Below, in pieces: positions 1 through 64,000 of a DNA stretch of 64,000 bases. The notes beneath the pieces are model-generated. The model saw only the letters and a list, made by a program, of their open reading frames with translations, ran no database searches and was not told the origin of the DNA. The translations under genes were made by a program, and so were the position numbers. Numbering within the stretch: the first letter of the stretch is position 1; every line of letters begins with the position of its first letter. Source of the stretch: Clostridia bacterium (GTDB lineage: Bacteria > Bacillota > Clostridia > TANB77 > CAG-508); the NCBI GenBank assembly GCA_045643205.1, contig JAZUKI010000007.1, positions 32,001 to 96,000 of the forward strand, in the 5' to 3' direction.

Positions 1-592
1 GTATAATTGTTTTTCCAGCGTTAACTAATTTAATTGCAACATCTGGATTTGCAATAGCAATTCTTGTAACTTGATCTTCTATGTAACCTGCTTCTGTAAA
101 ATCTTTTTTCAAAAATTTATATCTAACTGGTGTATTATAGAATAATTCCTCAACAGTAATAGATGTTCCATTTGGACATCCTTCTTCGTTTTTTTCTATA
201 ATATCTCCACCTTCAATTCTAATTTTATATCCAGTAGTATTATCTTTAGTTTTTGATGTCATTGTTACTTTTGCAACTGCTGCAATACTTGCTAATGCTT
301 CACCTCTGAACCCCATTGATTTAACTGTAGTTAAATCAGTAGCTTGTCTAATTTTACTTGTTGCATGTCTTTCAAATGATATTTCCATATCATCAGGTTC
401 AATTCCGCTCCCATCATCAGTAATTCTTATATATGAAATACCACCGTTTTTTATATCAATTGTTATGTTTTTTGCACCAGCATCAATTGAGTTTTCTGTT
501 AATTCTTTTACTACTGAAGATGGCCTCTCAATAACTTCACCTGCTGCAATTTGATTAATTGTTAAATCATCTAATAAAACAATTTTCCCCAT
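1..592 (-). CDS. mutL: DNA mismatch repair protein MutL, N-terminal part (runs off the window)
   Basis: Manual translation from ATG at 592: MGKIVLLDDLTINQIAAGEVIERPSSVVKELTENSIDAGA...DDGSGI...RHATSKI...GFRGEALASI (GHKL ATPase motifs). Not in the ORF track because it is truncated. Confidence 0.97.
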   Translation of the reverse strand, partial: MGKIVLLDDLTINQIAAGEVIERPSSVVKELTENSIDAGAKNITIDIKNGGISYIRITDDGSGIEPDDMEISFERHATSKIRQATDLTTVKSMGFRGEALASIAAVAKVTMTSKTKDNTTGYKIRIEGGDIIEKNEEGCPNGTSITVEELFYNTPVRYKFLKKDFTEAGYIEDQVTRIAIANPDVAIKLVNAGKTII

Positions 593-705
593 AACTTATA
601 GTATGATTATTTTTTAATCATACACTCCCTTCTAAAATTTTAATCTTTTGTCTATTTATGCAAAATAAATTATATCAATAAAATTTTTAATTGTCATTAT
701 CTAAA

Positions 706-1218
706 TTAATTTGTAATATTTGTGTCTGCACTAGTCATTTTCTTTGTTTTATGTTTTTTATGTAAGCAAATTATCAGCAAAACAATTAGTGCTCCAAATG
801 CTACTCCACATGAATCTATAAAAACATCTCTTACATTACATTCACGCTGTGCAACAAATAATTGATGAATTTCATCAGATGTTGCATATAAAGTTCCAAA
901 TAGTTGTGTGTATAAATATTTAAATTTGTTTTTCATATTGAATGTATTAAGTAATAATACTCCAAAAATTCCGATTGGAACATATTCACTAAAATGTGCA
1001 ATCTTTCTTACAACAAATGTTAATGTTTCTTTGAAATCATATTGTTCTGCTTCACTCATTTGTTCATAGTTTGGAAATAGTTTTAATAATGTTTCAACGA
1101 ATTTTCCACTTTTACTAGAAGATTCTTCTCCATTATCGTTTGAAAAAATGCATATTAAAATACAATTTAAAATTATTATAGTTGAAAAAATTATTCTTGC
1201 TATTATCTTTTTATTCAT
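706..1218 (-). CDS. VanZ-family membrane protein
   Basis: RKIAHFSEY, SDEIHQLFV..R and DVFIDS motifs. Start moved to ATG 1218, preceded by AAGGAG. Confidence 0.85.
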   Translation of the reverse strand: MNKKIIARIIFSTIIILNCILICIFSNDNGEESSSKSGKFVETLLKLFPNYEQMSEAEQYDFKETLTFVVRKIAHFSEYVPIGIFGVLLLNTFNMKNKFKYLYTQLFGTLYATSDEIHQLFVAQRECNVRDVFIDSCGVAFGALIVLLIICLHKKHKTKKMTSADTNITN

Positions 1219-1414
1219 GATGTTCTCCTTTATTGTCTTCATTGTAACATTAAAAATTTTAGCATAAATCAATTTACATCTCAACATTTTACTATTCTTT
1301 ATGTTTCTAAAAACATAAACTAAAATTTGTTTTTTTGTTGAATTATCAATTTCCATTTGCTATAACTTAATTATGACTTATTTTTGATACTACTTTGATA
1401 CAAAGGAGGTTATT

Positions 1415-2722
1415 ATGGAAGAATTAAATAAAATTGATTTAAATACTTTGAATGATGATGTTCAAATAATTGATATTGCTTCAAAATTGCAAGATTATGA
1501 TGAAAGTGAAATTGTTAGACTTTGCTCCGCTTTGTCAGATGAAAAGTTGGCCATGGTAGTCGAACAGACTGATGAAGATACACAAGTTCAAATTATCGAT
1601 GCTTTAACTAATCATCGTACATTAAGTGTTTTTAATTATATGCAAAAAGATGATATCGTTGATATTCTAGGTAACCTTTCTATTGGTCGTAGTAAACAAT
1701 TGATTAATCTTATGAAAGAGGGCGACAAAAAAATAATTGCTACTCTTTTAGGATATAAGGATGATACTGCTGGTGGTATTATGACTACCGAGTTTATCAC
1801 AATGAATAAAAAGTTTACTCTTAAAGAAGCTATTAAAAAGATTCAATCGCTTTCTCCAAAGACAGAATTGCTTGATACAATTTTTGTTACTGATGATAGC
1901 AAACATTTAATCGGTACTGCTGAATTAAGAGATATTATTATAGAAGATGATACTAAAACATTAAATGATATTACTTCAACAAATTTTGTTTATGTTGAAC
2001 CAGAAATTGATCAGGAAGAAGTTGCAAGAATGGTTTCAAAGTATGACTTAACTGTTATCCCTGTTGTTAGCAAAAATATGATTATGCTTGGTATTATTAC
2101 TATTGATGATGTTATTGATGTTTTAGAAGAAGAACAAACTGAAGATGTTCTACAAATGGGTGGTGCTAATAAAGAAGAAACAATTGATTCAACTATTTTT
2201 GAATCAATTAAACTCAGAATACCTTGGTTGTTTGTTAACTTACTTACTGCATTTTTAGCAGCACTAGTTGTAAAAGTTTTTGAATCTACAATCAGTCAAG
2301 TTGTTGCTCTTTCTGCTATTATGGGAATTATTTCTGGTATGGGTGGAAATGCAGGTTCACAAACTGTTTCAATTATTATTCGTTCAATTGCTTTAGGAAA
2401 AATTCACTTTAAAGAAGGTATTAAAAGAGTTTGGAGAGAAGTTTTTGTTGGAATTCTTAATGGACTTATAATTGGACTTATTGCTGGTGTTACAGTTGCA
2501 CTTATTTATGGAAATTGGTTCTTGTGCTTAATTGTTTTATTGGCTATGATGTGTAACTTAGCTATTTCAGGATTCTTTGGAATTCTTGTTCCTTTAGTTT
2601 TAGAAAAATTACATGTTGATCCTGCTTTAAGTTCTTCAATTTTTGTTACAACAGCAACTGACACTTTAGGATTTTTAGTATTCTTAGGATTAGCAAATAT
2701 TTTCTTACCAATGTTAATTTAA
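1415..2722 (+). CDS. mgtE: Magnesium transporter MgtE
   Basis: TAGGIMTTE, CBS pair, GGNAGSQT, DPALSSSIFVTTATD; AGGAGG SD. Confidence 0.95.
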   Translation: MEELNKIDLNTLNDDVQIIDIASKLQDYDESEIVRLCSALSDEKLAMVVEQTDEDTQVQIIDALTNHRTLSVFNYMQKDDIVDILGNLSIGRSKQLINLMKEGDKKIIATLLGYKDDTAGGIMTTEFITMNKKFTLKEAIKKIQSLSPKTELLDTIFVTDDSKHLIGTAELRDIIIEDDTKTLNDITSTNFVYVEPEIDQEEVARMVSKYDLTVIPVVSKNMIMLGIITIDDVIDVLEEEQTEDVLQMGGANKEETIDSTIFESIKLRIPWLFVNLLTAFLAALVVKVFESTISQVVALSAIMGIISGMGGNAGSQTVSIIIRSIALGKIHFKEGIKRVWREVFVGILNGLIIGLIAGVTVALIYGNWFLCLIVLLAMMCNLAISGFFGILVPLVLEKLHVDPALSSSIFVTTATDTLGFLVFLGLANIFLPMLI

Positions 2723-2734
2723 TAAAAAGTATAT

Positions 2735-2770
2735 ACCCTATCAGTTAAACTGATAGGGTTATTTTTTTTT
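2735..2770 (+). terminator. Intrinsic terminator after mgtE
   Basis: ACCCTATCAGTT/AACTGATAGGGT stem followed by a T-tract. Confidence 0.85.
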
Positions 2771-2783
2771 CATAATTTTATAC

Positions 2784-2812
2784 AAAAGAAAAAGGCCAGA
2801 ATGATTCTGGCC
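2784..2812 (-). terminator. Intrinsic terminator of the Pro/Thr-repeat gene
   Basis: GGCCAGAA/TTCTGGCC stem followed by a T-rich tract on the minus strand. Confidence 0.8.
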
Positions 2813-2854
2813 AAATTCTGCTGGGTGACTCTGCCACCTATTTAGGTTGCAGAA

Positions 2855-3508
2855 TCAATTTTCAAAAAATTTGAATGGATCATAGCCATAATGGCTTATA
2901 ATCCATGACCTAAATGACTCTGGGTCATTTTGGTCAATCTCTGCCGGTACGTCACCGGTATAAGTTATTGTAATCACTCCGTTATCATTATGATAACTAA
3001 ATGACCACTCACCTTGCACATGTTCCGGTTTAGCTGTTGACGTCGGTGCCGGTGTAGGTGTTGACGTCGGCTCTGGTGCTGTTGTTACCGTCGGTGTTGG
3101 TGTAGGTGTTGACGTCGGCTCCGGTGCTGTTGTTACCGTCGGTGTTGGTGTAGGTGTTGACGTCGGCTCCGGTGCTGTTGTTACCGTCGGTGTTGGTGTA
3201 GATGTTGACGTCGGCTCCGGTGCTGTTGTTACCGTCGGTGTTGGTGTAGATGTTGACGTTGGCTCCGGTGCTGTTGTTACCGTCGGTGTTGGTGTAGGTG
3301 TTGATGTCGGTTCCGGTGCTGATGTTGCTACTGTTGTTGCATCTGTTAATGCTTTATTAGCAGCATCCTTAGCCTTATCCGAACTACACCTTGTTATAAA
3401 AAATATTACCCCCATTATCACGGCAACAAATGCCATAATAAAAAGGACTATTTTTAATAACTTTTTTAACCGCCGCTTCGCAGCTACTTTTTTAGAAAAA
3501 TTCTTCAT
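2855..3508 (-). CDS. Membrane-anchored Pro/Thr tandem-repeat surface protein
   Basis: Basic N-terminus, one TM helix, 16-aa P/T repeats, short aromatic C-terminal domain; GGAGGT SD. Confidence 0.85.
   Translation of the reverse strand: MKNFSKKVAAKRRLKKLLKIVLFIMAFVAVIMGVIFFITRCSSDKAKDAANKALTDATTVATSAPEPTSTPTPTPTVTTAPEPTSTSTPTPTVTTAPEPTSTSTPTPTVTTAPEPTSTPTPTPTVTTAPEPTSTPTPTPTVTTAPEPTSTPTPAPTSTAKPEHVQGEWSFSYHNDNGVITITYTGDVPAEIDQNDPESFRSWIISHYGYDPFKFFEN
3023..3310 (-). repeat. 48-bp coding tandem repeat, 5 full copies plus 1 degenerate copy (PTSTPTPTPTVTTAPE)
   Basis: Unit ggctccggtgctgttgttaccgtcggtgttggtgtaggtgttgacgtc repeated nearly perfectly. Confidence 0.95.
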
Positions 3509-3607
3509 TAGCTTACCTCCTAGTTGTTTTATATTATAAAGAATTTGTTTTTTCTTTTGAATTCTTTATATGCTTCCCAGCAAATTACAAAAAAGAATTC
3601 TACTTTA

Positions 3608-3636
3608 ATTTTACTAGATTTTGGTATTTTTTTCAA
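3608..3636 (-). promoter_or_regulatory. Sigma-A-type promoter of the Pro/Thr-repeat gene
   Basis: TTGAAA-N17-TAAAAT on the minus strand. Confidence 0.65.
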
Positions 3637-3772
3637 TGTTTTCTAGCTATTCAAGGCCTTCTTTACAATAAATAAATGTTAATGTAATTATGTTGTAATA
3701 TAAACTTAATTATACTTTAACACTATTTTTATATTTATAAGTTATAATATATTTAGCTTTTCACAAAGGAGA

Positions 3773-4621
3773 ATGTTTATGTTATTGATAAATAAAAATC
3801 ATAATCGTGATGAATTAATAGATACTATTTATTATTCTAACTTAGATATGGATAATCAAATTGATGATTTTTTTGATAATAAAATTTTATTAAAAGAATC
3901 TTATACTGAAGATAGTTCTGTATTAAGTAAAAAAGAATATGATCTTTGTGTTTCTGCTATAAATGGTAGTATTAAAAAGTATGTTAATGCTAAGAAAAAG
4001 CTTGCTGCTTTAAAAGAAAAAATTGAAGCTCTTGAAACTCAAGAATTATCTGCTGATATTATAGAAAGAATTGATTCATTTAATTCTAATTATCAAAAAA
4101 TTACTAGTACTATTTTACATAATAGTGTTATAATTTGTGCTACACTTGATAAGTTAAATCACATTGAACCTGAAATTGTTAAAAAAGAAATTTTTGATAA
4201 TAGCGTTTTAAGAATTTCTGAATTAGATAAAAAAATTTATTTACCTTATACTGTAGAAGAAGTAAAAGAAACATTAAATGATTCTGGAAAATATGTTTCT
4301 GAAGAAGATGTTATTAAGAATCATTTTACAATTTCAACAAGTACTTATTTAAATTTCTTTACTGGAAGATATAAAGAAGTTGTTTCTTTAATTAGTAGAA
4401 CATATAATTGTAAAGAGGGTAAATTATTTGCTCTTAAACAAATGTTTAATAGTACTGTTCATCCAGCTATTATTAGAGCATGCAAAACAATGAATGATTA
4501 TAAATATTATTTAAAATGTTTAGAAAATAATAATTTAGAAGATTTCAAATTATTTGAAATAAAATATGAAGTTCTACCAATACATGTTACTGTTAAAGAA
4601 TTTAGTTATACTAAAGAATAA
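3773..4621 (+). CDS. Hypothetical protein (coiled-coil N-terminal half, globular C-terminal domain)
   Basis: 282-aa ORF with AAGGAG SD; no family recognised. Confidence 0.75.
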   Translation: MFMLLINKNHNRDELIDTIYYSNLDMDNQIDDFFDNKILLKESYTEDSSVLSKKEYDLCVSAINGSIKKYVNAKKKLAALKEKIEALETQELSADIIERIDSFNSNYQKITSTILHNSVIICATLDKLNHIEPEIVKKEIFDNSVLRISELDKKIYLPYTVEEVKETLNDSGKYVSEEDVIKNHFTISTSTYLNFFTGRYKEVVSLISRTYNCKEGKLFALKQMFNSTVHPAIIRACKTMNDYKYYLKCLENNNLEDFKLFEIKYEVLPIHVTVKEFSYTKE

Positions 4622-4668
4622 TTTTTATTTATAATATACTAATTAAATTGATAATTTAATTTAAATAA

Positions 4669-4703
4669 AAAAAGAGAACCAGATTAAAAATCTGGTTCTT
4701 TTT
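4669..4703. terminator. Bidirectional intrinsic terminator
   Basis: AGAACCAGATT/AATCTGGTTCT stem flanked by A and T tracts, between convergent genes. Confidence 0.8.
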
Positions 4704-4706
4704 ATA

Positions 4707-5294
4707 TTAATCAAAAATATCTTCGATTACATCTTCTATACCATCATATATTCTATTTTTATAAATTCTATTTGTATTTATATTTGTATTTGTAAAACCT
4801 CTAAATATGTTTGTAACTGCTCCATTTACTATTAATAGAATAACTGTAGGTAAAACTGCTAATCCACCTAAAATAAGACCAACGATAGCTTTTACATCAC
4901 CTTTTTTCATTTTTACTAAACCTATAATACCAAAAACAATTGCTAAAATAACTACTATTATATTTATTCTTGGTATCCACCAGAAAAAGCAAGATACAAT
5001 ACCTAAGATTAATGATGCTGTACAAAATCCGTTTCCTGGATAAGCTTGTGTAGGTTGTCCATATTGATAATTAGGTTGTTGGTATTGTGGTTGATATTGT
5101 GGTGCTTGATATTGTTGAAATGATCCTTGTGGTTGATATTGATTAACTGGTGCTGAGTAATTTTGGCTTGGAGCAGTATATTGTGTATATCCTGCTGGTG
5201 CTGTATATATTGGTTGTACTGGTTGTGTTGCTCCTACTACATTTGAATTTGTGTCAACAATTTGTTGTCCATTAACTAAATTTTCATTATTCAT
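4707..5294 (-). CDS. DUF4190-like membrane protein with a Q/P/Y-rich N-terminus
   Basis: Q/P/Y-rich low-complexity region, then ASLILGIVS...AIVFGIIG...KAIVGLILG. Confidence 0.75.
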   Translation of the reverse strand: MNNENLVNGQQIVDTNSNVVGATQPVQPIYTAPAGYTQYTAPSQNYSAPVNQYQPQGSFQQYQAPQYQPQYQQPNYQYGQPTQAYPGNGFCTASLILGIVSCFFWWIPRINIIVVILAIVFGIIGLVKMKKGDVKAIVGLILGGLAVLPTVILLIVNGAVTNIFRGFTNTNINTNRIYKNRIYDGIEDVIEDIFD

Positions 5295-5317
5295 ATTTTT
5301 TCTCCTTTATAAAAAAA

Positions 5318-6493
5318 TTATCTTTCGTCATCGTCTCTATCACGATTTTTATTTTTATTTTTATCTTTGCCATTTTGATTTATGTTTTCTTTATCTATTG
5401 AAAATTCTACCACAGTTACTTTATTTCTTCCAGTATTTTTTGATATATACATTTGATTATCTGCAGCTTTAATAATTCTACCTGCTAATTTTTCTAGTTT
5501 TTCTGTTTTTCCTATATCTATATCTTTAATTGTATCATAATTTACAAAAGCCATTCCCATGCTACATGTTAAATTTATTTCGTGTTCTCCAATATTTTTT
5601 AAATTTTCTTTAATTCCTTTACAAATTTCTTCATTTCTTGCTATGGCATTTTCAAAGTTTATATTTTTTAATACAATAACAAATTCTTCTCCACCAAATC
5701 TATTTATTGTATTTGCAGTTGTACTTGCTTTTATTTTTGAATCTATATTTGCGTTTGCTATATCTCCATGACGAATTGATTTATTAACATATTGTGCAAG
5801 TGCTTTTAAAACTTCATCTCCTACATCATGTCCATGAGTATCATTTACTTTTTTAAAAAAGTCTGCATCTAACATAGTTACTGCAAATGATTCATGCTGT
5901 TCTATTGCTTCTGCAATATATTCTGCAAGCATTGGTCTTAGTAATTCTTTTCTAGGAACTCCTGTTGTTGAATCAAGTGACAAATTCATTATCTCTTTCA
6001 TATGTGATGTAATATCAACTAAAACAACCATGCAGTAATATCTAAACTTTCTTTTTCTGTCTTCTTCTGAAACATCTTCTTGAATATTCTTTTCGCCTAT
6101 TTTTAGATATGTTCTTTCTACCTTATAAAAAGTTTTAGGTTCTCCTTTTTCATCAGGCATATATATTAATTCTTCCTCTTCATTTTTATCTTTATCAGTA
6201 TCTTTTAGAGTATATTCATTTTTTATATATTTTTTAAAACTCCTATATTTTAATATTTTACTTTGTCCTTCAATTGTTTCTGGATTTGGATATACAAATC
6301 CAGATTTGTCTTCTACAATACCTGAATCAGTTAATTCTTTTTCCATATCTGGCATAATTTTTAAAACATCATTATTTGATAATTTTCTTACCATTATCAA
6401 TGAGTTTTTGCTTTCCCATACTTTGCCTATATTTTCAAAAAAATTATTAGCATCATCAATTTCAATAAATTCTTTTGGATCATTAACATTCAT
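5318..6493 (-). CDS. GGDEF-domain diguanylate cyclase
   Basis: DSTTG, DADFFKKVNDTHGHDVGD, RFGGEEF, ADNQMYISKNTGRN. Confidence 0.9.
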   Translation of the reverse strand: MNVNDPKEFIEIDDANNFFENIGKVWESKNSLIMVRKLSNNDVLKIMPDMEKELTDSGIVEDKSGFVYPNPETIEGQSKILKYRSFKKYIKNEYTLKDTDKDKNEEEELIYMPDEKGEPKTFYKVERTYLKIGEKNIQEDVSEEDRKRKFRYYCMVVLVDITSHMKEIMNLSLDSTTGVPRKELLRPMLAEYIAEAIEQHESFAVTMLDADFFKKVNDTHGHDVGDEVLKALAQYVNKSIRHGDIANANIDSKIKASTTANTINRFGGEEFVIVLKNINFENAIARNEEICKGIKENLKNIGEHEINLTCSMGMAFVNYDTIKDIDIGKTEKLEKLAGRIIKAADNQMYISKNTGRNKVTVVEFSIDKENINQNGKDKNKNKNRDRDDDER

Positions 6494-6528
6494 TGATGTC
6501 CTCCCAAATTTTTAACGTGTTGCTGGTC

Positions 6529-6557
6529 ATTATATCATTTTTGGGCGGTATTATCAA
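6529..6557 (-). promoter_or_regulatory. Sigma-A promoter of the GGDEF gene
   Basis: TTGATA-N17-TATAAT with an extended -10 TG. Confidence 0.7.
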
Positions 6558-6649
6558 CAAAAATCGTTTTTTAATTAAAAACAGAGCTAATTATGTAAAC
6601 CAGCTCTGTTTTTAATTTTTCTCTTTAGGGCAATTTTGCCATAAATTTT

Positions 6650-7150
6650 TTATTTATTTAATTTAAATATAACTTTGTATGTATAATTATCTTTATCCAT
6701 AACCATATAACGTGAATTAAGCATGATTTCTTTTTCAAATTCTATCTTTTCTGTAGTTGGTTGGCCATCTTTTATGTAGCTAATTGTTATGCCATCATCT
6801 GTTGTTTCTAGTATTCTTAAAATTACTCCGCCTTTGTCATCTATAATAGGAAAACCTGCTTCTTTTTCATAAATTTGGTTATTATCTAGAATTCTTGAAT
6901 CATTCATTGACCATCTTCCACCTAAATTTGGTTCACAGAAAGAATCATTTTCACTTATGTTATACCATCTATTTACTACATCTTTTTTAGTTCCATAGTC
7001 GGCAATTACATGCATTTGATATCCTGATGGTTTTCCTTCTGGAAGATTGCTTATAATAATTCCTATTATAGTAACTACTATAATTAAAGCAATCAAAATA
7101 CCAACTGCTTTTTTAGGATTTTCTTTAATATTTTTTATTAAGTCTTTCAT
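6650..7150 (-). CDS. Hypothetical protein with one N-terminal TM helix
   Basis: ORF with AAGGAG SD and a hydrophobic segment at about residues 16-33. Confidence 0.75.
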   Translation of the reverse strand: MKDLIKNIKENPKKAVGILIALIIVVTIIGIIISNLPEGKPSGYQMHVIADYGTKKDVVNRWYNISENDSFCEPNLGGRWSMNDSRILDNNQIYEKEAGFPIIDDKGGVILRILETTDDGITISYIKDGQPTTEKIEFEKEIMLNSRYMVMDKDNYTYKVIFKLNK

Positions 7151-7175
7151 ATCTTCTCCTTATAAAATATTGTGC

Positions 7176-8642
7176 TTAATATAAATCATTATCTTGTAAA
7201 AACTCACTCTCACACGTTAAATTAACTTTAAGTTCTTTTAGAATTCTTCTATCTCCATCTTCTACTATATATGTTGAATGAGCTTCAGTTCCTCTTAATT
7301 TTTCTAAACATTCAATTGCTTTCTTTATCATTGGGTTTGTAACTGAACATATACTTAATGCCGTTAAAACTTCTGGCAAAGTAAGTCTTGTATCATTATT
7401 TAATTCTTTCTTTAATTTAAACATTGGCTCTAAAAGATTTGGTGATAATAAATCAATATCATCTGGAATCTTACTCAAATATTTTATTGCATTTAAAATT
7501 GTGCTACTTGCTGGAGATAATAAATCAGTTTGTCTTCCTGTAATTATTTTTTTATTAACTTTAATTGCCATAGCTGGGCATTTAGATTTTTCTTTCTTTT
7601 CTAATGCTGGTTTAATAACATCTAAATAATTAACATCAATATTAAGTTCATTCATTAACAACTTAATTTTTTCTACTGTATCTGCATCGCTTTGTCCTAT
7701 TTTATAATTGTTTTGTTCATTATAATATCTTCTAATAATTTCTTTTTTAGCTGCCTCTTCTACAACATCATTATCTATTATGCAATTTCCAACCATGTTT
7801 ACACCCATATCTGTTGGAGAATTATAAACTACTTTACTATTTACTCTTTCAAGTATACTCTTTAATACAGGGAACAATTCAATATCTCTATTATAATTTA
7901 CTGCTGTTTTCTTATATTTTTCAAGATAAAAAGGATCAATCATGTTAACATCTGCAAGATCTGCAGTTGCTGCTTCATATGCTAAGTTAACAGGATGTTT
8001 TAAAGGTAAGTTCCAAACTGGGAATGTTTCAAATTTAGCATATCCTGCTTTTATTCCTCTTAAGTTTTCATGATAAATTTGAGATAGGCATGTTGCTAAT
8101 TTTCCGCTTCCAGGTCCTGGAGCATTTACTATTACTAGAGGTTTAGTTGTTTCAATATAAGGGTTTGCACCATATCCTTCTTCACTAACAATTGTATCTA
8201 CATCTGTTGGATACCCTTTAGTGAATGTATGGCAATAAGTTTTTATTCCATTTCTTTCAAGTCTCTTAATAAATCTATCAACACTTGGTTGTTTATCATA
8301 AAGAGTTACTACTACAGAGTTGACTGTAAAGCCCATTGATTTAGCTTTTTGAATAATGTTTAAAAGTTCTATGTCGTATGTAATTCCATATTCAGCTCTT
8401 GTTTTACTTTTTTCAATGGCACTTGCATTAATACAAAATATTATTTCTAGGTCGTCTTTCAATTCTTTAAACATTGATATTTTAGCATCATTTTTAAATC
8501 CTGGAAGAACTCTTGCTGCGTGAGAATCATTGAATAGTTTTCCACCTACTTCAAGGTATAACTTATCAAACATTTTAATTCTCTTTCTAATATTTTCACT
8601 TTGTATTTTTACATATTTTTGATTGTCGAACCCCTTTTTCAT
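7176..8642 (-). CDS. DUF1846-family P-loop protein
   Basis: LYLEVGGKL...HAARVLPGF, APGPGSGKLATCLSQ, GYAKFETFPVWNLPLKHPVNLAYEAATADL. Confidence 0.9.
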   Translation of the reverse strand: MKKGFDNQKYVKIQSENIRKRIKMFDKLYLEVGGKLFNDSHAARVLPGFKNDAKISMFKELKDDLEIIFCINASAIEKSKTRAEYGITYDIELLNIIQKAKSMGFTVNSVVVTLYDKQPSVDRFIKRLERNGIKTYCHTFTKGYPTDVDTIVSEEGYGANPYIETTKPLVIVNAPGPGSGKLATCLSQIYHENLRGIKAGYAKFETFPVWNLPLKHPVNLAYEAATADLADVNMIDPFYLEKYKKTAVNYNRDIELFPVLKSILERVNSKVVYNSPTDMGVNMVGNCIIDNDVVEEAAKKEIIRRYYNEQNNYKIGQSDADTVEKIKLLMNELNIDVNYLDVIKPALEKKEKSKCPAMAIKVNKKIITGRQTDLLSPASSTILNAIKYLSKIPDDIDLLSPNLLEPMFKLKKELNNDTRLTLPEVLTALSICSVTNPMIKKAIECLEKLRGTEAHSTYIVEDGDRRILKELKVNLTCESEFLQDNDLY

Positions 8643-8954
8643 TTTTAACTAACCTCTTTCTTTTTCTCCTTTACCTCAATTATTTTTATCCTTAGTTTCC
8701 AAAATATTGCTCATATTTTATCGCATTAAATTATATATTTGCTGTTTTTAACTTTCAACAAATTTCTCTTAAAAAAAAGGATTCAAAAACCTTCGTTCTT
8801 GAATCCTTGTATTAGTTGTTATTCTAGGTATATATCATTTTTGTAATATACCAATATATGGTTATTTCATTTTGTCATATCGTTATTCTATTTTGCTTTT
8901 TGTTATTTCATTTAACCTATAATCATTTTGCTTATGTTTTAACTATTTTTTTGT

Positions 8955-9803
8955 TTATAATTTATAATATTCTTCTAAAACTTTTAGTCTATCAGTGTCT
9001 TTTATTGTTGCTGATTCATAAATAGTTTCTCTGTTTGAGCGTTGATATGATTGCATTAAATTATCATTAACATCTTTAAGAAAATCTTGCGCTTTTGTTT
9101 CGCCTTCATAGTGCCATGGTTTCTTTGTTCCACACCAACTAAAGTGAATTATTGAAACATCCTCAAATTTTAACATATTTTTTCCTGTATAGTAGTCTAA
9201 AAATGGAAAAAACACATTATACTTTGTATCTAAATGTAATTCTTCTTGATTTGGCCAGTCTGTATAGTATTCTTGTAGAACATCTTGGTCTCCACATTTT
9301 TTTCCACTAGCTAATACTGTATTTAATGCTTCTTGGAATTTTTCTACCATTCCTGTTTCTGGTTTTATAACCATTACTCCAGAATTAAGTTTTTTCCAAT
9401 CTTCTTCTATTAGTGGATTTGTTCTTCTATCTATAACTGCTGATACACTTTCTTTCTCAAATAATTCATCTATATTTTTCATAATAAACAAGTCTGAATC
9501 TAGATAAACAATTTTTTCAAATTCTGTTAATTCAAAAATATTTAATTTATCGAATGTGTAATTCCAATGTGCTGAATTGCTATTTTTATTTCTATTTAAT
9601 GCTTCTTCACTTATCTCAATTGACTTTCTTCTAATAACATTTATTCCTTCTGCTTTTAGTTTATTTTCAGTCTCTTCAGAAACAAGGTCTGTTACTAAAA
9701 CAGAGAATGGATATTTTGTGTTAGTTTGTTTCAAATTCTTATAAGTTTTTAATATTGCATCTAAATAGTTTTCAGTTGATAAAACACTAATATAAGATTT
9801 CAT
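8955..9803 (-). CDS. Glycosyltransferase family 8 (glycogenin/galactinol-synthase-like)
   Basis: KLNIFELTEFEKIVYLDSD (DxD), NSGVMV, GDQDVL, HF...KPW. Confidence 0.88.
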   Translation of the reverse strand: MKSYISVLSTENYLDAILKTYKNLKQTNTKYPFSVLVTDLVSEETENKLKAEGINVIRRKSIEISEEALNRNKNSNSAHWNYTFDKLNIFELTEFEKIVYLDSDLFIMKNIDELFEKESVSAVIDRRTNPLIEEDWKKLNSGVMVIKPETGMVEKFQEALNTVLASGKKCGDQDVLQEYYTDWPNQEELHLDTKYNVFFPFLDYYTGKNMLKFEDVSIIHFSWCGTKKPWHYEGETKAQDFLKDVNDNLMQSYQRSNRETIYESATIKDTDRLKVLEEYYKL

Positions 9804-9863
9804 TATTAATTCCTCTCTTGCTTTAAGTTTTTAAATTATTTTATGCTATATAGTAAAATCAAA

Positions 9864-10976
9864 TTATTCTTTAAAAGTTTCTTCATCAATGCTTTCTTTT
9901 ATCATTAATTCATACATTTGATCATATGGTTTTGACATAGAGTGTCTAATATTTTCAGGCATGTATGTTCTAAGTTCGCCTATAATTTTGCATATTTCAA
10001 TTGATTCTTGATAATTTCCATCAACTATTTTTTGAATTAAAATATTTAATGATTGTTGTACTGCTGGAACTTTTATTTTAGCACTTAATGCATAATACCA
10101 TCTTGTATTTGCAAGAACTTCTAATCTTTCTTCATCATTTAATTGTTTTGAATCAACAAATCTATATAGTAAGTATGTCATGTTTCTAGCATAGAAAAAT
10201 CTAAATAAGTTAACTTGTTTTTTATCTCTGAAAATTTCAAACACTTTTCTATATGCATAGTTCATTCCATCAAAAAATACTTTTGAGCAGTTCCATGAAC
10301 TAGATGTATCAACAAGTTGAACATTTCTTTGTCTATAATAATATGTAATATCATTTATATAAAAAACTCTATCTGTATTTAAAAATGCTTTTAATGAAAA
10401 ATATGTATCTTCGCCTGGAACATTTTCTAAACATCTAATATCGTTTTTATTTACAAATTCTCTGTCGAACATTTTATTACACATAGATGAATTCATTACA
10501 TAAAAAGAATTTCTATAATCATCTTTTTCCAGTTTAAAATTATTGAATTTTTCTAAATCGAATACTGGTTTTTCCCAAGGAGTTCCATCATATTCCATGT
10601 ACTCCCAGTTTGTAATAATGAAATCTGCTTTTTTTTCTTCCATTGCTTTTACCATGATTTCGAAGGCATCTTCTTTAAAGAAATCATCTGCATCAGAAAA
10701 AGTTAAATATTTTCCAGTAGCTAAATCAATTCCTAAATTTCTTGGTTTTCCACCATACCCACTATTAGTATCTAATCTTTTTGCTATAATATTTTCTGGA
10801 TATTTTGCTTGATATTCTGAAGCAATTTCATAACTTTTATCTTCTGAACAGTCATCTACTAAAATTAATTGAATATTTTCTTTAAAACCTATTGTTTGAT
10901 TAATAATATGATCAATACATTCTCTTAAGTATTTATCATCATTGCACATTGGTATAATTGTACTTACTTTAAACAT
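9864..10976 (-). CDS. Glycosyltransferase family 2
   Basis: LVDDCSED, PRNLGIDLATGKYLTFSDADD, GED. Confidence 0.9.
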   Translation of the reverse strand: MFKVSTIIPMCNDDKYLRECIDHIINQTIGFKENIQLILVDDCSEDKSYEIASEYQAKYPENIIAKRLDTNSGYGGKPRNLGIDLATGKYLTFSDADDFFKEDAFEIMVKAMEEKKADFIITNWEYMEYDGTPWEKPVFDLEKFNNFKLEKDDYRNSFYVMNSSMCNKMFDREFVNKNDIRCLENVPGEDTYFSLKAFLNTDRVFYINDITYYYRQRNVQLVDTSSSWNCSKVFFDGMNYAYRKVFEIFRDKKQVNLFRFFYARNMTYLLYRFVDSKQLNDEERLEVLANTRWYYALSAKIKVPAVQQSLNILIQKIVDGNYQESIEICKIIGELRTYMPENIRHSMSKPYDQMYELMIKESIDEETFKE

Positions 10977-11020
10977 TTGTATCTCCTTATAAATAATTTT
11001 TTCCTATTTAAAATCTTGTA

Positions 11021-11929
11021 TTACATTTCTGGTTCTTTAATTGTTTTGCTTTTATCTATTTCAAGATATTCTAGATGTTCAGCTATTAAATCAAAGAACG
11101 TAACTTTGTTTCCATATGGAATAACGCTTTGTAAGTCATCAACTCCTAGATTTTTTAAGAATGCTAAGATATTTAATGATGAAAATACTGCATATATTCT
11201 TAATTGTTTTTCTTCTTCTTCATTTAAAGTTAATCTCTTTAATAGTTCGTCTCCAAATGGTGTTTTATATGTATGAGCTAAAAAGTCTCCATATCCCATT
11301 AATATTGGTGCGCTAATAATTTCACCTGGATCGATAAATTTAATTTCTCCATTTTCAGTAAGCATAATGTTTTTCATGTTTGTATCAATTGGAACAATGC
11401 AATTATCTGCTAATAATTTTTCTCCATATTTTTCATAAATTTTTGAGAAAGCATTATTTACAATTGGATAATCTTTTAAAACATTTTGTGTACTTAGTTG
11501 TCTTGCTGTTATGAATTCTGCGAAACTTTTACTCTCACCATTCATGTTTTTGCCTACTAATCCATAACCTTGTAATTTATGTTTTTCACAAGAAGAATAA
11601 AAATCAATTACAGCTGAAATTACTTTTTCTTTATTTTCTTCTTTCTCTTCCTTAGAAAGTTCGTCAATTGTTGTTCCTTTAAGTTCCTTAAAAATAGTGA
11701 ATTGTGGTTCTTCTGAACTATAAACTGTTTCTTTTAAGTATTTATTATCAATTATTTTGTATAGTTGCATTTCGTGATCAATATGTGATGATCTATTTAA
11801 ATAAAATTTTGCAAATAGTGTCTCACTTGCTTTTGATACTTTATATACTTTATTATTTGTTTCACTAATTAAGTTTATTTCTTCTGCATCGCTTATTGCT
11901 TCTCTTATTAAATTTTCATAATTTTCCAT
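11021..11929 (-). CDS. APH/choline-kinase-like phosphotransferase
   Basis: NKVYKV...FAKFY, catalytic loop DTNMKN (D-x4-N), FIDP metal-binding motif. Start moved to ATG 11929 after GGAG. Confidence 0.7.
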   Translation of the reverse strand: MENYENLIREAISDAEEINLISETNNKVYKVSKASETLFAKFYLNRSSHIDHEMQLYKIIDNKYLKETVYSSEEPQFTIFKELKGTTIDELSKEEKEENKEKVISAVIDFYSSCEKHKLQGYGLVGKNMNGESKSFAEFITARQLSTQNVLKDYPIVNNAFSKIYEKYGEKLLADNCIVPIDTNMKNIMLTENGEIKFIDPGEIISAPILMGYGDFLAHTYKTPFGDELLKRLTLNEEEEKQLRIYAVFSSLNILAFLKNLGVDDLQSVIPYGNKVTFFDLIAEHLEYLEIDKSKTIKEPEM

Positions 11930-12024
11930 AAGAACTTCTCCATGCATATTTCTTAATTGTTTATTTTAAATATATATTTTTTTTGTTTTTTATCTTTTAA
12001 TATATGTTTTTATTTTTTAATTAT

Positions 12025-12615
12025 TTATTTTTTATTTTCTTCAATGTATCTTTTAATTAAAAATTTAGCAAGAATAACATCTGCATCAGCTAAATCATAA
12101 TCAAGTAATTCTTCTATATTTACCCATTTATAGTCTGAGTGAATTTCTAATTCAAACTTTCCACTTACATAATCGCATTCATAAAGTTTTAAATCAACAA
12201 TTTGTCCTGGATATTCACAAATACTATGAGTTATATAATCATTAATTTTTACTTTCATTTTGAAGATTTCTTTAAATGCTCTCTCTAAAGTTTTGTTTTC
12301 ATCTTCTAATCCATTTCTTCTTCCACCAGGAAATTCCCATCTACCAAGTAAGTGATCATTCTTGTTTCTTCTAGCTATTAAGCATTTTCCATCTTTCATA
12401 ATTAATGCACAAACTACATCTAATATTTTTTTATTAGGTGAAACATTAGTAACTTCAAATGGTATTCCGTTATGTTTTATAACTTGCTTTAAAAACAAAT
12501 TTATAGCAGAACTCATTGATAATCCTAAATCTGTTAAAACTAGAGTTGCATCTTTTTTTACTTCAGAATCAACTTGTATGTTAATTGCACTTGTATCATT
12601 TGCTTTATTTTTCAT
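12025..12615 (-). CDS. RelB/DinJ ribbon-helix-helix domain fused to a MutT-like Nudix domain
   Basis: N-terminus INIQVDSEVKKDA...LGLSMSSAINLFLKQV....GIPFEV (RelB/DinJ signature); C-terminus VVCALI...LIARR...WEFPGG...H.DYKWV...DLADAD (MutT fold). Confidence 0.85.
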   Translation of the reverse strand: MKNKANDTSAINIQVDSEVKKDATLVLTDLGLSMSSAINLFLKQVIKHNGIPFEVTNVSPNKKILDVVCALIMKDGKCLIARRNKNDHLLGRWEFPGGRRNGLEDENKTLERAFKEIFKMKVKINDYITHSICEYPGQIVDLKLYECDYVSGKFELEIHSDYKWVNIEELLDYDLADADVILAKFLIKRYIEENKK

Positions 12616-12647
12616 AATAATACTTCCTTTACAATTCTAAATTTTAT

Positions 12648-12959
12648 TTACAATCCCAAATTTTCTTTAAATCTTTCTTCTGTTTGATAACCCATTGTAG
12701 ATGCTACTTTTTCACCATTTTCAAATACTAAGAATGTTGGTATACTCATAACATCATATTTTTGTGCAATTTCTGGTGCTTCATCCACATTTATTTTGCA
12801 TACTTTTATTTCAGAATTTTCTTCAGCAATTTTATCAACAATTGGAGCCATCATTTTGCATGGGCCACACCAGTCAGCATATAAATCTACTAATACTTTT
12901 TTATCAGCTTTTAATACTTCTGTTTCAAAACTTTCATTATTTACACTTATAACTGCCAT
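12648..12959 (-). CDS. trxA: Thioredoxin
   Basis: WCGPC motif, MSIPT. Confidence 0.95.
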   Translation of the reverse strand: MAVISVNNESFETEVLKADKKVLVDLYADWCGPCKMMAPIVDKIAEENSEIKVCKINVDEAPEIAQKYDVMSIPTFLVFENGEKVASTMGYQTEERFKENLGL

Positions 12960-12961
12960 TA

Positions 12962-13594
12962 TTAATCCTCCTTAATTGCTTTTTCAATTTCTTCTTTTGA
13001 AATTATTCCTTCTCTAAAAACTTCTATTTCATCGTTCACTATTTGTATTACTGTTGAGGCAACTCCTATTTTTGCTACTCCACCATCTATAATATAATCA
13101 ACTTTATCATTAAATTCTTTATATGATTTTTCAAAATCAATATTTGCTTCCATTCCTGAAATATTTGTGCTGGTAACAGCCATTGGTTTTCCTACTGCAT
13201 TAATTATCTTTAATGCTGTATCATTTTGAGGCATTCTAACTCCAACATATTCTGTGTTTGCTGTTAAAATGTCAGGAATATTTTTATTCTTTTTAACTAT
13301 TAATGTTAAAGGTCCTGGAAAAAACTTATTTATTATCTTCTTTTCTGTAGAAGATAAATTTTCTGCTACTTTTTCAATCATATCGTAACTACCTACTAGT
13401 AGACTAATTGGTTTATCATATGATCTTTTTTTAGTTGTATAAAGTTTATCAATTGCTGATTTATCAAAACCATTTGTCCCAATTCCATAAACAGTTTCTG
13501 TTGGAAATATAATAATTTTTCCTTCTATTATAGAATTAGCAATTTGTTTTAATGTTTTTTCATCTAACTCTTTCTCGTTATAGCATATACTCAT
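12962..13594 (-). CDS. tsaC: Threonylcarbamoyl-AMP synthase (TsaC/YrdC/Sua5 family, short form)
   Basis: FPTETVYG, K.R...KPI, PGPLT, GVRMP, STNISG. Start is 13594 or 13606. Confidence 0.9.
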   Translation of the reverse strand: MSICYNEKELDEKTLKQIANSIIEGKIIIFPTETVYGIGTNGFDKSAIDKLYTTKKRSYDKPISLLVGSYDMIEKVAENLSSTEKKIINKFFPGPLTLIVKKNKNIPDILTANTEYVGVRMPQNDTALKIINAVGKPMAVTSTNISGMEANIDFEKSYKEFNDKVDYIIDGGVAKIGVASTVIQIVNDEIEVFREGIISKEEIEKAIKED

Positions 13595-13781
13595 TTTAAA
13601 AAACACTTCTCATTCTATTATGTATTTGTCTTTGCTCTTTTTCTTTATTTCAAAGAATTTTAAGCGTTTTTATTATATCATTCTTCAATAATTTTAGCAA
13701 TAAATTTAGTGTTTGACTATTTGAAAAATAATAGTTTACTACCTTATTATTTTTTGCTATAATTTTTTTGAGGTTTAACAA

Positions 13782-14627
13782 ATGAAAAATTATTATGATG
13801 AATTAGAAGTTAGTAAAAAAGCTTCTAAAGAAGTAATAGAAAAAGCCTACAGAGTTCTTGCAAAAAAATATCATCCGGATAGCACTAATCTTGATGATAA
13901 GAGCGCATCAGAAGAAAAATTTAAAGCAATTACTGAAGCATACAATACTTTATCTGATGACTTTAAGCGAAAAGAATATGATGAAGAACTAGAAGATGCT
14001 TTTCCTAATATTTCTTATGAAGAATATGAATATGTATTAAATAAAAATAAAGATTTAGAAGATGAGATTGACTATTTACATGAGAAAATAAATGGCAATT
14101 CTTATTCTGGTGATTCGCAAAGTACTGTTAGAAGTTACTATAATAGATTTACAGATTCTTTTGTAAATCCACATTCAAGTAGCCACGGAAGGAACACTGA
14201 AACAAGTCGCACTAGATATTCTGATGGTCAAACTTATGAGAATGATAAAAGTCCTAAACGTACATTTTACTATAGCGATTCTGGAAAACCAGCTTCTGCA
14301 TTTGATTACTATGTTTATAGAATTAAAACTGTTGGTTCTAATTTCTTTTTTGGATTGTTAGTTTTTATTGCATTTTTATTATTAATTAGAGGCATACTAC
14401 TTATAACTTTCAGTGGAAAAAATTCTAATAATACAACTAATGAAGTTCAAAATAATGAAACTCAAAACGCTACAACTAATGATGTACAAGATAATACAAA
14501 TAGCATAAATAATGTAAATATAAACTCTATTTTAACAAACGAAACATTGAATACTCTTAATGATAGTTCTTTTTTGAAAGAGATTTTGAATTATTTAAAT
14601 ACTCCTAGACAAAATGTTTTAAAATAA
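13782..14627 (+). CDS. J-domain (DnaJ type III) protein with a TM helix
   Basis: NYYDELEV...[12 protein letters not shown]...[13 protein letters not shown]; TM near residue 190-210; Asn-rich tail. Confidence 0.85.
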
Positions 14628-14666
14628 AAGACAAGAATTAATAAATATAATTCTTGTCTTTTTGTT

Positions 14667-15755
14667 TTATATAAATTTTCTTGGAACTCTTTCTCCAATT
14701 TGACTTATAATTTCATAATTAATAGTGTCGCATTTATTTGATAAATCTTCTAGTTTAATTTCTTTGTTATCCCAAATAATAACTTCATCTCCAACTTTAA
14801 CATCAGGAATATCAGTTACATCAGCCATAAAACTATCCATGCAAACTTTTCCGATTATCTTTGCTCTTTTGCCATTAATTAAAACTTCCCAACCATTTGA
14901 AAAAGTTCTTTTAAATCCATCTGCATATCCAATTGGAATAGTTGCTATCTTTGTTATTCCTTTTGTTTTAAATGATCTACTATATCCAATACTTTCATTT
15001 TCATCTACTTCTTTTAAATAAACAATCTTTGATTTTAAACTTGCAATTGGTTTTAAATCAATTTTATCAAAAGTAGAATCAGAAGCTGCATATCCATATA
15101 GTATGATTCCTGGTCTAACTAAATTAAAATGAGCTTTTGGATAATTTAAAATTCCATTTGATGCAGACGCATGAATATATTTTAGTTCGATATCATTGTT
15201 CTTTGCAATTGAAAGAGCTTTGTTGAATTCACTTATTTGATATTCTGTATATTCTTCATCATAATCTGCTGATGATAAATGTGTGTAAATTCCTTCTATA
15301 TTAAGTACATCTTTATATTTATCAATAAATGATTGTAGGCTTTCTGGTTTTATTCCTGTTCTATTCATTCCTGTTTCAATTTCTAGGTGTACTCTAATTT
15401 TTTGATTTCTTCTTAATACTTCATCTGCAAATTCACTTGAACTAATTCCAACAACAACATTGTTGCTTATTATTTTATCTATTTCTTCAAGTCCCGGTTG
15501 ATTTAAAACAAAAACATCTTTTTCAAATCCGATATTTCTTACTTCAATTGCTTCATCAACTGTTGCAAGAGCTACTATGTTGAATTGTTCTATTAAATCT
15601 AATTGTTTATTTATATGAGTTCCGTATCCATTGGCTTTAATAACTGGCATTAAATCAACTTCTGTTCCTACATATTCTCTGATTTTTTCAACATTGTATT
15701 TAAAATTTTCTTTACTTATTTCCATTACTGTTGGTCTTGTAATTTCCATTTTCAT
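14667..15755 (-). CDS. alr: Alanine racemase
   Basis: VIKANGYG (PLP lysine), TGMNRTG, VRPGIILYG, IGYADG, GKVCMD, TINYE. Confidence 0.95.
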   Translation of the reverse strand: MKMEITRPTVMEISKENFKYNVEKIREYVGTEVDLMPVIKANGYGTHINKQLDLIEQFNIVALATVDEAIEVRNIGFEKDVFVLNQPGLEEIDKIISNNVVVGISSSEFADEVLRRNQKIRVHLEIETGMNRTGIKPESLQSFIDKYKDVLNIEGIYTHLSSADYDEEYTEYQISEFNKALSIAKNNDIELKYIHASASNGILNYPKAHFNLVRPGIILYGYAASDSTFDKIDLKPIASLKSKIVYLKEVDENESIGYSRSFKTKGITKIATIPIGYADGFKRTFSNGWEVLINGKRAKIIGKVCMDSFMADVTDIPDVKVGDEVIIWDNKEIKLEDLSNKCDTINYEIISQIGERVPRKFI

Positions 15756-15858
15756 TTCTCCATTATCTTATAGTAAAACAATTATATCACCCAATTTTTA
15801 ATCTATCAATAAAACTTTAATAATAAAAAACTGCCGAACTTAAAGTCCGACAGTAGTT

Positions 15859-15933
15859 TGGTTGGGATAGGTAGATTCGAACTACCGCATGCCAGAGTCA
15901 AAGTCTGGTGCCTTACCGCTTGGCTATATCCCA
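15859..15933 (-). tRNA. tRNA-Gln(TTG)
   Basis: TGGGATATAGCCAAGCGGTAAGGCACCAGACTTTGACTCTGGC...GTTCGAATC...TATCCCAACCA cloverleaf with encoded CCA. Confidence 0.97.
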
Positions 15934-15952
15934 ATATATGAATTAAAATAAA

Positions 15953-16030
15953 TGGGGTGGAATATGGGACTCGAACCCATGGTCTCCAGTGCCACAAACT
16001 GGCGCGTTAACCAACTACGCTAAATCCACC
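15953..16030 (-). tRNA. tRNA-His(GTG)
   Basis: GGTGGATTTAGCGTAGTTGGTTAACGCGCCAGTTTGTGGCACTGG...TTCGAGT...TTCCACCCCA; encoded G-1 and C73. Confidence 0.96.
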
Positions 16031-16060
16031 ATATATCAAACCATTTTTCAACGCTTTTTT

Positions 16061-16089
16061 ATTGTAAACTATTTTTCTCTTATTGTCAA
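16061..16089 (-). promoter_or_regulatory. Sigma-A promoter for tRNA-His/tRNA-Gln
   Basis: TTGACA-N17-TACAAT. Confidence 0.75.
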
Positions 16090-16256
16090 TAAATTTAAAT
16101 TACAATTTATAAGAATTTACTCAATTATTGTTAATTTTACTTGTATAAAACTTATTTAATGCAGACTGCAAAGTCTGCATTAAATATTATTTTATTTTTT
16201 CATATCTCTTAATATATGATTTGCCTTATTTTTTTCACATTTTTTAATATATTATT

Positions 16257-17018
16257 TTAAATGTTAACTAAATCTCTCTTGTCTTTTTCAATTGCCCAGA
16301 TAATTAATCTTCCTTGGACATCATCTGTACATGTTGAAAGTGAGATTTCTCTAGCACCCTTTGTATCTCTATCCCAGTAGCTATTATCTTCTGAACCTGT
16401 TGTGTAAATTTTGTAAACGATATATTCAACTCTATTCTTATCTGTATCAGTAATATAGATTGAATCACCATTCTTTAATTTCTTTAAGTTTGAGAAGAAT
16501 GTTTTGTTTCTATAATTGTGTCCTGCTATAACATTGTTTCCTACTTTGTTTAGCCCTGGTCCATAAATTACGCCTGGTGCAACTTCCATTGAAGCAGCAT
16601 CTGCTCTATCTAATAAAGGATATTTTAAATCAATTATAGGAATTTCAATTGTTCCTAACATTGTAAAGCCTTTGTATGTTGCTACTTTCTTTGATCCGTT
16701 TCCACCTGTAGTATTTCCTGTAATTGATGGATCTACATTAATTAAATTTAAATCAATTTCTGTATTAGTTGCTGAGTTTGTCGCTGGGTTTCCTCCTGAT
16801 GAAGGTCCTATTAAATCTCCTGTATTGATTCCATTACTTAGGAAATTTTCTACTGCAGAATCTGCATCTTTCTTTTCTGAATTTGTCTTAATTGTTTCAA
16901 AAATCCAGAAACCAATTAGTATAGCTATTAAAATAGCTGTGACTATAATAACTACGGTTAAAATTTTGTTAATTTTTTTCTTATCGTTCATATTATTTTG
17001 CGGTGATAGTGATATCAC
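16257..17018 (-). CDS. Sortase
   Basis: N-terminal TM, GTIEIP, VIAGHN (His), ISLSTC (Cys), GRL (Arg); start uncertain. Confidence 0.9.
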   Translation of the reverse strand: MISLSPQNNMNDKKKINKILTVVIIVTAILIAILIGFWIFETIKTNSEKKDADSAVENFLSNGINTGDLIGPSSGGNPATNSATNTEIDLNLINVDPSITGNTTGGNGSKKVATYKGFTMLGTIEIPIIDLKYPLLDRADAASMEVAPGVIYGPGLNKVGNNVIAGHNYRNKTFFSNLKKLKNGDSIYITDTDKNRVEYIVYKIYTTGSEDNSYWDRDTKGAREISLSTCTDDVQGRLIIWAIEKDKRDLVNI

Positions 17019-17133
17019 CTTCTCCTTTCCAAAATAATTATTTACGGTAGTGTTGAAAACACTATATTTATTGTACTATATTTTCATGTTTTTTTCCATA
17101 GTTTTTAGAAAATTTTACCATTTTTAGGTAATT

Positions 17134-17484
17134 TTAAACGTTGTCCATAGACATGTGCTTTGTTAAATCTTCTCCACCTATTACATGAAAATGTATGTGT
17201 TTTACTGTTTGTCCAGCAAATTCACCACAATTGTTAATAATTCTAAAACCATCTTCAGCTATATTTTCTTGTTTTGCAATTATTTTGATAACTTCAAAAA
17301 TATGGTTTAGTAATTGACTATCTTCTAATTCCATAACATTTTTTATATGTTGTTTTGGTACAACTAAATCGTGTACTTTGGCAACTGGATTTAAGTCTTT
17401 AAATACTATTACTTGATCGTCTTCATAAACTTTTGTTGAAGGAATTTCTCCATTTGCAATTTTACAAAAAATACAATCTTCCAT
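17134..17484 (-). CDS. HIT-family nucleotide-binding protein
   Basis: MEDCIFCKI...GQTVKHIHFHVIGG; start 17484 after AAGGAG. Confidence 0.93.
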   Translation of the reverse strand: MEDCIFCKIANGEIPSTKVYEDDQVIVFKDLNPVAKVHDLVVPKQHIKNVMELEDSQLLNHIFEVIKIIAKQENIAEDGFRIINNCGEFAGQTVKHIHFHVIGGEDLTKHMSMDNV

Positions 17485-17494
17485 ATTAATCTCC

Positions 17495-19249
17495 TTATTC
17501 AAGAACTGCCTTAATTCTTCTAACACCTGCTGAGCATGCTTCTTCTTTCTTTATTTTGAAATGTCCTAAAACTGATGTGTTTTCTACATGAGGTCCACCA
17601 CAAATTTCTTTTGAAATTTCTCCAATGCTATAAACTTTTACTATATCTGGATATCTTTCTAAAAACTCGTGTTCTGCACCAGCAGCTGCAGCTTCATTTT
17701 TATTCATTTCTTTGAATGAAACTGGTAAGCTTTGTTGAATCCATTCATTTACTTGATCTTCAACTTTTTGTTTTTCTTCATCAGTTAATTTATGGTCACA
17801 ATTGAAATCAAATCTCATTCTTTCAGGTGTTATGTTTGATCCTTTTTGATGGCAATCAGGGCTAACTACAACTCTTAAAGCTGCATTTAAAAGGTGTGTT
17901 GCTGTATGATATTTAATTTCTTGCTCACCTGTTCCTGATAATCCACCTTTGAATTTTTGATCAGAACCTGCTTTTGATTTTTCTTGATGTTCTTTAAATT
18001 TCTTTTCAATTTCAGCTGTATCAACAACTTCAAAGTTGTTTTCTTTAGCTAATTCTCTTGTTATTTCTGGTGGGAAACCATAAGTTTCATATAAGTTAAA
18101 TGCTGTATCTGCATCAATTAAGTTTTTGTTTTCTGATTTTAATTTGTTGATAACTTTAGTAAATTCTCTTTCGCCTCTTTCCAAAGTTCTCATAAATTTT
18201 TCTTGTTCTGCAATAATTGTTTCTTTGATTGTTTCTCTATTTATATCAAGTTCTTGATACATTTCTTTTAAAGTATCAATGTCTAAATCAATTAAATCAT
18301 TCATCTTGCTTAGGTCAATACCAAGTTTATTTAAGTGACGAGTCATTCTACGAATTAATCTTCTTAAAACATATCCTCTATCTACATTGCTTGGTCTTCC
18401 GCCATCTGAAATTATCATCATGCTAGAACGTAAATGTTCAGCGGCAATTCTTCTTGATTCGATACTATCATTAACTGCAAGTTCTTGTAATTTTTCCATT
18501 ACAGGTGCAAATAATTCTGTTTCAAATGGATCTTTCTTTCCTTCTAATAAGAATGTAATTCTTTCAAGTCCCATTCCAGTATCAACATTTTGTTGAGGAA
18601 GCTTTGTGTATTTTCCATCTTTCTTTAAGAATTGCATGAAAACGTTATTCCAAATTTCAACATATTTGCCACAATCACATGATGGTTGGCAATCTGGTCC
18701 ACAAGGTTCTTTTCCTGTATCGTAGAACATTTCTGTATCTGGTCCACAAGGTCCTTCTTCACCAGCAATCCACCAGTTATCATCTTTACCATAGAAATAA
18801 ATATGATCTTCAGCTATTCCTGCTTTCTTCCAGCAATCTGCTGTTAAGTTATCTCTTTCGCAGTCTTCATCTCCTGCAAAACATGTAACTGATATTTTTT
18901 CTACTGGAATTCCTAATTCTTTTGTTAAGAATTCGAAACTCATTGCAATTGATTCTTCTTTAAAATAGTCTCCTAATGACCAGTTTCCAAGCATTTCAAA
19001 GAAAGTTAAATGACGATTGTCACCAACTTCTTCAATATCGTTTGTTCTAACGCATTTTTGATAGTCTGTTAATCTTGTTCCTTCTGGATGTTTTTGTCCT
19101 AATAAATAAGGCACTAAAGGTTGCATTCCAGCTGTTGTAAATAATACAGATGGATCATTTTCAGGTATCAATGATGCACTTGGAATTCTCTTATGATTAT
19201 GATTTTCAAAAAATTTTAAATACTTTTCTCTAATTTCTATAGCTTTCAT
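17495..19249 (-). CDS. alaS: Alanine--tRNA ligase, short form without the C-Ala domain
   Basis: LFTTAGMQP, HLTFFEMLGNWS, DTGMGLER, HTATHLL, EICGGPHV, GVRRIKA; start 19249 after GGAG. Confidence 0.95.
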   Translation of the reverse strand: MKAIEIREKYLKFFENHNHKRIPSASLIPENDPSVLFTTAGMQPLVPYLLGQKHPEGTRLTDYQKCVRTNDIEEVGDNRHLTFFEMLGNWSLGDYFKEESIAMSFEFLTKELGIPVEKISVTCFAGDEDCERDNLTADCWKKAGIAEDHIYFYGKDDNWWIAGEEGPCGPDTEMFYDTGKEPCGPDCQPSCDCGKYVEIWNNVFMQFLKKDGKYTKLPQQNVDTGMGLERITFLLEGKKDPFETELFAPVMEKLQELAVNDSIESRRIAAEHLRSSMMIISDGGRPSNVDRGYVLRRLIRRMTRHLNKLGIDLSKMNDLIDLDIDTLKEMYQELDINRETIKETIIAEQEKFMRTLERGEREFTKVINKLKSENKNLIDADTAFNLYETYGFPPEITRELAKENNFEVVDTAEIEKKFKEHQEKSKAGSDQKFKGGLSGTGEQEIKYHTATHLLNAALRVVVSPDCHQKGSNITPERMRFDFNCDHKLTDEEKQKVEDQVNEWIQQSLPVSFKEMNKNEAAAAGAEHEFLERYPDIVKVYSIGEISKEICGGPHVENTSVLGHFKIKKEEACSAGVRRIKAVLE

Positions 19250-19304
19250 ATTTATCTCCATTTTGCGAATTTTCACGCATTTTTATGTCCGTAATTATAA
19301 CATA

Positions 19305-20504
19305 TTATTTGTTAAATGCCAACTTTACAGTATCTTTGGCAATCATTAATTCTTCATTTGTTGGAACTACTGCAACAGTGATTTTTGAGTCTGCTGTTGA
19401 TAGAATTACTTCATCACCAAAGCAATCTATATTTGCTTTTTCATCAATTTCAATTCCCATGTATTTTAAGTTTTCACAAATTAATTTTCTAACTATTGAT
19501 TGATGTTCACCAATTCCACCTGTGAAAACTAATGTATTCATTCCTTGTAAAGCAACACAATATTTAGCTACATATTGAGCTACATTGTATGCATACATTT
19601 TTATAGCAAGCATTGCTCTTTCGTTGCCTTCTCTAGCTGCTATTTCAATTTCTCTAAAATCATCTGAAACTCCTGCAATTCCATACATTCCAGATTTTTT
19701 ATTTAAAATAGAATCCATTTCTTCTGGAGTCTTCTTTTCAATATCCATTATACGAAGTACTACTGATGGATCTAAATCACCGCTTCTTGCAACCATTTCT
19801 ATTCCAGCAACAGATGTATATCCCATTGATGTATCAACACTCTTGCCATCTTTTACTGCACAAAGTGATGCACCTTGTCCTAAATGACAGATAACCATTT
19901 TTAATTCTTCTGCTTTTTTTCCTAAGAACTTTTCTGTTTCTTCAGTTACAAATCTAAATGATGTTCCGTGGAAACCATATTTTCTTATTCCATATTTTTC
20001 ATAATATTCATAAGGAATTGGATATAAATATCTTTCCTCAGGAATTGTTTGATGGAATGATGTATCAAAAACAACTGTCATTGGTGTTTCTGGCATTAAT
20101 TTTTGACATGCTTGAATTGTTGCTACTGCACCTGGGTTGTGTAATTGATCAATTGGAATTAATTCTATTAATTTTTCAACGATCTCTGGTGTAACTAATT
20201 CTGATTTTGTCATTGTTCCACCATGAACAATTCTATGTCCAATTGCTGAAATTTCATCTAATGAGTTTAAAACTCCATTATCTTTATCTACTAGTTCATC
20301 TAAAATAATTTTAATTGCTTCACCGTGATTCTCAACGTTTTGTTTTATAACAACATTTTCTTTTTCAGGTCTCTTATGTGTTAGAAAACTTCCCTCACTT
20401 CCTATCATTTCATAATTTCCTTTGGCTGAAACCTCTGTTGTGTCCATATCAATTAATTGATATTTTAATGATGATGATCCACAGTTAATAACTAAAATGT
20501 TCAT
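19305..20504 (-). CDS. ackA: Acetate/short-chain acyl kinase, copy 2
   Basis: INCGSSSLK, GHRIVHGG, KYGFHGTS, CHLGQGAS, RSGDLDP, FTGGIGE, PTNEE. Confidence 0.9.
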   Translation of the reverse strand: MNILVINCGSSSLKYQLIDMDTTEVSAKGNYEMIGSEGSFLTHKRPEKENVVIKQNVENHGEAIKIILDELVDKDNGVLNSLDEISAIGHRIVHGGTMTKSELVTPEIVEKLIELIPIDQLHNPGAVATIQACQKLMPETPMTVVFDTSFHQTIPEERYLYPIPYEYYEKYGIRKYGFHGTSFRFVTEETEKFLGKKAEELKMVICHLGQGASLCAVKDGKSVDTSMGYTSVAGIEMVARSGDLDPSVVLRIMDIEKKTPEEMDSILNKKSGMYGIAGVSDDFREIEIAAREGNERAMLAIKMYAYNVAQYVAKYCVALQGMNTLVFTGGIGEHQSIVRKLICENLKYMGIEIDEKANIDCFGDEVILSTADSKITVAVVPTNEELMIAKDTVKLAFNK

Positions 20505-20609
20505 TTCTTCTCCTTATTTCTTTATGTATTTTTATATTTTAAAATATGTAATCAAATATGCAATTACACGTACAAAAAGCCGATGAAAAATATCGGCTTT
20601 TATTATTCA

Positions 20610-21818
20610 TTATTTTAAGTTTTCAACAATTTGTTTTGTATCTCTAGCAATCATTAATTCTTCCTCTGTAGGAATTGTCCAAACTTCAACTTTTGAATTG
20701 TCTGTAGAAATTTTTCTTTCTTCTGCTTTTACTTGATTAGCTTCAACATCTAATTCAACGCCCATCCAAGTAAGTTTTTCGCAAATCATTTTTCTTTCAT
20801 CAATTCCTCTTTCACCAACACCACCTGTGAAGATGATACCATCAACTCCGTTCATTGCAACTACCATCTTAGCAATATATTGAGCAATAATATATGTGTA
20901 TGTTTCAAGAGCTAATTTAGATTTTTCAGCATTTTCATCATTATTTTCAATTGATGATAATAAATCTCTATTATCGCCTGATAATTCTGAAATACCTAAC
21001 ATTCCTGATTCTTTGTTTAACATTGTATCCATTTGTTCAGGAGTTAATTTTTCTTTTTCCATAATGTATGTAACAACAGAAGGATCTAAATCACCACTTC
21101 TTGTTCCCATCATAATACCGCCTAAAGAAGTGAATCCCATTGTTGTATCTACTGCTTTACCATTTTCTACTGCACAAAGTGAAGCACCTTGTCCAATGTG
21201 GCATGTAACTAATTTTAATCCTTTTTCAGGATCTCTTCCCATCACTTCTGCACCTCTCTTAGATACATATCTATGAGATGTTCCATGGAATCCATATTTT
21301 CTTATTCCATATTTTTCATAGAATTTATATGGAATCGGATATAAATATCTTGATTCAGGAATTGTTTGATGGAATGATGTATCATATACTGTAACCATTG
21401 GTGTTTCTGGCATTAAGTCTTTGCAAGCTTCAATAACTGAAATTGCTGCTGGATTGTGAAGTGGATCAAGTGGTATTAATTCTTTTAAGTTATCGATAAC
21501 TTCATCTGTAACAAGCATTGATTCTGTCATTGTTCCACCATGAACAATTCTATGTCCAACTGCTGTTATTTCACTTAAATCTTTAACAACACCATATTCA
21601 CTATTTGTGAATTCCTTTAAAACAACATCTAAAGCTTCTTTATGATTTGCAACAGCTTTTTCTGTTGTGTACTTTTCACCGTTAACTTTATGTGTAACGA
21701 ATGAATTATCTGATCCTATTCTTTCATAATTTCCTTTTGCCAAAACCTTTTCATTTTCCATATCAATTAATTGATATTTCATTGAAGATGAACCACTATT
21801 GATTACTAAAATTTTCAT
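20610..21818 (-). CDS. ackA: Acetate/short-chain acyl kinase, copy 1
   Basis: INSGSSSMK, GHRIVHGG, KYGFHGTSH, TRSGDLDP, FTGGVGE, PTEEE. Confidence 0.92.
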   Translation of the reverse strand: MKILVINSGSSSMKYQLIDMENEKVLAKGNYERIGSDNSFVTHKVNGEKYTTEKAVANHKEALDVVLKEFTNSEYGVVKDLSEITAVGHRIVHGGTMTESMLVTDEVIDNLKELIPLDPLHNPAAISVIEACKDLMPETPMVTVYDTSFHQTIPESRYLYPIPYKFYEKYGIRKYGFHGTSHRYVSKRGAEVMGRDPEKGLKLVTCHIGQGASLCAVENGKAVDTTMGFTSLGGIMMGTRSGDLDPSVVTYIMEKEKLTPEQMDTMLNKESGMLGISELSGDNRDLLSSIENNDENAEKSKLALETYTYIIAQYIAKMVVAMNGVDGIIFTGGVGERGIDERKMICEKLTWMGVELDVEANQVKAEERKISTDNSKVEVWTIPTEEELMIARDTKQIVENLK

Positions 21819-21944
21819 TATTTTTTAGATTCCTTTCCAAAAAGTATACGAAACATATTATATATAATTTTTGCCTAAAGTACAAGGGTTAAGAGTCATT
21901 AATTTAATAAATTATTTCCCTTTTTTTCCGTTTCTGCTGATCAA

Positions 21945-22874
21945 TTATTTCTCTGTTTTTTCTTCTTCTATTGATAAATATTTTATTCTCTCATTGTCAC
22001 TATTTTTTATCAATTTACCTGTTGTTTCATCAACTTTTAAGATTATTCCTGTACTGTTTATTAGGTGTGAAACTTCTAAACTATATTTCAAATTTTTGCC
22101 AGTTAAATCTATATTAGCTAAAATTGTTTTCCCTCTAACTTCTTCTATTACACTTTTGCTATTAACCACTTGATTTTGTTCATCTATAGTATCTTCATTT
22201 AATGAGATAAAAACTGTATCATATCTTGGAATAATCAATAATTTGGGACCATTGCCTAAATTGTAAGAAACATATTTACTAAATTCTATCTCATCTTCAA
22301 AATATTTTTCAATTAACTTTTTCTTTTCTTCTTCTGTCTTAAACACTACTATTGCCACTTCTTCATCATCTTTGAAATCTACCTTTGGATGTAATTCTAT
22401 TTCAATAAACTTTCCTGCAATAAAATCAATTGTGTTTCCTTCAAATCCTGTTGCAAGCCAAGTTCTTTTATCTACAACAAATCGATCAAGTTGAATGCCT
22501 TCGCTATCTAATGTATCAATAATAATTTGCTCATTCTTTTTATCATCAATTACTTCAATTTTATCAGGCATTATAGAAGAATTATTATTGTAAAAATTCT
22601 TAACAGCTTCTTTCCAATCTTCCATTGTTTTTTCTGAATAATCTCTTTCATCAACCTTTTTATCATTAACCACATTATTTGCAATTTCATTATTTATTGT
22701 ATTATCTGTAGCATTTATAGTATTTGTCCCATTTGATATATTGTTTATTGTATTTGCTGATTGTTCTTGATTTTGGCTATTTACTATTAAAATAACTACA
22801 GCTCCAATTGCTATTGCAATTGCTAAAATTCCTAATATTGCTTTTATTTTGTTACTCATATTTTCTCCTTGCAT
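21945..22874 (-). CDS. Hypothetical membrane-anchored extracellular protein
   Basis: N-terminal TM, Asn/Thr-rich linker, then a globular region. Confidence 0.75.
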   Translation of the reverse strand: MQGENMSNKIKAILGILAIAIAIGAVVILIVNSQNQEQSANTINNISNGTNTINATDNTINNEIANNVVNDKKVDERDYSEKTMEDWKEAVKNFYNNNSSIMPDKIEVIDDKKNEQIIIDTLDSEGIQLDRFVVDKRTWLATGFEGNTIDFIAGKFIEIELHPKVDFKDDEEVAIVVFKTEEEKKKLIEKYFEDEIEFSKYVSYNLGNGPKLLIIPRYDTVFISLNEDTIDEQNQVVNSKSVIEEVRGKTILANIDLTGKNLKYSLEVSHLINSTGIILKVDETTGKLIKNSDNERIKYLSIEEEKTEK

Positions 22875-22916
22875 TTTTTATTGTCTCATAATAATTATTT
22901 TACCATAACTACTATT

Positions 22917-23645
22917 TTATTTTCTATACTTATTTAAAGCTTCTTTTTCTTCTTTACTTACTCTATATGAATCATGTATTTTGCTAATTGATTTGTTTTG
23001 TGTAAACTTGTTTAATTTGTTCTCCTTTAAAAAAGCTTTTGTTTCTTTAGGGAACATTGTATACATCTCGCATATCAACCAAGCTTCCGCCATATTTATA
23101 TAGAATTTATCGCTGTTAATTTTATTTAAAGTACTAAATATTATTTCTAAATTTTCTTTACTTATAAAGTGATTTAAAATGATGACCAATCCTACTCTTG
23201 ATATAAATTCTTTACTATTTAAACTCATTTCAATTGCTTCTTTAAAATATTTTTCTTCGTATTTTTCTACTATTTTTAAAGAACTACAAAAGCTATCACA
23301 TAAAGCCCAATTATCGATTTTTTTTATGAACTTCTTATAATTTTTATAAAATATTTTTTCATCTTTTATATGAGAAATAACTAATCCTTGAATCATTACT
23401 TCTTCATAATATTTTTCTTGAGCTATCTTTAAAAAACCTTCAATATCACCTTTAGCAATTATCTTTGCAATATTACGCATAATTGGTACTCGGATTCCTA
23501 TAAATTCATACTTTGAATTTAATACAAGTGAAGTATGGAATTCTTTGTATTCTAAATCTTGTATACTTTTTAAATAAGTTATAAATGTTTTATAAGTTTT
23601 TTCTGTCCATTCTTTAGGACATTCAAATTGATCACTCATTTTCAC
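22917..23645 (-). CDS. DNA alkylation repair protein (AlkD-like HEAT-repeat glycosylase family)
   Basis: GIRVPIMRNIAK, YYEE, IDNWALCDSF, FYINMAEAWL. Confidence 0.85.
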   Translation of the reverse strand: MKMSDQFECPKEWTEKTYKTFITYLKSIQDLEYKEFHTSLVLNSKYEFIGIRVPIMRNIAKIIAKGDIEGFLKIAQEKYYEEVMIQGLVISHIKDEKIFYKNYKKFIKKIDNWALCDSFCSSLKIVEKYEEKYFKEAIEMSLNSKEFISRVGLVIILNHFISKENLEIIFSTLNKINSDKFYINMAEAWLICEMYTMFPKETKAFLKENKLNKFTQNKSISKIHDSYRVSKEEKEALNKYRK

Positions 23646-23661
23646 TCCATTTGTATTATTC

Positions 23662-24138
23662 TTAATAAATTGTTTTATCTTCTTTTTCTTTAAATTTATT
23701 AAATGTTTCTATTGTTTCTTCTCTATCCATAGTTGCTAATTCTAGAACATTATTATCATTTTCGTTCTCTGATAATTTTTTAATATAACTATAAATAAAG
23801 TCATCTCTAAATCCAATATCTGCTGCATCTTCTTTTGTATTGCCATAATAAACTTTCTTAATATTTGACCAAATTATTGCTGATAAACACATTGGACATG
23901 GATAACAAGAAGTATATAATTCACATCCACTTAAGTCATATGAATTAATGTTTTTACATGCATCTCTTATTGCCATTACTTCAGCATGAGCTGTTGGATC
24001 ATTGTTACATAAAACATGATTTGATCCTCTTCCTATTATTTTTCCATCTTTTACAACGCAAGCGCCAAAAGGACCTCCTGCATTTGTTTCTAAGTTTTCT
24101 TCTGCTAGCTCTTTAGCTATTTTCATAATTTCATTCAT
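23662..24138 (-). CDS. Nucleoside/guanine deaminase (CDA fold, GuaD-like)
   Basis: GGPFGA, DPTAHAEV, PCPMC, IGFRDDFIY. Confidence 0.88.
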   Translation of the reverse strand: MNEIMKIAKELAEENLETNAGGPFGACVVKDGKIIGRGSNHVLCNNDPTAHAEVMAIRDACKNINSYDLSGCELYTSCYPCPMCLSAIIWSNIKKVYYGNTKEDAADIGFRDDFIYSYIKKLSENENDNNVLELATMDREETIETFNKFKEKEDKTIY

Positions 24139-24242
24139 TTGTAATCTCCCTATAAATTTATTATAGCAAATAATATTTGAAACTAAATTCTTCTAATTAT
24201 AAAAAAAGATTCTAACTAGTAATAGTTAGAATCTTTGATGTC

Positions 24243-24319
24243 TGGTAGCGATGAGTGGATTCGAACCGCTGACCGATCGGGTATGAACCGATTGCTCTAG
24301 CCAACTGAGCTACATCGCC
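24243..24319 (-). tRNA. tRNA-Met(CAT), elongator type
   Basis: GGCGATGTAGCTCAGTTGGCTAGAGCAATCGGTTCATACCCGAT...TTCGAAT...ATCGCTACCA; paired 1:72 position and no GGG/CCC initiator anticodon stem. Confidence 0.93.
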
Positions 24320-24337
24320 ATAAATTTGACAAGGTTT

Positions 24338-24366
24338 ATTATACTAGAAATAACTCACCTTGTCAA
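24338..24366 (-). promoter_or_regulatory. Consensus sigma-A promoter for tRNA-Met
   Basis: TTGACA-N17-TATAAT. Confidence 0.85.
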
Positions 24367-24456
24367 TTATATTATTAATTTTATTTAGTCTTATTTTTAG
24401 ACTATTACATTTTCATATTAATCTGTTTTATAAGATCTTATATTTGCCTTTTAGTA

Positions 24457-24930
24457 CTATTTTTCAGCTTTTTCTGATTTTAATAAATCTCTAATTTCTT
24501 CTAATAGTTTTGTTTCATCACTTTTAACAACTTCTGCAACTTCTTCTGTTGTTTGTTTCTTTCTCATCTTGTTACCAATTGATGTTACAATTTTTAATGA
24601 TAAGAATAATATAAGTGCTACTAATAAGAAATCAACTACATTTTGGATAAATGCACCATATGTAATTACTGTTTCACCAATCTTTGCATTTAGACTTGTG
24701 AAATTAACGTTTCCAATTAAAGCTCCAATAAGTGGCATGATAATATCATTTACAAGAGATGTAACAATTTTAGAGAAAGCACCACCAACGATAACGCCGA
24801 CAGCCATGTCTAAAACATTTCCTCTCATTATAAATTCTTTAAATTCAGTTAGCATTCCTTTGCTTGCTTCTTTCATTTTTTCTTTCTTAGCTTTTAATTC
24901 TTCTTTTGATAATTTTTCACCTTTTCCCAT
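24457..24930 (-). CDS. mscL: Large-conductance mechanosensitive channel
   Basis: EFKEFIMRGNVLDMAVGVIVGGAF...LLEEIRDLL. Confidence 0.96.
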   Translation of the reverse strand: MGKGEKLSKEELKAKKEKMKEASKGMLTEFKEFIMRGNVLDMAVGVIVGGAFSKIVTSLVNDIIMPLIGALIGNVNFTSLNAKIGETVITYGAFIQNVVDFLLVALILFLSLKIVTSIGNKMRKKQTTEEVAEVVKSDETKLLEEIRDLLKSEKAEK

Positions 24931-24948
24931 AATCTTTCTCCTTTTTAT

Positions 24949-25185
24949 TTATATTAATTTTACAGTTTGATCTAGTGGAACTTTTTGTTTAGTAGGTATT
25001 CCTATAATTTCAAATTTTGAAGTAGAATTTCCAAATTGAATTTCAATTATATCTCCAACTTTTACTTCATAACTAGGCTTTACTACTCTTCCATTTGCCT
25101 TAATTCTGCCATTATCTGCTGCTTCATTTGCTACAGTTCTTCTTTTGATTATTTGTGTAACCTTTAAAAATTTATCTATTCTCAT
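24949..25185 (-). CDS. S4-domain RNA-binding protein (YabO/RqcP, Hsp15 family)
   Basis: MRIDKFLKV..IIKRRTVANE...KPSYEVKVGD. Confidence 0.9.
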   Translation of the reverse strand: MRIDKFLKVTQIIKRRTVANEAADNGRIKANGRVVKPSYEVKVGDIIEIQFGNSTSKFEIIGIPTKQKVPLDQTVKLI

Positions 25186-25229
25186 GTGTTTTTCCTTTCA
25201 AAAGTAGCTTTATAATATCACCTTTTTAA

Positions 25230-28200
25230 TTAAATTTCTACTAATTTATTTAGGTAAGTTGAATATATTACTTTTTGAGCTACCTTTCTATGTGTTGATT
25301 TTTCAATGGCTATTTTATACATATTTAGTTGATTACTGTATCGTTCTTTTAAAACCTTTTCATCAACATTATGATCAGTCTTATAATCTACCAAAATTAA
25401 ATCTCCATCTTTATCAATATAATATAGGTCGATAACACCTTGAATTAATATCTTTTCACCAGTTCCTTCATAATCTATATTCATATAAAACGGTGTTTCT
25501 TTATGAATTTCTTTTGCTTCTTTTAATGCTTTAAATAAATCTGATTCAATATAGTTTTCTATTATCTTTTTATCTTTAATCAAATATTCTTTTTCAAACT
25601 CTTTTAATTTTAATTTTTCAATCAATCTTTCTATATCTTCATCTTCTATTTTTTCTAAAGCTTTGTGTATCAATGTTCCTTTATGTGCTGATGTAAGTTC
25701 TTCTTCCTTATCAATTTTTAATTCATCAAATGTTTGGAAGGTGTTTTCGTTGAAACTTTCTTGCTCATCATTTAGTGAATCTAATAATACAACTTCGCTA
25801 TCTTCAAATTTTAAATTGCTATTTTTTAATGCAGTAACAGAAGTCTTACTTTGTAAATCAATTCTAACTTTATCTTTATATTCCCATTTTAGTAATTCAT
25901 CAATTTGTTGATATTTTGCTTTATCTAAGTTTACTTCTAGTTTTCTTAAATCAATTTTATTAATATCTTCATCACTTGCTGGCCTTTCAATGTCTTCACG
26001 AGAAACAAAGTTTATTTTCAAGTTTAGTTTATCAGTTGCTTGATTTACTAGCTCAATCCAGTCTATATATCTTGCATATTTGCTAACTATTTTACTTGAT
26101 AATTTCTCATGCTTGTTAAATCCAAAGAATTTTTTAATTTCTTCGCCTTTTTTATTGTATTTTTCTTCAGCTTTTTTGTCTGATCCAATGATTAGTAGTT
26201 TTTCTTTTGCTCTTGTTAAAGCAACATATAGAAGTCTCATTTCTTCTGAAACCATTTCATTTCTAGCTTTTATATTTATTGCTTCTTTTGCAAGAGTTGG
26301 ATATCTTGTGTATTCATTTATAAAATCAACACCTAATCCTAAATCTTGATTTAAAATAACTTTATTTGATAAATCTGTTAGATTAAATTGTTTTCCTACA
26401 CCACATAAAAATACAACGGGAAATTCTAGACCTTTACTTTTGTGAATACTCATAATTCTTACTACGTCTTCATTTTCGCCTATAATTTTTGCTGCTCCAA
26501 TTGTGTTTTTAGGCTTGCTAGCTACTCTTTCTATAAAAGTTATAAAATTAAATAATCCTTTAAAACTAATGCTTTCATATTCTTTTGCTTTTTCAAATAA
26601 CTTTCTTAAATTTGCTTGTCTGATTTTTCCGTTTGGCATCATTCTTACATAATGATAATAACCTGTTTTAACATAGATATACCAAATTAATTCATCAAGT
26701 GGCATTACTTTTTCTTTTTTTCTTAAGTCATCAATCAAATTTAAAAAGTCTCTTATTTTTTCAAATAATCTAACTTCAATTAAATCTAAATCTTTGTGAT
26801 TTATATCTGCTGGATTAAGTTCTACATAAGCTTTTTGAAGTGCATAATAAAAATTGTTTTCTCTATCAAATAATCTAATATCTACTAAATCATTGTCATT
26901 AAATCCTCCAATTGGTGAACGCATTGCTGTAATTAATTGAATATCTTGAAGTGGATTATCAATTACATTTAATAATGACAAGATTGTATCTATTTCTATT
27001 GTATGTAAATAATCTGAACCAACATCTGTAAAAACAGGAATATTTGATTCAATCATTTCTTTTTCAAAAATAGGTGCCATTGTTGATGGGCTTCTCATCA
27101 ATATACACATATCTCTATATTGAACACCTTGATCATGAAGCTCTTTTATTTTGGTACAAAGTAAATCTGCTTCAAGTGTTGACCATTCAACAACTTCCTC
27201 TTCTATTTCATTTTCTTCTTCATCTTCGTTTTCAATGTTCAAATCATTTTCTTCATCTTTCCATATATCTTGAGTGGGTTCTTTTTTATTCTTTTCTATT
27301 ACATACATTTCTGTTGAAACATCAAAACTAGGTTCTTCATAGTTTGCACCATAGTTTAGATATTCTTCTTCTGTGTAATCCATCTCTCCTAAATCTTTGC
27401 TCATAATAAATTGGAATATTGTGTTTGTGAAATCTAGAATTTGTTTTCTACTTCTAAAGTTCTTATATAATTGAACTTTAGATGGATTGTTTAGATTTGT
27501 TTCACCTTGAATTGCTAAATCGTATTTTTCATATTTTTCTTGGAATAATTCAGGACGTGCTTCTCTAAATCTATAAATACTTTGTTTAACATCTCCAACC
27601 ATAAAGATATTATGACCATTGCTTACACTGCTTAAAATGCTTTCTTGAATTAAGTTTGAATCTTGATATTCATCTACTAAAATTTCATTGAATGAATATT
27701 TTTTTGCTATTTCAGTTTTTTCACCATTTTCATCAATTAATAAATTTAATGCGATGTGCTCAATATCATTAAAGTCAATTATATTCTTTTCCATTTTTCT
27801 TCTATTGTATTCTTTTTCAAAATCATACAATAGATTTCTTAAAGCAATTAAAGTTGGATACATTTCTCTTATATCATCGATTGCTTGTCTTGAATCAAAT
27901 TTAAAATACTTTTCAGTTATATTTTTAATTTTTTTCTTAATGATATCTCTATCTTCTTTTGCTCTATTTTTTATTTCAATTTCTTCATCATTTAAACCTC
28001 TTTTTGAAGAACTCCATGTTTGAAAACTCTTATTGATAGCATTTGCTGTTTTGTATGCTTCATCCCAAGTTGATATATTAAAACTTTCAATCATTTTTAT
28101 ATCTTCATCTACTGTAGATATCCATGGTGCCAAATTTGTATAGTCTTTAATACGGTCTCTGATTTGATTAGCATTTATTGCTTCTGTTTCAAATTTTTCT

Positions 28201-28886
28201 TTACTATATTTTAGTATACTTTCACCCCAAGGTGTTTCACTAAATTCTTCAACATTTTTTAGTTCAAACTTATTAATTGCTTCTTCTAACCATTTATGTG
28301 GAAATGGTACTGAAGATGTAAAACTATAAATTTCATCTATTAAATCTTTTAAAGGTGTATCATCTTTATAATTTGTATATTTTTCAAGTAAGCTTAAAAA
28401 AGTTTTATCTTTTGCTTCATATTTATCTTCAAAAACTTTTTCCATTGCTTCTTGTTTAATGATTTCATTTTCACTATCATCAGCAATTCTAAAATTGGCT
28501 GATAAGTTAGTTTCAAAGAAATTATTTCTAATTACATCCAAACAAAAAGAATGGATAGTTGATATATGAGCACGATTAATCAAGCTAATTTGTTTTTGAA
28601 GGTTTTCATTATCAGGGTCTTCATCTAATTTTTTGTATAATGCTTTTAGAAGTCTTTCTTTCATTTCACTTGCTGCAGCATTAGTAAATGTAACAACTAA
28701 AAGGTCATCCACGTTTACATTATCATTTAAAATTTTTCTTACAATTCTTTCAATTAATACTGTTGTTTTACCGCTACCGGCAGCAGCACTAACTAAAAAA
28801 TTTGCACCCTTATCTTCAATTGCTTGAATTTGTTCGTCAGTCCATTTTTTTTCATTAGCCTGACTTTGCTCTTTTGTCTTATCCAT
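25230..28886 (-). CDS. addA: Helicase-nuclease AddA
   Basis: SAAAGSGKT, VTFTNAAASEMKER, VDEYQD, VGDVKQSIYRFR, MSIHKSKGLEF, LYVALTRAK; nuclease motif QGVIDL...DYKTD. Confidence 0.95.
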   Translation of the reverse strand: MDKTKEQSQANEKKWTDEQIQAIEDKGANFLVSAAAGSGKTTVLIERIVRKILNDNVNVDDLLVVTFTNAAASEMKERLLKALYKKLDEDPDNENLQKQISLINRAHISTIHSFCLDVIRNNFFETNLSANFRIADDSENEIIKQEAMEKVFEDKYEAKDKTFLSLLEKYTNYKDDTPLKDLIDEIYSFTSSVPFPHKWLEEAINKFELKNVEEFSETPWGESILKYSKEKFETEAINANQIRDRIKDYTNLAPWISTVDEDIKMIESFNISTWDEAYKTANAINKSFQTWSSSKRGLNDEEIEIKNRAKEDRDIIKKKIKNITEKYFKFDSRQAIDDIREMYPTLIALRNLLYDFEKEYNRRKMEKNIIDFNDIEHIALNLLIDENGEKTEIAKKYSFNEILVDEYQDSNLIQESILSSVSNGHNIFMVGDVKQSIYRFREARPELFQEKYEKYDLAIQGETNLNNPSKVQLYKNFRSRKQILDFTNTIFQFIMSKDLGEMDYTEEEYLNYGANYEEPSFDVSTEMYVIEKNKKEPTQDIWKDEENDLNIENEDEEENEIEEEVVEWSTLEADLLCTKIKELHDQGVQYRDMCILMRSPSTMAPIFEKEMIESNIPVFTDVGSDYLHTIEIDTILSLLNVIDNPLQDIQLITAMRSPIGGFNDNDLVDIRLFDRENNFYYALQKAYVELNPADINHKDLDLIEVRLFEKIRDFLNLIDDLRKKEKVMPLDELIWYIYVKTGYYHYVRMMPNGKIRQANLRKLFEKAKEYESISFKGLFNFITFIERVASKPKNTIGAAKIIGENEDVVRIMSIHKSKGLEFPVVFLCGVGKQFNLTDLSNKVILNQDLGLGVDFINEYTRYPTLAKEAINIKARNEMVSEEMRLLYVALTRAKEKLLIIGSDKKAEEKYNKKGEEIKKFFGFNKHEKLSSKIVSKYARYIDWIELVNQATDKLNLKINFVSREDIERPASDEDINKIDLRKLEVNLDKAKYQQIDELLKWEYKDKVRIDLQSKTSVTALKNSNLKFEDSEVVLLDSLNDEQESFNENTFQTFDELKIDKEEELTSAHKGTLIHKALEKIEDEDIERLIEKLKLKEFEKEYLIKDKKIIENYIESDLFKALKEAKEIHKETPFYMNIDYEGTGEKILIQGVIDLYYIDKDGDLILVDYKTDHNVDEKVLKERYSNQLNMYKIAIEKSTHRKVAQKVIYSTYLNKLVEI

Positions 28887-28916
28887 TCTACTTTCCAGTC
28901 CTATAAATTTTTATAT

Positions 28917-29897
28917 TTATTTTCCGAAAACTTGATGATTTTCTATTTGATTACCATTTAAATAATCTCTAACAGACATTCTTTTTGAATTTTCTGCTTG
29001 AACTTCTTGAATTAATATTGTTTTTTCACCTGTTTGAACTAATATTCCTTCTGGTGTAATATCAAGAATTTCACCAGGTGTCATTGAATATTTTTCAGCA
29101 GTTACACGTGTATATGTTTTCCAAATTTTTAATTTTTTTCCATTTAAGAATGTATATGCTCCCATAATTGGATCAAGTCCTCTAACTAAGTTGTGAATTT
29201 CATTTGCTGTTTTGTTCCAATCTATTAAAGCCATTTCTTTATTTAACATTGGTGCTAATGTATAATCATCACCTTGTCTCTTTATTCCTATTGCAGATTT
29301 TAATTGATTAACATTTTCTATAACTCTTGTTTCAGTTACTGATCTTATTTTATCAATTGTTTCAATTAAAAGATTTGCTCCTAGTTTAGACATTCTCTTC
29401 CAAAGTTGTCCTGTTGTTTCTTCATAATCTATTGGTGTTTCAACTCTAAGAATCATGTCTCCTGTATCCATTCCTGCATCCATAAACATTGTTGTTATTC
29501 CTGTTGTATGGTCTCCGTTTAAAACAGCCCATTGAATTGGTGCAGCGCCTCTGTATTTTGGAAGTAATGATCCATGAACATTTACACATCCATATCTTGG
29601 AATATCAAGTAATTCTTGTGGAAGTATTTTTCCATATGCAACAACTACTATTAATTCTGGATTCATTTCTTTAATTTCATTCATGAATTCTTCATTGTTT
29701 TTTATTTTTTCTGGTTGTATTACCTTTAAACCTTTTTCTTCTGCAAAAACTTTTACAGGTGATGGTTCTAATTTCATTCCTCTTCCTGATGGTGAGTCAA
29801 CTTTAGTTACTACTGCTAAAATATTGTGTCCTGCATCATATAATGCTTCTAAAGATTCTACAGCAAAATCAGGTGTTCCCATAAATAATATATTCAT
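28917..29897 (-). CDS. fmt: Methionyl-tRNA formyltransferase
   Basis: FMGTPDFA, VNVHGSLLPKYRGAAPIQW. Confidence 0.97.
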   Translation of the reverse strand: MNILFMGTPDFAVESLEALYDAGHNILAVVTKVDSPSGRGMKLEPSPVKVFAEEKGLKVIQPEKIKNNEEFMNEIKEMNPELIVVVAYGKILPQELLDIPRYGCVNVHGSLLPKYRGAAPIQWAVLNGDHTTGITTMFMDAGMDTGDMILRVETPIDYEETTGQLWKRMSKLGANLLIETIDKIRSVTETRVIENVNQLKSAIGIKRQGDDYTLAPMLNKEMALIDWNKTANEIHNLVRGLDPIMGAYTFLNGKKLKIWKTYTRVTAEKYSMTPGEILDITPEGILVQTGEKTILIQEVQAENSKRMSVRDYLNGNQIENHQVFGK

Positions 29898-30000
29898 AAT
29901 TATCTCCTATCTTTTCTTAAGTATTTTTATCTATTGATTTAAATTAATTATCTAGTTGTTGTTCTATATATAGTCGTTCTACATATTTAAAATTATTTAA

Positions 30001-30480
30001 TTATTGATCTAAATATTCTAATGTTCCTGGCTCCATTAAATCAACAAATAAAGTTCCGTCTAAATGATTTATTTCATGGCATAAGCATTGTGCTAATAAA
30101 TCTTCTCCTTGAATAGTAATTTCTTTTCCGTTTTCATCTAATGCTTTAACAGTTACTTTTTTAGGTCTTCTTACCATAGCAAATTTGTTAGGAAAACTTA
30201 AACATCCTTCTTGGCATTCATGTGTTTCTCTAGATTCTTTTACTATTACTGGATTAACTAGTTTTAATGGTTTATGTTCATCATCATACCAAACATCAAC
30301 TGTTACTAGTCTTTTTAAAATTCCGACTTGAACAGCTGAAAGTCCTACTCCATTGCTGGCATGCATTGTTTCAACCATATCATCTAAAAGTTCTCTAATT
30401 CTATCATCTACGATTTCAACTTCTCTTGATTTTTTTCTAAGAATTTCATCCCCTTCAAATCTTAAATTTCTAATTGCCAT
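30001..30480 (-). CDS. def: Peptide deformylase
   Basis: [18 protein letters not shown]. Confidence 0.97.
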
Positions 30481-30513
30481 TTTTTACTCCTTTATACATA
30501 TCTTGTACATATT

Positions 30514-32745
30514 TTATAACATATTATTTGGATTTAACTCTATAGCTAGTCTTGCTGTTAAAACCTTCATATTATAAAAGGTTTCTAGAGCTCCATTCAT
30601 TAAATCATTAATTTTCTCATCATATTTGCATTTTACTATCATTCTCATTCTATACCTATCTTTAATTTTATCAATTGGTGATGGCACAGGAGAATATAAT
30701 AAAACTCCAAATTTTTCATTTATAACTCTGTCTTTTAAATAAGCATGTAGCGTATTAGCTACTTTTATTAGTTCATTCTTGCTTTTTGAAGACATTTCAG
30801 CTACGATTATATCACAGAAAGGTGGGTATTTCAACGACTTGCGGACTTCAAGCTCTGTGTCAAAAAATTCTTCATAATTCTGAGTTTTTGCTAATTCTAT
30901 TGCATAATGTTCTGGATTATATGTTTGAACAATTACTCGTCCTGCTATTTCTCCTCTTCCTGCTCTACCTGCAACTTGAGTTAGAGTTTGGAAAGTTCTC
31001 TCTGATGCTCTAAAATCTTCAAAGTTTAATTCTGTATCAGCAGCAACAACTCCTACTAAAGTTACATTTGGAAAATCATGGCCTTTAACAACCATTTGTG
31101 TTCCTATTAAAATATTTATGTTTTCATCTTTAAATTTTTTAAGAATTTCTTCGTGTGAATTCTTTTTCGAAACTGTATCTGAATCCATTCTTATTGTAGT
31201 TGAATTTGGAAATAAACTTTTTATTTCTTCTTCAAGCTTTTGAGTTCCTGCTCCGAATGTTCTAATGTTTTTACTATGACAATTTGGACATTCATTTACC
31301 ATTTCTCTTTCGTTTCCACAATAATGGCATTTCAATTTGTTTTCATATTTATGATATGTAAGAGTTATATTGCATCTGTCACATTTAATTGTTTCACCAC
31401 AATCTCTGCACATAATAAATGAAGCAAATCCTCTTCTATTTAAAAACAAAATTGTTTGTTGATTATTATCTAAATTACTTTGTATTTCATCTCTTAGTTT
31501 TTCACTAATCATTGATTTATTGCCATTAGCTAATTCATCTCTTAAATCCACAATATCAACAGTTGGAAGTGTGGATTTGTTTGCTCTATTTCTAATTGTT
31601 AATAATTTTATTTCATCTTGTTTTGCTTTGTAAAAACTTTTCATACTAGGTGTTGCACTGCCTAAAACAAGTGGTACACCAACTTTATCTTTTATATATT
31701 CTGCAATTTCAATTGCATTATATCTTGGATTACTTTCAGATTCATATGATTCATCATGTTCTTCGTCAATTACTATTAATCCTAAATTTTGTACTGGTGC
31801 AAAAATTGCTGATCTTGCTCCTATTATAATTTTTGCTTTTCCTTCTTTGATTTTCATCCATTGGTCAAATCTCTCTCCAATAGATAATTTGCTATGAAGT
31901 ACTGCAATGTTTTCTTCACCAAATCTTGCAATAAATCTATCAACTGTTTGTGGAGTTAACGAGATTTCTGGAACAAGCATAATACTTGATTTTCCTCTTT
32001 CTAGTGCTTTGCTAATAAGTTGTAAATAAATTTCTGTTTTTCCGCTTCCTGTAACTCCAAAAATTAAATATTCATTTGCTGTATTTAAATTTTTACTTAT
32101 CTCATTAAAAACTTTTTGTTGTTCATCTGTTAATTTATAATTTTGGGTTTTTTGATTGACTTTATGTATAAATGGATTTCTTTCAACTTTTGTTGGAACT
32201 TTTTCAATGAATCCTTTCTTTTGAAGTGCTGTAACTACAGCTGGTGTGGCATCTGTAAAAAGTTCTATATCTTGCATACTTGAATTATCATTATTTAATA
32301 AAAACTCTAATACATCGATTTGTTTTTGAGATTTTATTTCTTTACTTTCAATTGCTTCTTCAATTTCTTCTCTGGTCTTAGCAAGAGAAATACAATTTAT
32401 TTTCTTTTCTTTTATTCTATTATCTATGTTTTTATTTGTTCTTCCTGGTGGAAGCATTAGTCTTAAGCAATCAGCTATATTGCAGAAATATCTATGAGCC
32501 ATAAATTTAGATAATTCTAAATAATCATCAGCAATTTGCTCTTCTTGTAATCCTGAAATAGGTTTAATTTTAAATTCAGATTTTTCTTTAATATTTACAA
32601 CAATACCTTCTGCTAATACTTTTTGATTTCCAAAAGGCACAAAAACTCTGCTCCCAACTTTTATTTCTAAATCAGTTGGGATTTCATAATCAAAAGTTTT
32701 ATTTAATGTTTTTACACTTGTGTCTATAATAACTTCTGCTACCAA
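30514..32745 (-). CDS. priA: Primosomal helicase PriA
   Basis: GVTGSGKTE, DEEH, LNRRG, four CxxC pairs, QVAGRAGR; TTG start after AAGGAG. Confidence 0.96.
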   Translation of the reverse strand: MVAEVIIDTSVKTLNKTFDYEIPTDLEIKVGSRVFVPFGNQKVLAEGIVVNIKEKSEFKIKPISGLQEEQIADDYLELSKFMAHRYFCNIADCLRLMLPPGRTNKNIDNRIKEKKINCISLAKTREEIEEAIESKEIKSQKQIDVLEFLLNNDNSSMQDIELFTDATPAVVTALQKKGFIEKVPTKVERNPFIHKVNQKTQNYKLTDEQQKVFNEISKNLNTANEYLIFGVTGSGKTEIYLQLISKALERGKSSIMLVPEISLTPQTVDRFIARFGEENIAVLHSKLSIGERFDQWMKIKEGKAKIIIGARSAIFAPVQNLGLIVIDEEHDESYESESNPRYNAIEIAEYIKDKVGVPLVLGSATPSMKSFYKAKQDEIKLLTIRNRANKSTLPTVDIVDLRDELANGNKSMISEKLRDEIQSNLDNNQQTILFLNRRGFASFIMCRDCGETIKCDRCNITLTYHKYENKLKCHYCGNEREMVNECPNCHSKNIRTFGAGTQKLEEEIKSLFPNSTTIRMDSDTVSKKNSHEEILKKFKDENINILIGTQMVVKGHDFPNVTLVGVVAADTELNFEDFRASERTFQTLTQVAGRAGRGEIAGRVIVQTYNPEHYAIELAKTQNYEEFFDTELEVRKSLKYPPFCDIIVAEMSSKSKNELIKVANTLHAYLKDRVINEKFGVLLYSPVPSPIDKIKDRYRMRMIVKCKYDEKINDLMNGALETFYNMKVLTARLAIELNPNNML

Positions 32746-32836
32746 AGTTTTCTCCTTTATTATTTGTTTATTTCATAAGTTTTAACTATATTTTTTTATT
32801 TCACATGCTCTGACTCTATTGTTTATTTTAACTCTT

Positions 32837-33673
32837 TTATTTGTTTTGCATTTCATATGCTTTAACTGTATTTTCCATAAGAGTTGCTACTGTCATTGGT
32901 CCAACTCCTCCTGGTGATGGTGTAATATATGATGCAATATTTTTTACATTATCAAAATCAACATCACCGCAAAGTGTTCCATCTTCTTTTCTACTAACTC
33001 CTACATCTATTACTACAGCTCCTTCTTTTACCATATCTGCTCTAACCATATTGCGATGTCCTGTAGCTGAAATAATAATATCTGCTTGTTTCACTTCTTC
33101 TTCTATATTAATTGTTTTTGTATGACATGTAGTAACTGTACAATTTTTACTTAATAATAGTTGTGCCATTGGCTTTCCTACTATATTACTTCTTCCTATT
33201 ATAACTGCTTTTTTTCCTGCTAATTCGATGTTGTATTTTTCAAACATTTTCATTATTCCATATGGTGTACATGGAATAAATGTTGGCTTTCCAATACTTA
33301 GCCATCCAACGTTTACCGGATTAAAACCATCTACATCTTTTTCTGGTTTAATGCATTCCGCAGCTTTATAGTAATCAATAGTTTGAGGTAATGGATATTG
33401 AAGTAAAATTCCATTTACTGCTTTATCGTTATTTAATTTCTTAATTAATTTTATTAATTCTTCTTGTGTTGAAGAAGTTGTTAAAACATGTTCTTCATAT
33501 TCGATTCCAACCTCTTGGCATGCTTTACTTTTAATTTTTACATATACTTTTGAAGCTTCATCATCTCCACATAAAATAACTGCAAGCTTTGGTTTTGTTT
33601 TAAATAATTTTACTTTTTCGGCTAATCCTGTTCTTATTTCTTTAGCTAATTCTCTTCCATCAATTAAAACCAT
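32837..33673 (-). CDS. folD: Methylenetetrahydrofolate dehydrogenase/cyclohydrolase
   Basis: KDVDGF, PCTPYG, GRSNIVGKP, PGGVGPMT. Confidence 0.96.
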   Translation of the reverse strand: MVLIDGRELAKEIRTGLAEKVKLFKTKPKLAVILCGDDEASKVYVKIKSKACQEVGIEYEEHVLTTSSTQEELIKLIKKLNNDKAVNGILLQYPLPQTIDYYKAAECIKPEKDVDGFNPVNVGWLSIGKPTFIPCTPYGIMKMFEKYNIELAGKKAVIIGRSNIVGKPMAQLLLSKNCTVTTCHTKTINIEEEVKQADIIISATGHRNMVRADMVKEGAVVIDVGVSRKEDGTLCGDVDFDNVKNIASYITPSPGGVGPMTVATLMENTVKAYEMQNK

Positions 33674-33859
33674 TTTTATCTCCTCACTTAGTTTTACTAC
33701 ACCCTTTTTATATCATATTTATCTTGAAAATAGAAGAAAATACAATATATTCCTTCTATTAAATTATTATTTCAATGTTGTAACATTTATTGTTATTATC
33801 TTTTTTGATTGATATACTTTTTAGGTATTATAATTTAATATTAAAAGGAGATTTATTTT

Positions 33860-35410
33860 ATGAAAAAGACATTAAGAATTATCACTCTTATTGTTCTTGT
33901 AGTAATGATTTTCTCTGCTTTTTCAGTAGCATTTGCTTCACCTGTTGCTAAGGCTGAAGCTACAATGTCTCTAGTTAAAGAAGAAATTGCTTCAGGAACA
34001 TTTGGTGAAAACAACTATGGTGCTTACAGAAAAGAAAAGGTTAACTTTGATGCAGCAAAGAAATTGATTGATATCAAATTAACTGTAACAAATAATGCAC
34101 CAGAACCAAAATCACACGAGGAAGAAATTCCTGCTGATGTTCCAGGAGAAATTGTTTACTTAATTGATATTTCTAGATCAATGAGTGTTAATGAAGTAAC
34201 AATTAATGGTCAAACAACTACAAGAAAAGCTGCAGTTTTAAATGCTGCTAAGATTTTAACTGATAAGTTATTTGCTCAAAACAAAGATTTAAAAGTTGGT
34301 GTTGTTGGTTATTCAACTACAACTCAAGTTTTAAATCCTGACAAACGTGGAACACTTGATGATGCTGTTATCTTTACAGAAAATTTAGTTACAACTAAAG
34401 ATGCTGTAAACTCTGTATTTGATACAGTTGCAACAACAGTAAAAGGTGATACTACAGATATTCAAATGGGATTAAGAGCTGCTCAATCTTTATTTACAGA
34501 TTCAACAACAGCTAAAAAATATATTGTTTTATTAACAGATGGTATTCCAAATGTTGCTGAAGGAATTATTCCTACAGTAAAATCTGATGGAACAGGATTT
34601 GAAAGCGCATATGATATGGATGTTTTCAATCCAACAAAAAACGAAGTTAAAGGCTTAAAATCAAAAGGAATTAATTTAGTTTCTATTTTAATTAATATGT
34701 TAGATATTGAATTACCTATTTCTACTATGACTCCTGCTGAAATGCAAACAATGTATGAAGCTATTGGAAGAAATATTAGTGAAGCTGGTGAAAAGCCAAC
34801 ATATTTAGATGTTTCTAAATTTATATTTGGTACAGAATCAAAACCAACTACTGGTACTGTATACTACATACCAACAGATAATGATATTTACAAATATATA
34901 ACAGAATCTGTTTATGATTCACTTATAGGAGATCCTATTAAGAAAACAGTAATTGATGTTCCTGAATATAATTTAACTGATATTGTTTTAAAGGATTATT
35001 TCCCAGCAAATATCGTTGCAAACTTTGATAAAGCTGAATTAATTGAAGCTTCTAAAGGAACAGTTTCAGCTAAAATTGATGCTTCAGATAATTCAATTAC
35101 TTGGACAATTGGTGATTTAAAACCTCAAGAAACAGCAACATATACTTATAGATTAACTTTAAAAGATAAATTTGATAGTTCTATTATTGGAAAAAATCTT
35201 CCAACAAATGAAAAAATTACAATTACTTATGAAGAAAATGATAAACCTGGAACTCCTGTAGAAGATACAAGATGCCCTGTTGTTATCTTAGATGTAACAC
35301 CTAAAAAAGTTATTCCACAAACTGGTGAGAATACATTAGCTTTTGTAGGAATTGCATTATTAGTAATAAGTACAATTGGTACAGTTTCTTACATTAAGTC
35401 AAGAAGATAA
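33860..35410 (+). CDS. vWA-domain cell-surface protein with a sortase signal
   Basis: Signal peptide, MIDAS motif DISRS...T...LTDG, C-terminal IPQTG, TM helix and KSRR tail. Confidence 0.88.
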   Translation: MKKTLRIITLIVLVVMIFSAFSVAFASPVAKAEATMSLVKEEIASGTFGENNYGAYRKEKVNFDAAKKLIDIKLTVTNNAPEPKSHEEEIPADVPGEIVYLIDISRSMSVNEVTINGQTTTRKAAVLNAAKILTDKLFAQNKDLKVGVVGYSTTTQVLNPDKRGTLDDAVIFTENLVTTKDAVNSVFDTVATTVKGDTTDIQMGLRAAQSLFTDSTTAKKYIVLLTDGIPNVAEGIIPTVKSDGTGFESAYDMDVFNPTKNEVKGLKSKGINLVSILINMLDIELPISTMTPAEMQTMYEAIGRNISEAGEKPTYLDVSKFIFGTESKPTTGTVYYIPTDNDIYKYITESVYDSLIGDPIKKTVIDVPEYNLTDIVLKDYFPANIVANFDKAELIEASKGTVSAKIDASDNSITWTIGDLKPQETATYTYRLTLKDKFDSSIIGKNLPTNEKITITYEENDKPGTPVEDTRCPVVILDVTPKKVIPQTGENTLAFVGIALLVISTIGTVSYIKSRR

Positions 35411-35574
35411 TCATAATTTAAATCTATAAATATAAATAAAAATCAAGTTTTATACTTGAATAAAAATTAAGTTTTATATAAAAAAGAGCAAGTTTTATAC
35501 TTGCTCTTTTTGTTTGTATTGTTTTAGGCATAATAAAAAGCCCGTATAAAACGGGCTTGAATATTTGAAATAAA

Positions 35575-35979
35575 TTATCTCTTTGAGAATTGTGGTGCTT
35601 TTCTTGCTTTTTTAAGACCATATTTCTTTCTCTCTTTTTCACGAGAGTCTCTAGTTAATAATCCAGCTTTCTTTAATAATGATCTGTATTCTTCTCTGTT
35701 TGCTTCATTTAAAGCTCTTGCAATTCCATGTCTAACTGCTCCAGCTTGTCCGCTGAATCCACCACCTGTAACTTTAGCATCTACATCAAATTTTCCTAAT
35801 GTATCTGTAATTGTTAATGGTTGTTTAACTATAACTTTTAATGTTTCTTCACCGAAAAATTCTTCAATATCTTTTCCGTTGATTGTTATTTTTCCTTTTC
35901 CTTCTGTTAGTCTAACTCTGGCAATTGAACTTTTTCTTCTTCCTGTTCCTAAGTAAGCATCTTTATTTGATTTAGCCAT
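35575..35979 (-). CDS. rpsI: 30S ribosomal protein S9
   Basis: GTGRRKSS...[19 protein letters not shown]. Confidence 0.98.
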
Positions 35980-36034
35980 GTAAGTTTTACCTCCTATTTA
36001 ATATTAATTCTTTTTATTATAAATCTAATCTAAA

Positions 36035-36469
36035 TTAGAATTCCCATTTTTCTGGTTTTTGTGCTGCTTGATCATGTTCAGCTCCGGCATAAACTTTTAA
36101 TTTCTTTAATTGTTTAGCACCTAAGCTATTATGTGGTAACATTCCTTTTACTGCAATGTACATTGCTTTTTCAGGATTTTTTTCCATCATAACTGCTGCA
36201 GAAACTTCTGTCATGTTTCCAATATATCCAGTAAAATGTGTATATTTCTTTTCATTTAATTTGTTTCCTGTTAAGTTTGCTTTTCCGCAATTAACAATTA
36301 TAACAAAATCACCAGCATCTGCGTTTGGTGTAAATGTTGGTTTATGTTTTCCTCTTAGTAATCTTGCTGCTTCTGCTGCTACTCTACCTAAAGATTTGTT
36401 TTCAGCGTCAATTATATACCATTTTCTTTCAACTTCATTGTTTTTAGCCATATATGTTGTATTATTCAT
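36035..36469 (-). CDS. rplM: 50S ribosomal protein L13
   Basis: [25 protein letters not shown]; start moved to 36469 after GAGGGAGG. Confidence 0.97.
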
Positions 36470-36499
36470 GGTAAAATTTCCTCCCTCATTAAAAATAAA

Positions 36500-36560
36500 A
36501 TAATATATATGAAACCTTTTAAAACTACCGGGGAGTGTCTTAAAAGTCATATTACATATC
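36500..36560 (-). promoter_or_regulatory. Probable L13 autoregulatory leader
   Basis: Structured GC-containing segment (CTCCCGG) in the rplM 5' UTR, downstream of a TTGACT-N17-TAAAAT promoter at 36575-36603; family match not verified. Confidence 0.4.
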
Positions 36561-36621
36561 AATCATGCTTTTCTATTTTAATACAATAGTAATAAAAAGT
36601 CAATGTTTTTTCAAAAATTGG

Positions 36622-36650
36622 TTGACTTTTCTCTATTTTCGTAGTATTAT
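36622..36650 (+). promoter_or_regulatory. Sigma-A promoter of infC-rpmI-rplT, divergent from the rplM promoter
   Basis: TTGACT-N17-TATTAT. Confidence 0.7.
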
Positions 36651-36659
36651 TAATAACGT

Positions 36660-36772
36660 ATTAGAAAGAAGCAATCACTGCTCACCTTAACTTGTTAGGA
36701 AAAGGTTATAACTTATTTTTTATATTTTAGGTTATATTTGAGTAGTGGATTGGCTTGTGCCAATCTTTTTTT
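36660..36772 (+). promoter_or_regulatory. L20 leader (ribosomal protein L20 attenuator)
   Basis: AGAAGCAATCACTGCTCACCT...GAGTAGTGGATTGGC, then terminator GATTGGC/GCCAATC plus T-tract, upstream of infC-rpmI-rplT. Confidence 0.8.
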
Positions 36773-36818
36773 ATTGCTTTTTATCTAGTTCAATGAAATG
36801 AATTGGAGGTGTTGTCAC

Positions 36819-37340
36819 ATAAAACAAGAATTACTTATTAATGGACAAATAAGAGCTAATGAAGTTGAAGTTATCGATGATAACGGTGGAAAACTTGGAG
36901 TTATGTCTCTAGAAAAAGCTTTAGATTTAGCTGGTAGTAAAGAATTAGATTTAGTTTTAGTTGCTCCTAATAATGAGCCTAAACTTTGCAAACTTATGAA
37001 TTATGGTAAATATAAGTTTGAACAAGCTAAAAAAGAAAAAGAAGCTAAGAAAAAACAAAAAGTTACTGAAATTAAAGAAATTAGAATTACTCCAAATACT
37101 GATACTCATGATATTGAGTTCAAGACAAAAAATGCTAAAAAGTTTCTTGAAGAAGGCAACAAAGTTAGAATCACAGTTAAGTTTAGAGGACGTGAAATGA
37201 GTTATACTAAACTTGGTGAAGAAACAATGAATCAAATTATCGCAGGATTAGATGATATTGCAACTGTTGAAAAAGCTCCTAAAATGGAAGGCAGAAATAT
37301 GTTTGCAATTGTAGCACCAAAGACTGCTGATAAAAAATAA
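36819..37340 (+). CDS. infC: Translation initiation factor IF-3 (probable ATA start)
   Basis: INGQIRA, DLVLVAP, NYGKYKFE, VKFRGRE; GGAGGT SD lies 8 nt before ATA 36819. Confidence 0.95.
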   Translation: MKQELLINGQIRANEVEVIDDNGGKLGVMSLEKALDLAGSKELDLVLVAPNNEPKLCKLMNYGKYKFEQAKKEKEAKKKQKVTEIKEIRITPNTDTHDIEFKTKNAKKFLEEGNKVRITVKFRGREMSYTKLGEETMNQIIAGLDDIATVEKAPKMEGRNMFAIVAPKTADKK

Positions 37341-37472
37341 TTTTATATTGTTTATTTGGTTAGCTGAATGTGTTAAACGTTTCGCTACTATAATAATAAA
37401 TTTCAATAATAATCACCGCTCTTTATTTAAAGACTGGTTTAGATTAAACACTATATTTAAGGAGGATTAATT

Positions 37473-37676
37473 ATGCCAAAGTTAAAAACAAACAAGGCTG
37501 CTAAGAAAAGATATAGCTATACAGCTACAGGAAAAGTTAAAAGAACAAAATCAAACAGAAGACATTTATTAGGAAATAAAACAAACAGACAAAAAGCTTC
37601 AGGAAGTGTATTAAACGCATATGTTGATAAAACTTCTATGGAACATGTAAAGAATTTATTACCTTATGGAGATTAA
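37473..37676 (+). CDS. rpmI: 50S ribosomal protein L35
   Basis: MPKLKTNKAAKKRY..TATGKVKR. Confidence 0.96.
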   Translation: MPKLKTNKAAKKRYSYTATGKVKRTKSNRRHLLGNKTNRQKASGSVLNAYVDKTSMEHVKNLLPYGD

Positions 37677-37727
37677 TTAGAATTTAATTTTATCAATAGA
37701 GTTTGATAAACAGAAAGGAGATTTAAA

Positions 37728-38084
37728 ATGGCAAGAGTTAAAACAGCTATTATAACAAGAAAGAAACATAAAAAAATAATTAAAAGAGCAAAAGGATTTT
37801 TCGGTGCAAAGCACTACAGATTTAGACAAGCTAAACAACAAGTTATGAAATCTGGAGCATATGCTTATGTAGGAAGAAAAGATAAAAAATCTGATTTCAG
37901 AAAATTATGGATTGCAAGAATTAATGCTGCAGCTAGAATGAACAATACAACATACAGCAAATTAATCGCTGGATTAAAAGCTGCTAATGTTACTGTTAAT
38001 AGAAAAATGTTAGCTGAATTAGCAGTTAATGATGCTAAAGCTTTCACAGAACTTTGCAAAGTTGCTGAAAAAGCTAGCAAATAA
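37728..38084 (+). CDS. rplT: 50S ribosomal protein L20
   Basis: MARVK...[14 protein letters not shown]...[10 protein letters not shown]. Confidence 0.98.
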
Positions 38085-38293
38085 TTTTGGTTTATCTTTC
38101 TAGTTGCTTATGCAATTAGAAAATAAATAATAACTTATAATGTAAAAAAAGATTGATATAAAATCAATCTTTTTTTTATTTGCTTTATTTAATTAAATCT
38201 AGTCTTATAATCTAGCTTTATAATTTACTTTCTATATTATAATATTATAATATTTTATACTCGCTATTATTTAGTCAGATCAGCCATCTAATC

Positions 38294-38692
38294 TTATAGT
38301 TCAGCTTTTGGCTCAACTTTTGAAATCATTGGTTGTGTTGTTCCTTCTGTTTGGCTTCCGATTCCTTCAGCTGCTACTTGGATACCAGCATTTATTGAAG
38401 AATTTCTTGGTCTTCTTGTTTTCTTAATAAGTGGTGGCATTAGTGACTTGTACTCGTTTCCATCGAAAGCATCTACTTCAACAGTACGTGTCAAAACATC
38501 CTTATATTGATAAGAAACACTTCTATCATTTTCGTGATATTTTACAACGAAGATGTTAGGATATGTCTTCTCAATAGTAGCCTCCTTCTCAAATAATTTA
38601 CTTCTTCCTAAAGATCCTTTTACAATAATCTTTTCGCCAACTCTATTGGCAATATTGCTTTTTAAATTTGAAATATCATTTTGGTAAATCAT
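38294..38692 (-). CDS. veg: Veg-family protein with a C-terminal extension
   Basis: GEKIIVKGSLGRSK...IEKTYPNIFVV...SYQYKDVLTRTVE. Confidence 0.85.
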   Translation of the reverse strand: MIYQNDISNLKSNIANRVGEKIIVKGSLGRSKLFEKEATIEKTYPNIFVVKYHENDRSVSYQYKDVLTRTVEVDAFDGNEYKSLMPPLIKKTRRPRNSSINAGIQVAAEGIGSQTEGTTQPMISKVEPKAEL

Positions 38693-38968
38693 TTAATCAC
38701 CCACTTTTCTCTAACGTTGTACTTATAATATCATTTTTTTGGCGTTTTTGCAAAAAAATTATGTTACGTAATCCTTGTGTCCGTAGAGAAATAAGGCATT
38801 TCAAGAAATATTACAATAATATTACATTTGTAATTTTTCTTCCATTTTATGTCAACTAATTGGCGTGGTTATTGATACAAAAGAAGAACCCGATTTTATA
38901 AAAATCGGGTTCTTTTACTCTTACTGTTTGCATAATATTTTTACGATTCTATATGCTTTTCCAAACTT

Positions 38969-41662
38969 TTACATTTTTGCTAATCTGATTTTAATATCAT
39001 TTAACATTTGTGTGTATTTTTCTAATTTTTCTTTTTCTTCATTTACTTTTTCAGCTGGTGCTTTAGCTAAAAATCCTTGATTGTTTAGAATTCCTTGGCT
39101 ACGTTTTACTTCGCCTTCTAATTTTGCTAATTCTCCTTCAAGTCTCTTCTTTTCTTCTTCTACATCAACTAATTCATTAAATGGCATATATAAATTAATT
39201 TCATCTTCTGGTATTGAAACTGCATTTTCATCAATTCCTGTATTATCATTTTGAATTGCAACTTCATTACCAAATGCTAATTTACAAACAAAGCTTTCAG
39301 CTTCTTTTAGTTCGGTACCAAACTTACTTGTAACAAATATTAATTTTACTTTTTTGCTTGGATGAACATTCATGTTTGTTCTAATGTTTCTTACTTTAAC
39401 AATTATATCTTTCATTTTTTCAACGAAATCTATTTCATTCTTGTAATCGCTATCTATTGCTGTTGGCCAGCTTGAAAGCATTAGTTCTCCATCTTTTTCT
39501 GTTTTTATATGATTATAAATTTCTGTAGTAACAAATGGCATAAATGGATGTAATAATTTTAATAATGTTCTTAATGCGTATTGTAATGTAATTGAAGTTG
39601 CAACTTTTGCTTCTTCATCTTCTCCATTTAATCTTGTTTTGCTCATTTCAATAAACCAGTCACAGAATTCATCCCAAATAAATGAATATAAATTATCTAC
39701 TGCAATTCCTAAATCGTATTTATCAATATTGGTTGAAATTTCTTCGATTAATTTATTTAACTTTCCAATCATCCATTTATCTTCAATTGTTAAGTTTGCT
39801 TTTTCAAAAACAGTGTTCCAATCAATTCCGTTTTCTGTTGAATTTTCTTCAATTAATGAATTGTCTATGTTTTCACATGACATGATAACATATTTTGCAG
39901 CATTCCAAATTTTGTTTGCAAAATTTGATGCTTGATCTAGTTTTTCAGGCATATACTTAATATCATTTCCCATTGTTGTTCCTGATAATAATGAGAATCT
40001 TAAAGCATCTGCTCCATATTGTTCAACTATATCTAATGGATCAATTCCATTTCCTAATGATTTTGACATCTTTCTTCCTTGGCTATCACGTACTAAACCA
40101 TGAATAACGATATCGCTGAATGGTTTTTCATCAACACATTCATATGCTGAGAATATCATTCTTGATACCCAGAAAGTAATAATATCATATCCTGTAACTA
40201 AAGCGTTTGTTGGATAAAATCTCTTTAAGTCTTCTGCATCTTTGTTTGGCCAACCTAATGTTGAAAATGGCCATAATGCTGAACTGAACCATGTATCAAG
40301 TGTATCTTCGTCTTGATGTATATGTTCACTTCCACATTTATCGCATTTTGCAGGTGCTTCTTTAGCAACTATTATATTATCGCAATCTTCACAATAATAT
40401 GCTGGAATTCTATGTCCCCACCATAATTGTCTTGAGATACACCAATCTCTAATGTTGTACATCCAATTGAAGTATGTTTTTTCATACTTTTTAGGAACAA
40501 ATTTAACATCGCCATTTTCTACTGCTTTAATTGCTGGCTCTGCCAACTTTTTCATAGCAACAAACCATTGATCAGAAATTCTTGGTTCAATAATATTGTG
40601 GCATCTGTAGCAAGTTCCTACATCATGTGTATAATCTTCTATTGAAACTAAGCTTCCAATTTCTTTTAACTTTTCTACAATTGGTTCTCTTGCTTCTATT
40701 GATGTCATTCCTTCATATTCAGGAACAATATCGTTCATGATTGAACTATCATCAAATACTTCAATAACTTCTAAGTTGTGTCTCATTCCTGCTTCATAAT
40801 CATTAGGATCATGTGCTGGAGTTATTTTAACGCAACCTGTACCAAATTCCATATCTACAAATTCATCAGCTATAATTGGAATCTCACGATTAACTATAGG
40901 TAATATACATTTTCTTCCGATGATATTTGTATATCTTGTATCTTTTGGATTAACTGCAACTGCTGTATCTCCAAGCATTGTTTCTGGACGAGTTGTAGCA
41001 ACTTCTACATAATCAGGTATTCCCTTTTCTGTATCATCTTTAACAATTTTATATCTTAGATGCCATAAGTGTGATGGTTGAGAAATATATTCAACCTCTG
41101 CATCTGAAATTGTTGTATGACAATTAGGACACCAGTTAATCATTCTTTTGCCTTTATAAATTAAACCTTTATTGTAAAGATTTATAAAGAACTCTAAAAC
41201 TGCATTTGATAAACCTTCATCTAAAGTAAATCTATTTCTTTCCCAATCGCAAGAACATCCAATTTTTCTTTGTTGTTCTTGAATTGTTCCACCATATAAA
41301 TGTGTCCAATCCCAAGCTTCTTTTAAGAAACCTTCTCTTCCTAGGTCATCCTTTGTTTTGCCTTCTTTTTTAATTTTATCAACTACTTTTACTTCTGTTG
41401 CAATAGCGGCGTGGTCTGTTCCTGGAAGCCATAAAGTATTATATCCTTGCATTCTCTTTGTTCTTATTAAAGCATCTTGGATAGCCCCATCAAGAGCATG
41501 TCCCATGTGTAATTTTCCTGTTACGTTTGGAGGTGGCATCACAATTGAATATGATTTTGCTCCCTCTTTATTTCCTGCTTTAAAGCAACCGCTTTCTTCC
41601 CATTGTTTATATAAATCTGCTTCGAAATCCTTTGGATTAAATTTATTTTCTATATTTTTCAT
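38969..41662 (-). CDS. valS: Valine--tRNA ligase
   Basis: PPPNVTGKLHMGH, TTRPETMLGD, DWCISRQLWWGH, KMSKS, C-terminal coiled coil. Confidence 0.98.
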   Translation of the reverse strand: MKNIENKFNPKDFEADLYKQWEESGCFKAGNKEGAKSYSIVMPPPNVTGKLHMGHALDGAIQDALIRTKRMQGYNTLWLPGTDHAAIATEVKVVDKIKKEGKTKDDLGREGFLKEAWDWTHLYGGTIQEQQRKIGCSCDWERNRFTLDEGLSNAVLEFFINLYNKGLIYKGKRMINWCPNCHTTISDAEVEYISQPSHLWHLRYKIVKDDTEKGIPDYVEVATTRPETMLGDTAVAVNPKDTRYTNIIGRKCILPIVNREIPIIADEFVDMEFGTGCVKITPAHDPNDYEAGMRHNLEVIEVFDDSSIMNDIVPEYEGMTSIEAREPIVEKLKEIGSLVSIEDYTHDVGTCYRCHNIIEPRISDQWFVAMKKLAEPAIKAVENGDVKFVPKKYEKTYFNWMYNIRDWCISRQLWWGHRIPAYYCEDCDNIIVAKEAPAKCDKCGSEHIHQDEDTLDTWFSSALWPFSTLGWPNKDAEDLKRFYPTNALVTGYDIITFWVSRMIFSAYECVDEKPFSDIVIHGLVRDSQGRKMSKSLGNGIDPLDIVEQYGADALRFSLLSGTTMGNDIKYMPEKLDQASNFANKIWNAAKYVIMSCENIDNSLIEENSTENGIDWNTVFEKANLTIEDKWMIGKLNKLIEEISTNIDKYDLGIAVDNLYSFIWDEFCDWFIEMSKTRLNGEDEEAKVATSITLQYALRTLLKLLHPFMPFVTTEIYNHIKTEKDGELMLSSWPTAIDSDYKNEIDFVEKMKDIIVKVRNIRTNMNVHPSKKVKLIFVTSKFGTELKEAESFVCKLAFGNEVAIQNDNTGIDENAVSIPEDEINLYMPFNELVDVEEEKKRLEGELAKLEGEVKRSQGILNNQGFLAKAPAEKVNEEKEKLEKYTQMLNDIKIRLAKM

Positions 41663-41730
41663 AATTATTATTCTTTAAAAAGTTTTTTCCTAAGTGCTGC
41701 TTGCTTAAAAACTCCTTATTTCACTCCTCT

Positions 41731-41910
41731 CTATTTTACAAATATTATAAATAGCAGCAAGCTTGCCACGCAGACGAGTGTTCCAATAATTTTAATAACC
41801 AAAGTTGATTTGTTTTGGTCTTGTGCTGTAAAGTATTTTTTTGTCAATGTTCTAGACGAAAAAATTAATTGAACGCCTACTGTCATCATAATAATAAAAA
41901 TAAGACTCAT
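41731..41910 (-). CDS. Small two-TM membrane protein (59 aa), not in the ORF track
   Basis: Manual translation MSLIFIIMMTVGVQLIFSSRTLTKKYFTAQDQNKSTLVIKIIGTLVCVASLLLFIIFVK*; GGAAGGAG SD. Confidence 0.75.
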   Translation of the reverse strand: MSLIFIIMMTVGVQLIFSSRTLTKKYFTAQDQNKSTLVIKIIGTLVCVASLLLFIIFVK

Positions 41911-42079
41911 GATAATAACTCCTTCCTTTAAAGTATGTTCTAATTATACTATGTTATCTTTTAAAAAACAAGAAAAAGTATTGATTTATAAGCTTTTAAA
42001 GCAAAAAATCAATACGTAATTTAACTTGATTTTTCCACAAAAAAAGCTTTGCTTAGAAGCAAAGCTTTTCATTATTTTT

Positions 42080-42559
42080 TTATTTTTTAATTGCTAAAAT
42101 TTTAAATTTAGCAACAGCTCCATTTGGAAGTTTTGCTTCTACTGTTTGGTTTTTCTTAGCACCAATTAAAGCACTTCCAATAGGTGATTCGTTTGAAATT
42201 TTGTTTTCTGCAATGTTTACTTCTGTTGAACCTACGATTGTATATACAACATCTTCATTCATGTCTTCATCATGAACTTTAACTGAATTTCCTACTTGAA
42301 CTGTTTTTGTATCAATTTCTGATTCGTCAATAATTTTAGCATGTCTTAATTTATTTTCTAATTCAATAATTTTATTTTCGTTAATTTCTTGAGCTGACTT
42401 TGCTTCATCATATTCTGAATTTTCTGATAAGTCACCATAGCTTAAAGCTATTTTAATTCTTTCAGCAATAGCGCTTCTTTCAGTTGTTTTTAAATTTTCT
42501 AATTCTGCCTCTAATTTATCATATCCTTCTTGTGATAAAATTACTTCTTGTTCGTCCAT
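42080..42559 (-). CDS. greA: Transcription elongation factor GreA
   Basis: GDLSENSEYDEAK, ISNESPIGSAL. Confidence 0.97.
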   Translation of the reverse strand: MDEQEVILSQEGYDKLEAELENLKTTERSAIAERIKIALSYGDLSENSEYDEAKSAQEINENKIIELENKLRHAKIIDESEIDTKTVQVGNSVKVHDEDMNEDVVYTIVGSTEVNIAENKISNESPIGSALIGAKKNQTVEAKLPNGAVAKFKILAIKK

Positions 42560-42687
42560 AGTTGTACCTCCTTCATTATTTATGAATGTAATAGATATAT
42601 TTAAATGAACAACTTAAAAATCTACGTACGTGAAACATTTTAGTATTTTTTGTCCGCCTTGTCAAGAAATTTCATTTATTTTTATAT

Positions 42688-44385
42688 CTATTTATTCTGT
42701 TTTATTGGACTTATTTTTTGATTTACCATTGTCCAAATTGATGAACTTTCTCTGCCTGACTCCCAGAATGCAACACCTGCTAAATCATATTTAATAGCTA
42801 TATCTAACTTATTTGAAAGTGAATCTGTGTCTTCAAGCCACATTTTATATGTATATTCATCCTTTTGATATTCAATGTAATTTTGTTTTTTATTTGAATC
42901 CCATTGTTTTTCTACACCTTCTGGAATGATTATGCTGTTCATATTAACCGTTTCTGAACCTACTAGTTTACCGTCTTTTTCTTTCCATAATTTTGCATAG
43001 AATGGCATTGCTAATATAATTTTATTTGCTGGGATTCCTTCTTGTCCTAAATATTTTTTAATATTTAATTCTACCCAATCTCCACCAGCTACTGTTCCTG
43101 TTGTTCCAGTATTTTCGTCGTATCCGTGGAAAATTATATAATCTGCTACTTTACCTATTGTATTTCTATCATAGCAAAGTGACCATGTATCTGATCCATC
43201 TGGTGCTAATGTTTCAACACTAATATTTTTTCCTAAATTGTGAATTCTTGGTGTTAATTCAATAATTAATCTTGAAAACTTGTCTCTATCGGCCTTATAC
43301 ATGTTTTCAAAATCAATATTAATTCCATCTACATTATCTTCTTCTATTTTTTTGATAATATCATCAATTAATTTTGCTCTACTATCAAAATTCTTTAGAA
43401 TTTCAGACATTTTGTCTATATTATTTAAATATGAATTTGATAGATTTGCCCAAATTTTAATTTTATGGTTATGAGCCCATTCTACATATTGTTTGCCATC
43501 TTCATTAACATTTTTAGAGATTGTTCCATCTGATCTTAAGTTATAGAATGATGGTGTTACAATATTGATTCCATCTGAAGTTGATGCTTTTCCATCAGAA
43601 CTTGTTAATGGGTTGTAGTAATCAAAAAGCATTGAAACCTTGCCTTCTATATTGTTATATTTTGCACTTTCTCTAACTACTGTTCTATATTTTACTGAAT
43701 TTTCAGGTACATATCCTAAATATCCATTTATAGTTCTTATTTTTGTCCAACCATTAAATGTGACATCTTTATCTGTTGCATTGTTTTGCACTATTGAAAC
43801 TTTTTCCCCATCTCTTACTGTTGTGACAGTTCTTGAAATTACTGTTGTTCCTGATTTTACATCTTGGTTTCCAGCAATTGTTGCTTCAACATATTTTCTG
43901 CTTAATGTGTCTAGTGCTATTGTTTTGTTTTCATCAGTATATAAATAATCTGCATTGTAAATATCGGAAATAAGCAATAATGGTAAATATACTTTATCGC
44001 CTTCTTTGATAACTTTTTTATCTATTTTTTGTTTTTTGCCATTTATATACATTTCATCTGAATCAATTGGAATCTTCGCTGTTTTAGTATTTGATGTACA
44101 AATTATATTTCCATCTTCTTCTATTATATATTCATCTAAAAAGTTTCTAATATCTTTTATTTCCATGTAAAATTCATTATCCACAGAAATTATTGAACTT
44201 TTTAAATCACCTGTTATGTTATTATTATTTACCATTAAATTGGTTCCAGCAATTGTTTGATTTACAAAGTTTGGTGTATACATTAATAATACAATTACAA
44301 CAGCTAAATATCCCATTGTAATTAGTATTCTCTTAATTGCATGCCCCACTCTTTTTTTGCTGATTTTTGTATAAACTGCATCCAT
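42688..44385 (-). CDS. Membrane-anchored GH18 glycoside hydrolase with copper-amine-oxidase-N-like and SH3-like domains
   Basis: TM anchor; VYLPL motif; WTKIRT..GYLGYV; DGINIDFE catalytic motif; LAGVAFW. Confidence 0.87.
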   Translation of the reverse strand: MDAVYTKISKKRVGHAIKRILITMGYLAVVIVLLMYTPNFVNQTIAGTNLMVNNNNITGDLKSSIISVDNEFYMEIKDIRNFLDEYIIEEDGNIICTSNTKTAKIPIDSDEMYINGKKQKIDKKVIKEGDKVYLPLLLISDIYNADYLYTDENKTIALDTLSRKYVEATIAGNQDVKSGTTVISRTVTTVRDGEKVSIVQNNATDKDVTFNGWTKIRTINGYLGYVPENSVKYRTVVRESAKYNNIEGKVSMLFDYYNPLTSSDGKASTSDGINIVTPSFYNLRSDGTISKNVNEDGKQYVEWAHNHKIKIWANLSNSYLNNIDKMSEILKNFDSRAKLIDDIIKKIEEDNVDGINIDFENMYKADRDKFSRLIIELTPRIHNLGKNISVETLAPDGSDTWSLCYDRNTIGKVADYIIFHGYDENTGTTGTVAGGDWVELNIKKYLGQEGIPANKIILAMPFYAKLWKEKDGKLVGSETVNMNSIIIPEGVEKQWDSNKKQNYIEYQKDEYTYKMWLEDTDSLSNKLDIAIKYDLAGVAFWESGRESSSIWTMVNQKISPIKQNK

Positions 44386-44532
44386 TAAATAAATTTCTCC
44401 TTATCAAAAAATATAATAGCATAAAAGTATTAATAAGTAAATTGTTAAAATTTTATATAAAAAGCAAAGAAAACATCTTAAAAAAGATGTTTTCTCATTA
44501 TTTCTTATATAAAAAATAATCTAAATAATAGA

Positions 44533-44730
44533 TTAAGCATTAACTGCTTTTGAAGAACGTAAGCATTTAGCGCATACATGCATCTTTTTATTTTCGCCAT
44601 TGATTTCCATTCTTACAGTTCTTAAATTTGGTTTCCATGTTCTTGAAGCTCTTCTAGAAACATGAGAACGTGCAATACTTATTCTATTTCCACTTGCTAT
44701 TGCTTTTCCGCAAACATCACATTTTGCCAT
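44533..44730 (-). CDS. rpmB: 50S ribosomal protein L28
   Basis: MAKCDVCGK...RTWKPNL...VCAKCLRS. Confidence 0.96.
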   Translation of the reverse strand: MAKCDVCGKAIASGNRISIARSHVSRRASRTWKPNLRTVRMEINGENKKMHVCAKCLRSSKAVNA

Positions 44731-44822
44731 TTTCTATGCACCTCCCTGCTTTTTTTACATGCTAGCCATATAATATTAACATAAAAGCATAATAAAATCA
44801 AGCAATTTATATAGTTTTTTTC

Positions 44823-44858
44823 AAAAATTTGGAGCCCCTATCAAAAGATAGAGACTCC
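44823..44858 (-). terminator. Terminator of the beta-CASP gene
   Basis: GGAGTCTCTATC-TTTT-GATAGGGGCTCC (with G:U pairs) followed by AAATTTTT. Confidence 0.7.
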
Positions 44859-44888
44859 GTTAGGTACTTTCCTATTTAAGAAAATACC

Positions 44889-46416
44889 ACCACCACTGAC
44901 ACATTAAAAAAGATTACATTGTTCCTGATACTTCTATCTTTGCATCTCTAGAACTTACTCTTAAAGGATTTGTCGAAACCATATGCATTTATCCGAACAG
45001 CATTTTCACGATCAAGTATGAAGATATCTTTTGGTGATATTTCTCTTTTAACATCGCGTCCAAACTGCTCTTTGGTTTCTGCTTCGCCGTGATTGATTAT
45101 TAATAACTTTATCTGACTAAATTTAGACAAATAGTCAATTAAATCATTTTCACGGATATGGCCAGAAAATTCATCTGTATATTCTACAGTAGCTTCCTTC
45201 CTAACCATTCTGCCATTAAGATAAACATCAGTCCCATTTTCCACTTCTTTTAATCTATCTCCTACAGTACCTTCAGTACAATATCCGCTAAAGTGAATTA
45301 AAGCATCTTTCTCTTTAACGTAGTGCTGAATATAGGATGAAGCTATTCCATGTGTTCCCATTCCTGAACTGCAAAGAATAATTTTAGGTTCTTGCGAATC
45401 TTTTATTGCTCTCCGCTTTGTTTTTATGTTCCCATCAATAAAATGGAAATTTTCAGGAAGAAACTCTACCATAGATGACTTTATACTCAAGCTTCCATTT
45501 AAAAACATCTTTGTGTAAGCTATTGCGAGTTTGCCATCCAGATAAATTGGAATCCTAGGATCTAATAGTTTTTCTTTTTGCATCTCCTTCAGAGTATACA
45601 AAACTTCCTGCACTCTGCCTAAACTGAATACAGGTATTATTACATTGCCACCTTTGTTTATCGCTCTAGCTACATTTCGCTTAAATACAGGCTGTCCTAA
45701 TGTTTTCGTATCACCATATGTACTCTCTGTTATAAGAGTTACAGGTAATTCTCGAATCCATTTTGGAACACTAGTGTCTTCCAAAAACAAATTGTTTTCT
45801 TTTAAATCACCAGTAAAGAAAATATTGATATTTTCAAAACCTTCATAGCTAATTTGTACTAAATAAGAAACGGCCCCAATAAGGTGGTTGTTTTGGATTG
45901 CAGTAACAGTTACATTTTCATGCGGCTGAAACTGTTCGCCCATGGTTATAGGCTGAAGATGGCTGATGACATTACAAATCTCACTTTCTCCATAAATTGG
46001 TTTTTCATTTTTTCCTTCTGCTGCACTCTCTAGTATTCTACCACAATCTTCTAAAGCAAGCGGTAAAAGTTTGCAAGTATCCTGTGATGCATAATACTTC
46101 CCAGGATAACCTTTTTTTGCAAGCAATGGCAATCGTCCTGTATGATCAACATGATTATGTGTGACCAGAACAAAAGCTAAATCGTCTGCATAAAATGGTA
46201 AAGTTTTATTAAGTTCCTGATACTTTTTTTCATGGTACAATCCACAATCAACCAGAAACTTAAACTTTTCTCCATTTGGTAATCTTACAACACAAAAAAT
46301 GCAACTTCCAGTAACTTCAGGATGTAAGGCCATAATGTCACAATATAAACAACCATTTTTTTGATTATACCTACCCATATATTCCCTTCTCCTTTCATGT
46401 ATGTGTCAGCGGTGGT
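44889..46416. repeat. 16-bp inverted repeat pair bracketing the beta-CASP gene (44889-44904 and 46401-46416)
   Basis: accaccactgacacat versus the reverse complement of atgtgtcagcggtggt; 15/16 identical. Confidence 0.9.
44948..46378 (-). CDS. Metallo-beta-lactamase/beta-CASP nuclease (CPSF73/YSH1-like)
   Basis: VTGSC, LVDCG, THNHVDH, NHLIGA, TGD, ESTYG, FSLGR, FSGH, NHGE. Confidence 0.92.
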   Translation of the reverse strand: MGRYNQKNGCLYCDIMALHPEVTGSCIFCVVRLPNGEKFKFLVDCGLYHEKKYQELNKTLPFYADDLAFVLVTHNHVDHTGRLPLLAKKGYPGKYYASQDTCKLLPLALEDCGRILESAAEGKNEKPIYGESEICNVISHLQPITMGEQFQPHENVTVTAIQNNHLIGAVSYLVQISYEGFENINIFFTGDLKENNLFLEDTSVPKWIRELPVTLITESTYGDTKTLGQPVFKRNVARAINKGGNVIIPVFSLGRVQEVLYTLKEMQKEKLLDPRIPIYLDGKLAIAYTKMFLNGSLSIKSSMVEFLPENFHFIDGNIKTKRRAIKDSQEPKIILCSSGMGTHGIASSYIQHYVKEKDALIHFSGYCTEGTVGDRLKEVENGTDVYLNGRMVRKEATVEYTDEFSGHIRENDLIDYLSKFSQIKLLIINHGEAETKEQFGRDVKREISPKDIFILDRENAVRINAYGFDKSFKSKF

Positions 46417-46457
46417 ATATCAAAAAACGTAATTAGCATCAATGCTAATTGTATGTA

Positions 46458-46486
46458 AGTATACCATGAAAAGCCCGTATGCACAA
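46458..46486 (-). promoter_or_regulatory. Promoter of the beta-CASP gene, overlapping the upstream terminator
   Basis: TTGTGC-N17-TATACT with an extended -10 TG; the -35 lies in the loop of the 46469-46500 hairpin. Confidence 0.6.
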
Positions 46487-46500
46487 TACATACGGGCTTT
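46469..46500 (-). terminator. Terminator after the flavin reductase gene
   Basis: AAAGCCCGTATG/CATACGGGCTTT stem. Confidence 0.75.
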
Positions 46501-46505
46501 ATTTA

Positions 46506-47126
46506 TTATCTTTTGCTTGATTTATTTGGCTTTACAAAATTTCGTGTGCTGTATCTCTTTGCTGTCTTCTTTTTCATGACTGAATATCCAAATTTTCCAA
46601 GTTTTTTACCTAATGCAAAGTAACCTCCATTTGCATAAGCCATTAAATGACATTTTTCTATATCAAAACTTCCTTTATCATCTACATATTTCTCATCTAC
46701 ATCAATTGATAAAACTCTAGCTATAAACATAGTATGTGTTCCTAGATTCTTTGTTTCTTCTACTCTACATTCTATTGATACTGGACTTTCTTTTATTATA
46801 GGACATTTTACAAAGTTTGCTTTTTCTTTTGTTAATCCTGTTTCTTTAAATTTATCAATTTCTTTTCCAGATTTAACTCCACAAAAATCAGTTTCATATG
46901 TTAAATCTTCTGTTGTTAAATTGATAACAAATTCTTTTGTTTCATTAATCATTGAATATGAATATCTCTCTGGTCTTACTGAAATATAAACCATTGCAGG
47001 ATTTGTATTTAGTATTCCTGTCCAGGCAACTGTAAAAACATTTGCTTTTTCATATGTTCCTGTTGTAACTAATACTGCTGGAATTGGATATTCAAATGTT
47101 CCTGGTTTCCATACTACTCTTCCCAT
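46506..47126 (-). CDS. Flavin reductase-like FMN-binding protein
   Basis: PIPAVLVT, FTVAWTG, ISVRPERYS, CGVKSG, IKESPVSIEC, GTHTMF. Confidence 0.9.
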   Translation of the reverse strand: MGRVVWKPGTFEYPIPAVLVTTGTYEKANVFTVAWTGILNTNPAMVYISVRPERYSYSMINETKEFVINLTTEDLTYETDFCGVKSGKEIDKFKETGLTKEKANFVKCPIIKESPVSIECRVEETKNLGTHTMFIARVLSIDVDEKYVDDKGSFDIEKCHLMAYANGGYFALGKKLGKFGYSVMKKKTAKRYSTRNFVKPNKSSKR

Positions 47127-47129
47127 TTT

Positions 47130-49253
47130 TTATTCTCCTATCTTTAGATAAATATTTTTTACTTTTTTTACAACTGCTTCTGATCCACCTAATTCTTTAA
47201 CATTTTCTTGCATTGCTATTATTAAGTTTCCATTTTCATCAAATGAATCAAACCAGCCAATTTCGTTGCCATCTTTATCTTCTTGACTTGCTTTTACTTC
47301 AGCTGTTCCTGTCTTTCCTGCAATTGTTTTTCCTTCTATTTTGCAAGATGTTGCTGTTCCCTTTTCTACAACTTGAACTAAATCTTGCTTTATTATTTCT
47401 GCAATTTCATTTTTAAAGATGTTCTCTTTATAGGTTTCACTTTTGCCATTTGAAAATTCAATATATGGTTTTATCATTGTTCCATTATTAGCAAATGCTG
47501 AATAAATTGATGCCATATGAATTGGATTTACTAACATTTGTGCTTGTCCGTATCCGCTATTTGCAAGGTCTGCATCTGTTGTTATTTCACCATATGAAGA
47601 TTTAGTTGTATCTTGTGCAAAATCAATTGCTTCATTGAAGCCTATTTTATCTAACCAATTTTTAAAATTTTCTTTTTCAATTTTTAGTGCTGCTTTTGCA
47701 AAATAGATATTGTCTGAATTTATTAATGCATTTTCTAAATTAGATTTTCCTGAATATGTATGAAGTGTTGTTATATAAAATTCTTTCCATGATGAATCTA
47801 ATTGCCATCTATTCATACTTTTTCCAAAATCATCATCTTGTGAAAACGAATTACTCATCAATCCAATTGCACCTACTATCGGCTTTATTGATGATCCTGG
47901 TGCAAATGTTGCTAAATATCTATTAAACATTGGATTAGTTTTATCTTCTGATATCTTTTTCCAATCTTCATTTGATATTCCTAAACTAAATATATTGGCA
48001 TCATATGATGGTGTGCTAACTGCTGATAAAATTTCTCCTGTTTTATAATTCATATAAATTACACATCCTTGTGCATTTTTGTATTCATCATAAATTTTTT
48101 GTTGCATTTCAACATCAATTGTTAGCTTTACGTCTTGTCCTTTAACTTCGCTCTTTCTAGCTATAGTTTCTATGTTTCTTCCATCTTGATCAATATATAT
48201 TTCTAGACCTTTTTGTCCTTGTAGTTTTTCATTTAGTGCTAATTCTAATCCTGCTTTTCCTTCTCCATTTTGAACATAACCAATTAAAATTGAGGTTGCT
48301 TCTTTATATGGATAATATCTTATGCTTTTTTCATTTAGCATTATTCCTGAAATTTGCAAAAGTTTTTCTTTTAAATCGATTTCTTCTCTTGATATTGTTT
48401 TCAATCTTACAAAACTATTGTCTGTTACATAGTCTTTACTCAATTCTTCATTTATATAATCTGTAGATGTCTTTAATAAATTTGAAATTATATTTATGTT
48501 TGACTTGTTAAATTTTTCAGGAACAATTCCTACATCGTACGCTGTACTATTTTTGGCTATATATTTATCATTTCTATCTTTTATTTCACCCCTCATTGAA
48601 GAAAGAGTTTTTACACGAATTTTTCTATTACTATTTAATGATGGATAAATTAAACTTTCATCCCATACTAATTTATTATCAGATGTTATATCTACTGTTT
48701 TTTGAAAACTAATATTTCCAGCTGGAGTTTCCATGCTCATTTTGAAAGTTACTGAATTATTATTGTTAGATGCTGTGTTATTTGTTTCTTCAGTATTATT
48801 ACTTTCATTCGCTACGTTATTACTGATAATTACTGCACTAATTTTTGAAGCTTCTATTCCTTCATAAATATTTTTTAATCTTGATGTGAAATCTGCTTCG
48901 CTCATATCAGTTGAGCACATCGAATATGCTTTTGAGTAATCTTTGTCTGAAATTGCTTTATAATAATCTTTTACTAACTGAGCCCCTTCTGTATTATTTG
49001 TATAAATATAAGAACCTATAAAGAAACCGACTGCTAATATAATTAATGGAAGTACTATTCGCCAATTAATTCTGAAACCTTGAGTTTCTTCATCTTTTTG
49101 AGTTTTCTTTTTTCTTGTTTTTTGTGCTTGTTGGGTGGATGATCTTGATTGTTGAATAGATGCTTTTCTTTCTGCTTTTTGTCGTTCACGCTCTTTTGCT
49201 TTTTTAGCATTCAACTTTTCTAGTTGTTTTTTCATTTCTCTCTTAGAAGTCAT
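47130..49253 (-). CDS. Class B penicillin-binding protein (NTF2-like/MecA-N domain, dimerisation domain, transpeptidase)
   Basis: RGEIKDRN, RYYPY, GKAGLE, PGSSIK (SxxK), SDN, GYGQ, KTGTAE. Confidence 0.92.
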   Translation of the reverse strand: MTSKREMKKQLEKLNAKKAKERERQKAERKASIQQSRSSTQQAQKTRKKKTQKDEETQGFRINWRIVLPLIILAVGFFIGSYIYTNNTEGAQLVKDYYKAISDKDYSKAYSMCSTDMSEADFTSRLKNIYEGIEASKISAVIISNNVANESNNTEETNNTASNNNNSVTFKMSMETPAGNISFQKTVDITSDNKLVWDESLIYPSLNSNRKIRVKTLSSMRGEIKDRNDKYIAKNSTAYDVGIVPEKFNKSNINIISNLLKTSTDYINEELSKDYVTDNSFVRLKTISREEIDLKEKLLQISGIMLNEKSIRYYPYKEATSILIGYVQNGEGKAGLELALNEKLQGQKGLEIYIDQDGRNIETIARKSEVKGQDVKLTIDVEMQQKIYDEYKNAQGCVIYMNYKTGEILSAVSTPSYDANIFSLGISNEDWKKISEDKTNPMFNRYLATFAPGSSIKPIVGAIGLMSNSFSQDDDFGKSMNRWQLDSSWKEFYITTLHTYSGKSNLENALINSDNIYFAKAALKIEKENFKNWLDKIGFNEAIDFAQDTTKSSYGEITTDADLANSGYGQAQMLVNPIHMASIYSAFANNGTMIKPYIEFSNGKSETYKENIFKNEIAEIIKQDLVQVVEKGTATSCKIEGKTIAGKTGTAEVKASQEDKDGNEIGWFDSFDENGNLIIAMQENVKELGGSEAVVKKVKNIYLKIGE

Positions 49254-49412
49254 TGTTCCTCCTTTCTTATATTTTATTTGATTGAATTTATTTGATAAAA
49301 AACTTTATCTCTACATACTTTTAATATTTATTAACTAATTTGATGGAATTTTATCATTACTAAATAAAAAAAGCTAGAATTCAATGAATTCTAGCTTTAA
49401 ATTACTAATTAA

Positions 49413-49691
49413 TTATTTTGCTTCAAATGGAAGCATAGCAATTGTTCTGCATCTGTTAACTGCAGTTGTAATATCTCTTTGATGTTTAGCGCAAGCACCA
49501 GTTGCTCTTCTTGGAAGAATTTTGCCTTTTTCGTTAACAAATTTTCTTAATTGTTCTGGATTTTTGTAATCTAGAACTAAAGCTTTATCTGCACATAAAG
49601 GACAAACTTTTTTTCTGATTCTTTTTGCTTTATAATCATCATCATAGTCTTTATTTCTATTGTTTCTTTTATTATTTTTTCTGTCTGCCAT
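49413..49691 (-). CDS. rpsR: 30S ribosomal protein S18 (Zn-binding form)
   Basis: CPLC...DYKN...[17 protein letters not shown]. Confidence 0.97.
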
Positions 49692-49718
49692 TATTTTCTC
49701 CTCCTAACTTAAATATAA

Positions 49719-50144
49719 TTAGAATGGTAAATCGTCTCCTGATGAAACTTCAAAATCTGATGAACCATCTTCTACTGGAGCACCGTCTCCAAATGTGCTA
49801 TCAAAATTATCACCATCTGAATTTTTTCTGCTGTCAGCAAAATATACTTCTTCAACAATTACTTCTGTTGTGTAACGTTTTTGACCTTGTTGATCATCCC
49901 AACTTCTTGTTTGGATTCTTCCACAAACGCCCATTTGTTGACCTTTTTTGAAATATTTGCTAACAAATTCTCCAGTTTTAGCCCAAGCAACACAATTTAT
50001 AAAATCTGCTGTTTGAGTATCTCCTTCTCTAGTAAATCTTCTGTTTACTGCTAAAGTAAAAGATGCTACTAAAGTATTGTTAGATTGTGTATATCTAACT
50101 TCTGGATCTTTAGTTAATCTTCCTATTAATTCAACTTTGTTCAT
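49719..50144 (-). CDS. ssb: Single-stranded DNA-binding protein
   Basis: MNKVELIGRLTKDPE...DDLPF. Confidence 0.98.
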   Translation of the reverse strand: MNKVELIGRLTKDPEVRYTQSNNTLVASFTLAVNRRFTREGDTQTADFINCVAWAKTGEFVSKYFKKGQQMGVCGRIQTRSWDDQQGQKRYTTEVIVEEVYFADSRKNSDGDNFDSTFGDGAPVEDGSSDFEVSSGDDLPF

Positions 50145-50190
50145 ATTAGTACCTTACCTTTCTTTAAATAAAGCCCCTGTTTGAATGTAA

Positions 50191-50475
50191 TTATTCTTCT
50201 ACTTTAATAACCATAAACTTAATGATTTCGTCTGTGATTCTGTAGTTTCTCTCTAATTCAGCGATTAGAGCTGGAGTAGCTTCAAAATTAAATACAACAT
50301 ATGTTCCTTCTGTGCATTTTTTAACTTCATAAGCAAGTTTCTTTTTGCCTAATTCATCTACCTTTGAAACTTTTCCGTTCTTATTAATCATATCTGTAAA
50401 TGTTGTTTCTAGAGCTTTAACTCCTTCTTCATCTACTTCTGGATTAATAATGACAACGCTTTCATATTTGTTCAT
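50191..50475 (-). CDS. rpsF: 30S ribosomal protein S6
   Basis: MNKYESVVIINP...GKKKLAYEVKK; start 50475 after GGAGGTG. Confidence 0.96.
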   Translation of the reverse strand: MNKYESVVIINPEVDEEGVKALETTFTDMINKNGKVSKVDELGKKKLAYEVKKCTEGTYVVFNFEATPALIAELERNYRITDEIIKFMVIKVEE

Positions 50476-50480
50476 TATTT

Positions 50481-50528
50481 TCACCTCCTCTTGGATAATA
50501 GCCTATCAACTAGTGATAAGCAAGGCGT
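50481..50528 (-). promoter_or_regulatory. Probable S6:S18 autoregulatory leader
   Basis: CCTTGCTTATCA...TGATAGGC...CCAAGAGGAGGTG: a hairpin whose base overlaps the SD, resembling the Firmicute rpsF leader. Confidence 0.6.
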
Positions 50529-50714
50529 TATTATTCTAACATAAAAACATTCATTTATCAAGTAATATTTGCATTTTAAGCCGATTTTCTATAAGAATTT
50601 TGGCAAAAAACAACTTGAAAACATATCTAAAAAATTTAATTAAATATAATTTTAAATAAAACTAGTAAAAGCAAAAAACAACCACTTAAAATTTTTAAGT
50701 GGTTGTTTTAATTT

Positions 50715-52772
50715 TTACATAAATTCTTTTAATTTATTGCTTCTTGATGGATGTCTTAATTTTCTTAAAGCTTTTGCTTCAATTTGTCTAATTCTTTCAC
50801 GAGTAACATTGAATTGTTTTCCAACTTCTTCAAGTGTTCTTGCTTTTCCATCTTCTAATCCAAATCTTAATTTTAATACTTTAGCTTCTCTTGGAGTTAA
50901 TGTTTTCATAACTTCTTCAAGTTCTTCTTTAAGCATTGTATATGAAGCTGCATCTTGTGGTGATGGTGAATCTTCATCTTTTATAAAATCTCCTAAGTGA
51001 GAATCATTCTCTTCACCAATTGGTGTTTCAAGTGATACTGGATCTTGTGAAATCTTTTGAATTTCAAGAACTTTTTCAACTGGAATTTCCATTTCTGCTG
51101 CAATTTCTTCTGGAGTTGGTTCTCTACCATTTTGTTGTAATAAGTGTCTTGAAGTTCTTAATAATTTATTGATTGTTTCTACCATATGAACTGGAATTCT
51201 GATTGTTCTGGCTTGGTCTGCAATAGCTCTTGTGATAGCTTGTTTAATCCACCATGTAGCATATGTTGAAAATTTGTATCCTTTCGTATAATCAAATTTT
51301 TCAACTGCTTTGATTAATCCCATGTTACCCTCTTGAATTAAATCTAAGAATAACATTCCTCTTCCTACATATCTTTTAGCAATACTTACAACTAATCTTA
51401 AGTTAGATTCAATTAACTTAGACTTAGCTTTATTATCACCAGCTTCAATCTTTTTAGCTAATTCTAATTCTTGCTCGTATGTTAATAGAGGTATTTTTCC
51501 GATTTCTCTTAGATACATTCTAACAGGATCATCAAGTTTAATTCCATCCATGCTTTCAATATCTAAATCATTTACATCGATTTCTTCAATTTCTTCTAAG
51601 TCTTCTGAATCTGGTTCTGTTTCATCAAAGTCATCATTAATAATTGCAATTCCTGCTTTTTCTAAAACAGTAAAACATTTTTCCAAATCATCTGGTGATG
51701 AATTTCCAATGAAACTAGCAATTTCAGAATAAGTAATTTTCTTTTTCTTCTTTGCTTTCATTACTAACTTTCTTAATTTTTCATCATCTTTTAATTCTGG
51801 AATATCTTTTATATCTAAACCTTCTGCTTGTTTTTGTGCTTCTTTTTCCGCTAATGCCTTTGCTTTTGCTTCCTCTTTTTCTTTTAAAGCTGCTGCTTTT
51901 GCTTCTTCTTTCTCTTTTCTAATTCTTTCTCTCTCTTCTGCCTTTGCCTTCATTGCCTCTGCTCTTTCTTTTTCCTTTTGTTTTCTTGCTGCTTCTCTTT
52001 CTTTTTCTCTTTGTTTTCTTGCAAGTTCTTTTTCTTTTTCAATTCTTTTTCTTTCAGCTGCTTTTGCCTTTGCTATTTTTAATTTTTCAGCTGCTAATTT
52101 CTTAGCTGCTGCTTTCTTAGCTAATTCCTTCTTTTTCTTTTCAGCTGCTTTTTTGGCTGCTAATTTCTTTGCTTCCATTAATTTTTTCTTAGCAGCTAAT
52201 TTCTTTGCTGCTGCTAATTTAGCTAGTTCTTTCTTTTGCTTTTCAGCTGCCTTTTTTGCTGCTAATTTTTGAGCAGGTGTTAAAGGTTTCTTAACTGCTG
52301 TTTTTCCTGTTGTCTTAACAGGTACTTTTTTTGCTGACTTTGCTGGAACCTTTGCTGTATTTTTTTTAGCCACTGATTTTGCAACTGGTTTCTTTGCTGT
52401 ATTTTTAACAGCATTATTTTTAGAAACTTTTTTAGTTGTTGCATTTTTAGCTGGAACTTTTTTAGCAACAGCTTTCTTTGTTGCTACTTTTGCTGGAACT
52501 TTTGATGTAGATTTTTTTGCAACTGGTTTTTTAGCTACATTTTTAGCAGGTACTTTTTTTGCAACCACTTTTTTAGCTGGAGTCTTTGTTACAGTCTTTT
52601 TAGCAGATGCTTTTGTTGCAACTACTTTTTTAGCTGGTTTCTTTTCTGTTGTTTTCTTTGCAACTGATTTTTTAACTACAACTTTTTTAGCTGGAGCTTT
52701 TGTTGTAGTTTTTACTTTTGCATTTTTTGATGTTACTTTTTTAACAACTTTCTTTTCAACTTTCTTTGCCAC
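50715..52772 (-). CDS. rpoD: Primary sigma factor RpoD/SigA with a long Lys/Ala-rich N-terminal extension
   Basis: [52 protein letters not shown]...[21 protein letters not shown]; GTG start right after dnaG. Confidence 0.95.
51820..52772 (-). repeat. Low-complexity K/A/V/P/T repeats followed by an E/K/R/A charged helix, within rpoD
   Basis: Repeated [33 protein letters not shown]. Confidence 0.9.
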
Positions 52773-52784
52773 TTTTTATTCCCC

Positions 52785-54569
52785 CTATTTCATTCTAACC
52801 AAATCGATTATTATATTATTTAGTTCTTTTTCTAAATTTTCTTTTTCATTCTTATCTAACTCTGGTGATTTAAGTATCTCAATAATCTCATTTCTTCTTG
52901 AGATTTTAGCCTCTTTTAAATATGTCTTTTCCACATCTTCAATAGCTTTATCTACATCTGTTATTTCAAAATCATTTGATAAAACTCCAGCTAGATAACT
53001 AACCATATCTTGATCTTCAAACCAATTTAAAATATCTTCCATGTTTTGATTTTCTTTTAATTTTTCAAAAATCTTATCTATGATTTCTCTGTTTTTTATA
53101 TCTAATATATATTCACTTTTTACAACACTAGATATTCGTTTAAATGTTTTTTCAGAATAATTTGTTAATAAGTAAATAAGCATTTTTTCTCTTCTTAAAA
53201 CATTATCATCAATTTTTGTTTCTTCTTTTTTATTTATTATTACTGAAGTCTTTTCAAGTTTCTTTTTATCCGGTTCTTTATTAGTTAGTTTATTAATTTC
53301 GCTTTGAATTGCCTCAGTAGATATTCCGTACGTTTTTCCAATTTTATCTATGTAAACTTCTCTTTCCATTGAGTTATCTACACTTGCTAATGTCTTTGCG
53401 ATTTCGTTTAAAAATTTAATTTTATCATTTGTATTTTCTAAATCTAATGACTGTTTTAATATTTTTACTTTGAATTCTACAATTGAAATTGCATCTTCCA
53501 TACACTTAATAAAACGATCCGCACCATATTTTATTACATATTCATCTGGATCTTTTGCATCACTTATTTGTAGAACTCTTATATCAACTCCAAGATTTTT
53601 TAATATATCCATACCTCTGAGAATTGCTGTTTGTCCTGCACCATCTGCATCATATCCTAAAATAACTTGTTCAGCATTTCTTCTAAGCAATCTACCTTGT
53701 GCATCAGTTAAAGCTGTTCCTAAAGATGCTACAACATTTGTTATTCCACGTTGATATAATGAAATTGCATCCATATAACCTTCAACTATTAAAATCTTTT
53801 TAAGCATTCCATTTGAATTTCTCTTAGCAACATTTAGTCCAAATAAATTTCTACCTTTGCTATATACTATATCTTCTGGTGAATTTATATATTTTGGTTT
53901 GCTATCATCTAAAACTCTTCCTCCAAAAGCAATATATCTATTTCTAACATCTTGAATTGGAATCATTAATCTGTTTTTGAATTTATCATAATAAATTCCT
54001 TTTTCATTTCTTCCAACTAAGTTTGATGCAAGCATTGCTTCACTTGAAAAACCTTTTTGTTTTAAATGATTAAACAATTCATTGTTCATTGGAGCATATC
54101 CAATTAAAAATGCTTTTAATGTATTATTTCCAAGCTTACGTTTTTTTACATATTCTTGAGCAACTTTTGATGTTGGTTTATACAATGTTTCATGATAAAA
54201 AATCGCAGCTGCTTCATTTACCTTATATACTTCATTTTTTAATTGAACTTGTTTTTCGTCTTCATCGCCGCTATTTTTAGGAAGTTCAATATTTGCTCTT
54301 TCAGCTAAAACTTGTACTGCTTCTACAAATGAAATATTTTCTGCATTCATTAAGAAGTGAAAAACATTTCCACCCTTTCCACATCCAAAGCATTTAAATA
54401 TTTGTTTATCTGGAGAAACAGAAAAAGAAGGTGATTTCTCATTATGAAATGGACACAATCCAAAGAAATTTCTTCCTTTGCGTTTTAGAGTAACATATTG
54501 AGAAATTATATCTACTATATCGTTTCTACTTCTTACTTCTTCTAATAGCTCATCGCTATAGTGTGCCAT
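52785..54569 (-). CDS. dnaG: DNA primase
   Basis: CPFHNEKSPSF...CFGC zinc finger, FGGR, KYINSPE, EGYMD, YDADGAG, KDPDE. Confidence 0.97.
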   Translation of the reverse strand: MAHYSDELLEEVRSRNDIVDIISQYVTLKRKGRNFFGLCPFHNEKSPSFSVSPDKQIFKCFGCGKGGNVFHFLMNAENISFVEAVQVLAERANIELPKNSGDEDEKQVQLKNEVYKVNEAAAIFYHETLYKPTSKVAQEYVKKRKLGNNTLKAFLIGYAPMNNELFNHLKQKGFSSEAMLASNLVGRNEKGIYYDKFKNRLMIPIQDVRNRYIAFGGRVLDDSKPKYINSPEDIVYSKGRNLFGLNVAKRNSNGMLKKILIVEGYMDAISLYQRGITNVVASLGTALTDAQGRLLRRNAEQVILGYDADGAGQTAILRGMDILKNLGVDIRVLQISDAKDPDEYVIKYGADRFIKCMEDAISIVEFKVKILKQSLDLENTNDKIKFLNEIAKTLASVDNSMEREVYIDKIGKTYGISTEAIQSEINKLTNKEPDKKKLEKTSVIINKKEETKIDDNVLRREKMLIYLLTNYSEKTFKRISSVVKSEYILDIKNREIIDKIFEKLKENQNMEDILNWFEDQDMVSYLAGVLSNDFEITDVDKAIEDVEKTYLKEAKISRRNEIIEILKSPELDKNEKENLEKELNNIIIDLVRMK

Positions 54570-54831
54570 CTACGCCTCCCTTTCTAAAAATTTTTATAAT
54601 ATTTTATTTTTATTATTCTATTTTTTATTCTTTTATTCTATTGTATATTTCATTTTTTGCCTTTGCTTTTTTCTTCAAAAATGCATACAATATAATATTC
54701 AACAAAACTTATAAAAACCCTTTATTTTTTCAATTTTTTTTAATTTTTATTAAAGATTTTTACAAAAAAAGAGAAATTTTGAATCAACCTATAAAATTAA
54801 TTCAAAACTTCTCTTTTTATAATCTCATTCA

Positions 54832-55404
54832 CTAATTTTTATTGCTATCAAATGGGATGAATTTGCTAATTGCATTTTGTTTCAAATCGATTTTAGCTTC
54901 TGTTGGAATTCTGAATTCTTTGTAGCTCATTTCGATTTTATTATCTACTAATTGTTCAATTTCATCCTTAGATGCTTGTCCTGCAAGAACTAATTCGCTT
55001 ACTAAAATAACTTTAGCATTACTTAGCATCTTTTTCTCACCTGTTGAAAGTGTACCTTTTTCCTTTTGTTTAAAGCTTAAATTACGTACAACGTCAGCAA
55101 CCTCATAGATATCTCCAGACTTCATCTTATCTAGATTGTCTCTATATCTTTTGTTCCAGTTTTGAGACATCTCTGTCTCATCTTGTTCTAATACTTTTAA
55201 CACCTTTGTAGCACCAGCGCTATCAATAATAGTTCTAACTCCCATTGATTCAGCTTTAGCTGTTGGAACCATAACTTTAACCTCTCCAGGCATGTTAATG
55301 ATGTAGTATTGCATCTTTGTTCCTAATACTTCTTTTTCTTCGATTGAATCAATTGTTCCGGCACCATGCATTGGGTAAACAATATTATCTCCTACTTTAA
55401 ACAT
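54832..55404 (-). CDS. carD: CarD-family transcriptional regulator
   Basis: FKVGDNIVYPMHGAG, NWNKRYR, LSTGEKKML...ILVSEL. Confidence 0.93.
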   Translation of the reverse strand: MFKVGDNIVYPMHGAGTIDSIEEKEVLGTKMQYYIINMPGEVKVMVPTAKAESMGVRTIIDSAGATKVLKVLEQDETEMSQNWNKRYRDNLDKMKSGDIYEVADVVRNLSFKQKEKGTLSTGEKKMLSNAKVILVSELVLAGQASKDEIEQLVDNKIEMSYKEFRIPTEAKIDLKQNAISKFIPFDSNKN

Positions 55405-55653
55405 CTAGTTGTCTCCTTCCCTATGTTACAGGTATAAATCGCCTTTTTTTAACATAGTTCGATTATAACATATTTTCCCCTTCAAGTAAAGAAATTATAT
55501 AAAATATTTTTTATTCATTGCTTTGAAAAGGTTCATTTTTCTATCTTACAAAGATTTTGATTTTTAAAAGTAAAAAAGTGAGTTAATCATTTTTTAATGA
55601 TTAGCCCACTTTTTTGTCAAGATTACATTTTTGTATTATTTCGTTATCTTATT

Positions 55654-56112
55654 TTATTTATCGGTTGAGCCAAAACCACCCATTCTTTTTCCCTCAGCAG
55701 CATCACCATCACAAATTAAATATTTAGTAAATACTACTTGTCCAATAGTGTCTCCTTTTTTTACTTCTATATCATGATCACTGCAATTAAAATATGGAAA
55801 GTAGAAATGACCATCATTATCTGGATTTTCATAATAATCACTATCAATTAATCCTACACTATTTGCTAAAATAAATCCTTTTTTAGGTCCACTACTTCTG
55901 TTTAATAATAAATAACATTCATCATCCATGCAATAAGCTTTTAGACCTGTTGGTACTAATGTTGGCTTAGCTCCTGGAGTAAATTTAGGAATAATGATAT
56001 CTTCTGCAGCTTCAACATCATATCCTGCAGAATGTGCTGTTTTTCTAACTGGTATATTTATTCCTTTATTTTCCCATCCTTTTGCAATTTCAAAACCTCT
56101 TGCTCTTTCCAT
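55654..56112 (-). CDS. dut: Trimeric dUTPase
   Basis: SAGYD, VPTG, RSS, GLIDSDY, RMGGFGST. Confidence 0.93.
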   Translation of the reverse strand: MERARGFEIAKGWENKGINIPVRKTAHSAGYDVEAAEDIIIPKFTPGAKPTLVPTGLKAYCMDDECYLLLNRSSGPKKGFILANSVGLIDSDYYENPDNDGHFYFPYFNCSDHDIEVKKGDTIGQVVFTKYLICDGDAAEGKRMGGFGSTDK

Positions 56113-56128
56113 ATTGTGTTTTCCTTTC

Positions 56129-56821
56129 TTATTTTTTTAATTCTTTTTCAGCTTCTTTATAGTCTGGCATAAATGATTCTACCATATTCCAGAATTTTTT
56201 AGAATGATTCATATATTTTAAATGGCATAATTCATGGATTACAATATATTCTAATGCATGTCTACTATACATTATTAAATCTTGGTTGATAGTTATTTTC
56301 TTATTTGAAGAACAACTTCCCCATTCTGATTTTACTTTTCTAATTCTATATTCATCTGGTGCTAATCCAACTACTTTAGTTAGTTTTTTCATTGTAATGT
56401 CTACTTCTTTTTTTGCAATCATATTATACATTTTATCAATCATTTTTTTGATTAATTCAGCATTGTTTCTTTCAGCATAGTCTAAAGGAAGAATTATATT
56501 GATCATACCATTTTCGACTTTAAGTTTAGCATTATTTATATTTTGGAAATAAATATTTAAATAATAGTTTTTTCCTAATATTTGATATTTTTCTCCATCT
56601 GTATATGTTTTTGCTTTTCTTGGTGAATTTTGATATTCTTCAAGTTTTTCAATTATCCATCTTCTTTTTTGTTCTATAACTTCTTGAATTTGGTTACTGG
56701 TTACATACCAAGGAGCTTTTACTACAACCTCACCATTTTGAATAGAGATATATAAGTTTTTAACTTTTGCCTTGCATACTGTATAAGCTATTGTTTTATT
56801 TTTATATTGTATTTTTTTCAT
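56129..56821 (-). CDS. YgjP/DUF45-family (M48-like HExxH) protein
   Basis: WGSCS, YIVIHELCH, MNHSKKFW. Confidence 0.88.
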   Translation of the reverse strand: MKKIQYKNKTIAYTVCKAKVKNLYISIQNGEVVVKAPWYVTSNQIQEVIEQKRRWIIEKLEEYQNSPRKAKTYTDGEKYQILGKNYYLNIYFQNINNAKLKVENGMINIILPLDYAERNNAELIKKMIDKMYNMIAKKEVDITMKKLTKVVGLAPDEYRIRKVKSEWGSCSSNKKITINQDLIMYSRHALEYIVIHELCHLKYMNHSKKFWNMVESFMPDYKEAEKELKK

Positions 56822-57376
56822 TTTTTATCTCCTTCCAAAATGTTTTTTATCAAAAAATTATTGTTTATTTTTTTACTGAACTTCTGTTCGTTTTTAGTAT
56901 ACTAATTCTCCTTGTGTTTGTCAACACTTTTTTCAATTTTTTTATTTTATTTTTTCTTAGCCTATAGTCCTTGTAATTACGTGTTTTAGGCACTTTTAAT
57001 TCTTTGAAAGTATTGTTTTTATTTGCGAATATTTGTTTGCTTTTTGTCTGTCTTTTTATTAATAATAGTTACATGAATTTTAGTTTAGAAAATAAACATT
57101 TTTTTATAAAAATTTTAATTTTTTGATACCAAAAATTATACGTTTTGTTTTTCCTTTATGCAATATTTTTTTATTTTGTTATATACAAAAAAGGAACAAA
57201 TTAATCTAAATTTGTTCCTTTTATATTATACTTTTTTACTAATATATATTATTAGTGTTTTTTCGGTTTATATTTTCTTATTTTTTTTCTTATATTATTT
57301 TAGTTTTAATTTTAATTAAAATCCTAATCCCTATTATAATCTTAATTTAATTTTATTCTTATTTTTATTCTTATTT

Positions 57377-58657
57377 TTAATCTTTATTTACTTTTTTATC
57401 AGATTCAGTTTCTATTGTTTCTTCTTTTTTAGGTTCTTTAATCCAATTTTTGCCGTCTACTATTCTTGCTACCATCATTGATGAAACAGTATCACCAACA
57501 ACGTTTAGCATTGTAGCTGGTGGATCAATAATTGTTGCAACTACTGTTAATAGTGGAAGTGCTGCAACTGGAAAACCTAACATTGTAATAATTAACATTT
57601 CTGAAATTGTTCCTCCACCAATTGGTACTCCTGTTATTAAAAGATTTGCTAATAAAGCAACTCCAAGTATTTGCCAGAAGTTAAAGCTTGTTCCAAAAAT
57701 GCAAACTAGAAACATTATCTTAAATACACTACCTATAATTGAACCATCTTTATGAAAACTGCATCCTATAGGAATTGTTGTATCTGCTACATCTTCAGGT
57801 ACTCCAATTTTCTTGGCTGCATCTGTATTTGCTGGAATTGATGCTGCGCTTGAACATGTTGCTAAAGATGTAAATGTTGGTGCTGCAGCATTTTTCCAGA
57901 ATTTTTTTATGCCAAGTTTTCCGCCTCCAATAAATGCATAAATTGTATACATTATAAAATAGAAAGCTACGCATACTACTGTATATATTAAGAAAGTTTT
58001 TAAATATCCTACAGCAATTGATGCTCCGAATGTTCCTATTAAATATGCAAAATAGCATGCAAGACCTATTGGTGCATAATACATAATAATTTTAATAATA
58101 TTTTGAACTACTTCATTAGCAGATTCCAAAACTTTTAAGAATGCCTCTCCTTTTTTGCCTGACATTTGGAAAGCAATTCCTGTAATAATTGATGCTACTA
58201 ATAAAGCGATGATATTGCCACGATTAAATAGTTTGCTGAAGTCATCAACTGTAATAAGTTGTACTGTTCTATCTGCAATTGTTAAATCATCTTCTTCAAC
58301 AGCTGTTTCTTCCATGGTAGATTTAATAAGTTCAGTATCTTCTGGTTCAACAAGTTTAGTTATTGATGTTACCCCCATACCTACTAAAACTGCTATTAAT
58401 GATGTGGCGATAAATACGATAAAAATTGTAACGATAATCTTACCAATTCTCTTGGCAGATTTCATTCTTGCAATTGATGTTGTAATTGTTAAAAATATTA
58501 AAGGTACAATAACAACTAGCAATAAATTTAAGAAAATATCTCCGAAAGGTTTAAGAACGGCTGCTTGTTCCTTGGCAACTAGGCCAACGATTATTCCAAC
58601 AATAATTGCAGCCAAGAGAATTATTGTTGTTTTGTAATTTTTTAAAAATTTTTTCAT
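57377..58657 (-). CDS. Dicarboxylate/amino acid:cation symporter (DAACS family)
   Basis: KPFGDIFLNLL, YAPIG, TCSSAASIP, HKDG, TMLNVVGD. Confidence 0.92.
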   Translation of the reverse strand: MKKFLKNYKTTIILLAAIIVGIIVGLVAKEQAAVLKPFGDIFLNLLLVVIVPLIFLTITTSIARMKSAKRIGKIIVTIFIVFIATSLIAVLVGMGVTSITKLVEPEDTELIKSTMEETAVEEDDLTIADRTVQLITVDDFSKLFNRGNIIALLVASIITGIAFQMSGKKGEAFLKVLESANEVVQNIIKIIMYYAPIGLACYFAYLIGTFGASIAVGYLKTFLIYTVVCVAFYFIMYTIYAFIGGGKLGIKKFWKNAAAPTFTSLATCSSAASIPANTDAAKKIGVPEDVADTTIPIGCSFHKDGSIIGSVFKIMFLVCIFGTSFNFWQILGVALLANLLITGVPIGGGTISEMLIITMLGFPVAALPLLTVVATIIDPPATMLNVVGDTVSSMMVARIVDGKNWIKEPKKEETIETESDKKVNKD

Positions 58658-58857
58658 TAATACTACCTCTTTTTAAAAAAGTGGTAACTGAGATATAATT
58701 ATATCTTCAGGATTTACATGTTAATTGTACTATTTTCAGTCATTTTTTTCAATAAAAAGCATAAAAAAGGCTGAAATGTCGCTTTTGTAACATTTCAACC
58801 TTTCTATTTTTTCTTATTTTATTAATTATATCTTTTTTATTTAGCTATTTAATTTTA

Positions 58858-60096
58858 CTAAATCTTTTGGCTAATTTCTTCTAAAGAAATTTCTTCAGTT
58901 TCTCCTGATTCCATATTCTTTAATTGAACTTTTCTTGAAGCTAATTCATTATCTCCGATTGTAATAACATATTTTGCCCCAATTTTGTTTGCATATTTAA
59001 ATTGAGCATTAACTCCTCTGTCCATTACATCTTTGTCGATATATTTGCCTTGTTCTCTTAATTTAGATGCAATCTTTGTAGCCTCGATGTCCGCTTGTTC
59101 CCCAATTGCTACTATTGATAAGTCTGGTATTCTTTCAGCTGGGAAAGTAACATTTGTGTCTTTCATTAAATTTAAAATTCTTTCTTCTCCAACTCCGAAA
59201 CCTAGTGCTGGTGTAGATGGACCGCCTAATTCTTCAACTAATCCATCATATCTTCCACCACCTAATATTGTTAATCCATCTGTTTTTGAAATAAATTCAA
59301 AAACTGTACGTGTGTAGTAATCTAATCCTCTAACGATTCCTGAATCAACTATAAAATCAATTCCTACTTCTTTTAATTCATTTTGAATCTTCTCAAAATT
59401 AGCTTTGCACTCATCACATAAATAATCTGTAATAATTGGTGCATTTTGATTCATTTCTTTATCTGCTTCTACTTTACAATCTAGAATTCTCATAGGATTT
59501 CTATCATATCTTCCTTTGCAAGTATCGCAGTATTTATCAAGATTAGGTTTTATAAATTCTCTTAATGCTTCTCTGTATTTTGCTCTACATTCTTTGCATC
59601 CAATTGAATTTAAATGTATCTCATATTCTGTAATGCCAAGTTTTTTAACAAATTGATCAAGCATAATGATTAATTCAACATCTGCTTTATATGAAGCTGT
59701 TCCAACCATTTCGCAACCAATTTGATTAAATTCTCTTTGTCTTCCTTTTTGTACATTTTCATATCTATAAACAGGAATTCTATAATAAAACTTTTGTGGA
59801 CTTGGTAATGAGCTCATTCCATTTTCTAGATATGCTCTAATTACGCCAGCTGTTCCTTCTGGTCTTAATGCAACTGAACGTCCTCCTTTATCATCAAAAA
59901 CATACATTTCTTTTTCTACAACGTCTGTTGTATCACCAACGCCTCTTTGAAAAAGTTCTGTAGCTTCTATAACAGGAGTTCTAATTTCTTTGTATCCGAA
60001 GTTTTCAAAAACTTCTTTTGCTTTTCCTTCTACATATTGCCACTTCTCAATTTCACCTGGAAGCACGTCATATGTACCTTTTAATCTTTGTATCAT
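58858..60096 (-). CDS. hisS: Histidine--tRNA ligase
   Basis: LRPEGTA, GRQREFNQ, VRGLDYY, GGGRYDGL. Confidence 0.98.
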   Translation of the reverse strand: MIQRLKGTYDVLPGEIEKWQYVEGKAKEVFENFGYKEIRTPVIEATELFQRGVGDTTDVVEKEMYVFDDKGGRSVALRPEGTAGVIRAYLENGMSSLPSPQKFYYRIPVYRYENVQKGRQREFNQIGCEMVGTASYKADVELIIMLDQFVKKLGITEYEIHLNSIGCKECRAKYREALREFIKPNLDKYCDTCKGRYDRNPMRILDCKVEADKEMNQNAPIITDYLCDECKANFEKIQNELKEVGIDFIVDSGIVRGLDYYTRTVFEFISKTDGLTILGGGRYDGLVEELGGPSTPALGFGVGEERILNLMKDTNVTFPAERIPDLSIVAIGEQADIEATKIASKLREQGKYIDKDVMDRGVNAQFKYANKIGAKYVITIGDNELASRKVQLKNMESGETEEISLEEISQKI

Positions 60097-60097
60097 A

Positions 60098-62305
60098 TTA
60101 ATGTCCTCTCTTTACATCATAAACGCTATCTATTTTTTCTAAATCTCTAATTATTTTATCTAACATTTGTGTATTTTTTACTTCTAATTTTAGATTTATT
60201 GTTACTATTTTTTCGTGATTTACCGCTGCTTTTATTGAAAGCATAGCAGTATCACTTTTAGTTATTAAAACAACTATATCTGATAATAGGTCATCTCTAT
60301 CATTTGCAAAGATATTAACTTCAACATTGTAAGTAGTGTTTACTTTTTCTTCATCCCAATAAACCTCTACAATTCTTTCACCTTCAGTAAATAATTCTTT
60401 TACATTAGTACAATCTTTACGATGTACTGTAACACCTCTACCTCTTGTGATATATCCAATAATTTCATCGCCTTGAACTGGATTACAGCATTTTGAAAGT
60501 TTAACTAAACAATTATCAATTCCTTTAACGATAATTCCAGTCTTTGATTTAGAACGAACTTTTCTGTTTTGAATTTCATGAAGTTCTTCCATCTTTTCTT
60601 CGATATTAATTTTATCTTTGTTTTCTTTTCTATATTCTTCTAAAACTCTTGATATAAACTTATTTGCTCCAATTGAACCAAATCCAACTGCAGAATACAT
60701 ATCTTCAATTGTTTTAAAAGCAAATTTTTGTAGTGCAGGTTTAACAAATTGATCTGCAAATAATTCATCTTCTTGCATTCCAATTTTCTTAACTTCTTTT
60801 TCTACAATTTCTTTACCTTTATCAATGTTTTGTTGTCTATCCCTCTTTTTGAAGAATTTTAAAATTTTTGTTTTAGCTTGAGTTGATTTAATAAACTTCA
60901 ACCAATCTCTACTAGGTCCTTTTGAATTGTCATTTGTTATAACCTCAACTATATCACCATTTTTCAAAGGTGTTATAATTGGCATCATTCTTGAATTTAT
61001 TTTTGCTCCGACCATCTTGTTACCAATTTGGTCGTGAATTAAATATGCAAAATCAATTGGTGTACTGCCCTTAGGTAATGTTTTTATTTCACCCTTTGGT
61101 GTAAAAACATAAACTTCGTCTTCAAATAACTCTGTTTTTAAAGTTGCTAAGAACTCTTGTGGATCTTGCATATCTTTTTGCCATTCTAAACTTTCACGAA
61201 GCCAAGATAATTTATCTTCATTAACTACTACGTTTACCTTTTTTCCTCTAGCAAAACTTTGCTCTTTATATGCCCAGTGAGCAGCAATACCAAATTCAGC
61301 AATTCTATGCATATTATAAGTTCTAATTTGAACTTCAAATGGTGTTCCACCTTTACCAAGTAATGTTGTATGTAATGATTGATACATATTTGGTTTTGGA
61401 ACTGCTATGTAGTCTTTAAATTTTCCTGGCATTGGGTTATACATTTCATGAACTACACCAAGTGCTGCATAACAATCTTTTACTGAATTTACTAATATTC
61501 TTAATGCAAACAAATCATAAATTTGATCTAATGTTTTATTATCTCTTTGCATTTTTCTATAAATTGAATATAAATGCTTTGCTCTTCCTGTAATTTCAGC
61601 AACAACATGATTCTTTTTTAAAGCATCCTTTATTTCATCTTCAATTTCATTAAGTATTTTAATTCTTTCTTCTCTCTTTTTATCTATACCTTCGACAATT
61701 TCTCTATAGTCTTCTGGATATAAATATTTGAAAGCAAGATCTTCAAGTTCCCATTTTAGGTTATAAATACCTAATCTGTTAGCTAATGGTGCATACAAAT
61801 CCATTGTTTCTTGTGCGTTTGCTATTTGTCTATCTCTTGATAAATATTTTAGTGTACGCATATTATGCAATCTATCTGAAATTTTAATCAATACAACTCT
61901 TATATCTTTTCCCATTGCAAGAAACATTTTTCTGTAGTTCTCAACTTGTTGCTCTTCAGCTGTTGCATAATTTATCTTTCCTAATTTAGTTACTCCATTA
62001 ACCATTTCAGCAATTTCTTCAGAAAAGTTTGTAGCTATGTCTTCTATAGTTACATCTGTATCTTCAGCAAGATCGTGCATTAATGCAGCACATATTGTTG
62101 CATCATCAAGTCCTAAATTAGCAACTATATAAGCAACTTGAAGTGGATGAACAATATATGGCTCGCCAGATTTTCTCTTTTGATCTCCATGATGTTGATA
62201 TGCATATTCATATGCTCTTTTTATTAATTTTGCATCTGATTTCTTAAAATGTAATTTAGCTTCTGCTATTACATCTTCAATTGTTTTATCTACTATTTCA
62301 GACAT
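60098..62305 (-). CDS. rel: Bifunctional (p)ppGpp synthetase/hydrolase Rel
   Basis: RKSGEPYIVHP, MHD (HD domain), DRLHNMRTL, KDYIAVPKPNMYQSLHT, TGS domain, KCCNP, ACT domain. Confidence 0.97.
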   Translation of the reverse strand: MSEIVDKTIEDVIAEAKLHFKKSDAKLIKRAYEYAYQHHGDQKRKSGEPYIVHPLQVAYIVANLGLDDATICAALMHDLAEDTDVTIEDIATNFSEEIAEMVNGVTKLGKINYATAEEQQVENYRKMFLAMGKDIRVVLIKISDRLHNMRTLKYLSRDRQIANAQETMDLYAPLANRLGIYNLKWELEDLAFKYLYPEDYREIVEGIDKKREERIKILNEIEDEIKDALKKNHVVAEITGRAKHLYSIYRKMQRDNKTLDQIYDLFALRILVNSVKDCYAALGVVHEMYNPMPGKFKDYIAVPKPNMYQSLHTTLLGKGGTPFEVQIRTYNMHRIAEFGIAAHWAYKEQSFARGKKVNVVVNEDKLSWLRESLEWQKDMQDPQEFLATLKTELFEDEVYVFTPKGEIKTLPKGSTPIDFAYLIHDQIGNKMVGAKINSRMMPIITPLKNGDIVEVITNDNSKGPSRDWLKFIKSTQAKTKILKFFKKRDRQQNIDKGKEIVEKEVKKIGMQEDELFADQFVKPALQKFAFKTIEDMYSAVGFGSIGANKFISRVLEEYRKENKDKINIEEKMEELHEIQNRKVRSKSKTGIIVKGIDNCLVKLSKCCNPVQGDEIIGYITRGRGVTVHRKDCTNVKELFTEGERIVEVYWDEEKVNTTYNVEVNIFANDRDDLLSDIVVLITKSDTAMLSIKAAVNHEKIVTINLKLEVKNTQMLDKIIRDLEKIDSVYDVKRGH

Positions 62306-62449
62306 CTCTAACTCCTTTCCTTAAGAATCTTTTAAATTTTATCTTAAGTCAAAATTTCTTTATTCTATGCTTACTAATTATAAACTAATTTTCTAAACTA
62401 TTTAATACTTTTAAGTAAATCTTTCTAAACTATTTATGTGTTTTTAACT

Positions 62450-64000
62450 CTATTTAACACTTTTTCTTAAATCTTTTAAAACAATTTGTATATTCTTTTT
62501 GCCATTAAATTCATTAATTTCTAAGTTTCCGGCAATATCAATTTTATCACCTATTAAATAATTGTCAGCAACTTCTCCTAATCCAAATCCGATTGCATCA
62601 ACATTGTTATTTCCTGATTGTAATTGAAGTTTTAAATGTTTTCCATCAGATAATTTTCTTATGGCAACAATTTTTAAATCTTTATAAATAAACGTTGGAT
62701 TATTGTTTCCTGATCCGAATGGTTCTAGCAATTTTAATTCTTCGATTGACCTTAAATCAAAATTTTTATCGCTAATTTCATAATCAATATTTAGAACAGG
62801 AACCATCATTTCATCTGTTATTTTTGAATTTGCATATTTTTCAAACTCATCTCTAAATGCTTCAAACTCATTTATTTCTAGTTTACATCCAATAGCCATT
62901 GAATGTCCGCCAGTTTGTATCAAATGATCACTGCATTGTAGCATTGCATCATGTAAGTCAAAACCTTCGATGCTTCTACCTGATCCGTGTGCTATTTCTT
63001 CTTCAAAATTTATAAGAATACTTGGCTTATAATATCTTTCCGTTATTTTTGAAGAAATAATTCCTATAACTCCATTATGCCATTTTTTCTTTCCAACTAC
63101 TAATGCTTTTGCTGTCTCATAACGTGGATCTGAAGCTATTTCCCAAATTGCTTCTTCAAAAATTCTTTTTTCAATATCTTGTCTTTGCTTGTTAAAATCT
63201 TCAATTATTTCTGCTTTTTTTCTAGCAACAATTGGATCTTCTGTTACTAATAATTCTAATGCTTCTTCTTGATGTCCCATTCTTCCGCATGCATTAATTC
63301 TAGGTGAAATACCAAAAGAAACAGTTTGTGAATCTAATGTTTTAAATTTACATTGATTAAATAAAGTTCTTAATCCAACATTTTTTGTTTGAGCTACTAA
63401 AAGTAGCCCTAGTTTTGCTATAACTCTATTCTCGTTTTCAAGTGGCACTATGTCCGAAATTGTTCCTATTGCAGCTAAATCTAAATATTTTAAGCTTTCA
63501 TTTTCGCTTATATCAAGTGCTTTAGTTAATGCTTGTGTTAATTTAAAAGCAACTCCGCATCCACATAATTCTCTGAATGGATATTGGCTATCTTTTCTTT
63601 TGCAGTCTACAACTGCTACTGCATCTGGAATTTCTTCTGCTGGTTCGTGGTGATCGGTAACAATTACATCCATATTTAATTTTTTTGCAAGCTCGACTTG
63701 CTCGTTTGCTGTAATTCCTGTATCAACTGTAATTATTAAATTGTATCCATCGTCTGCAATTTTATTTATAGCATCGTTGTTTAAACCATATCCTTCATTT
63801 AATCTATTAGGTATATATGTTCCAACTTCAACGCCTCTGTCTTTAAAATATCTTTTTAACAAAGTTGTACTTGTAATTCCGTCAACATCATAATCGCCAT
63901 AAATAGCAATCTTTTCATTTGTTGTTATTGCTTTAAGAATTCTATCAACAGCTTTTTTCATGTCTGGCATTTCATATGGATCATAAAAATCATTTCTAGT
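62450..64000 (-). CDS. recJ: Single-stranded DNA exonuclease RecJ (N-terminus outside the window)
   Basis: YGDYDVDG, EGYGLN, TVDTG, TDHH, GTISD, PRINACGR, GSGRS, GGH; frame stays open to the window edge (TRNDFYDPYEMPDM). Confidence 0.96.
   Translation of the reverse strand, partial: TRNDFYDPYEMPDMKKAVDRILKAITTNEKIAIYGDYDVDGITSTTLLKRYFKDRGVEVGTYIPNRLNEGYGLNNDAINKIADDGYNLIITVDTGITANEQVELAKKLNMDVIVTDHHEPAEEIPDAVAVVDCKRKDSQYPFRELCGCGVAFKLTQALTKALDISENESLKYLDLAAIGTISDIVPLENENRVIAKLGLLLVAQTKNVGLRTLFNQCKFKTLDSQTVSFGISPRINACGRMGHQEEALELLVTEDPIVARKKAEIIEDFNKQRQDIEKRIFEEAIWEIASDPRYETAKALVVGKKKWHNGVIGIISSKITERYYKPSILINFEEEIAHGSGRSIEGFDLHDAMLQCSDHLIQTGGHSMAIGCKLEINEFEAFRDEFEKYANSKITDEMMVPVLNIDYEISDKNFDLRSIEELKLLEPFGSGNNNPTFIYKDLKIVAIRKLSDGKHLKLQLQSGNNNVDAIGFGLGEVADNYLIGDKIDIAGNLEINEFNGKKNIQIVLKDLRKSVK

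Follow-up and report, generated by a model that had tools for sequence, protein, structure and literature searches.

The transcription unit

The window, which is the whole 64,000-nucleotide stretch analysed, belongs to a genome of 1.008 Mb (G000). Its minus strand carries a gene for a β-CASP protein flanked by two complementary arms, one in the 5' UTR and one in the 3' UTR. The locus was compared with L004, from the same-genus relative G018, and with L044 and L043, metagenome contigs that have a G018-type locus. The minus-strand layout that the original prediction had claimed around the gene could be read directly in the sequence. The unit runs from promoter through 5' hairpin, 5' arm, Shine-Dalgarno (SD) sequence, CDS, 3' arm and an 11-bp hairpin to the terminator:

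46458-46486, minus strand: promoter, with a -35-like TTGTGC (46486-46481), TG (46466-46465) and a -10 TATACT (46463-46458)
46450-46431, minus strand: 5'-terminal hairpin, DNA AATTAGCA/TGCTAATT (sequence; full-transcript MFE)
46416-46401, extendable to T46417, minus strand: 5' arm (U)ACCACCGCUGACACAU, DNA ACCACCGCTGACACAT (sequence, duplex folds)
46396-46389, minus strand: Shine-Dalgarno GAAAGGAG (sequence)
46378-44948, minus strand: CDS of 476 aa, β-CASP (ORF, Pfam)
44904-44889, extendable to G44888, minus strand: 3' arm AUGUGUCAGUGGUGGU(G), DNA ATGTGTCAGTGGTGGT (sequence, duplex folds)
44888-44863, minus strand: 11-bp hairpin adjoining the 3' arm (MFE)
44858-44831 (element 44823-44858), minus strand: intrinsic terminator, 12-bp stem and T-run (terminator scan)

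The promoter is placed within the terminator of the upstream gene, in the descending arm, and its extended -10 is retained in G018 and L044 as TGATATAAT. It was absent from the output of a consensus promoter scan of the window because its -35 matches at just 3 of 6 positions. The 5' hairpin, which the earlier reading had also claimed, is present in the MFE fold of the full transcript; its RNA is AAUUAGCA-UUGA-UGCUAAUU and begins about at the predicted transcript start. G018 and L044 have a 9-bp version that contains a bulged C and differs at the top of the stem (AGC/GCU). An AU-rich single-stranded spacer separates this hairpin from the 5' arm, whose end lies 4 nt from the SD in G000 and 0-1 nt from it in G018-type loci.

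The 3' arm begins 44 nt past the stop codon. The 11-bp hairpin next to it could possibly stack coaxially on the helix formed by the arms. At the same site L004, L044 and L043 have shorter hairpins, and an extra helix of 4-7 bp (GACUG/AGUC type) closes a three-way junction there. The terminator expected downstream of the 3' arm was found, with 12 pairs, and is retained in L004, L044 and L043.

One RNA-library contig spans 45649-46429 and includes the 5' arm; the 3' arm lies under no RNA contig. The RNA contigs of run X2 end at 46429 and 44931, so that neither the 5' hairpin nor the 3' arm is covered. These stops are no evidence of processing because contigs cannot show ends.

The encoded enzyme and its origin

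The 476-aa protein matched the Pfam families Beta-Casp (5.8e-24), RMMBL (5.1e-08) and Lactamase_B_2 (3.4e-08), all above cut-offs, and its best relatives in the PDB are an archaeal CPSF homologue (2xr1, 1.8e-38) and TTHA0252 (8e-36). Residues D44, H74, H76, D78, H79, H165, D191, E218, H407 and H430, which we take to be the catalytic motif residues, are identical in G000 and G018. Judged by its sequence, the gene product is a β-CASP metallo-β-lactamase RNase of the CPSF73/TTHA0252 type. The domain set and the catalytic motifs are common to it and to TTHA0252 and the CPSF73-branch RNases; unlike the proteins of this comparison set (PMC4229858, PMC8501993), it has 476 aa and lacks KH domains. Two equivalog assignments were rejected, Cas14 (type VII CRISPR) at 225 bits against an NCBIfam cut-off of 800 and aCPSF1/FttA at 202 bits against 580.

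The composition of the gene is foreign to its genome. The CDS has 34.6% GC against a mean of 28.9% (top 1.7% of 423 long ORFs), and 42% of its Arg codons are CGN, compared with 9.8% (top 0.7% of the same ORFs). In the G018-type loci the CDS has 41-43% GC and the flanks about 30%. The GC content and CGN codon share in G000, and the GC content in the G018-type loci, agree with the earlier proposal that the CDS was acquired, and horizontal acquisition of the gene is supported by this compositional evidence.

Close orthologous loci were found only in G018 (L004), L044 and L043. Their proteins are 67-68% identical to that of G000, and the gene order flavin reductase / β-CASP / rpmB is common to all these loci. 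Within the genus only G018 has an orthologue of more than 50% identity, while 17 of 44 genus genomes have one at E <= 1e-100. A family-wide search of 400 genomes and G000, with G018 outside the draw, gave no further orthologue at E <= 1e-150. The metagenome scan found no relative when the single G000 protein was the query, and 80 loci when a two-protein alignment was used. The β-CASP gene stands upstream of rpmB-GH18 in 2 of 30 genus loci (G000 and G018), and GH18 is present in 26 of the 30; the other genus members with rpmB-GH18 offered no informative "empty site".

The complementary arms and chance

The arms ACCACCGCTGACACAT and ATGTGTCAGTGGTGGT pair at all 16 positions in the sense RNA, through 15 Watson-Crick pairs and one G:U. 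They are 1.5 kb apart and bracket the whole 1.43-kb CDS. With up to 3 mismatches allowed, the arm pattern has 2 matches in the window where 0.14 are expected, and 3 of 100 shuffles reached 2. The arm sequence occurs at just these 2 places in the whole G000 genome.

As a class, such repeats have no genome-wide significance, and chance alone could yield this one. The class was defined by at least 15/16 matches, a G+C count of at least 8 and an arm spacing of 200-3000 nt. Forty simulated dinucleotide-Markov genomes contained a mean of 0.575 such repeats, with at least one in 17 of them, and the real genome contains 2. The other is a pair of 16-mers on C3 that appear tRNA-like, judged by sequence only. 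In a ranking of 696 crude G000 gene calls by pairing between 5' flank and 3' flank, the β-CASP gene comes first, by a narrow margin (43 against 42 and 41) over runners-up that are AT-rich gapped matches. Since the repeat alone is within chance, only its conservation shows more than chance.

Conservation and covariation of the helix

The helix is 16-17 bp long in G000 and about 16-21 bp in G018, L044 and L043. The arm sequences differ and the duplex energies across the four loci are nevertheless -30.2, -32.5, -31.7 and -27.7 kcal/mol. Per-sequence duplex folds were mapped onto the columns of the 5' arm, giving a table of 17 columns. Both-sided changes are found in 6 of these (columns 3, 4, 6, 11, 14 and 17), with a series A-U / G:U / G-C in column 14, and two or three further columns, including 1 and 8, change on one side via G:U. 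No internal pair is broken by substitution in the 4 loci, which represent 3 lineages. The remaining UTR sequence has diverged, including an indel of ~75 nt; outside the transcription unit identity is ~90%.

MAFFT could not bring the inner half of each 3' arm into one shared structural register, and the tool count is therefore limited to the outer 7 pairs. Three of these have both-sided changes, and 92.9% of the cells are paired, compared with 23-73% in slid registers. The covariation score was reached by 1 of 500 shuffles. In a crude null in which 6 random substitutions were made in the 3' arm, full 17-pair complementarity to the 5' arm of G018 survived in 0 of 1,000,000 trials.

Folding of the predicted transcripts, one of the checks suggested with the original prediction, kept the closing helix. 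It is present in the full-length MFE folds of 4/4 transcripts, with pair probabilities in the full-length ensemble of 0.87-1.0 in G000, 0.88-1.0 in L004 and 0.81-1.0 in L043. Read in the sense of the mRNA, both mismatches are G:U; they would be C-A if the other strand were transcribed. The second check, for compensatory changes in related loci, likewise came out in favour of the claimed pairing on the transcribed strand: the arms covary through compensatory and G:U-mediated changes in three lineages, and no internal substitution breaks a pair. The two arms are thus very probably the strands of a selected RNA duplex that joins the 5' UTR and the 3' UTR.

A chance match with no function is barely credible. 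The expectation of 0.575 comparable repeats per genome, with one or more in 17 of 40 simulated genomes, would allow it, but the complementarity has persisted through at least six double changes in three lineages, and the arms fall exactly in both UTRs of one gene, the one ranked first of 696.

The arms might instead act at the DNA level as inverted repeats, either the ends of an invertible segment or relic terminal repeats of the cassette in which the gene arrived. The foreign composition of the gene would suit such an origin, as would a distant orthologue, L079, in which a 45-nt inverted repeat of 82% surrounds the whole cassette of promoter, gene and terminator. This explanation is nonetheless very unlikely. 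The arms lie inside the transcription unit, where the 5' arm is preceded by the predicted extended -10 promoter and the 3' arm is followed by the predicted terminator, and their mismatches, G-T at the DNA level, differ between lineages while the pairing persists. The arm sequence has no further copy in the G000 genome. The β-CASP CDS is the sole long ORF that the arms enclose; there is no recombinase or transposase between them. DNA contigs that cross an arm (X1 records 4 and 6, X3 records 13 and 15, X4 record 19) are colinear with the window in 5 of 5 cases and have no joints, although contigs can hide rare variants. The inversion or transposon behaviour against which the original prediction had cautioned was therefore not seen: the DNA contigs have one orientation and no joints, and further copies of the arm sequence are absent.

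A scan for 5'/3' helices covered 65 distinct orthologue loci, each compared with 10 shuffles of itself. Within the clade, G000, L004, L044 and L043 all exceed every one of their own shuffles; L079, with its inverted repeat around the cassette, was treated as a special case. The helix is absent from the 61 other loci scanned, which are at 35-50% identity; L068 (33 against 31) and L106 (28 against 26) were marginal, AT-rich gapped matches and were not credited as carriers. The helix is therefore a young, clade-limited feature, carried by three independent lineages only.

Comparison with rRNA precursors

The original prediction had read ACGTTTTTTGAT as a boxA and the unit as a layout like that of an rRNA precursor. 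The boxA is not conserved, G018 having AAAATTCCGACTG at that place, and without it the rRNA-like layout is unsupported; the analogy therefore rests only on the presence of a stem. An Rfam search returned no credible family, its best E-values (0.21 and 0.36) both being on the opposite strand, and the G000 assembly contains no 16S gene. Mini-III of B. subtilis prefers an ACCU motif, and the arms have no conserved ACCU.

As in the processing stalks of rRNA precursors cut by RNase III or Mini-III (PMC6582327), the stem is made of sequences flanking a cargo, and G000 has genes for RNase III (C6:18522-18899) and a Mini-III-like enzyme (C10:4774-5067). Unlike in those stalks, the cargo is an mRNA and boxA is not conserved. 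We consider it quite unlikely that the helix is an rRNA-style excision stem on a protein-coding mRNA, one that would form only in the finished transcript and might be read by the encoded RNase. A double-strand cut would then release a "panhandle" mRNA with its trimmed ends still paired or even joined. If this were true, one structure would set the fate of the acquired nuclease's mRNA, possibly as a self-limiting circuit.

Possible function of the helix

The duplex is tentatively interpreted, at slightly short of an even chance, as a cis-acting element of post-transcriptional control, with entry of RNase III as the favoured route and masking of the SD as a possible addition in G000. Both arms are outside the reach of translating ribosomes in 4/4 loci, and the helix can therefore persist on a translated message. 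RNase III, which is specific for double strands and has a gene in G000, is judged the most likely effector, with a probability somewhat under one half. One staggered cut in the helix would strip the hairpins from the two ends, the 5'-terminal one and that of the 3' terminator, and would leave the coding part exposed to decay in both the 5'-3' and the 3'-5' direction. Such decay would hold expression of the foreign nuclease low. The terminal hairpins at both mRNA ends fit a destabilising cut of this kind, without proving one. RNase III substrates typically have about two helical turns, and the 16-17 bp of G000 are shorter unless stacked on the adjacent hairpin.

A further effect may operate in G000, where the U-run beside the 3' arm could mask the SD in the manner of icaR. 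The SD is predicted to pair with the U-run at 44913-44906 once the 3' UTR exists. By thermodynamic prediction, its unpaired probability is 0.89-1.0 when the transcript stops short of the U-run and 3' arm, and falls to 0.08-0.47 at full length. In L004 the predicted unpaired probability of the SD is unchanged by the 3' UTR, and SD masking is therefore not a conserved feature.

The same RNA-level evidence, the folds and the covariation, would also suit a helix that is never cleaved and serves as a protective or translational "panhandle". It would block access by RNase J (5'-3') or an endonuclease once the 5' hairpin is gone, or tune access of the 30S subunit to the SD. The helix is very stable for a genome of 28% GC and stops short of the SD by 4 nt in G000 and by 0-1 nt in the G018 type, the AU-rich spacer leaves a single-stranded stretch between hairpin and 5' arm, and hbs provides a precedent (PMC5737220). 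With a 5'-terminal hairpin and a terminator already there, extra end protection would seem redundant. Such a panhandle is possible and the less probable reading beside RNase III entry.

The encoded RNase might itself attack its own mRNA by 5'-3' exo or endo activity, or be excluded from it, with the helix as autoregulatory target or shield. The product appears to be an RNase-type β-CASP protein with intact catalytic residues, and among G000 genes the helix is confined to this one; autoregulation of this general kind is known for the mRNAs of rnc, rne and pnp. Against such a circuit, β-CASP RNases act on single-stranded RNA and are not known to act on duplexes, and orthologues at 35-50% identity are without the helix. 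Autoregulation is rated unlikely.

Relation to known mRNAs with paired UTRs

Pairing between the two UTRs of one message is known for few bacterial mRNAs, and these were found experimentally in model organisms. Pairing of the 5' UTR with the 3' UTR of icaR in Staphylococcus aureus gives an RNase III substrate (PMC3868564). The icaR pairing covers the SD via UCCCCUG, whereas the conserved helix described here sits just upstream of the SD and is a near-perfect duplex of 16-21 bp; SD masking is predicted in G000 and is not conserved, and the case is known from sequence alone. In hbs of Bacillus subtilis a 14-bp interaction between 5' and 3' UTR modulates RNase Y cleavage in the leader (PMC5737220). 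That interaction and the present helix are both long-range duplexes between the two UTRs of one short transcription unit, and an effect on ribonuclease access is a feature of hbs; unlike hbs, the present helix is longer and encloses a 1.43-kb CDS. Firmicute RNase III substrates include duplexes of mRNA segments hundreds of nucleotides apart, and the arms here are likewise predicted to pair over a long distance. In the part of that work considered, pairs were sought within 1 kb and are not described as UTR-to-UTR, while the present arms stand 1.5 kb from each other, with the entire CDS between them.

Closure of an mRNA from UTR to UTR is a form of control in bacteria that is rare but has been described before, and the case of this clade is new. 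It was found in an uncultured gut Firmicute with a small genome. Its reach is limited because one small clade alone carries the helix. The covariation support and the clean architecture of terminal hairpin, closing helix, hairpin and terminator make the β-CASP mRNA a compact test case for two questions: how RNase III, RNase Y or RNase J process "closed" mRNAs, and how a cell restrains a newly acquired nuclease gene.

Layout of the transcription unit

Comparison of homologous loci shows, at the level of sequence, a selected RNA duplex that joins the two predicted UTRs of the beta-CASP mRNA. The unit lies on the minus strand; its promoter elements were read from the sequence.

Beta-CASP unit, window positions in transcript order
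46486-46481, minus: -35-like TTGTGC, in the descending arm of the upstream flavin-reductase terminator
46466-46458, minus: extended -10, TGG-TATACT
46450-46431, minus: 5' hairpin AAUUAGCA-UUGA-UGCUAAUU, approximately at the expected transcript start
between 5' hairpin and 5' arm, minus: AU-rich spacer, 13 nt
46417-46401, minus: 5' arm (U)ACCACCGCUGACACAU
46396-46389, minus: SD GAAAGGAG, 4 nt after the 5' arm
46378-44948, minus: beta-CASP CDS, 476 aa
after the CDS, minus: 43-nt 3' UTR stretch including a U-run (44913-44906)
44904-44888, minus: 3' arm AUGUGUCAGUGGUGGU(G)
44888-44863, minus: 11-bp hairpin abutting the 3' arm
44858-44831, minus: terminator, 12 bp
44730-44533, minus: rpmB gene, with its promoter, downstream of the beta-CASP terminator

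The beta-CASP promoter sits within the flavin-reductase terminator hairpin (window 46458-46500), a block near-identical in another species genome of the genus (G018) and in a metagenome locus, L044. The rpmB promoter and ~40-nt leader (TATGGCTAGCATGTAAAAAAAGCAGGGAGGTGCATAGAAA; window 44731-44800) are almost identical in the window genome (G000), L004 (the G018 beta-CASP locus), L044 and a second metagenome locus, L043, unlike the adjoining 3' UTR, which has diverged among the four. The L28 gene may have a conserved leader element here.

The "boxA" of the rRNA-like layout, originally read between hairpin and stem, is not conserved in G018, and there is no Rfam family match. The G000 assembly, though rated 100% complete, has no 16S rRNA gene; its rRNA operons are presumably unassembled. 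Outside the window, contig C3 of G000 carries a 15/16 inverted repeat (~80026-80041 and 81272-81287) flanking a 375-aa ORF (C3:80110-81237). It contains TTATCCACA/TGTGGATAA, the DnaA-box consensus, and so may mark a replication origin.

Conservation of the closing helix

Taken alone, the repeat exceeds chance only weakly. In G000, 15 of the 16 arm positions form Watson-Crick pairs and the one left over is a G:U in the sense RNA; the 16-mer occurs only at the two arms in the whole genome (1.008 Mb, 28.3% GC). Genomes simulated to its dinucleotide content held a mean of 0.575 inverted repeats of this class, with at least one in 17 of 40. The gene ranks first of 696 for pairing between 5' and 3' flanks, by a small margin with crude gene calls and a simple score.

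Among other genomes of the genus only G018 has an orthologue above 50% identity (67%; remainder ≤48%), and 400 sampled family genomes gave no further one at E ≤ 1e-150. A metagenome scan added L044 (68%, near G018), L043 (68%, a third arm type) and 78 loci at 35-50%. The four close loci share the order flavin reductase, beta-CASP, rpmB, GH18. Their arm pairs are UACCACCGCUGACACAU with AUGUGUCAGUGGUGGUG in G000, UACUAUCGCUAACGCACACAC with GUGUGUGUGUUAGC-A-GAUAGU in G018 and L044, and AUCACCGC-UA-GCACACAC with GUGUGUGCGCGGUGAU in L043, with helix energies of -27.7 to -32.5 kcal/mol.

The pairings were tabulated on 5'-arm columns. The original prediction of selection for pairing called for compensatory changes in homologous loci, and these were found: columns 3, 4, 6, 11, 14 and 17 changed on both sides, column 14 running from A-U through G:U to G-C, columns 1 and 8 changed on one side via G:U, and no internal pair was broken by substitution in the four loci. 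In L043, four positions of the 3' arm and two of the 5' arm have been lost, leaving a UA bulge. The automated count covered the outer seven pairs, the sole part that MAFFT aligned in a common register: three changed on both sides, 92.9% of cells were paired against 23-73% in slid registers, and 1 of 500 shuffles reached the covariation score. In a crude null model of six random 3'-arm substitutions, none of 1,000,000 trials retained all 17 pairs. The loci are ~90% identical outside the transcription unit and their UTRs have diverged, with a ~75-nt indel; what is conserved is therefore complementarity, not sequence. On this comparative evidence the closing helix of the acquired beta-CASP RNase mRNA is real and conserved.

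DNA repeats as an unlikely alternative

That the arms are instead DNA inverted repeats, for example of a rare inversion, keeps a small residual probability, as contigs may conceal rare forms. Against it, DNA contigs crossing an arm in three runs were all colinear with the window, in one orientation, with no joints or arm variants. The arm sequence has no other copies in G000, no recombinase lies between the arms, and arm mismatches are G:U solely in the mRNA sense.

An RNA-library contig from run X2 follows the CDS and departs from the window at 44931, 17 nt past the stop and upstream of the 3' arm, with 34 unlike letters; a DNA contig from run X3 sharing its SNPs continues straight on. Chimeric assembly, strain variation and an RNA junction are all candidate explanations for the departure. 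The distant metagenome locus L079 (45% identity) has a 45-nt, 82% inverted repeat (L079:1313-1357 and L079:2932-2976) that brackets the whole promoter-gene-terminator cassette outside the transcription unit, whereas the G000-type helix lies within it. This repeat, present at 1 of the 61 loci scanned, could be the signature of a cassette that moves or recombines.

Origin of the gene and helix

Three domains, Beta-Casp, RMMBL and Lactamase_B, were identified in the protein. Among solved structures its nearest relatives are archaeal CPSF homologues and TTHA0252 of Thermus, a homologue with 5'-3' exo activity (PMC4229858). It scores far under the equivalog cut-offs of Cas14 and aCPSF1, and a separate RNase J-like paralogue is encoded elsewhere in G000.

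The G000 CDS stands out in composition. Its GC content of 34.6% compares with a mean of 28.9% and falls in the top 1.7% of 423 long ORFs, while CGN accounts for 42% of Arg codons rather than 9.8% (top 0.7%). The contrast with flanks is greater in G018-type loci (L004:1501-2931, L044:1501-2934, L043:65-1501), at 41-43% GC, 42-46% GC3 and flanks of ~30%. Such composition fits a foreign gene under amelioration, most advanced in G000. Among close loci beta-CASP is 67-68% identical, below every neighbour compared (flavin reductase 92-93%, L28 89%, PBP 82-83%, GH18 76-80%). Other genus members have rpmB-GH18 without it upstream, the gene being present at 2 of 30 loci. From composition, low identity and patchy presence, the gene, originally suggested to be acquired, looks to have entered the common ancestor of this small clade. 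All 61 remaining distinct ortholog loci scanned lack the helix, which therefore probably arose with the acquisition or later.

Folding and possible function

Folding of the predicted full-length transcripts (1.6-1.7 kb) placed the helix in the MFE structure of all four loci. Ensembles were computed for G000, L004 and L043, with pair probabilities of 0.87-1.0, 0.88-1.0 and 0.81-1.0, respectively. G018, L044 and L043 add a 4-7 bp helix (GACUG/AGUC type) past the small 3' hairpin, forming a three-way junction. Since the 3' arm starts 44, 117, 120 and 91 nt beyond the stop codon in the four loci and the 5' arm terminates upstream of the SD, translating ribosomes should leave the helix closed.

Adding the 3' UTR lowers the predicted unpaired probability of the G000 SD from 0.89-1.0 to 0.08-0.47, by pairing with the U-run beside the 3' arm. 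Such masking is not predicted in L004, whose start codon is under a local hairpin either way. This hairpin, AUGGU-GAAAA-ACCAU (L004:1482-1503, also L044 and L043; absent in G000), overlaps part of the SD as well as the first two start-codon bases, with or without the 3' UTR.

G000 encodes RNase III and a Mini-III-like gene. B. subtilis RNase III cleaves long-range intramolecular mRNA duplexes (PMC11780869), and in icaR the pairing of 5' and 3' UTRs can generate a target for RNase III and prevent initiation (PMC3868564). Terminal hairpins are predicted at both ends of the beta-CASP mRNA; a double-strand cut in the helix would remove both together and destabilise the message. We tentatively favour this function, at somewhat short of an even chance. 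A purely protective or translational panhandle ranks below it as rather unlikely, because both ends already carry hairpins; in hbs, a non-cleaved 14-bp 5'/3'-UTR duplex modulates RNase Y (PMC5737220). That the encoded RNase regulates its own message is conceivable, though unsupported and improbable. The closing helix joins a known, sparsely populated class of 5'UTR-3'UTR pairings, and is confined to a tiny clade.
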